From positions 872,138 through 936,137 of the forward strand of contig BCGN01000004.1 of the NCBI GenBank assembly GCA_001599295.1: a stretch of 64,000 nt of DNA, written 5' to 3'. How positions within the stretch are numbered: the first letter of the stretch is position 1; every line of letters starts with the position of its first letter. The translations under genes were made by a program, and so were the position numbers. Under the pieces are notes generated by a model. It searched no databases, was not told the origin of the DNA, and was given only the letters and a program-made list of their open reading frames with translations. Below, piece by piece: positions 1 through 64,000 of the stretch. This DNA comes from Sporopachydermia quercuum. Its lineage: Eukaryota.

Positions 1-1775
1 GCAGTAATTCTTTCATCTGAATTTCTAGCTTTTGCTTCATCGATTACTCTTTGCCAGTTTACAGAAAATAGATAAATAGTTTGAGAAATTCCAACGATCA
101 TTAATGCAATACCCATGCCAAACCATAAACCAGCTAATCCCCAGTTTAGATGGAACGCTGCAAAGAACGCTACTGGAAGTCCAATAACATAATATGTGAT
201 TAGATTAACAACTCCTCCAAATCTTTGAGCTCCAATACCTCTTAAACACCCACCAGATACTGCTGCAAGAGTATCAAACATTTGGATACAAGCAATAAGC
301 GGGAAAACACCAGAAACCAAGGATATAACACCGTCATCATTTGAAAACAATTTTGCAATTCCATTACGACAAGTAATAAAAACAACAGAATTAACAAATG
401 CCACTAACATTGATGAGGCAAGAGTTATCTTCATAGCCAGCTTAGCAGGGTCTTCCAAAGTTGCTCCTACAAAATTTGCAATTCTCGTTGAACCAGCGAT
501 GGAAAGTGCAAATGGCATTTGGTACGCTAAGGACGCCGTCGTCGATATAACACTTTGAGCTGCTAAGACAGTAGTTCCAAATTTAGATGAAGCTAAGGTC
601 ATGATTTCAAACGCTAAAAATTCCGCCATCACNGTAACTACACCAGGAATAGCCAACTTCAAAAGTGGTCCCCAATGGGAAAAACTGCTTTCAATTTGCA
701 GCCCATTCCAACATTTCCGGCCATCTACGAAAACCACATAGACCCATAGAAGTATTGCCATTAACCAATAACTAAAGGTCAATGCTAAAGGAGCACCGGC
801 AAATCCAAGACCAAAAGATGTGTTCCAGACAAGTGTCAAACTGAGTATTATATTTACGGGAGCACATAGTAGAAGAATATAAGTACCAGCATGAAAAATC
901 CCCTGTGCTTGAACAAATCTTTTTCCAGTTTCAAAGAAAATATAACCTGGCCCTCCAAAGACTATTACTCTTAAATACTGAGTTGCTAAAGTTACAAGAT
1001 ACTCATCAGTGATTATCAAGGATAGTATTGGTGCAGCGTTCCACCATATGATACAAACCGGTACATATGCAGTTAGAATTAGCGCTGAACCTCTTTGGAA
1101 ATACATTCCTACAGAATGGGGTTTGTTAGCACCATATGCTTGAGAGCAAAGGGTATCTAGTGCTGTAGCCATACCTTGGATCATTGAAAAACCGGTGATA
1201 TTCGCAGTCATTGTTGCTAGAGATACAGCAGCTAATTCTGTCTTGCCTAAATGACCCACAGCAAAAACTGATGTTACTGACATCGAGTACTGTAATAGGA
1301 AAGTGAGGATTAATGGGAGCGAGGATTTGGCTAGCGTGTATAATTCCCGACTAGAAGAAGAATGTATCTTCCCTTCGGCAATTGCTGTTTCCCAAACATC
1401 AGAAGTTGCAGAAACCTCATTTGCTAGCTCCACAATTGAGATTTTCCTATGTGCCGCTTGATCTGGTGATAACATTCTAGAAACGATCCCGTTGTCTAGA
1501 AGGAGTTCTTCTTGTTCATGCAACAGCTCTTCTGCATCTTCTGCTGGTACGATGTGATATGAACCTGGTGTTCGATTGACATTAGGTGAGAGTAATGGCG
1601 CTCCTTCTCCTAATTCCGACGATGACGGTGATTTGGTAAATATATCAGGTAAAACAAGTCCAGCTCTTCCTACCGAACCAATCACGACAGATCCTCTTCT
1701 AGTAGTTGATTTGAATCCCTTCGCATTTGGAACATCAAACGTCCCGGCAGCTTGGTCTTGAGAAGAATTAGTCAT
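1..1775 (-). CDS. MATE-family multidrug/toxin efflux transporter (ERC1-like), 3' end runs off the window
   Basis: Missing from the ORF track because there is no stop in the window. ATG at 1775 gives MTNSSQDQAAG. Contains MATE motifs GMATALDTLCSQAYGA, LAIPGVVTV.AEFLAFEI, STRIANFVGA and LRGIGAQKIGGVVNLITYYVIGLP. Frame is still open at the left edge (NWQRVIDEAKARN). Confidence 0.93.
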   Translation of the reverse strand, partial: MTNSSQDQAAGTFDVPNAKGFKSTTRRGSVVIGSVGRAGLVLPDIFTKSPSSSELGEGAPLLSPNVNRTPGSYHIVPAEDAEELLHEQEELLLDNGIVSRMLSPDQAAHRKISIVELANEVSATSDVWETAIAEGKIHSSSSRELYTLAKSSLPLILTFLLQYSMSVTSVFAVGHLGKTELAAVSLATMTANITGFSMIQGMATALDTLCSQAYGANKPHSVGMYFQRGSALILTAYVPVCIIWWNAAPILSLIITDEYLVTLATQYLRVIVFGGPGYIFFETGKRFVQAQGIFHAGTYILLLCAPVNIILSLTLVWNTSFGLGFAGAPLALTFSYWLMAILLWVYVVFVDGRKCWNGLQIESSFSHWGPLLKLAIPGVVXVMAEFLAFEIMTLASSKFGTTVLAAQSVISTTASLAYQMPFALSIAGSTRIANFVGATLEDPAKLAMKITLASSMLVAFVNSVVFITCRNGIAKLFSNDDGVISLVSGVFPLIACIQMFDTLAAVSGGCLRGIGAQRFGGVVNLITYYVIGLPVAFFAAFHLNWGLAGLWFGMGIALMIVGISQTIYLFSVNWQRVIDEAKARNSDERIT

Positions 1776-3689
1776 TCTAAGTCTTCACTTAAGTTTATGC
1801 TCTGAATGTTCGCACGAGCCTATAGAAAACACTCCAATCCGATTTAACAAGTGAATTTCTACCAAAAATATTAATTAGTTCAATTGTTGATGTTCGTGAG
1901 CTGGTGTTATTTACTTTCCTTGAGAATGATAAGGAAAAAATGGTAACCCAGAGAATAAGATAAGGTTTCAGGTAGGTGAAAAAAAGGTTTTGATTAAGGT
2001 TGTCGTGATATCTACTCGGATAAATTTCAGCATATAAAGAAACATTTGGATTCTTTGATTTTAATTTAGTGAGAGCGCCAAGCTAGTTAACTAATCATAA
2101 AATTAGGCCCACAGATTTAGATAAAAAAAATAAGAAGTGCTTAATTACTTATCGTGAGAAATAGAGCACAGTATTATGTTGATTACAAGATGAAGGAGAA
2201 AATTACGGCTTCCAGCAAGTTAAAGTTCAAAGATTAGAACTGTGTTTAAATATCACGTAATCTTCAACTCACATCTAAATGGGATAACCAGAATTTAGCT
2301 TTCAATCAGTCAAGAGACTTTCATGCATTAGCTGATAGTTGCCTGTCATTTAAATAAATAGAGGAAGTTTACTCAGCTATATTGAGCGGCCGTTTCCTTT
2401 GTTAGATTTAATGATCTGAAGTCCTTTGATGATAAGGTTTTCAAGTAATAAAAAGCTTTGATAGGCATGAAGGAGAGTTAATATTCAAATTGCCATAGCT
2501 GTATGGCAATTCTGTACGGAGATGGATTCCATGGATTGACATCAGTGAACTAGTCTTCTCCTTGAAGCAGAACTTTGGAACATAACTCCCGTGAAGAGAC
2601 CAAGTCGACCAAGTCGAACGAAATATTAATTCGTTTCATCGATACTTATCNGACTCAAAATTGGTCAACCATTCCATTTATTGCATCAACTTGTACCAGT
2701 TGTTTGATTATTTGTCTGCAACTATTTCCCCGCCATTTCGGAATAACCAGGAATAAAAGTCACATGATATCATCCCTGTTTCCGGACCTCGAAAACAACA
2801 GCTACATATATGTTATAAGAGGAAACCCCTTACAAGCTGATGATGTAAGTAAATAGAGACGTTTACAGTCCTATAATGCATTTTCCTTCTATCATATATT
2901 CTCCTTCTCATACATCACACATTATAACTTCTGTTCACTATTATGTGAAGGGTATTCATCTCCCATAGAATCAGTTCGTTCCGCCTTCCCTACTTTCTAC
3001 GAAGTTCTCTCAATCAAGTAATTCATCTCACATCAACCCCCTTTCTGCTTGGTACAACACGTATGAAAGGTTAAAGAAAGGAAAAAATAGATAATAATAA
3101 AAAAAAATAAACAATTTCAAGTAAAACTAAACATCAAGCAAATTCTTATAGTCTCGAAGGTAAATAAATAAAAAATTAGTTTACTTGACGTGTGGAACTG
3201 AAGCTTTGATTCTTTCTTGGTGATAAATTTGAGACAACTGGTTATATTCAAAGGAGCAATTGGTGTCTGTGAATGTTCACATCAGAATGTCCCTATGAGT
3301 ATTTTCAGTATATTATAAGTTTTGTGTTCAGCTTCTACTTGCTTTATGAATTGAAAGAGATATTCTGTGTTGTTTTTTGTCCTTCATTGTTTGTCGAGCA
3401 ACGTATTTAGGAAAAAGGAAAATAAGTGTCAAGATAACTAATACAGATCGTGATTTGTCACTTCTAGCAAAACGACCAGCAGTTCACATCGAAAGAATTC
3501 ATCGAAAGAAAACACGATAGCATACACACGACAGCTTTGTTACGACTATTTCCAATAACATTNCCCAATTGGAGAAATAGCGGCTGAATTAATTACATTC
3601 CATAAAGTCCACGAGCTCTAATTTCCTTGAAGTTATTTTTACTTCATTCAGATTTTTTCTATCTAGTGTTTACATACACTGATTATGAA

Positions 3690-5573
3690 ATGAATTTTTA
3701 TGTCCCCGACCCAGAAGATAAGGCCTCTACTTCCGTGAGACCATTGGTTTCATCTTCCAAACAAAAAATTGGATCTAAAGGACCAAAACCGTTGGAAGGG
3801 TTGGATTCTCGACCATCTTTTTCACCACAGAATGATGAATTTCATGAGTATGACACTGGGATAGACTCCCCGCCAGCCTACACGGCATCGTCTACACAAT
3901 CAGAATCCCCTGTCAACAACTTCCCTTCTAGTAACATCAATATTCAAAGTATACCAAACGGCACCATAGAACCAAGCATGAGACGGAAGCTATCTGGATG
4001 GATAGCCCACAACCCCTTATCTAAGAAGTTCTCTGACTCAACATTAGGGAAGGTGTTGATAAAATACATCAGATTTATAGGACCAGGTATTATGGTTTCA
4101 GTAGCTTATATGGATCCTGGAAATTACTCTACGGCCGTTTCTGCTGGAGCATCATACCAATATCATTTGCTATTTGCTATATTTCTTTCTAATATATTTG
4201 CTGCATTTCTACAATCGTTATGCACCAAATTGGGAGCTGTTACTGGGTTAGATCTGGCTCGGAACTGTCGCGAGCATTTGCCTACATGGCTAAATATTTT
4301 TATATATATTCTAGCAGAGATTTCTATCATTGCTACAGACCTAGCAGAAGTAGTAGGAACAGCTATTGCATTGAACATTTTATTTAACATTCCTTTATTC
4401 TTAGGTGTGGTCTTGACAATTATTGACGTTCTTATTGTTTTAATGGCATATAGACCTAATGGACCTATGAAGATAGTGAGACTATTTGAAAATATTGTTG
4501 CATTTTTTGTGGTCTTGACAGTGGTGTGCTTTTCAGTGGAGATTGCTAGCATTTCAAGTGACTTAAATGCTCAGGAGGTGTTTGCAGGATTCTTACCTTC
4601 AAAATACGTCGTGGAGAAAGATGGACTTTACTTATCCCTAGCAATCTTAGGGGCAACTGTTATGCCTCATTCACTTTATTTAGGATCTGGTCTAGTTCAA
4701 CCACGCTTAAAAGAGTTTGATAAAGAACATGGTCATAGAACGGAAGAAGAATGTAACGAAGAAGGATATAAACCTACTATTCATTCCATCAAGTATGCTA
4801 TGAATTATTCTATCGTTGAAGTAATTATATCTCTCTTTACAGTTGCATTATTTGTGAATTCTGCCATTTTGATAGTTGCGGGTGCTACCCTATACGATGT
4901 TGATGGAGATGGCGACCAAGAAAAAACCGACTTGGGCGCAGACTTGTATTCAATTTACAAAATGCTGTCTATACATTTAGGACAATCCGCAGGTATAATA
5001 TTCGCCTTAGCGTTGTTGTTTTCTGGACAGTCTGCTGGAATTGTGTGTACACTTGCAGGTCAAATGGTTTCAGAAGGATTCTTGAACTGGACTCTTAGTC
5101 CATGGTTGAGAAGAATTATCACGAGAGCTATAGCAATTATTCCCTGTTTGGGACTGGCACTTATTTCCGGGAGCGATGAAGAAGCACGCGACTGGCTCGC
5201 AGGTGCATTAAATGGATCACAAGTAGTATTATCTCTTTTATTACCCGTTGTTTCTGCACCAATTGTTTTTTTCACTTGTAATAAGAAAATTATGCGAGTG
5301 GAAGAATCATACTCCCAGATAGGACAAACTGGGCTGGAAGATTTCGAGAATAACGATTTGACAGGAACAGATCAGAATGTCATGCTGCAAGACTGGCCGA
5401 ATGATAATGGTGATACTGAGGATGATCACCAATTGGCCAATGGCGATACCGAACAAATGGGACCTCGCTTTAAAGATATGAGTAATGGGCCTCTTGTAAG
5501 AGTGTGCTCATTTGCCATCTGGGGATTCATATCTGCATTAAATTTATTTTTAATTTTTTCTATGATGTTTTAA
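3690..5573 (+). CDS. NRAMP-family divalent metal (Mn/Fe) transporter, Smf1/Smf2-like
   Basis: GPGIMVSVAYMDPGNY and GATVMPHSLYLGS NRAMP signatures. First ATG is at 3690 (ORF track starts at an upstream TTG). Confidence 0.95.
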   Translation: MNFYVPDPEDKASTSVRPLVSSSKQKIGSKGPKPLEGLDSRPSFSPQNDEFHEYDTGIDSPPAYTASSTQSESPVNNFPSSNINIQSIPNGTIEPSMRRKLSGWIAHNPLSKKFSDSTLGKVLIKYIRFIGPGIMVSVAYMDPGNYSTAVSAGASYQYHLLFAIFLSNIFAAFLQSLCTKLGAVTGLDLARNCREHLPTWLNIFIYILAEISIIATDLAEVVGTAIALNILFNIPLFLGVVLTIIDVLIVLMAYRPNGPMKIVRLFENIVAFFVVLTVVCFSVEIASISSDLNAQEVFAGFLPSKYVVEKDGLYLSLAILGATVMPHSLYLGSGLVQPRLKEFDKEHGHRTEEECNEEGYKPTIHSIKYAMNYSIVEVIISLFTVALFVNSAILIVAGATLYDVDGDGDQEKTDLGADLYSIYKMLSIHLGQSAGIIFALALLFSGQSAGIVCTLAGQMVSEGFLNWTLSPWLRRIITRAIAIIPCLGLALISGSDEEARDWLAGALNGSQVVLSLLLPVVSAPIVFFTCNKKIMRVEESYSQIGQTGLEDFENNDLTGTDQNVMLQDWPNDNGDTEDDHQLANGDTEQMGPRFKDMSNGPLVRVCSFAIWGFISALNLFLIFSMMF

Positions 5574-6242
5574 TTAGTTGCATAGGTAGAATAGAACATT
5601 AGANTATAGATTCTGTTGTATTTTGTATATTTACACCAGTTTATTTTGCGTTCGAATTGATGTGCTCCATCAGTCAACAAAGACATAACAAGCCATAATA
5701 TTCACAGTTATACAATCGAATAAGTGCATGATGGTTAAGAAATTTCTTTCGGAAGTTGTGTAAAATTAAATAATCTTCATTTAAATGCCCAATTATTTAT
5801 TTTCACATTACCTTCCAAATGGTTTGAATCAGATACTCTTGGTAAAGTTTGGAAGCCATGCACTTCTTATGCAGTTTATCTGCATCTTAAGATTTCAGTT
5901 TATCTTTCCCTCACTATGTACATGTCACTTTCTAATTTGAATGCCGGATTTAAAGCCAATCTTCCTTCGGCAGCGAAGTGATTGTCTGATGTGTGGTGAG
6001 CTGCGACAGAACGTTCTTTTACCTGCCCAGAAGGTGTTTGTTACAAGTGGAATTTCGAGTAGTTGCTGCGAATTATTTTCCAGTTGACAGATTTCAATAT
6101 TATTTTCGGTTTTCAATAAACATATAGCTGGAAAATTAATATTCAGTAGAACAATTGATTTGTTAGTTGGACTAGGGAATAGATTGAGGAAAGGATCAGT
6201 GTAGAGTGAAGATACGTGTTAGATTAGCAACAAGTGACAAAC

Positions 6243-7390
6243 ATGTCTAAAGAATATACGGTAAGTAATTTATTCTACTATGGATATGAAAGCGGATCGA
6301 GCCGAATAATCTGAAATTGAATAATAGATAACTAATATAATATTAATTTTAGGAAGAAGAATGGCTGTAAGTTAATACTGGTAATGTTTATTAGATTCAA
6401 ACTAATTGATCGATGTAGGATTGGCAGATAAATTGATGGCCTACTAGGAGTTGGTGTCAGGCAGAATNACTTAATTACTAACGATCATTGTCAAGTGCAT
6501 CATTCCCTCAGCAATGCCCTCCAGGAACACCTGAAGGATTTCCAGGTAATTTAACTCCTGAGCAGGAACAAAAGGTCATAATTCTGCGAAATTCCTTGAA
6601 AGGAGAAGGATACAGCAAAAGATTGGATGATGGTACCTTATTGAGATTCCTTAGAGCTCGTAAATTCGATGTAGCAAAAGCAAAGGAAATGTTCATCAAT
6701 TGTGAAAAATGGAGAAAAGAGTTTGGAACAGATACTATTCTGGAAGATTTCAAATATGTTGAGAAACCAAAGGTTGCCAAATATTATCCTCAATATTACC
6801 ATAAGATTGATAAAGATGGTCGTCCTGTGTATGTCGAGGAATTAGGTAAAGTGAATATTCCTGAGATGTATAAATTGACAACACAAGAAAGGATGTTAAA
6901 GAATCTTGTTTGGGAATACGAAGCCTTTGTCAAATATAGGTTACCAGCATGCTCTCGGAAAATGAATTATTTGGTAGAAACTTCTTGTACTATCATGGAT
7001 TTGAAGGGAATTTCGCTTTCTCAAATTTCTCAAGTACTCAGTTATGTTAGAGAGGCTTCAAACATTGGACAGAACTATTATCCTGAAAGAATGGGTAAAT
7101 TTTATATGATCAATGCTCCTTTTGGATTTGCCACTGCTTTCAAGATCTTCAAGCCATTCCTTGATCCTGTTACTGTATCTAAGATCTTCATCCTTGGGTC
7201 ATCTTATAAGACAGAATTATTAAAACAAATCCCTGCTGAAAATTTACCTCCACGATTTGGGGGTAAGAGTGATGTAGAAGGAGATGAAATTTATCTGGCT
7301 GATGTGGGTCCATGGAGAGATCCCCAATATGTTGGAATCGAAGGTGAAGCCCCTCATGTTTATCCATTAGATTCTGTTTCTTCTTCTTAA
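6243..7390 (+). CDS. SEC14: Phosphatidylinositol/phosphatidylcholine transfer protein; exons 6243-6260, 6353-6366, 6496-7390
   Basis: [25 protein letters not shown] and [12 protein letters not shown] motifs. Two GTAAGT introns with ACTAAT/TACTAAC branch points give N-terminus [20 protein letters not shown]. Confidence 0.96.
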
Positions 7391-10336
7391 GACTTCAACT
7401 GGAATACCGTATTTCAACTAGTGACTAGGGAATTTCAGCAATATATATTCTTAAATTCTGTGTACATGTGTGTACTTGTACTATTATGACATGAGTGTAG
7501 TGTGATACTATTGCAAAAGTGATAGAATTAATTATTATCGGAGTCAAGATTCATTGTTACTTTCACGGGAAATCAATCATTTACAACTCTCAACCAACTG
7601 GATAGTAATACATCTCTGAACCTGTGATATATAGANAATCAAAAATTTCGTTCGATTATGTACGCAGATAACTAAGACCTCATCGCATACTACCAGATTG
7701 TGTTCTTTCTTTTTATATCTTTAAACTTTTTTTTTGCTGTATCCCTTATTTTTTCCTTGTTTTTCATCATCTTATTGACCTTACTCTTCTTTCTCGGAAT
7801 CCCCGGCTGTTAGTAAATACTATAGTTTCAAACAGCCTTGCTGGGTCTAAATGAAGGCTATGTTGATATCAAAGTTTTATGCAAATCCCTTACATATAGC
7901 TTTAGTCAAACAAATCTAAATGACAAGAAAAGAAACAANTATCGTATCCATGATAAAACCAATAAAAGACATAAAAGAGAGACTACTGATTCACATACAT
8001 AAAATCAATTCAGTAAAAGGGAGCAAAATCGCAATGAATCATTTCCGTATACACGTAGCTGAGAAAAGACATACAAAGAGAAATGCTTGTAAGATGCTCA
8101 TGTTTATGGGATGTATAGATAGGTACTCATCTGGTAATATTCCGTTAATAGAAACTCAATAGTTTGAGCCTCATACTGAAAATTCCCTTTCTGAAGAGTT
8201 TTGTTTGAACAAAATTGATCAAACGTTGGTATCTCTTTCAAAGCAATTAAGAGTGTCAGTTCGTTTCCTTGCTTTACGCATTCAACGTTAATTATATATA
8301 GCTTTGCCTACTGTTTACAATTCAAACTGTTATTCACTTTCGATTAGGATCCTATATTGATTGATTACCACTAATAGTAATAAAATTATTACTGTCATAC
8401 TTCAGAACTCTTTGGACTATGTTTTCCTCCGGTTTTAAGTCAATTGAATTCAAAACTGAAGCCAACTAGTTTCATTAGAGATTATCAATTGATTTTTTAT
8501 ACCTTATGTTGTTCCCTTCAACCCTACCTAAGGCGGGTGTTCCGCCTTACCTCTTGTATACATAAAATAAATCCTGCGAACATGAGTTAAAATGAGAAAC
8601 TCGCATCACGACATCAAGAAATGAAGAATCCAAGATCAATTTCTGCTTATAAACGATAATAAACATCATTATGTAAAATCAAATAGTTTTTACTCGTTCT
8701 TTCGATGTAAAGAAACTAAAGATCTCTCAATACCAAAAATGGAAATACTAGATTTTCAAGAATATCATATCCTATTAATGAATGTTTCACTGCATCATCC
8801 AGTTTGATTCAACATATGGAAATAGCAAAAGACCAAAAAATCTTAATTATTTACATAATTGATACATTCTTTGACATTATCAATAACCCAGTTATGTATT
8901 ATAACTTTTAGGGAGTTTAAGAACTAAAACATTTCATGAGTTTAAACCGTCGGCAATAATTAGATTATCACATTCCGATTGTTCGCGATTATTCAATGAT
9001 ACTGTTGACGCATATTTCTGCATGAAATCATCATTAACTTTGTTCTTTTTCTTTTTCTTTTTCTTCTTCGATATTTCTGTTATTCCAATGATTCGTATTA
9101 ACGGTTAATCAGTGATATATTTTGGATAGTATGAAGAAAGATTTGATTTGTTGTGTTCATGTTTGATGATAATCCATAATGTTGATTGTTCTATTAATAA
9201 ATACTTCGAATATTCATCAACAACTAGTAAACCAAAACTTTATTCACTTTTTTATGTCTCTACACACCAAGTGATGCTTTGCAGTGTTGAACCTTAATTG
9301 ACTCAATAGCATTCATCAAAATTGTTTTCTTGCCGAGTTTAACAAACAGATTGTAGATTCTGTATCAAAACTTTTCAAAGATTTGACCGTATTAATAAAT
9401 TAAAATACACATATATATTTGATATTGAAAACTTTTAACAACTAATTGAACAAAGTTCGATTAAAACGCGAAGATTTTATTACGTTCTCTAACCAATACG
9501 ATTAAGCTCTCATCTAACCAACCATTAATTTCATTTAATAGGTATACTTAATGCATTATCATGCATAATCTCGGAGTTANTTTGAATTTTTGCCCGCCAA
9601 ATGAACCCAAAGTATATCCTTTAGATCAGTCTAAATCGCATGTTGAGACTTAATTCCAGGCAAAATTGTCAGATAGTACTTACTTTCCTCAAAACTGTCC
9701 CTAGTTAACAATTAGTGGAAATGTACGAAAGATCCAACCACAGAGCTTGTCCCGCCTAAAATCCTTCTGTGATTTGTTTCCACATATTGAATTGTAATGA
9801 AAACAAATACTCTTTCTTTCAGTTTGTTAACAGAGCAAATCATTCTATTGATACATCTATTGAGTCCTGGTAAGACAAGTCTACTAATAACATTGTGTTG
9901 TTTTTCTTGTTCATGAAGACTGTGCTGAATCAGCAGACAACCGAGTCTTCCAAGCTAGAAAGAAACCAAGAAAAACTTTCTGAACATCAACCATATGTAG
10001 GTTTTATGAAGACTTGATCAACAAATATTTAATGGAAACAAGAATTAGATATCCGCGAAGATTTCATTGACTACAGTATAGCAAGGAACTGTTCAATTGA
10101 CAACTTTCATTCTTTATATTGTCTTACTGTTTGGCTGCCAAGAAATCCAAACCGTCAGATAGTTGAACAACTTTTTAGCGGTTTTATTCAGAGGAAGTAT
10201 ACACTCACAATATTGAAAAGTTGGAAGTTTTAATGACAGGGCAAGAAATTACAACTGTGATTTGTACTCCTATTATTCTTAATTGAAGGAGATAAGAGGA
10301 ATCTGGTATTCTAGTTCAATTGATAGTATTTTAAAT

Positions 10337-12978
10337 ATGGCTCGATCAACAAACGTCCTTTCTCGTAAGTAGTTTTCTTCTCCTTACCTGACATCAATTA
10401 GCACTTCAGCATTTATATATATTAACGTCCAATGACAATACTAACAAGCTGTGATTTAGTCGGTACCAATCCTGGTGTTGGATTTCTTGCTTGGCAATTG
10501 AACTTCTCTGATGCTGTTGATTTAACAATTATGAATAATTCTGTTGTTGATCAAAATGGCTCACAATGGTCGACACCTTTAGGAAATTATCGGTTCAATC
10601 CTGTTAATAAATTCAACACAACCGAGGAAATAGTAAAACAAGGTAAAATATATGATGTAATACTAATTTCGATATCTTCTCTTCAGGACATCAAAAAGAT
10701 ATGTGATACCCTGGGTTTGATCATTTCAAGCTGTTTCGGAGGAAACTCATATATTGTTATCGAATCAACGTGTTGTATTCGAATTGAGAGTCTGTTTGAG
10801 CACGCTTTTCCAAGTATTCCAATAATATCGATTCTTCTTGATGGTGATATAAGAAGAATTCACAATCAAAGATTTGACTATTTTCAAAAGTCCACAACAA
10901 TAAACTTATACGTGGGATCAACGTCTTTAAGTAACTCTTCTACCTCACAATTGAAAGCTCNAATCGAAGGTTCAATAAACAACTTCCGACAAGTTCTACA
11001 AATTGCATGCCCTAAGTTTCCTGTTACAAGTTTCAATAATTCTATCGAATTTTTGGAGGTACAATGGAAACTAGCAACCCCAGTGATTGTTTTCCAGTTC
11101 CTTTCCATTTTCTTTGAATGTCCAAACCCAACTGATCTTTTGAATCTGATTTTGGCGAAACCACTCATATCAGGTCTTATTATAGAACTACTGGATCTAT
11201 CCAAAGCAATGGGATGTCAAACAAGCAATGCAGTGAACTATGAAAAACAGATCAGCAGTGAGTTTCTTTCCATGTCGTCACAAAATTCCAGCAAGTCATC
11301 GCAATTACCAATTTACCTCGATACAAANATGAGCTTTTACAACTTTTACCATCAATACCCAATCAATGTAGACACTATTTTATTGCAACCGATTTTACTA
11401 GCTGATGACTATGGACAAAAAACGCCTTACCTTGAGTTTTTATATGCAGTTATCTCGCACTATGTCAATATGAACACAAGTCAAAATAAATCAATTCTTT
11501 TTATACGGAAGCCGCTTCCCTTTTCTACGGGTCCGTCTTCTTTTGGGTATAAAGAACCGAATTCGAAAACAATGCCCAATAGCAACCTGGAANCGTTTAC
11601 TGATAGTGGCTCAGCAACACCAGATTTAAAAGAGTTGGCAGAATTCACTGAGTATGGGAACTCTTTTGATAACGCTATAGGATCGCCGTCATACAAAAGT
11701 AACTCGTCTACATCTTCATCGTCGGATCCTCAACAAATTCAATCAGGTAGTACTATTAAACCTGGAAACTTTAATAAACTGAATTCTGGTTCTGGTTCTT
11801 CACTTTCGTTTCACCCCTCATCGAGATTAGAGAAAGAAGCAGAACTCCTAAGAAGAGAAGAGCTGATTTATGCAAAGGAAATTGAACTTGGACTTCGTAA
11901 AGTCCCTGGAGGGCAGACATCAGCAAACTCAGCACAGCCTGTAAATAACTTGGGAGTTCAATCCGATCTACCATTTGTCCCACCCCCTTCTTTGAACGGA
12001 ATGAATGGCCATTATTCTAGGCCCTCATCAGCTTCTTCACTATCATTATCAATGTCAGGGTACATCAATGGGTTACCTCAATCTTCAAGACAAAGGAACA
12101 CGAAACCTCCAACTGGATATAGAAAGTCAAGGCAAGAATCAAGAGCAACTTTAATACTTGATGAAGATATGGATGTGGATCATAGTGAACCAATGGCTCC
12201 TCTTCCTTCTCAAACAGTTGACAATATTGACATGATGAGTGTAACTCAAAGACGATCTCGTCGAACCATATCCTCAAAGTCGAGATCATATTCAGATCTA
12301 TTAGCCCTAGGTCCTGGAGGTCCAGGATTGAGTACACCATCATCGCCTACTTCTGTTAATCAATCTAGATCAAAATTCCCTGGCCAATCTTCTTTGTCAG
12401 AGTTTCCTTATACAGGTCAATTTGGGACAGCCGGTGTTAGACATGGGTCATACTCGAGCGGAATACGATCTCCAAATCAAGTCAATAGACCGTTAGATCC
12501 AATATACTATGTTCCTCCGACTCCAAAAGCGAACTATGGCCCCAAAGTATCACCAAGATTGAAACAAAGGGAGTTTACCCGAAGCAATACTCTCAATATG
12601 TCCAACAGTAATGGTTCTCTGAACAATATTGCTAATAATAACTTCTCGAATTCATACGGGACTCCCTCCAATGGAACGAATACAAAAATTGGAGCTCCGT
12701 CTTTTCCTTCAGGTAACAGAGGAAATAGCTCAAATGATACGGTTCAAGAGCAAAGACGTGTCATTAATTTGGATAGTAAAACAGCTCCAGATAATGATAC
12801 TACACACAATACAATGAGAAACGATAGAGATTCTGCCGCCATGATGAATAAATCCAATAGTAAGGTTTCTTTGACCTCGCAATCAACAGCAGGTATGAAC
12901 GGTCAAAAAGAGACAAGTACCAAAAGTGGTAGGGGGTTCTTTGGATTTCGTAGAAAGAAAAGTAAGAACAAGAAATAA
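10337..12978 (+). CDS. SVL3: Svl3/Pam1-family protein (N-terminal ApbA-like fold, long Ser/Asn-rich tail); exons 10337-10364, 10460-12978
   Basis: Intron GTAAGT(10365)..TACTAAC..TAG(10459) gives MARSTNVLSLGTNP. Motifs SISSLQ, ILAKPLISGLI.EL and LLQPILLADDYG.KTPYLEFLY resemble Svl3/Pam1. Neighbourhood with EGD1 agrees. Confidence 0.85.
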
Positions 12979-13475
12979 CGCCAGAAATCTGCTTTTAAGT
13001 ATAGTATAGAATAATGAAATCCTAATTTATTAATCAAGTTCCTCTTTATTTTTTCGCTCCGTAAGTCATGAATGTTTCACTTTAAATCACGATCTGTCCT
13101 TTATATAAAACTCTGTTGTGTGATACAACGTTTATTGCCTTTCTCAGTCATAAATCTATACTTTCATGCTATAGAACTTATTTCATCAGACTTGATGATC
13201 ATTAGACAAATCAGTTAGTGTATGCCTTTTAACGATTATGTAATCATAAAAGGTGTTGATATTTTCGTGATTGAAATTACTCAAGCTTCTCAGTACATCT
13301 TGTCACTAACCCACAAAGGCAAAATGTCGACAGAAAATAGGAAGTGATTGAAAAATATGAAAATNACAAACTCTGACCCCACCTTATATCTGAGGAAGGC
13401 CAAACGATCGAATATGAGGTATTGGTAATTTTNAAATATTCAGACCTTGAAATAATAAATTAATAACACGACAAA

Positions 13476-14130
13476 ATGGTTGTTGATACTGAAAAACTTG
13501 CCCGATTACAAAAGGCTGCTGCCGCTGCTAGAATTGGTATGTAATGAGATTTTAGGAAGCGATGTGATTGGGAGTAATTGGCAGACATTAATATATATCA
13601 TGAATTATATTTATACTAACAAACAATAAAACAGGGTATGGAAGAATTGAAGACGATTATTTATGAACCAATTTTTGAATTTTGAATCAAATTACTAACT
13701 TTGAAACAGTGGTAAGGGTACACCAAGAAGAACCGTTAGAAAAGCCGGCCAAGGAAATGCTGTCGATGACAAGAAGTTACAAGCCACTTTGAGAAAGTTG
13801 AATGCTCAAAACATCCCTGATATTCAAGAGGCCAATTTCTTCCAAGACAACGGAAAAGTTATTCATTTCGACAGAGTTGCTGTGCAAGGAGCTGTTACCA
13901 GTAACACCTATGGTTTCTACGGTAAGGGTGAAGAAAAGGATATTGCTGAACTTGTACCTGGTATTTTGACTCAATTAGGATCTGAATCTCTTGATGCTTT
14001 AAGAGTTTTGGCCGAACAAATGCAAGCTCAACAAGCCGCTGCTGGTGCCACTGGTGAAACCAAGGAAGCCGGTGATGAAGAAATCCCTGAACTTGTTGAA
14101 GGTGAAACCTTCGAAGACAATGTCGAGTAA
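13476..14130 (+). CDS. EGD1: Nascent polypeptide-associated complex beta subunit (BTF3); exons 13476-13536, 13635 (1 nt), 13710-14130
   Basis: MVVDTEKLARLQKAAAAARIGGKGTPRR..DDKKLQATLRKL..ELVPGILTQLG is typical NAC-beta. The spliced length 61+1+421=483 nt is in frame. Confidence 0.95.
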
Positions 14131-15657
14131 ACAGTTTGTATATGATTTGGCTTAACAGCTGAAGTAGTTAACGCGATTTATGCTCATTCATGAAATTTGA
14201 CTGTAGAGATAGTTACAATGGTATCTTAATTATTCAAGAGTTGGTTTGGCTATTGAACAACCTGAATTATGAACTTGGAATCGGATTGTTATCTTGTTGA
14301 TGGTGTAATGGAACACTGAAGTATATTATTTTTTTTAGTAATGTGAGATTTTAGAGTAAACCGAATAACCATATACTTGTCTANCAATTTGATCTATTGT
14401 TTGATTCAAACAAATCAAGCTGATGATAATAATAATATATACCCATTCACTCTCCAAAAACGACCTGATACAAGTCTCATGCTTTATTTCAATCAACCTA
14501 CGAAACCCTACCCCAAACCTTCTTTTCTGGTCCTGTTTTTAAAATGATATCTAATGCTTTATTGTACTACTTCACAAATCTATCCATAGTTTTCGAAGCA
14601 TCACATTACGATTTTAGAGAATCATTTATTCGCTATCTGCGCGCTAATAATTTGGATCCGAGCAAAGTAGCACTGCACCAATAAATATTGACTACCTAGC
14701 AAACTAACTCACTTGTTCGTAAACAGGACGGAAGTTTTTACACAACCGAAGAAGTAGGACAATTGAATCAGTTATGTAACTGAAATGATGTAGTAAGTTC
14801 AACTGTTAAGTGGAACGAACATCCATGAAATCATCATGAAATCACTAATATATAAATAACCCTGACAGTTGAGTTATCTTTGAAGTAGCAGCCTGTTTAG
14901 GTTCATTAATTCTTTTCAAGAGATCGTAATTCTGACAGGAGTTACGAAAATAGGTTTGTCTCAGAAATTTAGAATCAAACAACATAGTCGGCATCCTTTT
15001 CAAAATTTTGATTGTTCTAGAAACCAGAATCAGGAATATCAAATCCGTATTCCAAAAGATGAAACCATTCCTCAATGAGGAAATAGCCCTATATACTGAC
15101 CTCTTTATTGTGAGGTAGTAGCTATTTTTATGCTTTTCTCCATCTTCCCCTATCTTATTGAGAAGGGATTGATGTAAGAGAGTCAATTGCTTCTGAAAAA
15201 ATTAAACTTCTTTTTTTTTGTTAGAAGGAAATTTCACGAAAAAAGACTTTAACTCTGCTTTTGCAGCTCTTGATAATATGAACTATAACTTTTAAGATGT
15301 AACTTTAACCTTCTTAATAAGAAGAACCAATTTAAGTTATTCGTACACAATGGATTAACTTCCATCATATGGTGTCTCGTATTAATCAAAAGTATATAAG
15401 ATCTCCATGCTTTACCTCAACCATCTAGTTTGTTGTTTGGTAGGGCTTGTTGGAAATAACCAGCTTTAAACGCATTGTATTTCTAGGTCACTTATCTAGA
15501 TATCTATCATCTACAAGAAAGAAATGCAAGGGAAATTTACCTTTGTGACGATAGTATATTGCGGAGAAATCAATTCTAGACCAAGCGGATTAGTAGTACT
15601 GTTTGCCCTATAGGAAACAACAGGTTATCATTAAAAAGAAATAGAAAATTATAAAAG

Positions 15658-17510
15658 ATGGTTCTTCACAAGCACATCGATACCGAAGCATTGGAAATAC
15701 GCCTGTTGGGAGGTTCTCAAAGGAAGAAGAATGTATTGGGAAATCCTGTTTCTCCTAATGACTACAGGCCATTGAAGAGAAACATCTCATCAGGAGGTTT
15801 AGCTAATGACATCAAGGATCATTATGTTTCCAGATACTCTTCTAGAGTTTTGATTCCTAAGTAGTAAGTGTAGCATTGACAGGTGTACGTTTTTATTAGC
15901 TTTTGATTTCTAACGTTAACATTCTGATAGTGCCATTCCTGAAACTGGTATCAAGCCTGAAAGTAAGTAACTTGATATTTTACATATATAGTCTATAGCC
16001 TGAAAGAAAGAAGTACTAACAAATATTTATAATAGACGCCTACCAATTAGTACATGATGAATTATCTTTGGACGGAAACCCAAGTTTGAATTTAGCTTCT
16101 TTTGTCAACACTTTTGTTTCTCCTGAAGCAGAAAAGTTAGCTAGAGAAAGTTTGGTAAAGAACTTGGCTGATAATGATGAGTATCCAGCAATGTTAGACA
16201 TTCATCAAAGATGTGTTTCCATTATTGCTAATCTATGGAATGCTCCTTCTACACTTTCTGCTATTGGAACTGCTACCACTGGTTCCAGTGAAGCAATCAT
16301 GCTTGGTGGTTTAGCTATGAAGAGAAGATGGGAAGCCAAGCGCAAAGCTGATGGGAAGCCAACTGATAAGCCTAATATCATTATGGCAAGTTGTGTTCAA
16401 GTTGCTTTGGAAAAGTTTGCCAGGTATTTTGACGTCGAATGCAGATTGGTTCCTATCAGTAAAGAATCTAATCATTGTCTTGATATTTCGAAGGTTGAAG
16501 CATTAGTAGATGAGAACACTATTGGTGTTTTTGCTATTATGGGTACAACTTATACAGGTCATTATGAACCTGTTGAAGAATTGTCCAAACTCCTTGATAA
16601 GATTCAGGAGAAAACTGGTTTTGATATTCCTATTCATGTTGATGGTGCGTCTGGTGGTTTCGTGGCCCCATTCTGTAGACCTGATTTGAAATGGGATTTC
16701 AGAGTTCCAAGAGTGTTCAGTATTAACACCTCAGGTCATAAATTTGGTTTAACTTCTGCTGGGTGTGGTTGGATTATCTGGAGAAGTAGAGATTTATTGC
16801 CTGATAATTTAGTTTTCCAACTACGTTATCTTGGGGGTGTTGAAGAGAGTTATACCCTCAATTTCTCTCGTCCTGGTCACCCCATTATTTTGCAATACTA
16901 CAATTTGATTCATTTGGGTAGAGAGGGTTACGCAAGACTTCACGGTAATTCCTTGAAAAATGCTAGGTTACTCAGTGCATTCTTGGAAGAAACTGGTTAC
17001 TTCGAATGTTTAAGTGTTATTCATCGTAAGCAGGGCCAAATGCATTTCGATGCTGATATCAAACCTACAATGGGACGAGACCATTCATTCTATAATCCCG
17101 GTTTACCTGTTGTTGCCTTCAAGTTCAGCGAAGCTTTCTCTGAAGTTTATCCTGAGATTCCTCAAGCTGCTCTTGCTTCTTTGTTGAGAAACAGAGGATT
17201 TATTGTTCCTAACTATCCTCTTTCTCCAAATGAAGATCAAATCGAAATTCTCCGTGTTGTAGTTAAGATCAATTTGACATTGGATATGTTGGATAAGCTG
17301 ATGACTGATATCGTTGAATGTACTGAATTATTGGTTGCTGCAGCTACTGCTGCAAGAAGGGTGACCACGTCTGAAGAAGGCAGAGCAACGGTTCATTCCG
17401 CTTTGGAAGCTTTGGTCAATTCTACTCCTACTCCTATCCTAGAAGACGAAGAAGAAGGAACAGAACAACCGGAAGTAGAAACTAAAACTGGGTACAGGGG
17501 TACTTGTTAA
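15658..17510 (+). CDS. GAD1: Glutamate decarboxylase (PLP-dependent); exons 15658-15863, 15931-15962, 16036-17510
   Basis: LDGNPSLNLASFV, GSSEAIMLGGLAMK, IHVDGASGGF and SINTSGHKFG (PLP lysine). Two GTAAGT introns join the 15658 ORF in frame. Confidence 0.96.
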
Positions 17511-17724
17511 AAGTAATGACGATGCTAATTTATTCATTGTTTCATTGGTTTAATTTTATTTCCGTTTATATGTAAATATTATTAGTTCAAGTAAACAACA
17601 ACACAGATAGCGCACCATTATAAAATTCTTTTGTTTAACTATACAGACCTTATTCACCTTAAATATAATTCATCATTTGAATGTAAATTGATATTTCTTT
17701 GACCGTTTTGACAATAGACTCGCT

Positions 17725-18315
17725 TCATGTTAAAACTGTTGTGGCAGTGGCACTAACATTAGATTGAGGTGTTTCCTCAACAGATTCTATTTTCTCTTTA
17801 ACATCAACACCGCTCAAAACGTATTGTGCAGCTAGTGGTATCATGATGCGGATAATATTCGAATCTGCGATATCATCAACTTCCTCCTTATTCTTAATTT
17901 CTTTCGTCATCACTTCATGCTCCGCAAATCCCAATGCCAGTTCAGAATCATCTAGAAACTCCTCGAAATCATACTCCATACCTTGTAACACTGCAAACTT
18001 GATAAAAGATTCTGAATGAATAATCTTTTTCTCTTCCAATTGGTCCAATAAAGGAAATATGCTTTCTCTTCTTCGTCGCTCGAGAACAAGGATTTCATAG
18101 AGCCGATCATGCATCATTGATGAGTATGTTGGTAAAGAAGAGCCAGTTAATGAATTTCCATGCGCAACTTTTTCCCTGACATCTTTCACACCTTTGAACA
18201 TATGTATATTGTAATCTAACTGATAATCATATACTTTGCTCAAAGCTTCTCTAGCCTCATCAGTAAGATTATCGAGAGATACCTGGGACAACTTAGAGAC
18301 GTCAATTCTTTCCAT
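17725..18315 (-). CDS. Hypothetical acidic protein, 196 aa
   Basis: ATG-initiated 591-nt ORF with protein-like composition, not overlapping other genes. No family recognised. Confidence 0.6.
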   Translation of the reverse strand: MERIDVSKLSQVSLDNLTDEAREALSKVYDYQLDYNIHMFKGVKDVREKVAHGNSLTGSSLPTYSSMMHDRLYEILVLERRRRESIFPLLDQLEEKKIIHSESFIKFAVLQGMEYDFEEFLDDSELALGFAEHEVMTKEIKNKEEVDDIADSNIIRIMIPLAAQYVLSGVDVKEKIESVEETPQSNVSATATTVLT

Positions 18316-18995
18316 CTTGAATGTATTAATTGTTAATATATATAATGACAGAAAACCAATTCAGTTTCGCTAGGTTGACTCAAGAAGCAAGATACATGGG
18401 ATCCAGAAAGCCCGAAACAACTAAAATGTAAAGTGGTCAACTTGTCATCAGTCTAGTGTCAATCAATCAGTTCTAGGTCTTAGACAAGCTGCAACTCAAT
18501 TGAATTCTCATAATGGTTTCCAATTCAAACGAGATGTGGCCTCCTAAGATGTTTTTAAGTTTAACATTCTAATGTCAACCTGCATGTCTCACTTTATAAT
18601 AAAGTTTACGACAATACAAGGTCAAGCTTAAACATAATGCCTAAACGTTATTCTCATTCTTATTAAATGATTACATAATCATTTAAACTCTTTGGAAGTA
18701 TTTCGGAAAAGATACGAAATAACTACGGACCGAGATAGAGACCTTCTAGTTTTTCACTGTCCGATGGAGAAAAACTAGAATGAGTTTCTCGAATCAAGAA
18801 TTATGCGATTATCAGGTATATCGAGCATTCTGTTTCGAATTGATTTTAGAACTCACATAATCAGAGAGTAGTTAAGCCATAAGAGTAGCTTGTACTGGTA
18901 TTAAGCTCATTATTTGTAAGAGTCCTTTGTTTCGATTCCCATGGGGTTCTGACTTGGATTCAACTCTTAACTCGAATCTCAAAATCAAATCACCA

Positions 18996-21900
18996 ATGAG
19001 TGTTATGCTCAAACGATCTTATAGATCGGTTGGTGTGGAATCTCTGACTAGCTGTAAATGCTTCAACAATCTATTGGGATACTCGTACAATTGTTCATTA
19101 TATTCAACTAAGGCTTCAAATGACAAAGNTGATCCTCATCAATATGCTCACACGCTGATCTTACCAGAAACAAGTTTCAGCAACCGATCTGATCCCGAAG
19201 CTAATAAGAAATATTTGAAAGACATTTCAGAGGATCTCTATAATTGGCAACAGAAAACTTTGGGCGATAAAGAGCTGTTCATTCTTCATGATGGCCCACC
19301 ATATGCCAATGCAAACCTTCATTTGGGTCATGCTTTGAACAAGATCTTAAAAGATATCATCAATAGATTCAAGCTTCTTGATGGTAAGCAGGTGAATTAC
19401 GTTCCAGGATGGGATTGCCATGGGCTTCCTATTGAATTAAAAGCTCTAGAAGCTATTGCAAAAGGTGATGATCCTTCAATTACATTATCAGGGCCTCGTA
19501 TTCGGTCAATTGCTCGTGAGCACGCTCAGCACGCAGTTGATGCTCAAATGAAAGCATTTAAATCATGGGCTGTTATGGGAGATTGGCAGAATGCATATAA
19601 AACCTTTACTACTGATTATGAGGTCAGACAGCTCAAAGTTTTTCTTACTATGATGAGTCGTGGATTAATTTCCAGGAAACGTAAACCAGTTTATTGGGGA
19701 TGTGAAACGCATACAGCTCTTGCTGAAGGTGAATTAGAATATAATCCTAAACATAGATCTGTTGCTGCTCATATTATGTTCCCTGCAGTTGAAGTCTCTT
19801 CTGAGTTGGAAGAGGCGATTGAATCTCAAGGTGGTGAAACTTCCAAAGATATAATCAAGAACTTGAAGTTCCTTATTTGGACTACCACTCCTTGGACTCT
19901 TGTTGCTAATAAAGCTATAGCTATCAACAGACATATCAACTATTCTATACTAAGCACTAAAGAAAATGGCTATGTTGTGTGTGCAGAATCATTAGTGAGT
20001 GCTTTACGCAATCAATCAGAATTCAAAGATAAACCAGATGAGTTGTTGGAAGTAGTCTCTCAAATACCTGGTTCAGCTTTGGTTAAGTCATATTATCATA
20101 ATCCTCTATTGGATGATGATTCGAAATTTCCTGTGCTTGCAGGTTCTCATGTTAGTGATACTGGTGGTACAGGTTTAGTTCATACAGCCCCAGGACATGG
20201 TCACGATGATTATCTATTGGCATTGAAAACAGGCTTAGAAATTTATTCTCCGGTAGATCAATTTGGTCAATATTCTTCAGAACTACCGGCCAACCTTCAA
20301 TTCTTACAAGGTTTGAAAGTTTTAGCTGAAGGGCAAAAACAGTTGATTCCATTATTGGTTGAAAAGAAAATGGTGTTAAAATTACAGAGAAATTATCTAC
20401 ATTCTTATCCCTATGATTGGCGTTCAAAGAAACCAATTATTATTAGATCAACACCTCAATGGTTCGCTGATATTGGAAATATTAAACAAACAGCGTCTGA
20501 TTCATTAGATGACGTTAAATTTTTCCCAGAAGCAGGAAAAACAAGATTGTCATCTTTCATCAAAGATAGATCTGAATGGTGTATTTCTCGTCAGAGATAC
20601 TGGGGTGTTCCTATTCCTGCTCTTTATCGTAAGGATACCAATGAACCGTTGCTATCNGAAGAATCCGTTGCGCATATAATCAGGCAAATTGAGAAATTTA
20701 GTACCGATGCTTGGTTTGAACCAGAAGATGATGTTTCTCGATGGTTGCCGCCAGATCTAGCATCTCAGGGGACATCCTTCTATAAAGGAACTGAAACAAT
20801 GGACGTATGGTTTGATAGTGGTACCAGTTGGACAATGATTAAAGAAAAATCGTTTGCTAATAGAAAGCAGAATGCCCCAATTGCAGATGTGTATTTGGAA
20901 GGTTCTGATCAACATAGAGGTTGGTTTCAGTCGTCATTACTTACTAAAATTGCTACCAGTGATCCTGATACTGATGCAAAGGCACCTTTTGGTACTGTTA
21001 TAACTCATGGTTTTACACTTGATGAGAAGGGAAGAAAAATGTCTAAATCTTTAGGAAATGTAATTGTTCCAGACTCAATTATCTTTGGTGAGAAAAACAA
21101 ATTCAAGCCTCTAGGTGTTGACGGTTTACGCCTTTGGGTGGCTTATTCCGACTACACCGGAGATGTAACNGTTGGTAAAGGAGTTTTAGATAATGTAAGA
21201 GGTACTCTACAAAAGCTTAGAGTTACTTTTAGATATATATTGGGTCTTTTGCGTGATTACGACAACGTGGAGGTTCCCTACAATGAATTGCCTCCGTTAG
21301 AAAGATATGTTCTGTCGAAGCTAACAGAATTCAACAGATCCATTTATAGTCACTATACACAGTATAATTACAACAGAATCATTCAAGAACTCAACAAACA
21401 TATGAATACTGAGCTTTCAGCTACATATTTTGCTATCATTAAGGATAGCGTTTATGCTGATGGACTTTCTTCGCATAAAAGGAGATCAATCCAAACAGTT
21501 CTGAAACAGGTTTTCCAAGTTTATGTTAAGAACCTCGCACCTATTGTGCCTTTGATTACTCAGGACGCTTGGACACATGCACCGGATTTCATCAGAAAGG
21601 GTGCGAAGACGGTTTATGAGACTGGTTGGCAATCAATCCCAGACCAGTATGTTGATAAGGAACTCGTTGATAAGTTTGAGAAGATCTGGAAACTAAAAGC
21701 TGAAGTTCAGCTGCTTATGGAGAAAGCTAGAAAACAGGATAAGTATGTAGTGTGACGATTTTTATGGAAGTAATGATACCAGAGAAGGAACCAATGTTGA
21801 TGGAAGGAGCATTGAATGTTGAATTGTATGAAGAATATTAACAAATTTATTATTTTAGACGCGTTGGGAGCTCGTTAGAGTGTGATGTTATTATCCAAAC

Positions 21901-22356
21901 AGCTGATGACTCAGCTATAGGAAAACTATTGATTGCTCATGGTAAGTTCACTATATTAAGATCTCTTTTGGTTTTCCTCTTGTTGTACGAGATATAATGA
22001 TTGAAGGACAGGCATTTGTATATTCATGCAAGCATCCCAGGAATCTGAAATTATGGCAACTGTATNCAGTTTATAATTGCTGTTCATATAAGTTGTTTCT
22101 TCTATCGTTCATTACTAACAAACAATTAGCTGCTGACATAGCTGATTATTTCATTTGCTCTAGTGTTTCATTAAAACCGGAAGAAAAAGATTTTGATTGG
22201 AGCTATCAAAATTCTGTCGTCATTGGCAATGATATTTGTGAAGTCAAAGTTGTTCCAGCATCTCATCATAAATGTCCTCGTTGCTGGAAATACACAGCAG
22301 AAACTGAAAATGACTTATGCAATAGGTGTGAAGATGTTGTCAAATCATTAGTTTGA
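18996..22356 (+). CDS. ISM1: Mitochondrial isoleucyl-tRNA synthetase; exons 18996-21742, 21859-21941, 22130-22356
   Basis: [37 protein letters not shown] and KMSKS motifs. The C-terminal CPRCW..CNRC zinc finger is joined through two introns. Basic, Ser-rich presequence-like N-terminus. Confidence 0.95.
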
Positions 22357-22524
22357 TATTGATTGATACAGTTTTCATTAGATTATGATCCTTAGTGACC
22401 ATATCTAATCTTGTACATAACTGATTGTAAATAGAAGAAATATAGATATATAATGCGACAAAGAAAAAGATACTATGATATATACATATTTAATTTCAAA
22501 TGATATCCAAGAACTATACACTAA

Positions 22525-23426
22525 CTAAATTTTCTTGTCATCATCTCCAAGATTGATCCTTCTGATTGGTTTACGTTTAACTGATTGTTGTAGGTCAGCA
22601 TTGATTTCACCTCTGTTTGGGCTCCCGCCTTTGATCAGACTTGCAATAGATTTTAACCCCCTGAACGAAGGAGCAATGAAAACGCGTGCAAACCAAGGCA
22701 TTAGGGTTATCGATATAAACAATCTAAGGGGAAAGGCAGCCTGAAATGTGAGAAGTTAGTTTTGTTCTTGTTCATTTGCTTTGGAGTACTATACCTCTGA
22801 TAACAAGTACTATTTGAGAATGAGCCTAATAACAATACTTACCTTAACAATGGCATACGAAGCAGCACCTGTTAAAACAAGCTTGCTTTTATCTTCTACG
22901 CCAGCTTCCCAACCAAATTGTTGCATCTAAATTTATTTGAAAGCAAAGAGTTAGTCACAATTTTTCTTCTTGTTGAATATGCAGAGCCGCAATATATCGT
23001 ATTATAACAAACACTATCAATACTTACAATACTATCGATAAAAGTAGAGCCTTTTTCAATGAGAAAAGCAGGAATATCCATCGGCATTCCTCCAATTTTA
23101 TAGAATGTGTACCATAAACCAATGAATGGTATTATAGCTGTAGATTCATGCAATACTAGAAAAGCCGTAGTGTGCTCTAAAGGTGCATTGGAAAATTTAG
23201 AAGCATAAGATCTCATAAATTTAGGCAACATGTTAGTCGCTCGTTTAGAATATCTAGCTGCTCTTTCATCGACTGGTCTATTCTCACTTCTATTTGATTG
23301 CTGTCTTATACTATGAACTAAGATCCCTGATCTTAGTCTGGGTACATTCAAAGCACCAATTGGGCTTGCAACATGATAGCCCAACGGTCTTAAACCATTC
23401 CTTGAAAAATGAAAACTACTTAGCAT
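22525..23426 (-). CDS. MRX11: Mitochondrial Mrx11-like (FLILHELTA-motif) protein; exons 23426-23028, 22926-22843, 22740-22525
   Basis: HTTAFLVLHESTAIIP and GAASYAIVK|AAFPLRLFISITLMPWFAR. Two GTAAGT introns join the exons in phase. Lies between ISM1 and SSN3, as YPL041C does. Confidence 0.85.
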
Positions 23427-24017
23427 TTTGCTCAATATAACAGCTTGACTGATAATTATTTGTTATGTTTGACCTTAGCGCTTCCCTCTATAAATCAAAT
23501 AGCTATCAGAGTTGGTTCTAATCAGCCTGGATCAAAGCGATATACTCATCAACCTATAGTATTATCAGATATATGATTGAACATCAGCTATCAGTTGATA
23601 CAAGCTCAAACTTTTAATCAGATCAACCAAACCATTCAATCTGTTAAATATCCTGGAGTTTCTAAAAAGTCTTCCGAAGCTGAATTATCATTCAGTTTCT
23701 TTATTCAAAGTATCATTAATTGAAGAAAGTTCCTTCTTTACATCATAGCAAAAGGCGGAATCTATACAACGTTTGTTCGGAGACTTTATTGCACTACTTT
23801 AATATCGTTTCCGTAATTATGCTTTGATCTCAAATTGGTTATCTTAAATGTGAATGGATTGTATCGGCTGAATTCCTACTAGATGCTTTGATTTAGTATT
23901 TGATCTATCGTATGTCTCAGACGGAAGAGATCCTTTTTCAATGTCATACATAAGCTTGAGAGTTACAGAAGCTGTAAACAAGTTAGTCTGAGTGATTGAT
24001 CAGTAAACATACTTGAG

Positions 24018-25776
24018 ATGATTGCTGGTAGCAATACATTCAGTATAGAGCCTTACAGGACTCGAAAAGATAGAAGTAGAGTATCAGTCCTAGATAAATA
24101 TGAGATTCTGGGTTATATTGCAGCAGGAACTTATGGAAGGTATGGTTGTATTGACAGTCAAACATGACTGGAAAAATTCCATAAATTAAAGAGAATTGGA
24201 GAAATTTACTAACTGATTGTTCTTCCACCTAGAGTGTATAAAGCTAAGTCAAGGGACAAGTATGCAACCAGTATTACGAACAATGAACAGTGGTTGCACT
24301 TTGAGTTGAAACCATCTGCATAGAATTCGAAAATCGAAGTCCAGCTGTCAGACTAACAAATGTTAAATAGAAACAACAAAGCGTTATATGCTATCAAAAA
24401 ATTCAAAGGAGATAAAGAAGGAGAGATTCTTCACTATACTGGCATCTCTCAGTCAGCATGTAGAGAGATGGCTGTATGTATTACAATACTACAATTTGTT
24501 ATTACAGTAAATCCCTGAGAAGAGGGAACAATCTTGTTACAAATTTTTGAAACTAACAGAGTATTAATCAACAACTAGTTATGTAGAGAGCTAGATCATA
24601 GAAACATAACAAAGCTAGTGGAGAATATACTAGAGAATAAATGCATTTACATGGTTTTTGAGTTTGCAGAACATGATTTACTGGTATGTTGAATTGTTCA
24701 GTTACTCTAGTTGGGAGGCTATTGAGAAATAATTCGAGGATCTTTTTTTCCTTCAGTTTCCGGAGATATTGTTGTATTAACTATCTATAGCAAATTATTC
24801 ATTTTCATTCACATCCTGATAGGAAACCGATTCCTGGTTCTATATTCAAATCAATAATATGGCAAATATTAAACGGGGTCTCATACCTTCATCAAAACTG
24901 GATATTCCATCGCGATTTGAAGCCTGCTAATATTATGGTAACAAATGACGGAGTGGTGAAAATTGGAGATTTGGGTCTAGCACGGTTATTCAGTTCACCT
25001 TTACAATCTTTATACTCTGGTGACAAAGTAGTAGTGACAATTTGGTATAGAGCACCTGAACTATTACTTGGAGGTCATCATTATACGCCAGCTATTGATT
25101 TATGGGCAGTTGGATGTATATTGGCTGAATTACTTGCTCTAAGACCTATATTCAAAGGTGAGGAAGCTAAGCTCGACAACAAAAAAAACGATCCATTTCA
25201 AAGGAATCAAATGCAGAAAATTGTTGAGATTCTTGGAATGCCCAATAAATCAGTATGGCCAAGCTTACCTAGATATCCAGAGTTTCATAATTTACAAACT
25301 TTGAAGGCTTATCCCTATAGTTTGGAAACATGGTTTAAATCCGTTGGTGGTAGAAATCAGAATAAGTATAATTTGCTTTCTGCTCTACTGACATATGATC
25401 CGACTAAACGGATTACTGCTGCCGATGCTTTGCTTCATCCATATTTTAGAGAGGACTCACCTGTTACAGATAAGTAAGTTATTTCAGTATTTAAGTTCCC
25501 TGAAGCTATGATCAGAAATTTTCTCAACATCTATGTTGTATTATTGTCGATTGATTGACTGATTGATTGAAAGCTGAAGGATCACCTTATTTGTATTTGA
25601 TTTCTAAGTCTGTGTAACTAACATGTTTTACTTGAAGTGTTTTTGAGGGTCAGAAGTACGAATATCCAGCAAGAAGGATATCCAATGAAGATAACAATAT
25701 AATATCATCGGTTTCAGGAACAAAACGGTCGAGCAACATAGACGATTCTTTTCGCTTGAGGAAAAAGGTCAAGTAG
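24018..25776 (+). CDS. SSN3: Mediator cyclin-dependent kinase CDK8; exons 24018-24139, 24233-24259, 24371-24473, 24579-24683, 24791-25473, 25638-25776
   Basis: [49 protein letters not shown] and [17 protein letters not shown]. Five introns reconstruct one continuous frame. Confidence 0.96.
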
Positions 25777-26832
25777 AAATGACCACTGATATTTTGTGCA
25801 TATTTCAAATCTAAACACAGCTATGGGGCATGATTCTATCGAGACTACATTTCGTAATGTTGGAAGGCGGAAACAGACCTGAGAAAATGATAATTGAAAG
25901 GAATAATTTTAACAGTTTGAGAGAATGAGAGGATGTGTTACTACTCCCCCTAATATCCTTAGGATTCAGCCTCTAGTTCTTTCATATAGTCATTTAGTAC
26001 TAGTAGCCAATAGAATCTCACTACTGGCTTACCTTATGCTCTTTCCGCCACCAGTCAACGAACGAACTCAAATAATTTGAATAAAGTAATTCCTACAACT
26101 GTCTTAAACAATACATATTTTACTAGCTATAATTTCTCTTAATATTCTTTCCTTCTTTCAAATTCACTTGCTTGTCTATCATATGTTCTTCCCTTCCCAT
26201 CAATTCATGTCTCATGTCCCATTCCTTTTACTTGTCCTGTCTCTGTTCCTGTCCCATTTCCCATACACACATCCAAACTTGAAAATCCGTACAGTGTATA
26301 TTAGTTTCATAGCCCGAAGACTTTTTATTTCATAATATTAATTATCTTTCGTGATTAGTTGTTGATCTATTTTCAATGCTGCTGAGTTTATATAGGATTA
26401 ATATCAACGTATCTTTTTTCTTTCCCTTGCAACAGAATTCTTGACTGAATAAGTTTAGTGAATGCAAGTAGCACGGTAATTCCCATAAGTTGAATTAGTT
26501 TCTCTCTCATTTGAATTTTGAGTCGCAAGTTCACTGATTGACTGATTGTTCGATTCTGCTTTATATATATATCTTAACTGAGCTCAACAAACTCGTCTAT
26601 CCTGTGAGGTTGCTATGAAATCAATGAAATCAGGAGTATCTGAGTAAAGGCTTAAATCAGCTAAGAAAAGGTAGAAAACAGGAGAAAGATCTCGATAAGA
26701 TAATAGAAAAGATATGGAAACAGATAGAAAGACTTATGGTATTGTCAGTAAGTTTCGTCCTTATGAAGGTTCGTCAGAGTGAAAGGCTAGAAAAGAGAAG
26801 TAAAAGAAACCAGAAGACGATAGTGGTGTAAT

Positions 26833-29175
26833 ATGTTCGTTGCAAAACAAAGCTGTGAAACAGCATTTTGCGCAAGACAAAATGTTGCTATTCCGAGGCA
26901 TCTCATTAATAGGAGATATTTGAGCTTTACGTTTTCTAGAAATGGTAGTTTTTCTTCGATGAGAGATATTTTTCGTAATACTACGTCGAATAAAAGAAAA
27001 CGTTTATCTCAGGAAATCAATAATGAATGGGCAACTAAAAATGCATCTCATATACTAAAGATTAGTAAACCACAAGGCAAAAGCGTAAATGGCAACCTTT
27101 ATCATTCAAATCAAGAATACCTTGATAAGACATTGAAGGCAGCCTTCATAAGACTTAGTACCTCTTCCATTTTCACATCAGATAAGTACTTATCCGTTAT
27201 CAGAGGATTCACTATTACAAGAGAAGATATGTTAGACTGTCGAAAATTCTTTCGACAAAAAATTATCCACCAACTTAAGCAAGAAAACGATTTGTGTTCT
27301 GTCCTCGAAGATGTATACTTGAACCCTCCACAATCAATGGTTGGGAAAATGTTCTTTTTGGCTTGCAATGGTAAAACTCCAGAGAGTATTAAAAAAGCTT
27401 TCAATCTTAACACCACAGAAGATGAGGAAGATTTCATTCTAGAACGATCATTTATAGAATTTTTAGCTTCAACATTAGCAAAGAAACAAGCAATGAAGCC
27501 ATCTTTATTAGATATCACACATCCAGCTGAATGGTTCCCAGAAGCAAGGAAAATGAATAGAAAAATATACATGCATGTTGGACCAACTAATAGTGGAAAA
27601 ACATATAATGCCTTACAGAAATTGAAAAATTCATCAAGTGGGGTTTATGCTGGTCCTTTGAGACTTTTGGCAAGAGAAATTTATGATAGATTTCATTCAC
27701 AAAATGTGAGATGTAATTTAGTCACTGGAGAAGAAATGATTGATGATTTAGATCAATTTGGTAATAGAGCAAAACTTTCTAGTTGCACGGTAGAAATGGT
27801 GGATCTTGATACGCCAATAGACGTGGCAGTTATCGATGAGATTCAGATGATTGATAGTAGAGACAGAGGTTCAGCCTGGACAACCTCCTTCTTAGGAGTC
27901 CAGGCAAAAGAGGTTCATTTATGTGGAGAAGAAAGTACAGTACCTCTTATTACCAAGATCGCTGAAGGTTTAGGAGAAGAAGTAGAAGTTATAAGATATC
28001 AACGGTTGGGTGAATTGAGGGCTGAGAAAACTGCAATCAACGATGATGTGGAGCAATTACAAGAGGGAGATTGTGTCATCGCTTTCTCTAAGAGAAAGAT
28101 TTTTATGTTGAAGAAATTAATTGAAAGTCGTTTGAAACTTCCTTGCAGTGTTATTTACGGATCTTTACCTCCAGAGTCAAGGGCTTTACAAGCATATAAA
28201 TTCAATTCTGGTAAGAACAAGATCCTTATTGCTTCTGATGCAGTAGGTATGGGTTTGAATTTGAATATCAGGCGAATTGTCTTTAGCGATCATGTTAAAT
28301 ATGATGGAAAAAGTAACGTGGAGATTTCTGTCTCGCAAGCAAAACAAATTGCTGGACGAGCAGGTAGATTCAGTGTGGCACCAACTGGTGACAGAATGGG
28401 CTCCGCTTCAAAGGGTCAGGCAAAGGTAGGGTTGGTCACAGGTTTTACTGATAAGGTTCTAGGATTTGTTTCTCGATGTTTAGATCATCCTATTGCTCCT
28501 TTAACCAGAGCGGCTTTGTTGCCTCAGGATAGAGTTTTAGTTGACTACACTTTAGATTTGGCTGAGAATGACTCAATCATTAAAGTGCTGAATAACATCA
28601 AAGCTAAAGTAAAACCATCAACTTTATACCATTTGATTGACTTAAAAGATAGAGAAGAGTTAGCAAAGTCACTTACTGAAGTTCAAGATCTTATATTGCC
28701 GGAGCAAGTAAGAGTAATGACAGCTCCAGTTAAAGTTGATAGACTCAGTGATAGTAGAGAATTTTTCCTGAAATTATGTTCATCTCTTGCTAATTCAGAG
28801 ACAGTTTCATTACTTGATATTAATCATCCAGACATGACAAAGTTAACTCATTCTCGGCCTTACAACAGAGATATTTTATTGAAGTTTGAAGATTTGCATA
28901 AGTGCATATGCTTGTTTCTATGGCTGACTTACAGATACCCAACTACATTTATTGATAGAGAAGGAGCGACAGATTTGAAACATTTATGTGAAAAATGCAT
29001 TAATGAAGCAATAGAAGATGCAGGTATTACAATTTTCAAATCTTTCGATAAGCCAAGACGCTCTTCCAAAGCGAAGCATAAAAAGGGCAATCGCGGAACG
29101 ATGTTTCCACAAAATGGACAAGCACCTTATTATCCCAATAATAAACCACGGGACAATCATATACACTCAACCTGA
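26833..29175 (+). CDS. SUV3: Mitochondrial degradosome RNA helicase
   Basis: HVGPTNSGKTY, YAGPLRLLAREI, DEIQMI, ASDAVGMGLNL and QIAGRAGR. Presequence-like N-terminus. Confidence 0.95.
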   Translation: MFVAKQSCETAFCARQNVAIPRHLINRRYLSFTFSRNGSFSSMRDIFRNTTSNKRKRLSQEINNEWATKNASHILKISKPQGKSVNGNLYHSNQEYLDKTLKAAFIRLSTSSIFTSDKYLSVIRGFTITREDMLDCRKFFRQKIIHQLKQENDLCSVLEDVYLNPPQSMVGKMFFLACNGKTPESIKKAFNLNTTEDEEDFILERSFIEFLASTLAKKQAMKPSLLDITHPAEWFPEARKMNRKIYMHVGPTNSGKTYNALQKLKNSSSGVYAGPLRLLAREIYDRFHSQNVRCNLVTGEEMIDDLDQFGNRAKLSSCTVEMVDLDTPIDVAVIDEIQMIDSRDRGSAWTTSFLGVQAKEVHLCGEESTVPLITKIAEGLGEEVEVIRYQRLGELRAEKTAINDDVEQLQEGDCVIAFSKRKIFMLKKLIESRLKLPCSVIYGSLPPESRALQAYKFNSGKNKILIASDAVGMGLNLNIRRIVFSDHVKYDGKSNVEISVSQAKQIAGRAGRFSVAPTGDRMGSASKGQAKVGLVTGFTDKVLGFVSRCLDHPIAPLTRAALLPQDRVLVDYTLDLAENDSIIKVLNNIKAKVKPSTLYHLIDLKDREELAKSLTEVQDLILPEQVRVMTAPVKVDRLSDSREFFLKLCSSLANSETVSLLDINHPDMTKLTHSRPYNRDILLKFEDLHKCICLFLWLTYRYPTTFIDREGATDLKHLCEKCINEAIEDAGITIFKSFDKPRRSSKAKHKKGNRGTMFPQNGQAPYYPNNKPRDNHIHST

Positions 29176-29501
29176 GGGGGCATTCAAAGCATTTTAATGT
29201 GTTCAGTTGATGACTTTTCCTTCAATTACCTCTGGTTCTTATATTACATTCATTATGAAATCTGATGGGTCTTCATCAATATCAACTTCGGAAATATATA
29301 TCAAAATCTGCTTTCTGAACTGATAATATATTTACCATTGTATCTCTTGAAGTGTATTGATTGACTTAGATTCAGATGTGTCATCGCATGCTTTGACATT
29401 TACTTGTAAATAAATACTTTAATAAATCATTCAAATGCTATGGATGATCATGTATGTGTGTAGCCTTGAGAAAGTTTCTGATCATCTGTGGTCGAGCCAG
29501 T

Positions 29502-30225
29502 TCATATCTTCACTGTCGGGAATAATATTCGTACTGCTTTGCTTGCTATAATGTCTGGTGAAGCAGATTCGGAATCAACAAATAACACATCACCACCATT
29601 CTCTAATAGTTCCTCATTGACAGGCTTCTCCAATGCTTCAAACTGACTCTTCAACATTGCTGGTTTCATATAATGACCTGCCCTAGCTAGTAGTCTATCA
29701 ACCAGAACTTTTTCGTCTGCATATAAAAATAGAAACACAAGTTTAACTGATACATTGACTTTTTTGTTGAATGCGCCCAAATGTGATCTCAAGTGGTCTC
29801 TGTATTTCCTCTTCAAGGCTGAACAGGAAACAACAGCTATTGTAGAAGTATTAGATAGTTCTACTGCAGATGAAGCTGATGTATTAATAACACTTGTTAA
29901 CCAATGCCACCTATCTTCATCTTGTAGAGGAATATTATTAGCCATCTTCAGGATGTTCTAATCTTAGAGTTAAAATCAAGTTCATAGAGATTAGACTGTA
30001 ATTGGACAAAAAAAAATTCAACTTCAAAATCGATGGTTCCCGTTAAAACAACAGAATTGCTTACATTCTGGTCATTTGCCATCTTATACTTACTTCAGGA
30101 GGATGTAGTTTATCACCTTCAATGAATGGGGCACCAAGAATTGCAGCAACTTTTTCCCCTATTGTTGTCTTCCCTGTCCCTGCTGTTCCTCCTACTATTA
30201 TTACTGTATTACCGCCATTTGTCAT
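29502..30225 (-). CDS. Gluconokinase (GntK/IdnK, YDR248C-like); exons 30225-30094, 29957-29502
   Basis: P-loop GGTAGTGKTT, EGDKLHPPE|NILKMANNIPLQDEDRWHWL, SCSALKRKYRD and HYMKPAMLKSQFEALE. GTAAGT intron in phase 0. Confidence 0.92.
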
Positions 30226-30549
30226 CCTGTATAAATATATATTATTTCAATGCCACTTCTGTTCGTAATCTTAACTTTCTATATCACTACCTTTTCAATA
30301 CTCTTCACCATGTATTTTATTCATTCTCTTATAGGATGTTTAATCGAACCTGTCAATTGTACTTACTTCCAATCATCAACAGGACCAAAATCTATCACCA
30401 TCTATCACATATCCCTAGCAAGCTAACAAAACAACCACAAATCTAATCATTGAGATACTTTTCTCTATATTTATTCATCTTTTTCAGTTCTCTCAATTGT
30501 CAGACGTAAATATACTTGATCCCTCAATCCTTTTCACAACACCATGTAT

Positions 30550-30660
30550 TCATCCGAAAGTTTATCCGAAGAACCCTTTGTGTGGGGTGTGCCCCCACGT
30601 AGTTTGAAAAAAAAAACTACCCCCACAGATTGAACGAAAAATTACAATGCTTCGGTGGGC
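30550..30660. promoter_or_regulatory. Cluster of Mig1/CreA-type SYGGRG boxes and CCG/CGG triplets in a divergent promoter
   Basis: GTGGGG at 30582-30587, CCCCAC at 30593-30598 and 30621-30626; ATCCGAA direct repeat at 30552 and 30564; TTCGG at 30651. Confidence 0.5.
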
Positions 30661-30972
30661 TAATATATGAAAATCTGGAGAACGATGGAAAAGACGGGAA
30701 TAGCATAAAATATGAATTATATATAGAGAGAAATCCTTAATAGAAACGTTTCAACTGTTTAAATTGAAGACGTTGTGTGATTTTGGATGTTAATTTGACA
30801 TGTGTAAATGTTNGAGGATAAGTTGAATTAGGTGATTTGCCAGCTTCAGGGGTATGAGGAGATAGGACAAAGCAGGATTGATAGTTGAATTGAAATGAGA
30901 TGAAAAGCTTTTTATAGACCGATATAAAAGAAAAACATATATAAAATAGTTTGAAGGATAAATCTGGGAAAA

Positions 30973-31980
30973 ATGACTAAGACACGGCCCGTTGCATTGT
31001 TAATTGGAGAAGTGAACTATGCTGGAGAAGAATGGAAAGCACTACAGGATATTGCAGATTTGAAGCATATTAGTGGTGGTACTCGGAAGAGTATTCTACA
31101 AGATTTCAAATCAGGCAAATATAACGATGTTATTGTAATTTATCGTACGTTTGAATCGGGCGCATTCACAGGAAGATTTGATGACGAGCTGATTGCATGC
31201 TTACCTTCATCTCTTAAATATATCTGTCATAATGGTGCAGGATATGATCAAATTGATATTCCAATATGTACCAAAAGAGATATCAAAGTATCACACACAC
31301 CACAAGCGGTTGATAATGGTACCGCCAATATTGCTATAAAGCTTATGTTATTAGCACTGAGAAGAGCGTGGAAGCCAATGGTATCTGTTCGCGAAGGTAA
31401 ATGGAGAGATGGTATGGATTACGGACATGATCCTGAAGGTAAGACGCTTGGTATCATTGGTATGGGTGGTATTGGTAGTGCTTTTGCCAGAAGAGCTAAG
31501 GCGTTTGACATGAATATTATTTATTGTAATCGAAACGAAATTGCTTCCGAATTGAATACCGTGGATGCTAAGTATGTCACATTTGATGAACTTATTGAAC
31601 AAAGTGACATTATTAGTCTCCACGTTCCTTTGAATGACGAAACTCGACATCTCATCTCTAGAGCCGTTTTGGCGAGAACCAAGAAAGGTGTTATCATTAT
31701 CAACACTGCTAGAGGTCCTATAATAGATGAAGAGGCATTAGCCGAATATTTAGAGTCTGGCCATGTCTACAGTGCCGGTTTAGATGTATTTGAATTCGAA
31801 CCAAAGATAAATCAAAAGTTACTCAATAACCCTAATACTATATTGTTCCCTCATATTGGTACGTTAACATACGAAAGTCAACATGCAATGGAATCTTTAG
31901 TCATCAAGAACGTACGATCTGCTCTCACATCTGGTTCATTGCTAACTCAAGTTCCTGAACAGCGAAACGTCAAGCTCTAA
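30973..31980 (+). CDS. D-isomer-specific 2-hydroxyacid dehydrogenase (glyoxylate/2-ketogluconate reductase family, GOR1-like)
   Basis: HNGAGYDQID, GIIGMGGIG, INTARG, GLDVFEFEP and PHIG catalytic motifs. Confidence 0.93.
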   Translation: MTKTRPVALLIGEVNYAGEEWKALQDIADLKHISGGTRKSILQDFKSGKYNDVIVIYRTFESGAFTGRFDDELIACLPSSLKYICHNGAGYDQIDIPICTKRDIKVSHTPQAVDNGTANIAIKLMLLALRRAWKPMVSVREGKWRDGMDYGHDPEGKTLGIIGMGGIGSAFARRAKAFDMNIIYCNRNEIASELNTVDAKYVTFDELIEQSDIISLHVPLNDETRHLISRAVLARTKKGVIIINTARGPIIDEEALAEYLESGHVYSAGLDVFEFEPKINQKLLNNPNTILFPHIGTLTYESQHAMESLVIKNVRSALTSGSLLTQVPEQRNVKL

Positions 31981-33094
31981 TTATAAGTCAACACCCCCAA
32001 ACTCTTTTTCTCTCTCCTACGTGTATAATGATAATCAATGCCGCATTCATAAATAAAATATTGTAGCCTGTATTCTTAGTTGTAGAACAATATAGGATCA
32101 TACATATGAACAAACAAGTTATTTGATGAGATAGATAACAGTTTGTTCCAAATCCGGATGAAAAGCTCTTGATCACGTAATTAATAATGAGTGCTCTCTG
32201 AACAATAAAAAGCCCAACAAAACAATAGGGAACTGATATAAAGTTGGGTTGAACGGTTTGAGTTAGTAATGAACATAGTACATAACTCAGTTAGTTGGTA
32301 ACCGTTTTCACGGGCAAATGCAGACAATATCAAACAAAAATGTCTGAAATAAAGAGGTTAATATGTCATAATATTGATAAAAATCTGAGAGTAATTCTCA
32401 GATTGTCAACTAAAAGAATGCATTCTTTTGCGAAGGTCTGATTCCTCGGTTAATTTGAAATGTGGGGACAGAGTGTTAGGGTACATCCCGTTTCGTCTCT
32501 TGAGGTTTCCATAAAAGGGTCTCGTGGTTAAGATATATCATTAACAAAAAAAATGTGGAGATTATAGATACTATATAATACGAATGTATAACGCTGTGAT
32601 CGGACAAACAAAATTTAGTGGCTATATATTTCAAAAACAATTACACTGCTTTAATGAGTGAATAGTTTTTCTGCTTTCTTGCTTCGCTTAACCGCTTAAA
32701 ACTGTTCTTGTCATTACTAATCCTAAGGAGTTTCTTTTCAGGCCCTTATTTAGAACTGATTTTGTACATAGCCACTTACTCTGAAGACCCCTTGAAGACC
32801 CTAGTTAGTCGCGAGAATTGATATGTGTCGTGTCGAGGAACTACTGCGAATAATTGTTGACTCTTTATCCTTTAAAAGGTACAACGCACCTTGTTGATAA
32901 CGAAGCAAGAAGATTAGTAACATAGAAATGCTAATATAGAAATTATATATATATGATATTTAACAATATAAGTAACATTGAGTAGATTTTCTTTACTACA
33001 GTTATTATAAGTATAAGAAGAAGCTAAAACGCTGGCAGATAATAAGTTTCTTGACCTTGCATTATCAATTCATCTGACAAATTATACTTACAAG

Positions 33095-34294
<1,200 letters not shown>

Positions 34295-35195
34295 TTACTA
34301 GTGCCTTACACTGCAATCTCACAACGTTTTCCTGCCAAAGAAACAAAGAATAGTCGCATGGCTAATAAAACCATTAAACAATAATAATACTAATACTAAA
34401 ATATATATAATCTATTCTATGGTAAACTTGAGCGTAAAGCCTCTGAGTAGTTCTCCTGATCCATTTCTGCCATTCAGGGAATCAGTACTGCTTAAATATA
34501 TAGCTTTTGAGGCTAAAGATGTAAATTGAGTGCATTGCCTTTACGATATTATAATTCCGATGTCCTTTATGAAAGCTTATATCTGCATCTAATCCTATCG
34601 TTTTCTTGTTCATACAGAATTCTAGATTCATATATCAATTTTGCTTATCCACTCAGTGGTTGATTATCCTTCAGGACTATTAGTGTTTTGGTTGTAGGTA
34701 TTGAGGTTTTTCCGAAACTTTATTCTCAAGTGATGGATCTTGATACGCATTCAAGGTGTGAAACGAAAGGTTCTAGTATTCAATGAGTATCTACAAATGT
34801 GAAACGGTTCTTTTATGCTATTTAAAAGTGAAAACCGGCTTAGGCGTAATGAAACAACCGATTATAAATAATTATGCAGTTACAATTGCTTTCTCCCTAG
34901 TATCGTTCGGATTGTATATGGGTTACGTACAGTTAGAGTCTCAATCTCATATCTTCTATCCTGTTCGTCAGCTTGTATATTCAATTATATACGACTCATA
35001 TTAGTGATCTGATATTAATACCAAGTAGATTAACCGTTTGAAAAGTATTATTGTAAGCTATAATAGAAATATTTGGAAGCCAAATTCTTTTATTTCTGTT
35101 ATACCCTTATTATTAAAGTTCAAAGAGATAATGCACCTATATGCACAATCAAAGCACCAAACACATCGTTGTGAAATTTTTGTTAAGAAAAGCAT

Positions 35196-35202
35196 TGACT
35201 CA
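35196..35202. promoter_or_regulatory. Gcn4/CpcA-type element upstream of the DAHP synthase
   Basis: Perfect TGACTCA about 160 nt before the ATG of an aromatic amino-acid biosynthesis gene; a partial GACTCA lies near 34993. Confidence 0.5.
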
Positions 35203-35360
35203 TCAAACTATTTTTCACATTGGTGTTCCAAACAACAATCAAGACATTTTTTATTATCTTTCTAGAAACTATTACAGCGGGTGCGACATAAAATTGAAAG
35301 ATTTCAACTTTCATTTATATAGGTTATCCTGTGATTACTTATTGTTCCACTTGAATCATC

Positions 35361-36866
35361 ATGAGTCTGCCCAAAGTCACTATTCATGATCCTACACCAT
35401 TGGTTGCCTCAAAAGGTGCCAAGTCTGCTGCAAAACTTCGTTCAAAATCAAGTGAACAAGAGGCCTTAAAAAACAGTATCGAAACATTCAGACAGGATCA
35501 ATGGACACCAACTTCTTGGCAAGCAAAGCCTATAAAACAGGATGTTTTGTACGATGATGAGGAGGAAGTTGAAAGGGCATTGAAAAAGTTGGAATCATTA
35601 CCTCCCTTAGTTCATCCAAAGGAGATCAATAGTTTGAAACAAAAGCTGAAGATGGCTGCCGAAGGTAAGGCATTTGTTTTACAAGGTGGTGACTGCGCTG
35701 AGTTATTTGATTATTGCAATCAAGATAAAATTGAAGGTAAATTGAAAGTTTTACTGCAAATGTCACTAGTATTGATTTGGGCTATGAAACTTCCGGTTGT
35801 AAGAATTGGTCGTATTGCCGGTCAGTACGCTAAACCAAGGAGTCAATTAACCGAAATTGTGAACGGAGTTGAAATTCCTTCCTTCCGTGGAGATAATGTA
35901 AACGGCTTTGATATAAATGAAAGAAGACCTGACCCTGAACGACTGGTTAAAGCTTATTTCCACTCTGCGGCGACATTGAATTTCATTCGAAGTAGTTTGA
36001 GTAATGGGTTTGCTGATTTAAAAGATCCTGTTGAATGGGATTTAAGTCATGTTAAGAACAGCTCTACAAAGAAGAGGTATGAAGATGTTGTGAAAAGTTT
36101 AAGTGAATGTTTACAGTTCATGACAACTATTGGAGTCGATAATAACTCAGCTGAATTTTCAACAGTTGATTTCTTCACAAGTCATGAGGCGTTGTTGTTG
36201 GAATATGAACAAAGTTTAACTAGAAAGCTAAAGGATCCACAGGACGGCACTTTCAAATGGTTCAATACCTCTGCACACTTTATTTGGATTGGTGATCGAA
36301 CAAGGCAACTTGATTGTTCTCATGTTGAGTTTTTCAGAGGTGTTCAAAATCCTATTGGAGTTAAGGTTGGTCCATCTATGAAAGATGAGGAGTTATGTGA
36401 TTTGTTGGACATTGTTGATCCAAATTTCGAAATTGGAAGAGTCACATTGATTACACGTTACGGTGCCAATAAGGTTGAAGAGTACTTACCAGGTCATATT
36501 CAAGCTGTTAAGAAAACAAAACATAAAATCGTATGGATATGCGATCCTTGCCATGGTAATACAAAGAAGTCACCTAATACTCAATTGAAGACACGTTATT
36601 TCGAAGATATAATCACTGAATTGTCAAAATGTTTAACAATCCATAGAGAAAATGGTAATAAGTTGAACGGCGTACATTTGGAGCTAACTGGTGATTCAGT
36701 TACTGAATGTATTGGTGGAACAGAAGAATTGGAGGATGATGATTTAAGTGTAAGGTATGAAACATATTGTGATCCTCGATTAAATGATACACAATCTTTA
36801 GATGCAGCATTCCTCATAGCAGATTATTTCCGTGGTGGTGATTTAATGAAAGAGATTGAAAATTAA
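35361..36866 (+). CDS. Class II DAHP synthase (phospho-2-dehydro-3-deoxyheptonate aldolase, AroA-II type)
   Basis: LQGGDCAELF, RIAGQYAKPRS, SFRGDNVNG, WIGDRTRQ, CDPCHGNT, GVHLELTG and YETYCDPRLN are class II signatures. Confidence 0.95.
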   Translation: MSLPKVTIHDPTPLVASKGAKSAAKLRSKSSEQEALKNSIETFRQDQWTPTSWQAKPIKQDVLYDDEEEVERALKKLESLPPLVHPKEINSLKQKLKMAAEGKAFVLQGGDCAELFDYCNQDKIEGKLKVLLQMSLVLIWAMKLPVVRIGRIAGQYAKPRSQLTEIVNGVEIPSFRGDNVNGFDINERRPDPERLVKAYFHSAATLNFIRSSLSNGFADLKDPVEWDLSHVKNSSTKKRYEDVVKSLSECLQFMTTIGVDNNSAEFSTVDFFTSHEALLLEYEQSLTRKLKDPQDGTFKWFNTSAHFIWIGDRTRQLDCSHVEFFRGVQNPIGVKVGPSMKDEELCDLLDIVDPNFEIGRVTLITRYGANKVEEYLPGHIQAVKKTKHKIVWICDPCHGNTKKSPNTQLKTRYFEDIITELSKCLTIHRENGNKLNGVHLELTGDSVTECIGGTEELEDDDLSVRYETYCDPRLNDTQSLDAAFLIADYFRGGDLMKEIEN

Positions 36867-37714
36867 AATCACAGAAAATTAGTGTAATGGTATCAACCAT
36901 TACATTTGTATTTTGTAGCTGTCCATAGCCTGCAATGTTTATCTATCTAGGTATCAAAAACTTTATGATCATCTACCACTCTCTAAGCAATAGTATGATA
37001 ATTTTCTATTCAATGTACGATTAGATAGAGTCTCTCACTAGCTCCCTTTTAGCATATATATAATTGGTGCTCAATGAGATAATTTTGATCCCACAATAAT
37101 CCCATTGTCGCAACTTTGTAGCCCTCTAACAGATTCCCCGTTCCAACTATAGATCACAACAACGGCTATGAAACGAAAAAAGAAGAAAGAGAAGGCGGGA
37201 AATCTAAAAATAAATCCACTGAAATAGTGCAGTTTCTAAAAGGTAATGGGATTCAATCAAAACTGCCCTTCAATTTGGTGCAAAAATGATTTGAACTCAC
37301 TCATGTTTACATCAAATGGAAGGGTGGTGAGATCATTTTTATTTGATGTAGCCAATGTACCAATAATACAACTACCGCCAATCGTTGATGTATCCCAACA
37401 GCAAATAATTCTGTTAGAGATCACGTGTAATCTTCAATATGTCCCTACCCCGCAAAACAAACATCGAACAGTCACGGGACTTGATATCAGCTGCTTCCTT
37501 CAAGAGAAATTGGGATTTCACTTTGCACTCGTAATGTGCTTCTTAATTACGCGCACACTTTGTCTCTTTTGCCTTCCCCTGAGTTGCAAACCAACTTTGG
37601 CGATAAAGCTTTATAGTTGAATTTGTGTACTCCAAACATATTCAACTGAANATTAACTGATCTAGCTGACCATTTGACTGATTCACCTGTTATTTACGAT
37701 TAATTACCTTTGTA

Positions 37715-38320
37715 ATGGCTCTTCCCCCTAAACACGCAGGCCATAGGATAGGCTCTCCAGAAGGACAAGCTGTTGAGTTGTATTTAGACTACAATTGCCC
37801 TTACAGTAAGAAGATATTTATCAAGTTACTTGATGAATATATTCCATTTTTCAACAAGAAATATCCTGATCAATTTCAGTTTATTTTCAGACAAGTTCCT
37901 CAACCATGGCACCCTCAAAGCACTCTTTTACATGAAGCAGCATTAGCTGTTGAAAGACTTGACCCTATCAAATTTTGGGCCTACTCAGAACTTTTATTTG
38001 ACGCTCAAGAAGACTTTTTTGACTCTGCTACATATAGAGAAACAAGAGAAGACGGTTACAAGAGATTGGCTAAACTTGCAGGTCGGCTTGGATTGGATAG
38101 TGAAGAAGTTTTAAAGCTTTTAGCCATCGATACATCAAAAGTGAATAATAGTGGTAACGCTGTTAATAATGATTTGAAACCTTTGATTAGATTTGCTCGT
38201 CAGAATGGTATCCATGTTACACCTACAGTAGCCATCAATGGAATTATTGTTCCATCAATCGAATCATCATCAGATTTAAATGATTGGCTTGAAGTTTTAG
38301 ATCCTTTAGCTAAACAGTGA
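37715..38320 (+). CDS. DsbA-like thioredoxin-fold protein with a single-Cys xxCPYS motif
   Basis: MALPPK, LYLDYNCPYS, QVPQPWHPQS and RQNGIHVTPTV (cis-Pro loop). A possible terminal intron overlaps the stop codon. Confidence 0.85.
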   Translation: MALPPKHAGHRIGSPEGQAVELYLDYNCPYSKKIFIKLLDEYIPFFNKKYPDQFQFIFRQVPQPWHPQSTLLHEAALAVERLDPIKFWAYSELLFDAQEDFFDSATYRETREDGYKRLAKLAGRLGLDSEEVLKLLAIDTSKVNNSGNAVNNDLKPLIRFARQNGIHVTPTVAINGIIVPSIESSSDLNDWLEVLDPLAKQ

Positions 38321-38755
38321 GTTCGTTAGTTAATTCTTCGGTTAAGTAACCATTAACTAACGACGCATTCAGTAACCTTCTCTTCTATATTAGTTAACGA
38401 TCTATTAGTTGATTCTTTAAATAGTTAGTAGTATCATGGTAATACTATTTTGAATCTACGTACCTAAGAATCTAGCTATTCCTCCATGTCTTTTCCCTGT
38501 ATCATGCTTTCATTCTAGTTTCTACTGTGCATACTGACATAGCTTTTTTTTTTTAATTGATCTGTAGTCGAGTCATTTTATTAGTATTTCCTACCTATTG
38601 TTACACTGGAAGTTTTATATCCATTTCTAATGGCGATCTGTAGATCGCATTCTTTGATTGTTCATCAGTAGTGAAACCAATCAATCAAGTCTCATGGTAA
38701 TCATGCCTGTATTTTCATCCAGAATAATTACCATCATTAACATTCGACGTTCCTG

Positions 38756-40153
38756 TTATATGTTTGCTACGTTAACATTCAGCTTGCGAGCAGCTAATTC
38801 CTCGACTGTTAGAGAGCTGGCAACTGATATGCAAGATGAACAATTAGAATATCTGCTANCATTCATTGCCTCTATCCCAGGATAAATATTTCTTCTATTA
38901 TTATATTCCCCTCCATTATACTGATAATTTGCTGAATCTTTTGGAGCTGAATGTTGTGATGAAGCGGAAAATGCTTGATCCGACTCGTCGGAATCATCTT
39001 CAAGGTAGTCATCAGAGCTATCTTCAGAATCACGACGCGGCTGTGTATATCTATCGTCTTCGTTATTCTCTGGTGGTTCGGGTGCACTGCTTGTTGTTAT
39101 AGGTTTTGCATCACTTAATGGTCCTGAAACTGTGAACGAAGCACATTGTAATACTCTTTCTCTTAACTGCAGAAGAGATGTTCTTTTGAATGGACTCCGC
39201 ACAAAACAAGTATTCAAAATATCATTAAGCTCTCGGGATACTGGAAGAATTTTCTGTAACAAAGAAGGATTTCTGACATACTCTCTATAAGTGTCATCAG
39301 CAAATACAGCTTTCATCCATGGATTTCTTGTACACGTCAAATTCACCAATATTACTCCTAACGACCAAACGTCTCCGGCAGCAGTAGGATACATCACACT
39401 ATTATTACTTGGATTTTCCGTGCCAGAGGTTTTTCTTTCCATATTAATAAGTCTTTCTGGTGCCATATAATAGGATGAGCCACAGCAAACATTTTCTGAC
39501 ACTACTGGTTCCGACATTGCCAAGCCAAAATCAGCTAGTGCTACTTTAGCTCCACCATTAGCAACCAAAATGTTTTCTGGCTTAATGTCACAATGAAATA
39601 CTCCTCTTGAATGACAGTACCCAACTGCATCCAAGAGTTGACAATAAACTGATTTTATTAACAAAGGATCTGAAGAATAGACATGNTCCTGCGTTATTGC
39701 TCCAAATAAATCACCATCTTCATAGTAGTCCATTATTACAAAAAGTCCTAATGGACAATCAAATACACCATGAATCGTCACAATATTAGGATGTTCGTGA
39801 ACTTTTAAATGCAATGCAATTTCCTTCACAATATTACTAGATGATGCGTATGCCATTATTGTCTCTGCAGACACAAGTTGAGCTTGAATATTATTTCCTT
39901 TAATAAATGATTTGAATGGTGCAAATGCATTTTGTCCGTTCATATTTCCATTCCCAGAGCCTCCTCCAATATTCGCCGTTAAATTCGATAAATCTCTATT
40001 AGATGCTAATGCTCTCTTTCGAGGAATCACTTTAACGGCAAACGAATTTTGCGTTACTGCGTCTGATGCTTTATATACAATTCCATATGCTCCTTTGCCT
40101 ACCTGACCAGTAAATAAGAACCGATCGGTTAATGTGTAGCCTATTAGTGACAT
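38756..40153 (-). CDS. SKS1: Ran1/Pat1-subfamily Ser/Thr kinase, Sks1/Vhs1-like
   Basis: GKGAYGIVY, HCDIKPENIL, DFGLA, CGSSYYMAPE and GDVWSLGVILVNLTCTRNPW. First ATG at 40153. Sits near ERG10 and gluconokinase as SKS1/VHS1 do. Confidence 0.88.
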   Translation of the reverse strand: MSLIGYTLTDRFLFTGQVGKGAYGIVYKASDAVTQNSFAVKVIPRKRALASNRDLSNLTANIGGGSGNGNMNGQNAFAPFKSFIKGNNIQAQLVSAETIMAYASSSNIVKEIALHLKVHEHPNIVTIHGVFDCPLGLFVIMDYYEDGDLFGAITQXHVYSSDPLLIKSVYCQLLDAVGYCHSRGVFHCDIKPENILVANGGAKVALADFGLAMSEPVVSENVCCGSSYYMAPERLINMERKTSGTENPSNNSVMYPTAAGDVWSLGVILVNLTCTRNPWMKAVFADDTYREYVRNPSLLQKILPVSRELNDILNTCFVRSPFKRTSLLQLRERVLQCASFTVSGPLSDAKPITTSSAPEPPENNEDDRYTQPRRDSEDSSDDYLEDDSDESDQAFSASSQHSAPKDSANYQYNGGEYNNRRNIYPGIEAMNXSRYSNCSSCISVASSLTVEELAARKLNVNVANI

Positions 40154-43100
40154 GATATGCAACTATTGAAGATGGTGATGCAAAACCAAAGTAATCGTTG
40201 ATAGCTGCGTGAAATAAGTTTGATGTTCCGTTTCGATTGCCAACAAAACCTTGCAAGGCAATCTGAGTAAGCTTTCTTTCGTAGGAGTCAAAGTTCTCCA
40301 ACCCTTCTTAACAAAACCAATAAAGACTGTACAAGCACTGAAGCACTTGAGTTGTAAGGAATACACCATAAAAACCTTTTAATCAAAAACTAGACAAAAT
40401 AAAAATAATAAAAGCAAAATAAAACGAAATCAGTAACTGTATTTTTGCTTTTTCAGACCTCCGACTTTTTGTATTGTCTTCTTCTCAGATACATAATCAT
40501 TTACACCTTTTTAGTGTTCGTTATCTCTTAGGTTGATCGTAAATCTGAGCTCTGCCTGAGGTATTATTCATATTTTTTTTTTTTCTTCCTCTTCACTTTC
40601 TTGCTTTTTGATTTCTTTCGTGCACTTTTGGAGTTTCCACTGTTCTTCTGATATCACCATTTGATGATGCTAATGAATCATACAGTAGCTTTCTGACAAC
40701 AACTACCACTAAGTTCGCTATTTGCACTGTGTCTCGTTGTCTTATTTTTATCTCAGCCTCTTCTTCTATTAGACATAAGCTTAATCATAAACAATTTGTC
40801 TTTATTAGACGAAGCAATACTGGTTGAAATGAGCCCTGTAAAGCAAAATTTCTCTGAATTCTCTGTAACGAATTTGAAGAATTAAGTCTCCTTAATAATT
40901 ATCACCTTCTGTTCCCATAGTTTTCCCACCATTATATAATAGATTACAAGTAGTTTTTTCCCTTATACTGTCTTGTCTTTTCATTGAGAGAAAATTATGT
41001 ATATATACGGTGATTATTATTTACGTATAGTTACCTATGCAATAACATAACTTTAATTAAGATCTATGCATGACTTGCATGTTAAGGTTAGATGAGTCCA
41101 TATAGCTGTTTTTGATTGGATTGACTTCATATTTTCATATTGTGATGTTTATTTAGTAGGATCGAAGGGAAGAGAATAGGTATGACTTAAATTTAGGCTT
41201 GGTCGTGTTTTCCAAAAATTATTCTTAATCTTGTTATAAAGAAGCAAAATACGAGTAAAGCTGATATTGATATGGAATTTCTGATTCATGTTCGTGAGAT
41301 ATCACTAGTAATCGTAGACTCAACTTGGGGGTGAGGAAATGGCAACGCGACTTCGCCTGTATTTAGAATTGTAGTGTAATTTGATCAAATATTTCTGATC
41401 AACATGACGATCCATTCATTATATGAAGAATTCTTCAAAACTTCTAAAAATTCTTCGATTATTTTCTCTTTTGGAATTTACTAATCGTCTATAGTAATTT
41501 TTTGGCAATTTCTATCAATGGAACTTGCAACTACAACTTCATTTTTAGAGTTATGCATTAACATGTAGTCTCATGTATGTTTTATGCACTTGTGTGTGCC
41601 GAGTCCCATCAACTTTATTTCTGATTAAGTGACAATAATATACTTTCTATCAAACATGATGCGGTGAATCCCAGTAATTCAGTTAAATTCTTTATATTTT
41701 AGCCAGCATCAAGGATATTGTATTCAATCTGGCTGCTGTTGTTTAGTAAGTATATTCAGCGTTTTATCTTGTATGTCATAGATGATAGACATATGAACTC
41801 AAGTCATGTTTCGAATTGTCTTAATAAACGTCGAAAATCTACTCTTTTGGCACTGTTGCAGGTGCCTTGCAGAATCGGATCATTCTGAGCTTCCCTATCA
41901 AGGAAGAAAAGAGTAAAAGATGCATCAAATGGGGAATAAAACTAGCCAAGCCAATGCATGATGAACTGACAGGTGGTGAACAGAAACACTGAGCACTGGC
42001 GGATGGAGTAGGTATTTAACGAGAGCACCACTACTTGCTAGGCATAATAAGTAACGAATATATGTCACCGAAGGTAGATTCATGAGATAGTATCTATCGG
42101 TTTATGCTTCTTATCAACATACGTATCTGTATATAATCAAGTAAATAGTGGTTTTGTATGATGGATATATATATCTATGCTAGTACAATTCCTCGTTTCA
42201 ATAGAAAATAATTCTGTGATGCAGTATCTTAAGAGTTAGATCACTACGCGGCCAAAACGGTAACAAAACCAATATCAAAATGAAAATAGCCAATCGAAAG
42301 TTTTGACATCGGTAAAAAGAAAAAAAGATTTGAAATAAAAAAGTATCTCATATAACAAATCAGTTCATTTATTATCCCTTCGGCTATGTCAAACGTTTAA
42401 CTAAATAGAGTATGTTTTCTTTCCTTAAATCTCATTGAAACCTATGGTACGATTCTTGGGACCTGGTTCTATTTTATTTATTCTCGGTCAGATCAATTCC
42501 AAAAGTAGTAATACCTTCCCCTTGAAAGATTATAATCATAATCAAATGTCTGACTCCACATTACAATACTTTTTCGGTATTTAAAAACTTTTAGGCTCCA
42601 GTGTGCTTGATTTTTAGCAGAAAATCAGATTACGAAGAAGCCGGATAAGCCATGCAAAAAGTGAGCGAGTTTGTCACGAAGCCTAAGAAGATAATCGTAT
42701 TAAAACCACATTACTTACTATTGTTGATACCATATGCATGGTTATGCGTCTAATATGCACCTATCAAATGATTATAGAGAGACTTCCCTAGCACGCAATG
42801 GTTAGAATTTTGACTAGCTATCTAAACAAAAATTTAACCCGAGGGTGCAAGAAATGATATATACACCGTTCACAGAGGCAGTAATGGAGTTTTTAGGCAA
42901 TTGGTCCTTCTTTTCAACTTGGTGGGTACTCTTCTCTTCTCTAGTACTACAGCTGTTCCTCTTAATTCCCAACGATAAGTAATCGTCAACGATTTAGGTT
43001 TACGATCATAAAGCAATATGAATAGAGTATTTCCTTATTAGACACTAGATGAACTCTATGTTAAACCTTAAATGGGACACTTTGAGTCTTTATACAGACT

Positions 43101-44305
43101 TCCTCAATACTTTTCAGAAGGGATCATTGGGAAACAATTCTTTATGACGCATGTTGCAACTGGAATAACTAGTAAATCACGGAGTGTTGGGTCTTACAGG
43201 AAGAGAAGAGAACCAAAAAAAGAGCAACTCTTGTTATACTATAAGTCAATTTTATTTTATTGAAATAACCACTTTGGTACGACAAGTTGTCATATGCACC
43301 TAAAGTTGTACTCAAAGGAATCCTCCGACTCGTCATGTGAAATCATGGCAAACCGATCCGTCGACTAGGAGATTTTCTGCATAGGTTTAAATCTCGGGAC
43401 CAATTCTTCTGACGGTCCAGCAGTTTATCTTGAGGAAGGTTCCCGATGTTGACTATATATGGTACTGATTCTAATTTACCGTTCCAGCTGGCACCGAGAA
43501 TCCAGAATGAAAGCTAGTTATTATGACAATACAACAATTTGATGGCCTCTGTTCATTGAGTAAATACAAAAACTATACACATACGCAATACCATTGTCAG
43601 TTGTTGAATCGGGTTTCACAGCTCTTTTAAACTCCTTCCCATTCTCNATATAGAGGATACATTTTCTCAGGAACATTTCACGAACGCTTCTATTTTGGAG
43701 CTGAAACCTAATTTCTAAAAATTCTAGTATCCATATAATAATCGAGCATACCCACCATAGAATTTCAAAATAAATTGGTCCTTTGATTGATGATCGATAT
43801 CTCAATCATTTCTAATTGTCGATTCATTCTTTGTAGTAATATTTCCTAGAACTATTCGTTATTAAGTGTTGCCTTTTTAGGCAGGTGGTTTCCACTATTT
43901 TCTTTTAAAGAGCTTCCCCATGTTTTTCTAATTAAATGCTTACATCATCCTTTATTCTCCACTCCATTCTTACCACATATACAACAAGCGATAAACTTAC
44001 ATTAGTAACTTTTATCCAACATATATCGTGTACATCATCCTCATCATCGATTATACTAGTAAACAAGTCACACAAACCAACTGTGGCAATAACTTATAAT
44101 TGGTTGATTTGTTCTGAAAAGGTGTTGCCTCTACTAGAAGTATTATAATTTATGGTTTGGAATCAGAAATAAGTAAGATTAAGTGTTATCTTCATTTTCG
44201 TCCTCAGAGGCGTACATCACATCCCCTATCCCAAAGTTGTGTTAATCACTGGGTACCTAAAGCATTATTCATCAACTATTCATCATAAATTCAACGCAGA
44301 TAACA

Positions 44306-45223
44306 ATGTCAGAATTAATTCAGTATGTTAGATGGTAATTTTACATTCTTTTAAATATGTTAAGTTGATTTAATGAATACTAACAACAATATAGATTGGT
44401 AAACCAGATACCTCCAGTGACTCGGTCAATTGTTCTGGGGTCTTTGTTGATTACAGCTCTAAATGCAACAACTGTTGTACCATCATCAACTTTTATTAAC
44501 TATTGGCCATGGACATTCGGAAGATATCATTTATGGAGACCTATTACTGCCTTCTTAGTCCCTGTGGGGCAACCAATGCAGTGTTTGATGGAGATTTATA
44601 TGTGTTACAGTTACTCTCGTGGCATTGAAACAGGAAAGTTTTCTAACATCACAGCAAATTATGCATATTATCTATTGATTATTGGAGTTTTGATTTCAGC
44701 ACAATCATATTTCACGAATGCTCTATCTTTCTTCTCGCCGATGTTATCGGCCCTAACATACACATGGGCACAAGATAATTTAGATACTCAAGTAATGTTT
44801 TACTTCATTCAATTCAAAGCACGACATTTGTCATTTGTTGTCTTGGGGTTCAGATTATTAATTGAAGGTTCATCTGCATTATTCATCGCCGCTAGTGGAA
44901 TGGCTGCGGCATACATTTACAAAGTACTAGATGAAGGTGGTATTGATCCTGATGATTGGTCAGTATTGGGTAAATTTATCCCAACAAGATTCACTAAACA
45001 AAATACCAGACGATGGATCTCTACTCCAAGATGGTTGCGATCATTATTTCCAAGTGGATCAGCTGGAAGATCTGTAGGAGCAGGAGGCAAAGGAGTTGAA
45101 AAGCGATCATTTGGTACTGTATATAATCCACCTGAAGAGAGACGATCACAGGCCACGTCATCAGGAATAGCAAGTCATTTTACTAGTAGTAGATGGGGTA
45201 GAGGGCATAGATTAGGTGATTAG
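44306..45223 (+). CDS. DFM1: Derlin (rhomboid pseudoprotease) with C-terminal SHP box; exons 44306-44322, 44395-45223
   Basis: IPPVTR, HLWRPITAF and terminal WGRGHRLG SHP box. Intron GTATGT..TACTAAC..TAG gives MSELIQLVNQIPP. Confidence 0.88.
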
Positions 45224-48200
45224 ATCTGGCGATAATAATATTAATAATATTAATAATAGTAATAACAGTAATAGTAAATAATACGCTTTAAGTTATTGTG
45301 TCAATAGTTTTCCATTTGCTATTTCGTATATTGTAGATACATAATGACATACTGGCCCCTCCTAGGAATATATCTTCAGTAAGTTGAAGACAATCCAAAT
45401 AAAATTGTTACATAACTACAAAAAAGTACATCATAAAAATAGGATAAGCTCATTGAAAAAGACGTACGTACTAACTACTCAATCCAATCAATAGCAAAAC
45501 TTTCCAGTCCTTTCTGTTATCTCATTTTGTCTAAAACGTCTTGAATATATTTAACATGTCTCAACTAGTGGAGTACGAACTGAATCTCCTGCAGTAAAAT
45601 ACAAAGCATATAAACAAATATTCTTGTATGCAAAGCACAAAGGAACAATTTTCTTCTTATCTTGTGAAGATCAAAGTTATTGGTAGAACTTGATTTGTGC
45701 TTCTAATTTCGGTACGCCAACTGCTACTNAGATACCTTAAGAACGTAGATAATCAGAATTTTGGCTGTAAGCTGAAGCAAACATAATATCAGTATCAGCT
45801 CCCTTACCACCTTGGTTTCTATTATGCTATCAACTACATCATCAGTCTTGAAGTAAACAGATGTATAAACATTCGCCATTGCCTTTCCTATCAATGTCAG
45901 TGCGAGAGGCAATTACACGAATTTTTAATACCTTTATGCATTGAAAACTCATAGTACCTTAACTATCATCGGCACCAGTTACTTCTGAGTTAGCTCAGGT
46001 TTCTCTTCTGCTGTAAGAAATCCTTATAAACTGTAACATCTCTACATAGAATTAGAAAGATTCGACATTCTATTTAATCACAGTACCAGGGATAGTGCAT
46101 ATGAATTTTACTTGAACGTACTGTTTCCAAGAGTCATTGATAAATAATCTATCAAGAAAAAGAGTTATTACAGTAAACTCCAATATCAGGTTCAGACAAG
46201 TATGACAGCTACAAGATCTTGAAATGCGAAAGACACCGGTTTTGCTACCAATAGTGCAAGCAATAACACTAAAATCTTTGCATGTTCGACAGAATCATGG
46301 CTCTTCATTACTGGTTACTTTCTCTTGCGTTCGAACCTCTCAATAACCTTGCGTAAAAAGATCACCAGACGCAGTGATACAAAGTAATACGTCATTATCC
46401 TTCGTTTTAGACCCAGTAGTCTTTCAGTATTTTTCAAATAACTGCTCTCTGGGTTTTACGAATGTTTCAGAATGATTGCTTATACTCTTTATTTCTTAGG
46501 GGGAACAATGAAGTCTCTGCTTTAGTTTCTCATTAAAGTGCAAGCCGATTTTAATTCCTCAACATTGACTTTTTGAGTTTTAATAATATATAATCCCCTA
46601 TTTTATGGAGCTCTCTACCATTACTAGCCTTACTGCCCTTTCTATACTTCTAGTTAGTTCGGTGATTTGAAGCCGAATGAAGGGCTATTGGAACCCATAC
46701 TCGCTATACATGAATAAAGCAGAACTTGCAAGTGTATTGTCTACTCTTGTTGCTAAATTTCGAACGAGGTATCTATTCCCTTCAGTCCTTTACTCCTTGG
46801 ATTTTGGATTCTTCAGTTTGCACATTTTCCCAGATATTGCGCTACCCTGAAAGTTAGAGTGCTCTCCCAAGCCACGACTCTACCTTTTTGTCATTTCTCT
46901 CGGTAAGCGTACTTTGATTCGATATCAAATAAAATGCAAAAAACCATTGTGATTATAACATGACTGAAAATGAAATGGAAATTGGTATACCTAATTGAAA
47001 ATACAAACAATAATGATCATTCGGTTGACAATTAGGGATCAATCAGAGCAGTTTGCAAATATTGCAATATAAGCCCCAATGATTGAGTAGTATATATGGG
47101 GAATTGAGTTAAAAGATCGAGTGGAATATTACTTAATAAATAGTTCTTCTCATAAATATCAGGTTTTTTTCAATTTCCTTGAGCGGGATGGGATGGGAAG
47201 GTATTGTAATTACAATTGAGAACAGAAAAACGTAGAGATTAAGTTAGGTTTTGACAGGTTATATAAAATATTTAAGGTTACGAGAGTATTGTTTCTTTAA
47301 ATCCTTGATTTCTAGAGCCAAAGATGAATTACCTACGAACAGATTCTCGCGACAAAAATTCGAGCTGAATACGTTTGGGGTATTACCAGTATGATGGAAA
47401 CTCATAGAAATGGCCTTGTGGTAAAAAAGATAAAACCGAATGAATGCTCCCTAGTGGTTTTTTTTGACTCATCAAAGGCGAAACCGGTTGTACTCTCCTG
47501 ATCACCAAGAGATAACAAAACGCCTAGCCTTAGCTGTTGTTGTACGAGTATGATGGTCTCGGTCTACTGGTGTCGTGTGACATTTGAAACCTAATAATAC
47601 AATAATTATCTAAGTTTTGATGGATTGTTTTTGCTATAGCGCAGTAATAACAGGAGCTCGTTTCATAACCCTTTTCTTTTTGATTTGGTAAGCTACTCGG
47701 AAGAAATACCCGTTCCAACAATAACCAAATAACTATTAATATGGATGAAAATTTCTTATCCTTTGAAAATTACCTCGGATTCTGCGTAGTTTCATTGTCT
47801 ACTCAACAAAGAAAATTGAATTTAATGATTGTTTCTGGAACAGTGTTTAGAAGAGAGATTTACGATGTTATTGCTAATTGTAGTGAAACTAGGTAAAGTT
47901 CAACCTAAATATTATCTTTGAAATATTTCATTATATTCAAGTGGCAAGAGAGCGTCAAATTACTAACTACTGCATGGAAGATCTTTTATTTTTTTCATTC
48001 TGGAACAATAACAATACAAAGCTACTATTTAAGACCAAGGAAATTGGGACCCATAAAGCTTCTGATCTATCTAATCGATGATAAAACCATTTCGGAAGTA
48101 ATATGTGTGCAGTGATAGAGGGTGTCAGCTTTATTCTTTGAGAAACGACGCTAAAGACAGAAAGTGAAAGAACATTAAAAGACAGTTTATCGTTTTTCTA

Positions 48201-49339
48201 AACATTTTGAGATTTAACTCAAATCTTCTCAGATTGAAAAGTGGAATATATGAATATACGTTTACTTACCAATTCACTAACACTTACGTGGTGATAAGAA
48301 AAATATAAATAAAATAAATCAATGGAAATTTAGATATTGACTAATAATTCTATGTTCAACAAAAAATTGCCAGAAGCCTGTCATCAAATGCTATTTCAGA
48401 TTGAACGTTGTAATGATAACCATATTGCCGATTATACGTGTTGTATCTTTACAATTTTTTTTTTGGAAAGCAATTCTACAAAATAAATATATTGATAACT
48501 AGTTTTTTTCTGTTAGAGAAATTGATTATATTAATCTGTTCTTACAATTTTAATTGATTCTACTCTTTCTTCAAAGTAGTATAACTCACTGCATATGATG
48601 AGAAATTCTTACCTATCGGAGGATCCTAACTTCGTTTTCTTAATCTATGGTTATATTCTTTATTCACTATCGAAAAAGAGCACATGTGTGCGAATTTATA
48701 GGATATAAAGAGAACTTGCAGAGGCAAAGAAAGCAGTATACCTGACAGAATTTTGCTGCTAAGGAATTAAAGCAACCTAATCTATCAACTTGCTTGGAGA
48801 ACAACCTTTTTTGGACCCAGTCAATCCAACGATAGCTACTTGTCTTTCGGAGTTCAAGAAATTACTATAATGCAAAAGCGAAAAGCACTAAACGCTCTAA
48901 AATGCTCCTTATTTTTTTTTTTTTTAATTTTTTTTTCAACTTCTCAATGAATATTTTTTATTGGTGGTATTTTCTTACTTCTTGACTTCTAAAAACAACC
49001 AACCTCTGTCTGATACACTAATTTTTCAAGTTCAGCTTTTATTCTCAGTTTCAAAATAAACTTTGAAACTCTAAAGTACTACCGAACCTAAAGTTCAGAG
49101 TGAAATATGCAAAAATATGCAGACTACGAAAGGAGTTTCAATGTTCAAACTATTCAAAAAACTAGTAGATTTGATTGATAGTATGCGAAGACTACAGGAT
49201 GAAGTACTCCCATTCTTTCAGTGATTCTTTCAAGCTAAGTACGGATATTGTCTGACATCTAGGATATTGCAAAGTAATGAAAGAGGTTTACTGACTGCCT
49301 AGATGAGATCATTCATAAACCAATTTCTAGCTTGTGAAA

Positions 49340-50857
49340 ATGTTAAGATGCGTTAGGACTTACAAGCGGAACAATCGCATATTCCCCGGCTGTCTCAAAC
49401 GATATTACAGAGTTTTGAGTATTGAATCATCTTGCGATGATTCATGCGTTGCATTAATTGAAAAACTTGACTCTGTTGTTAAATTGGAAACTCATGTGAA
49501 GCGAACATTATATTCGGTAGCTACAAATGGTATAGTACCTACCAAAGCATTTACTCATCATCAATCACATCTACCTCGAATACTGAACACCGTGATCAAA
49601 CAACATGGATTGAAAAGAGGTGTACCAGAAATAGTATGCTCAACTAGAGGACCAGGAATGGTTGGAAGTCTTTCATCTGGTATTGACTTAGGTAAAGGTT
49701 TGTCATTGTCATGGCAAGTGCCATTTATCGGTGTTCATCATATGCTAGGTCATTTACTCATTGCCCGATACGAAGCAGCTATCAATAAGACAACAATTCC
49801 AGAATTCCCATTTTTGACGTTACTAGCAAGTGGTGGACATACATTGCTGGTACTTTCACACTCCGTGTTTCAGCATGAAATCCTAGGAGAAAGCGTCGAT
49901 ATAGCACTAGGCGATGCCATTGACCGATGTACTGCACTGTTGGGAATACAGGGAAATGTATTAGGAAAAAGATTGGAGCAGATTTCTACTGAGTTTGCTG
50001 GGCAGTTTATTGATTCAAATGGAAACTATAAGTCACCGGCACAGACCTATCAGCATGCTCGAAGAATAATAGACCTTGATTTACCACTTCCTATGTCAAA
50101 TCATGCTGATAGAGTTGATGTTGGATCATTCTCTTTTTCTGCATTTAAGACAGCTCTAGCCAAAGGAGTGTGTTCAAGATTCCCCCAATTCAAAGACGAA
50201 GGTGCGTCAATAATACCTCAGGAGTTTATTCCTGCTATGGCTTATCAACTTCAGTATCGATTCTTCGAACATGTTGTTACTAAAACAGAAGTGATGATTC
50301 AACTCAATAAAGAAAAGCTTCCCCAAAACACTGCAGTTCCTTTTATTGTATCAGGTGGCTGTGCCTCAAATGCTTTTTTTCGTACTTTCTTGAAAGATAT
50401 CTCGGGGATGGATTTGAATAAGATAGATAAACAGGCTCAGCGAAGGAAATTAAAGCAATTGAAGAAAAAAGGAATCACCGACCTGTCTGAGCAATCTCCT
50501 AATCNTACAAAAGAAATTCCAACTGTAGAGCAACATTTTGAGTTTTTTTTCCCTTCAATTGAGCTTTGCACTGATAATGCAGTTATGATAGGATGGGCTG
50601 GAATCGAATTATATGAAATGTACAAATGGTTTGATAAGTTACCTGATAATATACAGAGCGAGATATTCTCAGCTTTCGAAGAAAGAGGGTCAAAATTAGA
50701 TGTGAAAGACTTGAGACTAGTGACTGATATATCTGTATTACCTGTACGAAAATGGCCATTAAATGCCATAAGTGAGATGAATGGCTGGAAGGTTTTGAAT
50801 ATAGTAGATGGAACAGAAGTAGAATTACCAGTAATTAAAAATTTAACAAATGCCTAG
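49340..50857 (+). CDS. QRI7: Mitochondrial tRNA N6-threonylcarbamoyltransferase (Kae1/TsaD family)
   Basis: VLSIESSCDDS, TRGPGM, GVHHMLGHLL, LLASGGHT, GGCASN and CTDNAVMIGWAG. Basic presequence-like N-terminus. Confidence 0.93.
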   Translation: MLRCVRTYKRNNRIFPGCLKRYYRVLSIESSCDDSCVALIEKLDSVVKLETHVKRTLYSVATNGIVPTKAFTHHQSHLPRILNTVIKQHGLKRGVPEIVCSTRGPGMVGSLSSGIDLGKGLSLSWQVPFIGVHHMLGHLLIARYEAAINKTTIPEFPFLTLLASGGHTLLVLSHSVFQHEILGESVDIALGDAIDRCTALLGIQGNVLGKRLEQISTEFAGQFIDSNGNYKSPAQTYQHARRIIDLDLPLPMSNHADRVDVGSFSFSAFKTALAKGVCSRFPQFKDEGASIIPQEFIPAMAYQLQYRFFEHVVTKTEVMIQLNKEKLPQNTAVPFIVSGGCASNAFFRTFLKDISGMDLNKIDKQAQRRKLKQLKKKGITDLSEQSPNXTKEIPTVEQHFEFFFPSIELCTDNAVMIGWAGIELYEMYKWFDKLPDNIQSEIFSAFEERGSKLDVKDLRLVTDISVLPVRKWPLNAISEMNGWKVLNIVDGTEVELPVIKNLTNA

Positions 50858-51005
50858 TGGATTTTACTTATTCTTCTTGTACATAGAAAATAACTAATAA
50901 TAAATAGAATTTCACATTATATATTGTTTGCTAGATTCATCCATACATAATTCATTCATATACCTGCCCCCATAACTACTCACACTGAAAAAAAAATGAT
51001 GCTAA

Positions 51006-52241
51006 TTAAGAATCCTCTGTCGTGCTTCTATGCTGTAGAAAAGGTTTCTTAATTTTGTATTTATCGATGGCCCATTGCCAAACCTTGTAATTAAACCGGG
51101 AAATGACATGATTGATTTTTAGACGATTTCTCTCAGCAATAGCAGCGTCGTATTCGGGTGTTCCTTTCTCAGGTAGTTTTGGTAAAATATATAACACAGG
51201 TACCGTTGAGCCAAATGGTCGATTTGGGTTGTCTTTGTCTCTGCTATCATGAGCTAGATCTAGACCTAGCAACCCTTGATGAAACAAGAAACTAGTATAG
51301 AATAAATTTTCCACTGATTGCGAGAAACTGTGAGGATTGATAAAATATTCGAAAAAACACATCCTACTATTGGAACTAACCTTTGGTAACTTCTTTCTAG
51401 TGTATTTATAAATATGCTGAGACATTCTTAAAGTATTATTCTTACTTTTCTTCAATATTTCATTTTCACCTTCCGTATCTTCCAAGCTAATAGCTGAAGC
51501 AGATGTTGCTTCACCAATAGCTTCAACAACTCTTCGTTTTCTAACAATTTTTGTTTTCTTTTCAATTGCCAATGGACCCACCAAGAAGTCACTTACTGGC
51601 GCCCTTAACGATGTTTCATAAAGCAAAAGACCGGCTTTACTCCAATTTACATTTTCAGAGATTTCTTCTATCACATTATTTGCAGGTTTATTGAATTCGT
51701 CATTCAACCTATCAAAATCTTCTATTGCTTGGTAATTCTCATTTATCGTGTTTGGATCTGGCCCAAATGTATCCTGAATATAATCTTGTATCATAAACTT
51801 TCTTATTGAATCAACAAAAACGTCAGTATCTAGTAATGCTGAATCAGAGCTCAGTTTTGTCGTTCGCACTTTTGCTTCCGCTTGATCAGAGATAATGGCA
51901 ATTGCTTTCGTGTCAAGAACACCAACGGTGGTCATTTCAGTACTAACATGTTTGAAAAGGTTGTTAGCATTGCATAACCAATCTCGAACTCCCTTTGAAG
52001 TTTCTTGCCTTAGAATAGCTGACCGATCATTTATAGATTTCAAGATTAGCTCCCGATAATCATTCGTGAGAATTTGCCCTTTTACATCCTCTGGAACTCC
52101 TTCAAGATCATCCAAATTATTTCCCTCTTGTGATTCATTCAAAACTACTACATCGTCCAATTCATTTGCATCTGATCCACCCTCAATCCTAGGCTCTTTA
52201 CGGGCGCGTTTCCGTGTTCTAGATTCCGATTGATATGCCAT
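51006..52241 (-). CDS. NSE4: Smc5/6 kleisin subunit Nse4
   Basis: FLVGPLAIEKK and FEYFINPHSFSQSVENLFYTSFL (Nse4_C motif). Confidence 0.9.
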   Translation of the reverse strand: MAYQSESRTRKRARKEPRIEGGSDANELDDVVVLNESQEGNNLDDLEGVPEDVKGQILTNDYRELILKSINDRSAILRQETSKGVRDWLCNANNLFKHVSTEMTTVGVLDTKAIAIISDQAEAKVRTTKLSSDSALLDTDVFVDSIRKFMIQDYIQDTFGPDPNTINENYQAIEDFDRLNDEFNKPANNVIEEISENVNWSKAGLLLYETSLRAPVSDFLVGPLAIEKKTKIVRKRRVVEAIGEATSASAISLEDTEGENEILKKSKNNTLRMSQHIYKYTRKKLPKVSSNSRMCFFEYFINPHSFSQSVENLFYTSFLFHQGLLGLDLAHDSRDKDNPNRPFGSTVPVLYILPKLPEKGTPEYDAAIAERNRLKINHVISRFNYKVWQWAIDKYKIKKPFLQHRSTTEDS

Positions 52242-52684
52242 TTTTCAAAACAGTTTCCTTTTGGACTCAAAAAGCTTCTCTTATTCTTGACTAGCTACCA
52301 AAATAAATCAGAGTAACTACTTTACATATAGGCCTATGAGCCAGTAGTATGATGATCTCCAGTTCGTATCAGCAATCATTGTAGACTTTAAATTCATTCT
52401 GTTATCCTGATACAAAAATGTGCCTTTTGATCCCATTCGGAAACACATAATACCAGATGACGGATTACCTCATCCAAAACTCATAAATTTTTTTCTGAAA
52501 CGAGACGTGAAGTGACCTTTTCATTATTAGTTTGATAGTAACTTATCTGTGTATATTCTTGTATGTTACTGTTACCACCAGCGTTAAGTTGAAGACCAAA
52601 ATGAATCAAATGAATCATATAGTAGAACGGAAATGGATTATTTTCAGTTGAGTACAATATTTTGGAAAGTTGGAAAATGCCGCA

Positions 52685-54993
52685 ATGCTGGATAATGTTG
52701 AAACAATTCCACGGATAAAGGCAAGTGCTGTTAGGCTAAGAGAAGTGATAGTTTGACAGGTTGATGATTATACTTCTGGCAAACAATTACACTTTTTATT
52801 TTCAGTTTTTTTCCAAATGGCTGTCTAAGTTATAACTCTGATACTAACTATGTATGAATTTCGAAATAGCCGTTAGATCCATCTGTTGTTAATAAAATAG
52901 CTGCTGGTGAAATTATTATTGGGCCATCCAATGCCTTGAAAGAATTACTGGAGAATAGTATTGATGCAAGTGCTACAAGTATAGATGTGTTAGTTAAGGA
53001 TGGAGGAATAAAATTACTCCAAATATCAGATAATGGCTCAGGCATCAGCAAGGATGATTTAAATATTCTTTGCCGAAGATTCACAACGTCGAAGCTGGCG
53101 AAATTTGAGGATTTGGAGGAATTAGCAACTTACGGCTTTCGAGGAGAAGCTCTGGCTTCTATATCTCATGTAGCACATCTATCCGTTGTCACTAAGATAG
53201 CCAAATCACCATGCGCTTGGAAAGCTACATATAAAGATGGAGAGTTGTATCCCAGTGAACCAAAACCTGTTGCAGGCAAAACAGGAACCCAGATATCTGT
53301 TGAAGATTTATTTTATGATGTTCCAGCTCGTCAAAGAGTTCTAAGGTCTTCTTCAGAAGAGTTCTCAAAAATTCTTAGAGTTGTAGGATGTTATGCAATT
53401 CATTGTTTAGGAGTTTCGTTTTCAGTTAAAAAGCAAGGAGAAACATTTCCTTCTTTGGTTATATCGAAACCTGACTTATCTGTGGAAGAGCGAATTAGGT
53501 CAGTGTTCGGGTCAGATATTGCAAATCATTTATTGAAAATCTCTGTACCTGAATACAGCGAACTGGGTCTTAAATCTGCCAATGGGTTTATAACAGACGG
53601 AAATTTTCGTGCAAAAAGAAACGTACCGCCGGTTTTCTTCATCAATGGAAGACTGGTTAATTGCGATCCTTTGAAGAAAGCCTTGATGCAAGCGTGTTCA
53701 GCATTTCTACCAAAAGGCTCCCAAGCATTTATATATCTTGCCTTAGAACTAGATCCAACTGGTGTTGATGTGAACGTTCATCCTACCAAAAAAGAAGTAA
53801 GATTTCTACATGAAGAGGAGATAGTATCTCAAATTATTGATAAAGTATATGAAATCTTGAGTAGTGTCGATTCATCAAGGGTATTTCCTATGCGTCAAAT
53901 TGCCCTGCCAAATTTAAAGAGGAAGACAGAGGACGAACAATCTAATAATCTTGCTCCAAAGCAAAGAAAGCTTTATGAATACCGAATGGTCAGAACAGAT
54001 GCTCGCCAAATGACTATTACATCGCTTTTGGAGTCTCAATCATATCCCAATTCTCAGAATACACTTAAGAGAGACGAAATTGAAGAAGAAGATACTACTA
54101 TTATTCCAGGCGAGTCTGAAAATCAGGAGGGAGAAGAAGAAGAGGAACAAGAAGATACTACCAATGATGAAGTTGAGGTTCTGGAATTAAACTTACAGCC
54201 AAAGCCAACAAATTTACTGTCAGTCAAGCAACTGCGTGAATCAGTAACTACTGAAACAAGTGAAGACCTTTTAGATATCGTATCTTCAACGACATTTGTT
54301 GGAATTGCAGATTTTGATAGAAGGCTATTACTTTTACAACATAAAGTTCGTCTATTATTATGTGATTACGCAGCTTTTTTCTTTGAGCTGTTCTATCAGA
54401 TTTCGCTATCAGATTTCAATATGTTTGGCAGTTTTCAATTTTCTGAGCCATTATCAGTTAGAAACCTGTTAAAAGTGGCTTTTGATACTTGTGAACCCAA
54501 TAATAATAATGCAGAGCAACAAATTACTATTATTATACAAAAGTTAGCTGAAATGAGTCCGATGCTACAAGAATACTTTTCATTAAAATTTGACTCAGAA
54601 TTGTCATCTGAAAAAGATATTAGTATTCACGGCATTCCCCTTTTAACAACAAAGTATATACCAACAATGGCTAAATTGCCTTTACTCCTATATAATCTTT
54701 CTCCCAAATTAATAGATTGGGACACAGAAAAATCATGCTTGGAAGCTATTTGCAGGCAAATAGCAGAATTCTATGTACCAGAAGCGATTTCAGATGATGT
54801 TATCTCTGAGAAGGACCAGGAAGATGAAGAAGGCGAACAGGAGAGGAACCGGAAAGAGTTTTTAGCTGATTGTATTGAACATATTTTGTTTCCTTTAATG
54901 AAGAAAAGGCTGTTGCCGTCAATCAGACTTGAATCTTGTTTGACAGAATTAGCAGACCTTCCTGGGTTATACAAAGTGTTTGAGAGATGTTAA
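52685..54993 (+). CDS. MLH1: MutL homolog; exons 52685-52720, 52870-54993 (GC-AG intron)
   Basis: RIK|PLDPSVVNKIAAGE, KELLENSIDA, GFRGEALAS, DVNVHPTK and terminal LYKVFERC. Confidence 0.96.
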
Positions 54994-55396
54994 AGATATG
55001 AATGAGAAATAAAAGAGGACTGATATTTTTCAGACTTTAACCGTCTGATTACACATTATAGTAATCACGAACTCCATAGCAATTACGTGATAATGAAAGT
55101 ACATTATATTATAGAGGCTGAAAAAATGCATTCCAGCAGCTATATGACTTATCATCGAAAATCTTCCACTAAATGCTTCCTATCATTATCATTCTAAAGT
55201 GTTTCATCCAGCAAGATATACAAAATGTATCTTCAATTACTATTACTTTTGTTTCTGTCATATCTGCTTCAATTATTTTCAATTATTTACTCTACTTTCT
55301 TATGTCTCCATTTTTTGCTTATGCTCTCAACTATTTTTCTTTCTTGAGCATATGCTTCATCGAACAGTTTCATAAAACTTGCCAAAGACCACAGCT

Positions 55397-57157
55397 TTAT
55401 CTTTCATATTTAACATTCCATGCAAAATAATATAACAACACACCAAAAGGTTGTCCCAAGAAGAAACTTAACCAAAAGATGCAATTGCCAATTTGTGTTT
55501 GAACACCTCTCGTTTTCTCCAAGTTTGACGTGATACTTATCAAAGGTACTTGCAATATCATACATAGAAAGGCTATTCCCAATATGTTATGAGTAGGAAT
55601 ACCAACCAATATTTCATGCAAAAATGCTGATACGACAAAAGTGATTGTAGAAGCACCTACCGAGGAAAAGCTCTTTTTTCGCAAAGGCATAAAAATATGA
55701 TGTCTAAAGTAATTAGTTACCGGTTTATTCCAGAGCCTCCAATATGCTTCCACAGAACCAGAATTCCACCAATCTTGGTAAAAATCCCGATCCGCAAACT
55801 TCATTAGCTCAGCTAATAAATTAAGAAATGACTGAAAAACTAAAACAAAGCCTAGAAGCCAAACAATCATCGAAACAGTGGCCAGCTTCATTAACCTCTC
55901 GGCTATTCCGATGAAATCTAACTGTTTAAATTTGATCAATGAATTCTCTAACGTTGGTACAGCATATTGCAGTGTAATAAACCAGATAGCCATCGTTAAA
56001 ACAATGATCTCGACGATGCATTGAAGTACAAACTTGAAATGAATCTTGTCTCGTCTTGGATAAACAGGCTGGTATACCAGAGTTGGAGCCCACCAAAAGT
56101 ATATCAGATTGGGCAGAGAAATGTTTTTCGGGTACGCCTGAGATCTATACAAACCTGGTAATGTTGGTAAATCAGGATCTTGAACATACATATCTCTTAG
56201 ATCTCGGTTCGTTAATGCGTATGATGCAACTTTCATGCAAAGGATTACTGAATGGAATTCACATAAAGTACCGACAAAAGGGTGTTGAATAACAAAATAT
56301 ACCACAAATGATGTGTACAATAAAGAGGCCAGACAATTAATGCCATGAAGTATAAGTATGATTTGCCAAAGATGTTTTTCAGATTTTGGTGATGCAGTTG
56401 AAGCNCGAAATCGAAGAGCTGCCCTTTCAATGAGATATGCAATGAATAGATGCATTGGAATAGCAACATAAAGGATCAAACCAACTTCCAGATCTTTCTT
56501 GGAGATAGTAAAGTTGGAAAGTGGTGATGTAATTCCATACTTCATATAATTTTCCACAATTAATCTGAGATTACCCATTATAAACATAATCATTATCAAG
56601 TTTCGAAAACCAGCTCCCGACACATTCTGTGCATTAGGCGGCACAGATAAATTGGTCGTGAGACCCCGGGCGTCTTGAGTATTTTTTCTTCTCTCATTTG
56701 CTTTTGGGAACTGATTTTCGTGAAATGTTTTGAGTTCTTCAGAATTATTGTCTCCATTTGCCTTTGCTTTCTGTTCATCTAGATCCTCATCATCTGATAC
56801 CATGTTCGTTTGCCTACGAGAAAATCGTAGCCACGATCGATACCTTAGATATCTAGTCATTAAACTGTCAATAGATTGACGATGTACTGGAACAACATGT
56901 GGTGATAATGTATGATATCTCAGCTTTGAATCTTGTCGTTTGAGCTGATTCGATTGTGCTTTTTTACCAGTTATATTTAGAGCTTTAGTCAAGTTTGACT
57001 GTTCCTCAACTTTCTTCTTCTCGATAACCTTATTGATGCTATCATCATGATTTATTTTGCTGGTATCACCAGTCGTACTACGGCCATTGACAATTGGATG
57101 CCGTTGCCTAAGCCCTGGATCGATAATTGTTTCTTTTTCATTTGTTAATAGACTCAT
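55397..57157 (-). CDS. MBOAT acyltransferase, DGAT1-type diacylglycerol O-acyltransferase (Yarrowia Dga2-like)
   Basis: NLRLIVENYMKYG, APTLVYQPVYPR, FADRDFYQDWWNS, WRLWNKPV, SAFLHE and GNCIFW.SFFLGQP. Confidence 0.88.
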   Translation of the reverse strand: MSLLTNEKETIIDPGLRQRHPIVNGRSTTGDTSKINHDDSINKVIEKKKVEEQSNLTKALNITGKKAQSNQLKRQDSKLRYHTLSPHVVPVHRQSIDSLMTRYLRYRSWLRFSRRQTNMVSDDEDLDEQKAKANGDNNSEELKTFHENQFPKANERRKNTQDARGLTTNLSVPPNAQNVSGAGFRNLIMIMFIMGNLRLIVENYMKYGITSPLSNFTISKKDLEVGLILYVAIPMHLFIAYLIERAALRFXASTASPKSEKHLWQIILILHGINCLASLLYTSFVVYFVIQHPFVGTLCEFHSVILCMKVASYALTNRDLRDMYVQDPDLPTLPGLYRSQAYPKNISLPNLIYFWWAPTLVYQPVYPRRDKIHFKFVLQCIVEIIVLTMAIWFITLQYAVPTLENSLIKFKQLDFIGIAERLMKLATVSMIVWLLGFVLVFQSFLNLLAELMKFADRDFYQDWWNSGSVEAYWRLWNKPVTNYFRHHIFMPLRKKSFSSVGASTITFVVSAFLHEILVGIPTHNILGIAFLCMILQVPLISITSNLEKTRGVQTQIGNCIFWLSFFLGQPFGVLLYYFAWNVKYER

Positions 57158-58514
57158 ATTCTACTTTCTGTTATGACAATACAATTAAGGCAAAACAAAA
57201 CCTTCAGTTATTCAGTGTATCTTCAAGGTTTCCCAGCTTCTTCTCAATTTTCTGTTATACTATCTTCCTACTTGCTCTCTTCTTGCTTTCTCTTTTCCTT
57301 CACGTTTCCTTTCCTTTCCCCTCGCTTCTTTGATCTTATTTACTGCTTGCTTCTTCTGTTGGGGGAAGAATAACGTAAAAAGAACTGAGGGTAAACAGTG
57401 TCTTTTCCAAAACGTTACTCAAATCCCAAGTCAACGGAAACTCAAGGAAACAAATAACTTACTACGGCTTCTTCATCAATTGAATTCAATTAGAAAATTG
57501 ATAAAATTTAATGATATTAATCTGCATTTCTCACATACATTAATTGAAACCAACAATCACATAGAAACAAGACCTCTTCATGATTTTTGATGTGTTCGAT
57601 TTATTTACATTACATAACCACAGGTAATAATACAATACCATTTAATTATTCCCTCTCATGAAAGTTAAATGCCCGTATCAACTAGGGAACCCAATTTTCG
57701 TCTATAAAGTGGAGATTGTACTAATTTTCACATGCAAAGTTTGGGTTTAGCCCAATGGAGAAAAGTGGGGAAAATATATGTATAATACAAATGACAGATG
57801 ATCACATGAATCAAATGAAGTTCAATTGAAGTTTCCAAACGGATAAAGAAGAGGTGGGAAAAATAAGAAAGGAAAGAAGCAGTGAAGGAAGAAAGGATAC
57901 ATAATAATCTTACTTTTATGTTATTATTCTCGGTTGATAATGGTTATCGAATAACGTGTATGAATAGTAATGAAGACGATGTAATTAGAAAGAAAAAATG
58001 CTAAAATAACAGGTATTCAGTTGAATCAAATAGTTGGAGAATTCTCTTATGATTGTTGGACCAGTGAGATAGTCATTGGTTATTAGGTATGAAGAAGAGA
58101 AGGATCATTAGAAAAAATGATCAAAAGACAATGAGCTATTTAGATCAAGTTATAATCAGACATTGTTGGTTAGTTTATTGAATAAACAACACTAATGTCA
58201 ATAAAATGGTGATCTACTCATCATTTAAACAACCTTAAGATAATTAAATTGAATTGATAGTAAAAGAATGCACTACTACCTTCAATCAAATGTGACGACT
58301 ATCATCTAATTCTAACTCGTCTATGTACGCAACGTTCTCATTTAATTAGTAATTTTTTTTCCTTCTTTTTCTTCCTCTATCTCTTTCTTGTAAGATAATT
58401 ATTGCTATTAATTCGTTGTCATGTGCCTTCATACTACATTTCCAGTCTCTTTATGACCAGTCTTCCTTTTTCTTTTCCTTCCTATTAGACAATCCTTCAT
58501 CCATTGCATGCAAA

Positions 58515-59708
58515 TCAGAACTCGCTATCCTCAGGAAACCAAACGTCTAAATGAGATAATGAAATTTGATAAAGTAACAACATTATCGAGCTCTGCACAG
58601 ATGTCCAAACAAAACGAGGCACAACCCCGGAAAATAAACCACGAATCCCTTCCGTTTTATATATCAGACCCAAGCCTTTTGATACACTTGAGGTTCCAAT
58701 ATGTACAGGCGATTGACCACCAGTGCTTGGGACATGAAAATGATTCGATCCCCCTGTATGTAGACCTTTAGTTCCTGTTGTTTTAGAACTTGGTGGAGTA
58801 CTTGTTCGGTAACTTCCACTTCTAGAGGTAAATCCAGATGGTGTCTTCTTCAAAGGCTTCTGAGTTTGAATTCTTGTTTTTATTACATCTAATGGTGTTG
58901 TTATAACTCCTGCTAATCCACCAGCAGCTGCACCAGTTAATAATTCCGCTATTACTGTTAATTCAAAATCACCATATAACTCACTGCCAACACCCGGGTG
59001 TTTTGGTTGAACAAACGATGATACAGCAAAAGCCGCTTGACGAAATCTCTCATAAAATGTAAATTGTAATGCAGAAAATGGTAGATCTCGTACTAATGTA
59101 GCTTTATATCCATAGAAGAAAGTTTGCCAACCCTCTTTCATAATAATATCACGTATGGCATTAACAGTCCCATTATAATTATAGCCAGATGCAAAAAATT
59201 CATTGTTATATTTTCCTTGAAGTTGCAACCTTGTTTTGAGGACTTCTGACGGAACATAAACAATACTTGAAGCCAAGTCACCAAAAAATCCAGCTGTGAA
59301 ATGCGTGACTGTTTCATTGACACCCCACCTATCAATTAATAACCTTTTTAATGCTTCATATGTACCAAAGAATATTGAAGTTCCTGGAAAACTACCTAGC
59401 ATAGCTGCTCCGTAACCACCATATAAACCCTTCCGTAGCCCTTCTTCTCTGAATATTGTTCTGTATGCTGATACCATGTTTCGATACTTTGGAATATATG
59501 GTGCCCCTTGTTGACGAGTCTTCACTGTGTCTAAGGAATGCATGCTCGAATCCCCAACAGCTCCTCCTAGCCCACCGGCTAAGACACAATGGATTATAGG
59601 ACTACTATTATATGATGGATCATGCTCATTGTTATTTGCTTTTCTGTTTTTCGACTCCCGGCTTGAAGTTGTGATGACTGACACAGTAGCCAGACTGTCC
59701 TCAGCCAT
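58515..59708 (-). CDS. MME1: Mitochondrial carrier, Mg2+ exporter Mme1-like
   Basis: [34 protein letters not shown] and [12 protein letters not shown] carrier repeats. Lies near MLH1, as YMR166C does. Confidence 0.88.
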
Positions 59709-61216
59709 TATTCTGTAGCAAATTCAAAATGAATTTATAGGTAATTGAAATTGATTTGAACAAAGTAGAATGAATTATACAATCATTTGCTCAAAAAAAA
59801 AAGGCTCTAAGGAAACAAGCTCATGCAAAACGCTTACAATAAATCATCCAACCATAAACGCAATTGACTCCAAGTGTTATTCAATCGAAAGTATCGCTCT
59901 TGTTTTGAATGGCAAAAATTCACGGTAGTGATTGATCTAATCACTTTTCTTTCTTCTTTATTCACCTGTTCCTTTTGTCCCAGTATTCTCTTTTCTTCTC
60001 TTTAATTTTTTTACTACTGTGATGTAACTTGAATGCAGAATACCTTTTCTAGTCCTTCATTTGTCCTTACTGACGAACTGCAATGACGTGTACTAAATCT
60101 TTATAACTCTTCACTTCAACTTCTAGTTTCCGTTGGTAACAAATGATTCAAATATACTATCACCGGAAAACTAATCAGTTTTTTTCCATCAGCTCCAAGA
60201 TCGAATACGAGTAAAATTAATACTCTTTAGAGGAAAGATATTCAATCTTTTGAGTGCTATTCTACCATTCCCAATGATCGTTCCTACTTTTTGACAACCC
60301 CTTCGAAGTTCTCTTCTATTCACTTCAGCATTCAATATTCAATCCTCAGATGGACATATCAAATGGCCATATTGTTTCCTTCTATTGTAATGATTGATTG
60401 ATTGATTGGTGATGTCCCTTGCCTGTTTTATTTCTCTGTTTCCTGTTACGTGAAGAGTTTTTTATCCTCTATTGAATTGGCCGGAGTTATCAAACAAGAG
60501 GGCCTGGACTGTTTGTTTACTATGTCTAATGAATTTGAAGGCAATCATAGTTTACTCTCAGACCCTTAAAAGAGTCTCAAAATAATAGAGGAAATAGTGA
60601 TACAGTTCATTGAATCAAATACCGGAGACGATAAAATTAATCTCAAGGTCACCTGATCATCCTATCTGTACTATGTGACAGTGCTCTGGCATGATACATA
60701 ACAAATGTCAAACGAGCAGTCGTTGATTGATATTAGAAAGGCAATGCGAATGATTGCTTGTCTGATGAAACATAAGTGTATATGACAGTGGAGAATAGAA
60801 GTTAATGTCTTAATGAAAAGAGAAAGATAGACCAATCCAAAATTGTATGTGAATGAACAAGAGTCGTCTCCATCTCTTTTATATTGATAACAGACTTCTT
60901 ATTTACGCAAGGACTACTTCAGGTGGATTTGCGTACACATACANGGTTGGACTATGAAACAGAAGCTTTGACAACATTGAACAAAAGGAACGAAAAGTAT
61001 TTGATAAAAGAGAACAAGATCTAAGTTAGATTAATGAATTCGTGGTAATTGAATGTATGAGCTTTGAGAGCCGCTATTAAAAATTGAACTGCTAGAAAGC
61101 TGTGGTATCAAAACATTGGGAGGAGTTCTTAGTTTATTATTTTTTGACATCAATTGGTTGTCTCTTCAATTGAATATCAGCTTATTGATTAAGATTTGTC
61201 AAGCTATCAACATATT

Positions 61217-62587
61217 ATGAGTGAAACAGAATTAGTACAACAGGATTGTAATCCAGATCATCAATTCGCTCAAGATGTCATCAAATCTGGGTGGCTTCAG
61301 AAAAGAGGTAAAAGTAGAGTATGTGTTGCAAGTTGACTTTGGTGCGAGCAGAACAAGAGTCAGTTAGCTTAACTGGAAAGAATCAGCGAAATAATTGATG
61401 GCATCCTCAGGAATTTTTCATGCTAACAGATCTATCTTTCTAGACATGGAAAAAGCGCTGGTTTGTTCTAAGACCTAATCAACTTACTTATTATAAAGAT
61501 GAAAGGGTAAGAAAGCTTGTATTGATCTGACTCATATTACCAAGGGTTCAAGATACTACCAACTTTTTTTATTTATCAATCATATGAGCTTTCTAAAACT
61601 AACGAATGTATACCTTTACAGGAATATAAGGTACGAAGAATTATTCAGTTGGAAGATATAACAACAGTTGCTAATAGGANAGACCATTTCATTCTATTTA
61701 CAACTCAGAATAAGAAACTTTATCATTTACGAGCAGAGAGTGAGAAAAAAAATGAAGAATGGGTGAATATTTTACAAGAAATTTTGGAAGATGATGCAGA
61801 AAGTATTCTGAACAAAAATAAATCGGAACCGGTGATACGTCAACCAAAGAAAACTATGACCCTATCATCAGATAGAACAGTTCAGAGATTGAATTTGCCA
61901 TCAATGTATGTAAAAGCACCAAGGAATCATCCATCATCGTCCTCTTCAGTTATATCTCATGTTGCTCGAGATACAATTCGTCATCATTCATCATTCACGT
62001 CCACTTCTCAAACGGATTTATCACTGGGATTTACATCAGAAGCATCCGAAGGTACGGATAAGGAATCCTCAACTGTTTCACCACCGTTACCTCCTCCAGT
62101 ACCTGCATTTAACATATCTGAACCAATTATTGAAGTTGAAGAAGATACCGCAGATAAAAATAGACCTGATTATAAAAACCTACCACCGGTGACAGATCCT
62201 ATATCATTCTTACCATCATCACCAGAACGAATAATAGAATTGGGTACATTATTAAGACTGCGAAAAAGGTATAATCAATGGAGAAGATTTTATTCTGTTT
62301 TAACTAACAAACGACTACTATTCTACAAAGCTAATAAAGATGAAGGGTCTGAAACAGCAGCTAATCAACTGCTTGATCCTAACCCAATCAAATCAATTGT
62401 TATTTCCGATATGTTAGACGCTGTGGAACTAGACCCTATATCAAGACACGAAGTATATTGCTTCTTATTAGTAACTAGGGAACGACAAATCAGATTTTGC
62501 TGTCAATCAGAAGATGAACTAATAAAATGGTTGGCCAGTATTAAAGGAGCTATATTATCATATAAAAAGGAAAACAAAATTCAATGA
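61217..62587 (+). CDS. OPY1: Dual PH-domain protein, Opy1-like; exons 61217-61318, 61444-61506, 61622-62587
   Basis: PH1 KSGWLQKRGKSR|TWKKRWFVLRPNQLTYYKDER|EYK; PH2 KRYNQWRRFY..LIKWLASIK. Two phase-0 introns. Confidence 0.8.
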
Positions 62588-62703
62588 TTGGGGAAAACAG
62601 TACGANAAACATCATATTGAACTCGTTTTGAATGTTTTTAGTTTAGCATGAAAAATAATATACAAAAATGTTATAGCATTCAGTTCATATATAGCTTAAT
62701 GAT

Positions 62704-64000
62704 CTATTTGTGACGCTTTTTATAAGTACCTCTTTTCTTGGTTAGAGGAGCGTTATTCATAACTGGTGGGGCCGGAAGTATACCGACATAATCATTTTCA
62801 AATACAGGAACCAATCCACTTAGTTTACCTAAATCAGATATTGATTCTCTAGTCTCAATCAATAGCCCAAGTAAACGTTCTGCTTTATAATACAGTCTGA
62901 ATTCATCTTCTGATGGTACACGAGCTTTCAAAGCATCTTGTTCTATTGAACGAGCCCTTCTCAATTCATCAAGATGTAACAGAGTGTCAGATAAGAGCAC
63001 TTGAATTGCTTTCACTCCTTTCTCTGCTGCAATCAATTCGTCATCTTCAATAAATGAAGCAGATGTCCATTCCAATAAGTCATTGAAATCAACGGATTCA
63101 TGGTGTTCACTCTCTCTTTCAGCTTCATCGGTTTCTTGGTCTGCCAATTGCCCATATTTATTATCATCGGTTGAAGAGTTTCCCTCAGAAACAGTGGTTG
63201 ACTGAGAAGTAACATTTGCTGAAGTAACGCTAGTGATGCTATTTGCTGTTGATTCTCCTGAACGATACCCATCAAGCAATGTGTTGTTATTTGTAGTTTG
63301 TAGTAACTCAACTACCTCAGTTACATTGATGACAGCTCTTTCACTGTCAATGCGTGGAGCAAATGATCCATATGGTGAAAATGGTAACCATTTACCACAA
63401 GGGAGAGTTGCCCAGTTTGGATGAAAGAACTTATCCAAAATTCTATCCAATGGAGGTGCTTTTGAAACGAAAGGAACTCCTGCTTCTAAATGACCAAGTT
63501 TATATTCTGTGTTAATTGGTATAGAATCATGAGTGTGTAGTGTTGGTATAACTGACACTTTTGCAAAATGTGGTTTTTCCTCTTCTGGTCTTATATCTAA
63601 AGAAGAGCGACCAGTCAATGATGAAAATAATGGACCTGCTTGCGAATGAACAACCCATGCTTCTGCATTACCTGTGGTAAAATCTATTGATATTTTATTA
63701 TAATCTTCTGATAACTCATCTTCAAATATACTAGGATGTAGGTGATTTGATATATTATCTAATGAGATTTCACTTTCTTCGGTTGTTAACTTATTTGCTA
63801 AATATCGATGTGATTCTCTCAATATTAACTCCGTCATCGTTTTATAGTACTCTGATGTGAAAAGATATTGTGATGATCCTATTGCATTCATCATTATTAT
63901 AAAAGCACAAGCCAATCTTAAATCATGATATAATTGATATGTTGATTTATAATAATTCTGTGAGTATCTTGTTAAGATAGTTGTAGTCTCTGGGTTACTT
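62704..64000 (-). CDS. RSC58: RSC chromatin-remodelling subunit Rsc58-like, 5' end outside the window
   Basis: Frame is open to the right edge (..YQLYHDLRLAC..). LFSSL and FFHPNWATLP..WL...YGSFAP resemble my recollection of Rsc58. Confidence 0.7.
   Translation of the reverse strand, partial: SNPETTTILTRYSQNYYKSTYQLYHDLRLACAFIIMMNAIGSSQYLFTSEYYKTMTELILRESHRYLANKLTTEESEISLDNISNHLHPSIFEDELSEDYNKISIDFTTGNAEAWVVHSQAGPLFSSLTGRSSLDIRPEEEKPHFAKVSVIPTLHTHDSIPINTEYKLGHLEAGVPFVSKAPPLDRILDKFFHPNWATLPCGKWLPFSPYGSFAPRIDSERAVINVTEVVELLQTTNNNTLLDGYRSGESTANSITSVTSANVTSQSTTVSEGNSSTDDNKYGQLADQETDEAERESEHHESVDFNDLLEWTSASFIEDDELIAAEKGVKAIQVLLSDTLLHLDELRRARSIEQDALKARVPSEDEFRLYYKAERLLGLLIETRESISDLGKLSGLVPVFENDYVGILPAPPVMNNAPLTKKRGTYKKRHK

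Follow-up and report, generated by a model that had tools for sequence, protein, structure and literature searches.

The window (the whole 64,000-nucleotide stretch of DNA that was analysed) carries a NAC-beta (EGD1/BTF3) gene on the + strand, which extends from the ATG at 13476 to the TAA at 14128-14130. NAC-beta is a subunit of an abundant chaperone that associates with ribosomes. The frame of this gene is open when a single base, G13635, is kept as a putative exon between two introns. The elements of the locus, including one competing donor, are as follows:

13476..13536, + strand: exon 1 of NAC-beta, 61 nt, which encodes MVVDTEKLARLQKAAAAARI followed by G13536, the first base of the first Gly codon; it ends AGA ATT G.
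13537..13634, + strand: intron A, 98 nt, 28% G+C, with the donor GTATGT at 13537-13542, TACTAAC at 13614-13620 and CAG at 13632-13634.
13635..13635, + strand: putative exon of one base, a G that supplies the middle position of the first Gly codon in RIGGKGTPRR.
13636..13709, + strand: intron B, 74 nt, 26% G+C, with the donor GTATGG at 13636-13641, TACTAAC at 13693-13699 and CAG at 13707-13709.
13710..14130, + strand: exon 3, which reads T GGT AAG GGT ACA CCA AGA AGA and onwards to the TAA at 14128-14130, and which encodes the NAC domain.
13541..13546, + strand: rival donor GTAATG, a +4 shift of GTATGTAATG, with no G at intron position 5.

The NAC domain encoded by exon 3 (Pfam PF01849, E-value: 8.6e-20, 70.9 bits with a cut-off of 21.3) covers residues 20-76 of 139. 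The exon 3 protein has 393 homologues at E ≤ 0.001, with 57% identity to the top match; among the homologues listed, those with names are mostly annotated as NAC-beta, BTF3 or NAC-domain protein, and the remainder as "hypothetical". Besides the NAC domain, the assignment of the gene to NAC-beta is supported by the RIGGKGTPRR motif (which needs G13635) and by full-length similarity to NAC-beta proteins. The N-terminal peptide of the predicted product is similar to the MVDAEKLAKLQKSVRIGGKG type of other yeasts, and we take the RIGGKGTPRR N-terminus to sit ahead of the ribosome-binding basic motif of NAC-beta.

Further downstream, the window encodes a class-II (plant-type) DAHP synthase (35355-36863, + strand; PF01474, E-value: 5e-199). 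Those of its yeast relatives that carry names come from early-branching genera only (Blastobotrys, Geotrichum, Lipomyces, Nadsonia and Tortispora). This protein shows 64-69% identity to proteins of Blastobotrys, Geotrichum, Lipomyces, Trichomonascus, Nadsonia, Magnusiomyces and Tortispora, as compared to 60-63% for Pezizomycetes proteins. Based on these identities, the window can be assigned to an early-branching Saccharomycotina yeast without a close relative in the protein collection searched. Directly upstream of NAC-beta is a Ser/Asn-rich open frame of 850 codons (10426-12978, + strand); because this frame is entered directly after TACTAAC-AAG at 10439-10448, the upstream gene probably also begins with a short exon and an intron. 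This is a draft-quality assembly: 30 N are scattered over the window (13365, 13433 and 14384 among them), none of them inside 13440-14380, an interval that includes the NAC-beta gene.

An initial annotation of this DNA had proposed that G13635 is an exon of one nucleotide between two complete introns. Within 13476-14130, every splice element that it gave is exact to the base, and each intron can be seen in the sequence to have its own donor, TACTAAC and CAG, as claimed. The arrangement AG/G/GT (slashes mark splice boundaries) is accompanied by a full donor, branch site and acceptor on both flanking introns, and no AG comes between the first TACTAAC and the CAG at 13632-13634. TACTAAC by itself is uninformative in the window, where 15 copies are found on the two strands and approximately 14 are expected from base composition (an estimate). 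The composite signal TACTAAC-N(3-33)-AGGGTAHG is informative: the window has one copy, and none of 100 dinucleotide-preserving shuffles contains any.

The donors of five other introns in the window were checked by frame logic, which gave a clean result only for a DER1 intron (44323-44394) and a kinase intron (24140-24232). The first of these belongs to a Der1-like gene (PF04511) with an apparent 17-nt first exon from the ATG at 44306, followed by a 72-nt intron with a GTATGT donor (44323-44394, + strand). The second is the best reading of a kinase-like gene and provides another example of a GTATGG donor: the intron (24140-24232, + strand) is 93 nt in length and contains TACTAAC, and its removal gives the in-frame glycine-loop reading AAGTYGR/VYKAK. 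The kinase-like gene apparently has another intron soon after 24232, as its frame closes approximately 35 codons on.

If both NAC-beta introns are removed and the G is kept, the predicted mRNA reads ATT GGT GGT AAG and encodes a protein of 160 aa with RIGGKGTPRR. If G13635 is skipped (removal of 13537-13709), the frame ends after 47 aa; removal of intron A only gives 30 aa, removal of intron B only gives 22 aa and the unspliced form gives 22 aa. These lengths agree with the earlier statement that joining G, G and T restores RIGGKGTPRR, while skipping the G breaks the frame. All single introns of at least 40 nt with GT/GC-AG ends, a donor in 13480-13759, an acceptor in 13500-13779 and an open frame from ATG to TAA were enumerated. 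Although 27 single introns leave the frame open, only one of these (13541-13709, giving RIGIGKG) retains GKGTPRR. RIGIGKG is therefore the only rival single-intron reading, and it is the same alternative, using the GTAATG donor, that the initial annotation had named. As GTAATG is the only competitor, either the exon of one base is real or a residue is inserted via a donor without a position-5 G. The frame and the conserved protein are restored together solely when the G is kept, while the other in-frame reading adds one residue.

NAC-beta loci from other fungi were collected by scanning metagenome contigs with a NAC-beta protein alignment (A1), and 80 loci were retained. One of the two scan patterns (GGKGTPRRK) matches uninterrupted DNA only, so the uninterrupted class is enriched by construction; interrupted loci were recovered through the second pattern. 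The 80 loci comprise 41 that are uninterrupted across R-x-G-G-K-G, 31 of a phase-2 class, six with a phase-1 intron and two others. L012 and L079 miss the regular expression, yet are uninterrupted too. In the phase-2 class, exon 3 begins one base before GGN AAG in 31 genomic loci. In 31/31 of these, AG/G/GT is found between exon 1 (ending in R-I plus G) and exon 3, and the lone base is G in every one. Lengths range from 53 to 305 nt for intron A and from 70 to 302 nt for intron B, and the donors of both are ordinary (GTATGT, GTGAGC, GTACGT, GTAAGC and GTAAGA among them). L034 has two AGGGT candidates, with the good donor belonging to the second. The first base of exon 3 in the two-intron loci is A, T or C.

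The 31 loci contain 25 distinct intervening sequences and represent 16 lineages at 93-97% identity (first 168 coding bases). Within 45 nt of its 3' end, intron A contains a branch-like CTRAY motif in 24 of the 25 distinct sequences, and intron B does so in all 25. Among named proteins, the closest are those of Cadophora (L014), Aureobasidium (L018 and L019), Penicillium citrinum (L022), Alectoria and Lepraria (L027, L029 and L038) and Lizonia and Ophiobolus (L064 and L076), while L031 and L037 are close to an Orbilia protein whose annotated sequence lacks one residue. Judged by resemblance, the loci come from at least four Pezizomycotina classes (Leotio-, Dothideo-, Eurotio- and Lecanoromycetes). 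These comparisons indicate that the NAC-beta gene of filamentous ascomycetes, including many moulds and lichen fungi, usually has a one-base exon at this codon. An alignment across yeasts and moulds had been suggested as a check: AG/G/GT is present in 31/31 mould-like loci, and a second Saccharomycotina genome with the arrangement was not found among the annotated proteins of nine early-branching genera and the 80 metagenome loci.

No single-intron solution giving RIGGKG was found near both boundaries in the 25 distinct loci or the window. L018 and L019 have zero single-intron solutions of any kind, and those of the remaining loci depend either on a shifted acceptor or on unrelated "+4 donors" (GTCACC, GTCTGC, GTTCCT, GCAGAG).

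At the junction, GGN GGN is found in each of the 41 uninterrupted loci, and none of them has an extra residue there. Their first Gly codon is GGA (18 loci), GGT (12) or GGC (11) and never GGG, which could be explained by codon bias or by avoidance of AG/G/GT...AG/G. Judging from their missing introns, some of the uninterrupted contigs would be spliced (cDNA-like) copies. L008 and L011 are without an intron that is present in genomic relatives; specifically, L008 is continuous at a point where, in the related genomic locus L018, 65 nt separate the matches (966 to 1032). Both contigs align in register with exon 1, the G and exon 3 of L018, L024 and L080 (35-40 of 45 bases per flank). No poly(A) tails were seen on the cDNA-like contigs. 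No transcript and genome pair from the same species is present among the 80 loci, for which the best blastn identity is 92%. The best cDNA-like and genomic pairs show 78-89% identity over the 45-base flanks and are relatives, not conspecific; in an ungapped tblastn comparison, relatives show 85-100% identity per exon. The arrangement is conserved among orthologues (31/31 loci, 16 lineages), and the base is present in the cDNA-like copies of relatives, with GGN GGN in 41/41 uninterrupted loci. These two results give strong, though indirect, support to the central proposal of the initial annotation, that of two abutting introns separated by a one-base exon.

Protein annotations at the junction were surveyed in the best 120 of the 393 homologues, of which 94 are NCBI-annotated and 26 are known from jgi/lgn/merc/ena only. 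Among these best 120, the residues just ahead of GKGTPRR are highly variable. The canonical R-x-G-GKG is found in 25 of the 26 non-NCBI proteins (the exception being P0097), as compared to 26 of the 94 NCBI-annotated proteins. The rest of the 94 have one extra residue (19 proteins), are one residue short (RIGKG, seven proteins), have unrelated sequence upstream (41 proteins) or are truncated (one protein). Extra-residue forms include RIGIGKG, RIGTGKG, RIGEGKG and similar sequences, and none of the 26 non-NCBI proteins has one. The RIG-X-GKG and RIGKG forms that are seen in GenBank proteins are exactly what the single-intron choices in the 25 distinct loci would produce. Because there is no extra residue in the 41 uninterrupted loci or in the 26 non-NCBI proteins, the annotated RIG-X-GKG forms look like predictor artefacts. 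The untidiness of the annotations matches the pattern expected from a hidden exon at this position. Misannotation of NCBI proteins at the R-I-G/G-K-G junction appears to be systematic and traceable to the one-base exon, with 68 of the 94 wrong or doubtful, in keeping with the earlier remark that gene predictors miss such exons. A repair rule can be suggested for ascomycete NAC-beta gene models: AG/G/GT should be sought where phase-1 and phase-2 boundaries cannot join.

Based on these results, G13635 is very probably a genuine one-base exon between two abutting introns of the NAC-beta gene. Three other explanations were considered. In the first, the one-base exon is used non-constitutively, with substantial skipping or retention, NMD and dosage control of NAC-beta. 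This would fit the early stops found in every form other than the fully spliced one (47, 30, 22 and 22 aa), and pairing of donor A with branch site B is conceivable. However, RNA structure above chance was not detected over 13530-13716 (z = 0.28, with 121 of 200 shuffles folding at least as well) and there is no Rfam match in 13000-14600. A comparison of introns A and B revealed nothing in common beyond the splice signals: their local similarity score of 15 is reached by 369 of 500 shuffles (null 16.3 ± 2.5). Furthermore, many yeasts are without an intron here (at least the Geotrichum-like L001), so regulation through the intron cannot be essential. We consider this explanation quite unlikely, and skipping/NMD control of NAC-beta to be pure speculation. 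The same intron comparison gives no support to a recent tandem duplication as the origin of the two introns.

The second explanation is a single 169-nt intron from the GTAATG at 13541 to the CAG at 13709, with a product of 161 aa containing RIGIGKGTPRR; the internal TACTAAC-CAG-G-GTATGG would then be coincidental. Such a coincidence is not easily reconciled with the absence of the composite signal from all 100 shuffles. While 13541-13709 is the only single intron that keeps both the frame and GKGTPRR, GTAATG is simply a +4 shift of a perfect GTATGT and does not have the G at intron position 5 that is nearly invariant in yeast donors. The one-residue insertion in RIGIGKG might be tolerated and an extra residue is annotated in 19 of the 94 NCBI proteins, but it occurs in neither the 41 uninterrupted loci nor the 26 non-NCBI proteins. 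In addition, the corresponding "+4 donors" of the moulds are unrelated hexamers and L018 and L019 have none, all of which makes this reading very unlikely. The third explanation, an assembly or sequencing artefact or a decaying copy of a gene that truly has one phase-1 intron and has lost or gained a base, is extremely improbable: the 30 N of the window do put the assembly below finished quality, but there are none in 13440-14380, an artefact would not make a second full set of donor, branch site and acceptor, 31 independent loci of other fungi are laid out in the same way and exon 3 encodes an intact NAC domain in an open frame.

We propose that the NAC-beta gene contains two ordinary spliceosomal introns one base apart and that G13635 is a constitutive one-base exon. 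Splicing in yeast proceeds by intron definition, and the acceptor is normally the first AG past the branch site. Each NAC-beta intron would be defined separately: intron A by GTATGT, TACTAAC and the first downstream AG, and intron B by GTATGG, TACTAAC and CAG. With a single base between the acceptor of A and the donor of B, these two sites would never both be in a catalytic spliceosome together, and the introns would be removed in turn. This sequential removal would be much like recursive splicing, but with one base left behind. Intron A is probably removed first, co-transcriptionally, because its branch site and acceptor exist before branch site B is transcribed. G may be favoured in both of its roles, as the +1 base past a 3' splice site and the -1 base before a 5' splice site. 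The resulting mRNA would encode the conserved RIGGKGTPRR N-terminus. With its short introns and near-perfect yeast signals (GTATGT, TACTAAC), the locus may be a minimal natural substrate for two spliceosomes sharing one nucleotide, on which it could be asked in what order the introns are removed and how intron definition avoids skipping.

The position of intron A is shared with the six loci that have a single phase-1 intron (ATT G/GT...AG/GN GGN): L009, L046, L058, L059, L066 and L067. Basidiomycete-like and Sordariales-like loci are both included in this group. L058 is Clavulina-like and basidiomycete-like (0.89 to P0116), while L009 is Podospora-like and Sordariales-like (0.93 to P0022). In L009, the phase-1 intron is the only one and the G is fused to the next exon, as expected if intron B had been lost precisely. 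Five loci (L021, L026, L032, L041 and L068) have neither intron but have interruptions downstream, judged from match lengths. L001 is intronless and scores 1.00 (summed ungapped measure) to the Geotrichum candidum protein P0256. Canonical RIGGKG is found in every one of the annotated proteins from Trichomonascus, Blastobotrys, Sugiyamaella, Geotrichum, Dipodascopsis, Limtongia, Lipomyces, Kockiozyma and Wickerhamiella, which fits an intronless gene and a correctly modelled one alike.

The simplest history suggested by these loci is that of an old phase-1 intron, followed by the gain of a second intron one base downstream and the later loss of one or both. The presence of the arrangement in both a yeast and moulds could reflect either inheritance from a common ancestor or two gains at the same spot; we judge the chances of common descent to be roughly even. 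It is unlikely that the exon is several hundred million years old, derives from the ancestor of Pezizomycotina and Saccharomycotina and has been kept by selection, not by inertia, as an obligatory two-step splicing checkpoint, in which skipping or stalling leads to an early stop and NMD and so tunes the dosage of NAC-beta. If the exon were ancient and selected in this way, alternative loss of either intron would also explain the one-base "sliding" of introns between lineages. Two introns one base apart, each of which is lost in some lineages (L009 and the five loci with neither), would represent a concrete route to 1-nt intron shifts.

The initial annotation had described one-base exons as very rare, with a single reported case in Arabidopsis APC11. 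The APC11 case is indeed published, but its status as the sole example is outdated, as 13 such exons are described in Coprinopsis (PMC12230235) and one in the Fusarium gene CYP621A (PMC12940212). No description of a one-base exon in NAC-beta was found in the open literature (subscription journals and supplements being outside the scope of the search).

Arabidopsis APC11 is reported to contain a constitutive one-base exon (A), 333 nt into a 422-nt interval and flanked by two GT-AG introns (Guo & Liu 2015, PMC4674806). According to that report, the exon is essential for the frame, was overlooked by annotation and was proven with cDNA and reporter mutants; its authors argue that the two introns are removed one after the other, and describe the exon from one plant gene with intronless paralogues in rice (PMC4674806). 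As in APC11, the NAC-beta exon is a single base between two GT-AG introns that restores the frame and is missed by annotation. In contrast to APC11, where the base is A, a single gene is concerned and cDNA provides the proof, the NAC-beta base is G, its flanking introns measure 98 and 74 nt and have a yeast TACTAAC, many fungal lineages are involved and the exon is predicted from sequence.

Among fungi, a one-nucleotide exon is described in the P450 gene CYP621A, in 24 Fusarium genes and with support from SRA reads (Nelson & Syed 2026, PMC12940212). Nelson & Syed call this the first fungal case and the second overall, and state that it was noticed because phase-1 and phase-2 boundaries would not join; the point that the G of AGGGT suits both splice roles is also made there for Fusarium (PMC12940212). 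CYP621A and NAC-beta have in common the pentamer AG/G/GT, the position of the exon as the middle base of a Gly codon in a conserved motif and its conservation among orthologues. CYP621A, as described, is a P450 gene with the exon confined to Fusarium, whereas NAC-beta is a housekeeping gene with the exon in several Pezizomycotina classes and a budding-yeast lineage. The long-read annotation of Coprinopsis cinerea contains 13 one-nucleotide exons in 13 genes, and these are similar to the NAC-beta exon in that they recur in fungal genes and break gene models if missed (PMC12230235). They are from a basidiomycete, whereas the basidiomycete-like NAC-beta loci (L058, L059 and L066) carry a single phase-1 intron.

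Stwintrons, as characterized by Fekete, Flipphi et al., consist of two U2-type units that are removed consecutively; they are described from Pezizomycotina and the yeast Lipomyces and have been tied to 1-nt intron shifts (PMC5587772, PMC7138796). Like stwintrons, the NAC-beta locus would have two intron units in one region that are removed stepwise. In a stwintron, the internal intron splits a splice signal of the external one and no residue is left, whereas the NAC-beta introns appear to be independent and one base stays. NAC-beta does not fit a stwintron for three reasons. First, removal of either unit leaves the other already complete. Second, no new donor or acceptor is created. Third, no parse of this kind gives the conserved protein.

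At Drosophila ratchet points, a 3' splice site abuts a 5' splice site and very long introns are subdivided and removed stepwise, with no base left. The NAC-beta locus shares with these the acceptor beside a donor and, probably, stepwise removal, but its introns are short and one base is retained as coding sequence. A zero-nucleotide recursive splice site can likewise be rejected, as the sequence is AG-G-GT and joining without the G breaks the frame. The NAC-beta exon can thus be regarded as a new, apparently deeply conserved and unusually widespread case of a rare but known type; should the yeast and mould arrangements prove homologous, none of the published one-base exons found would come near it in depth of conservation.
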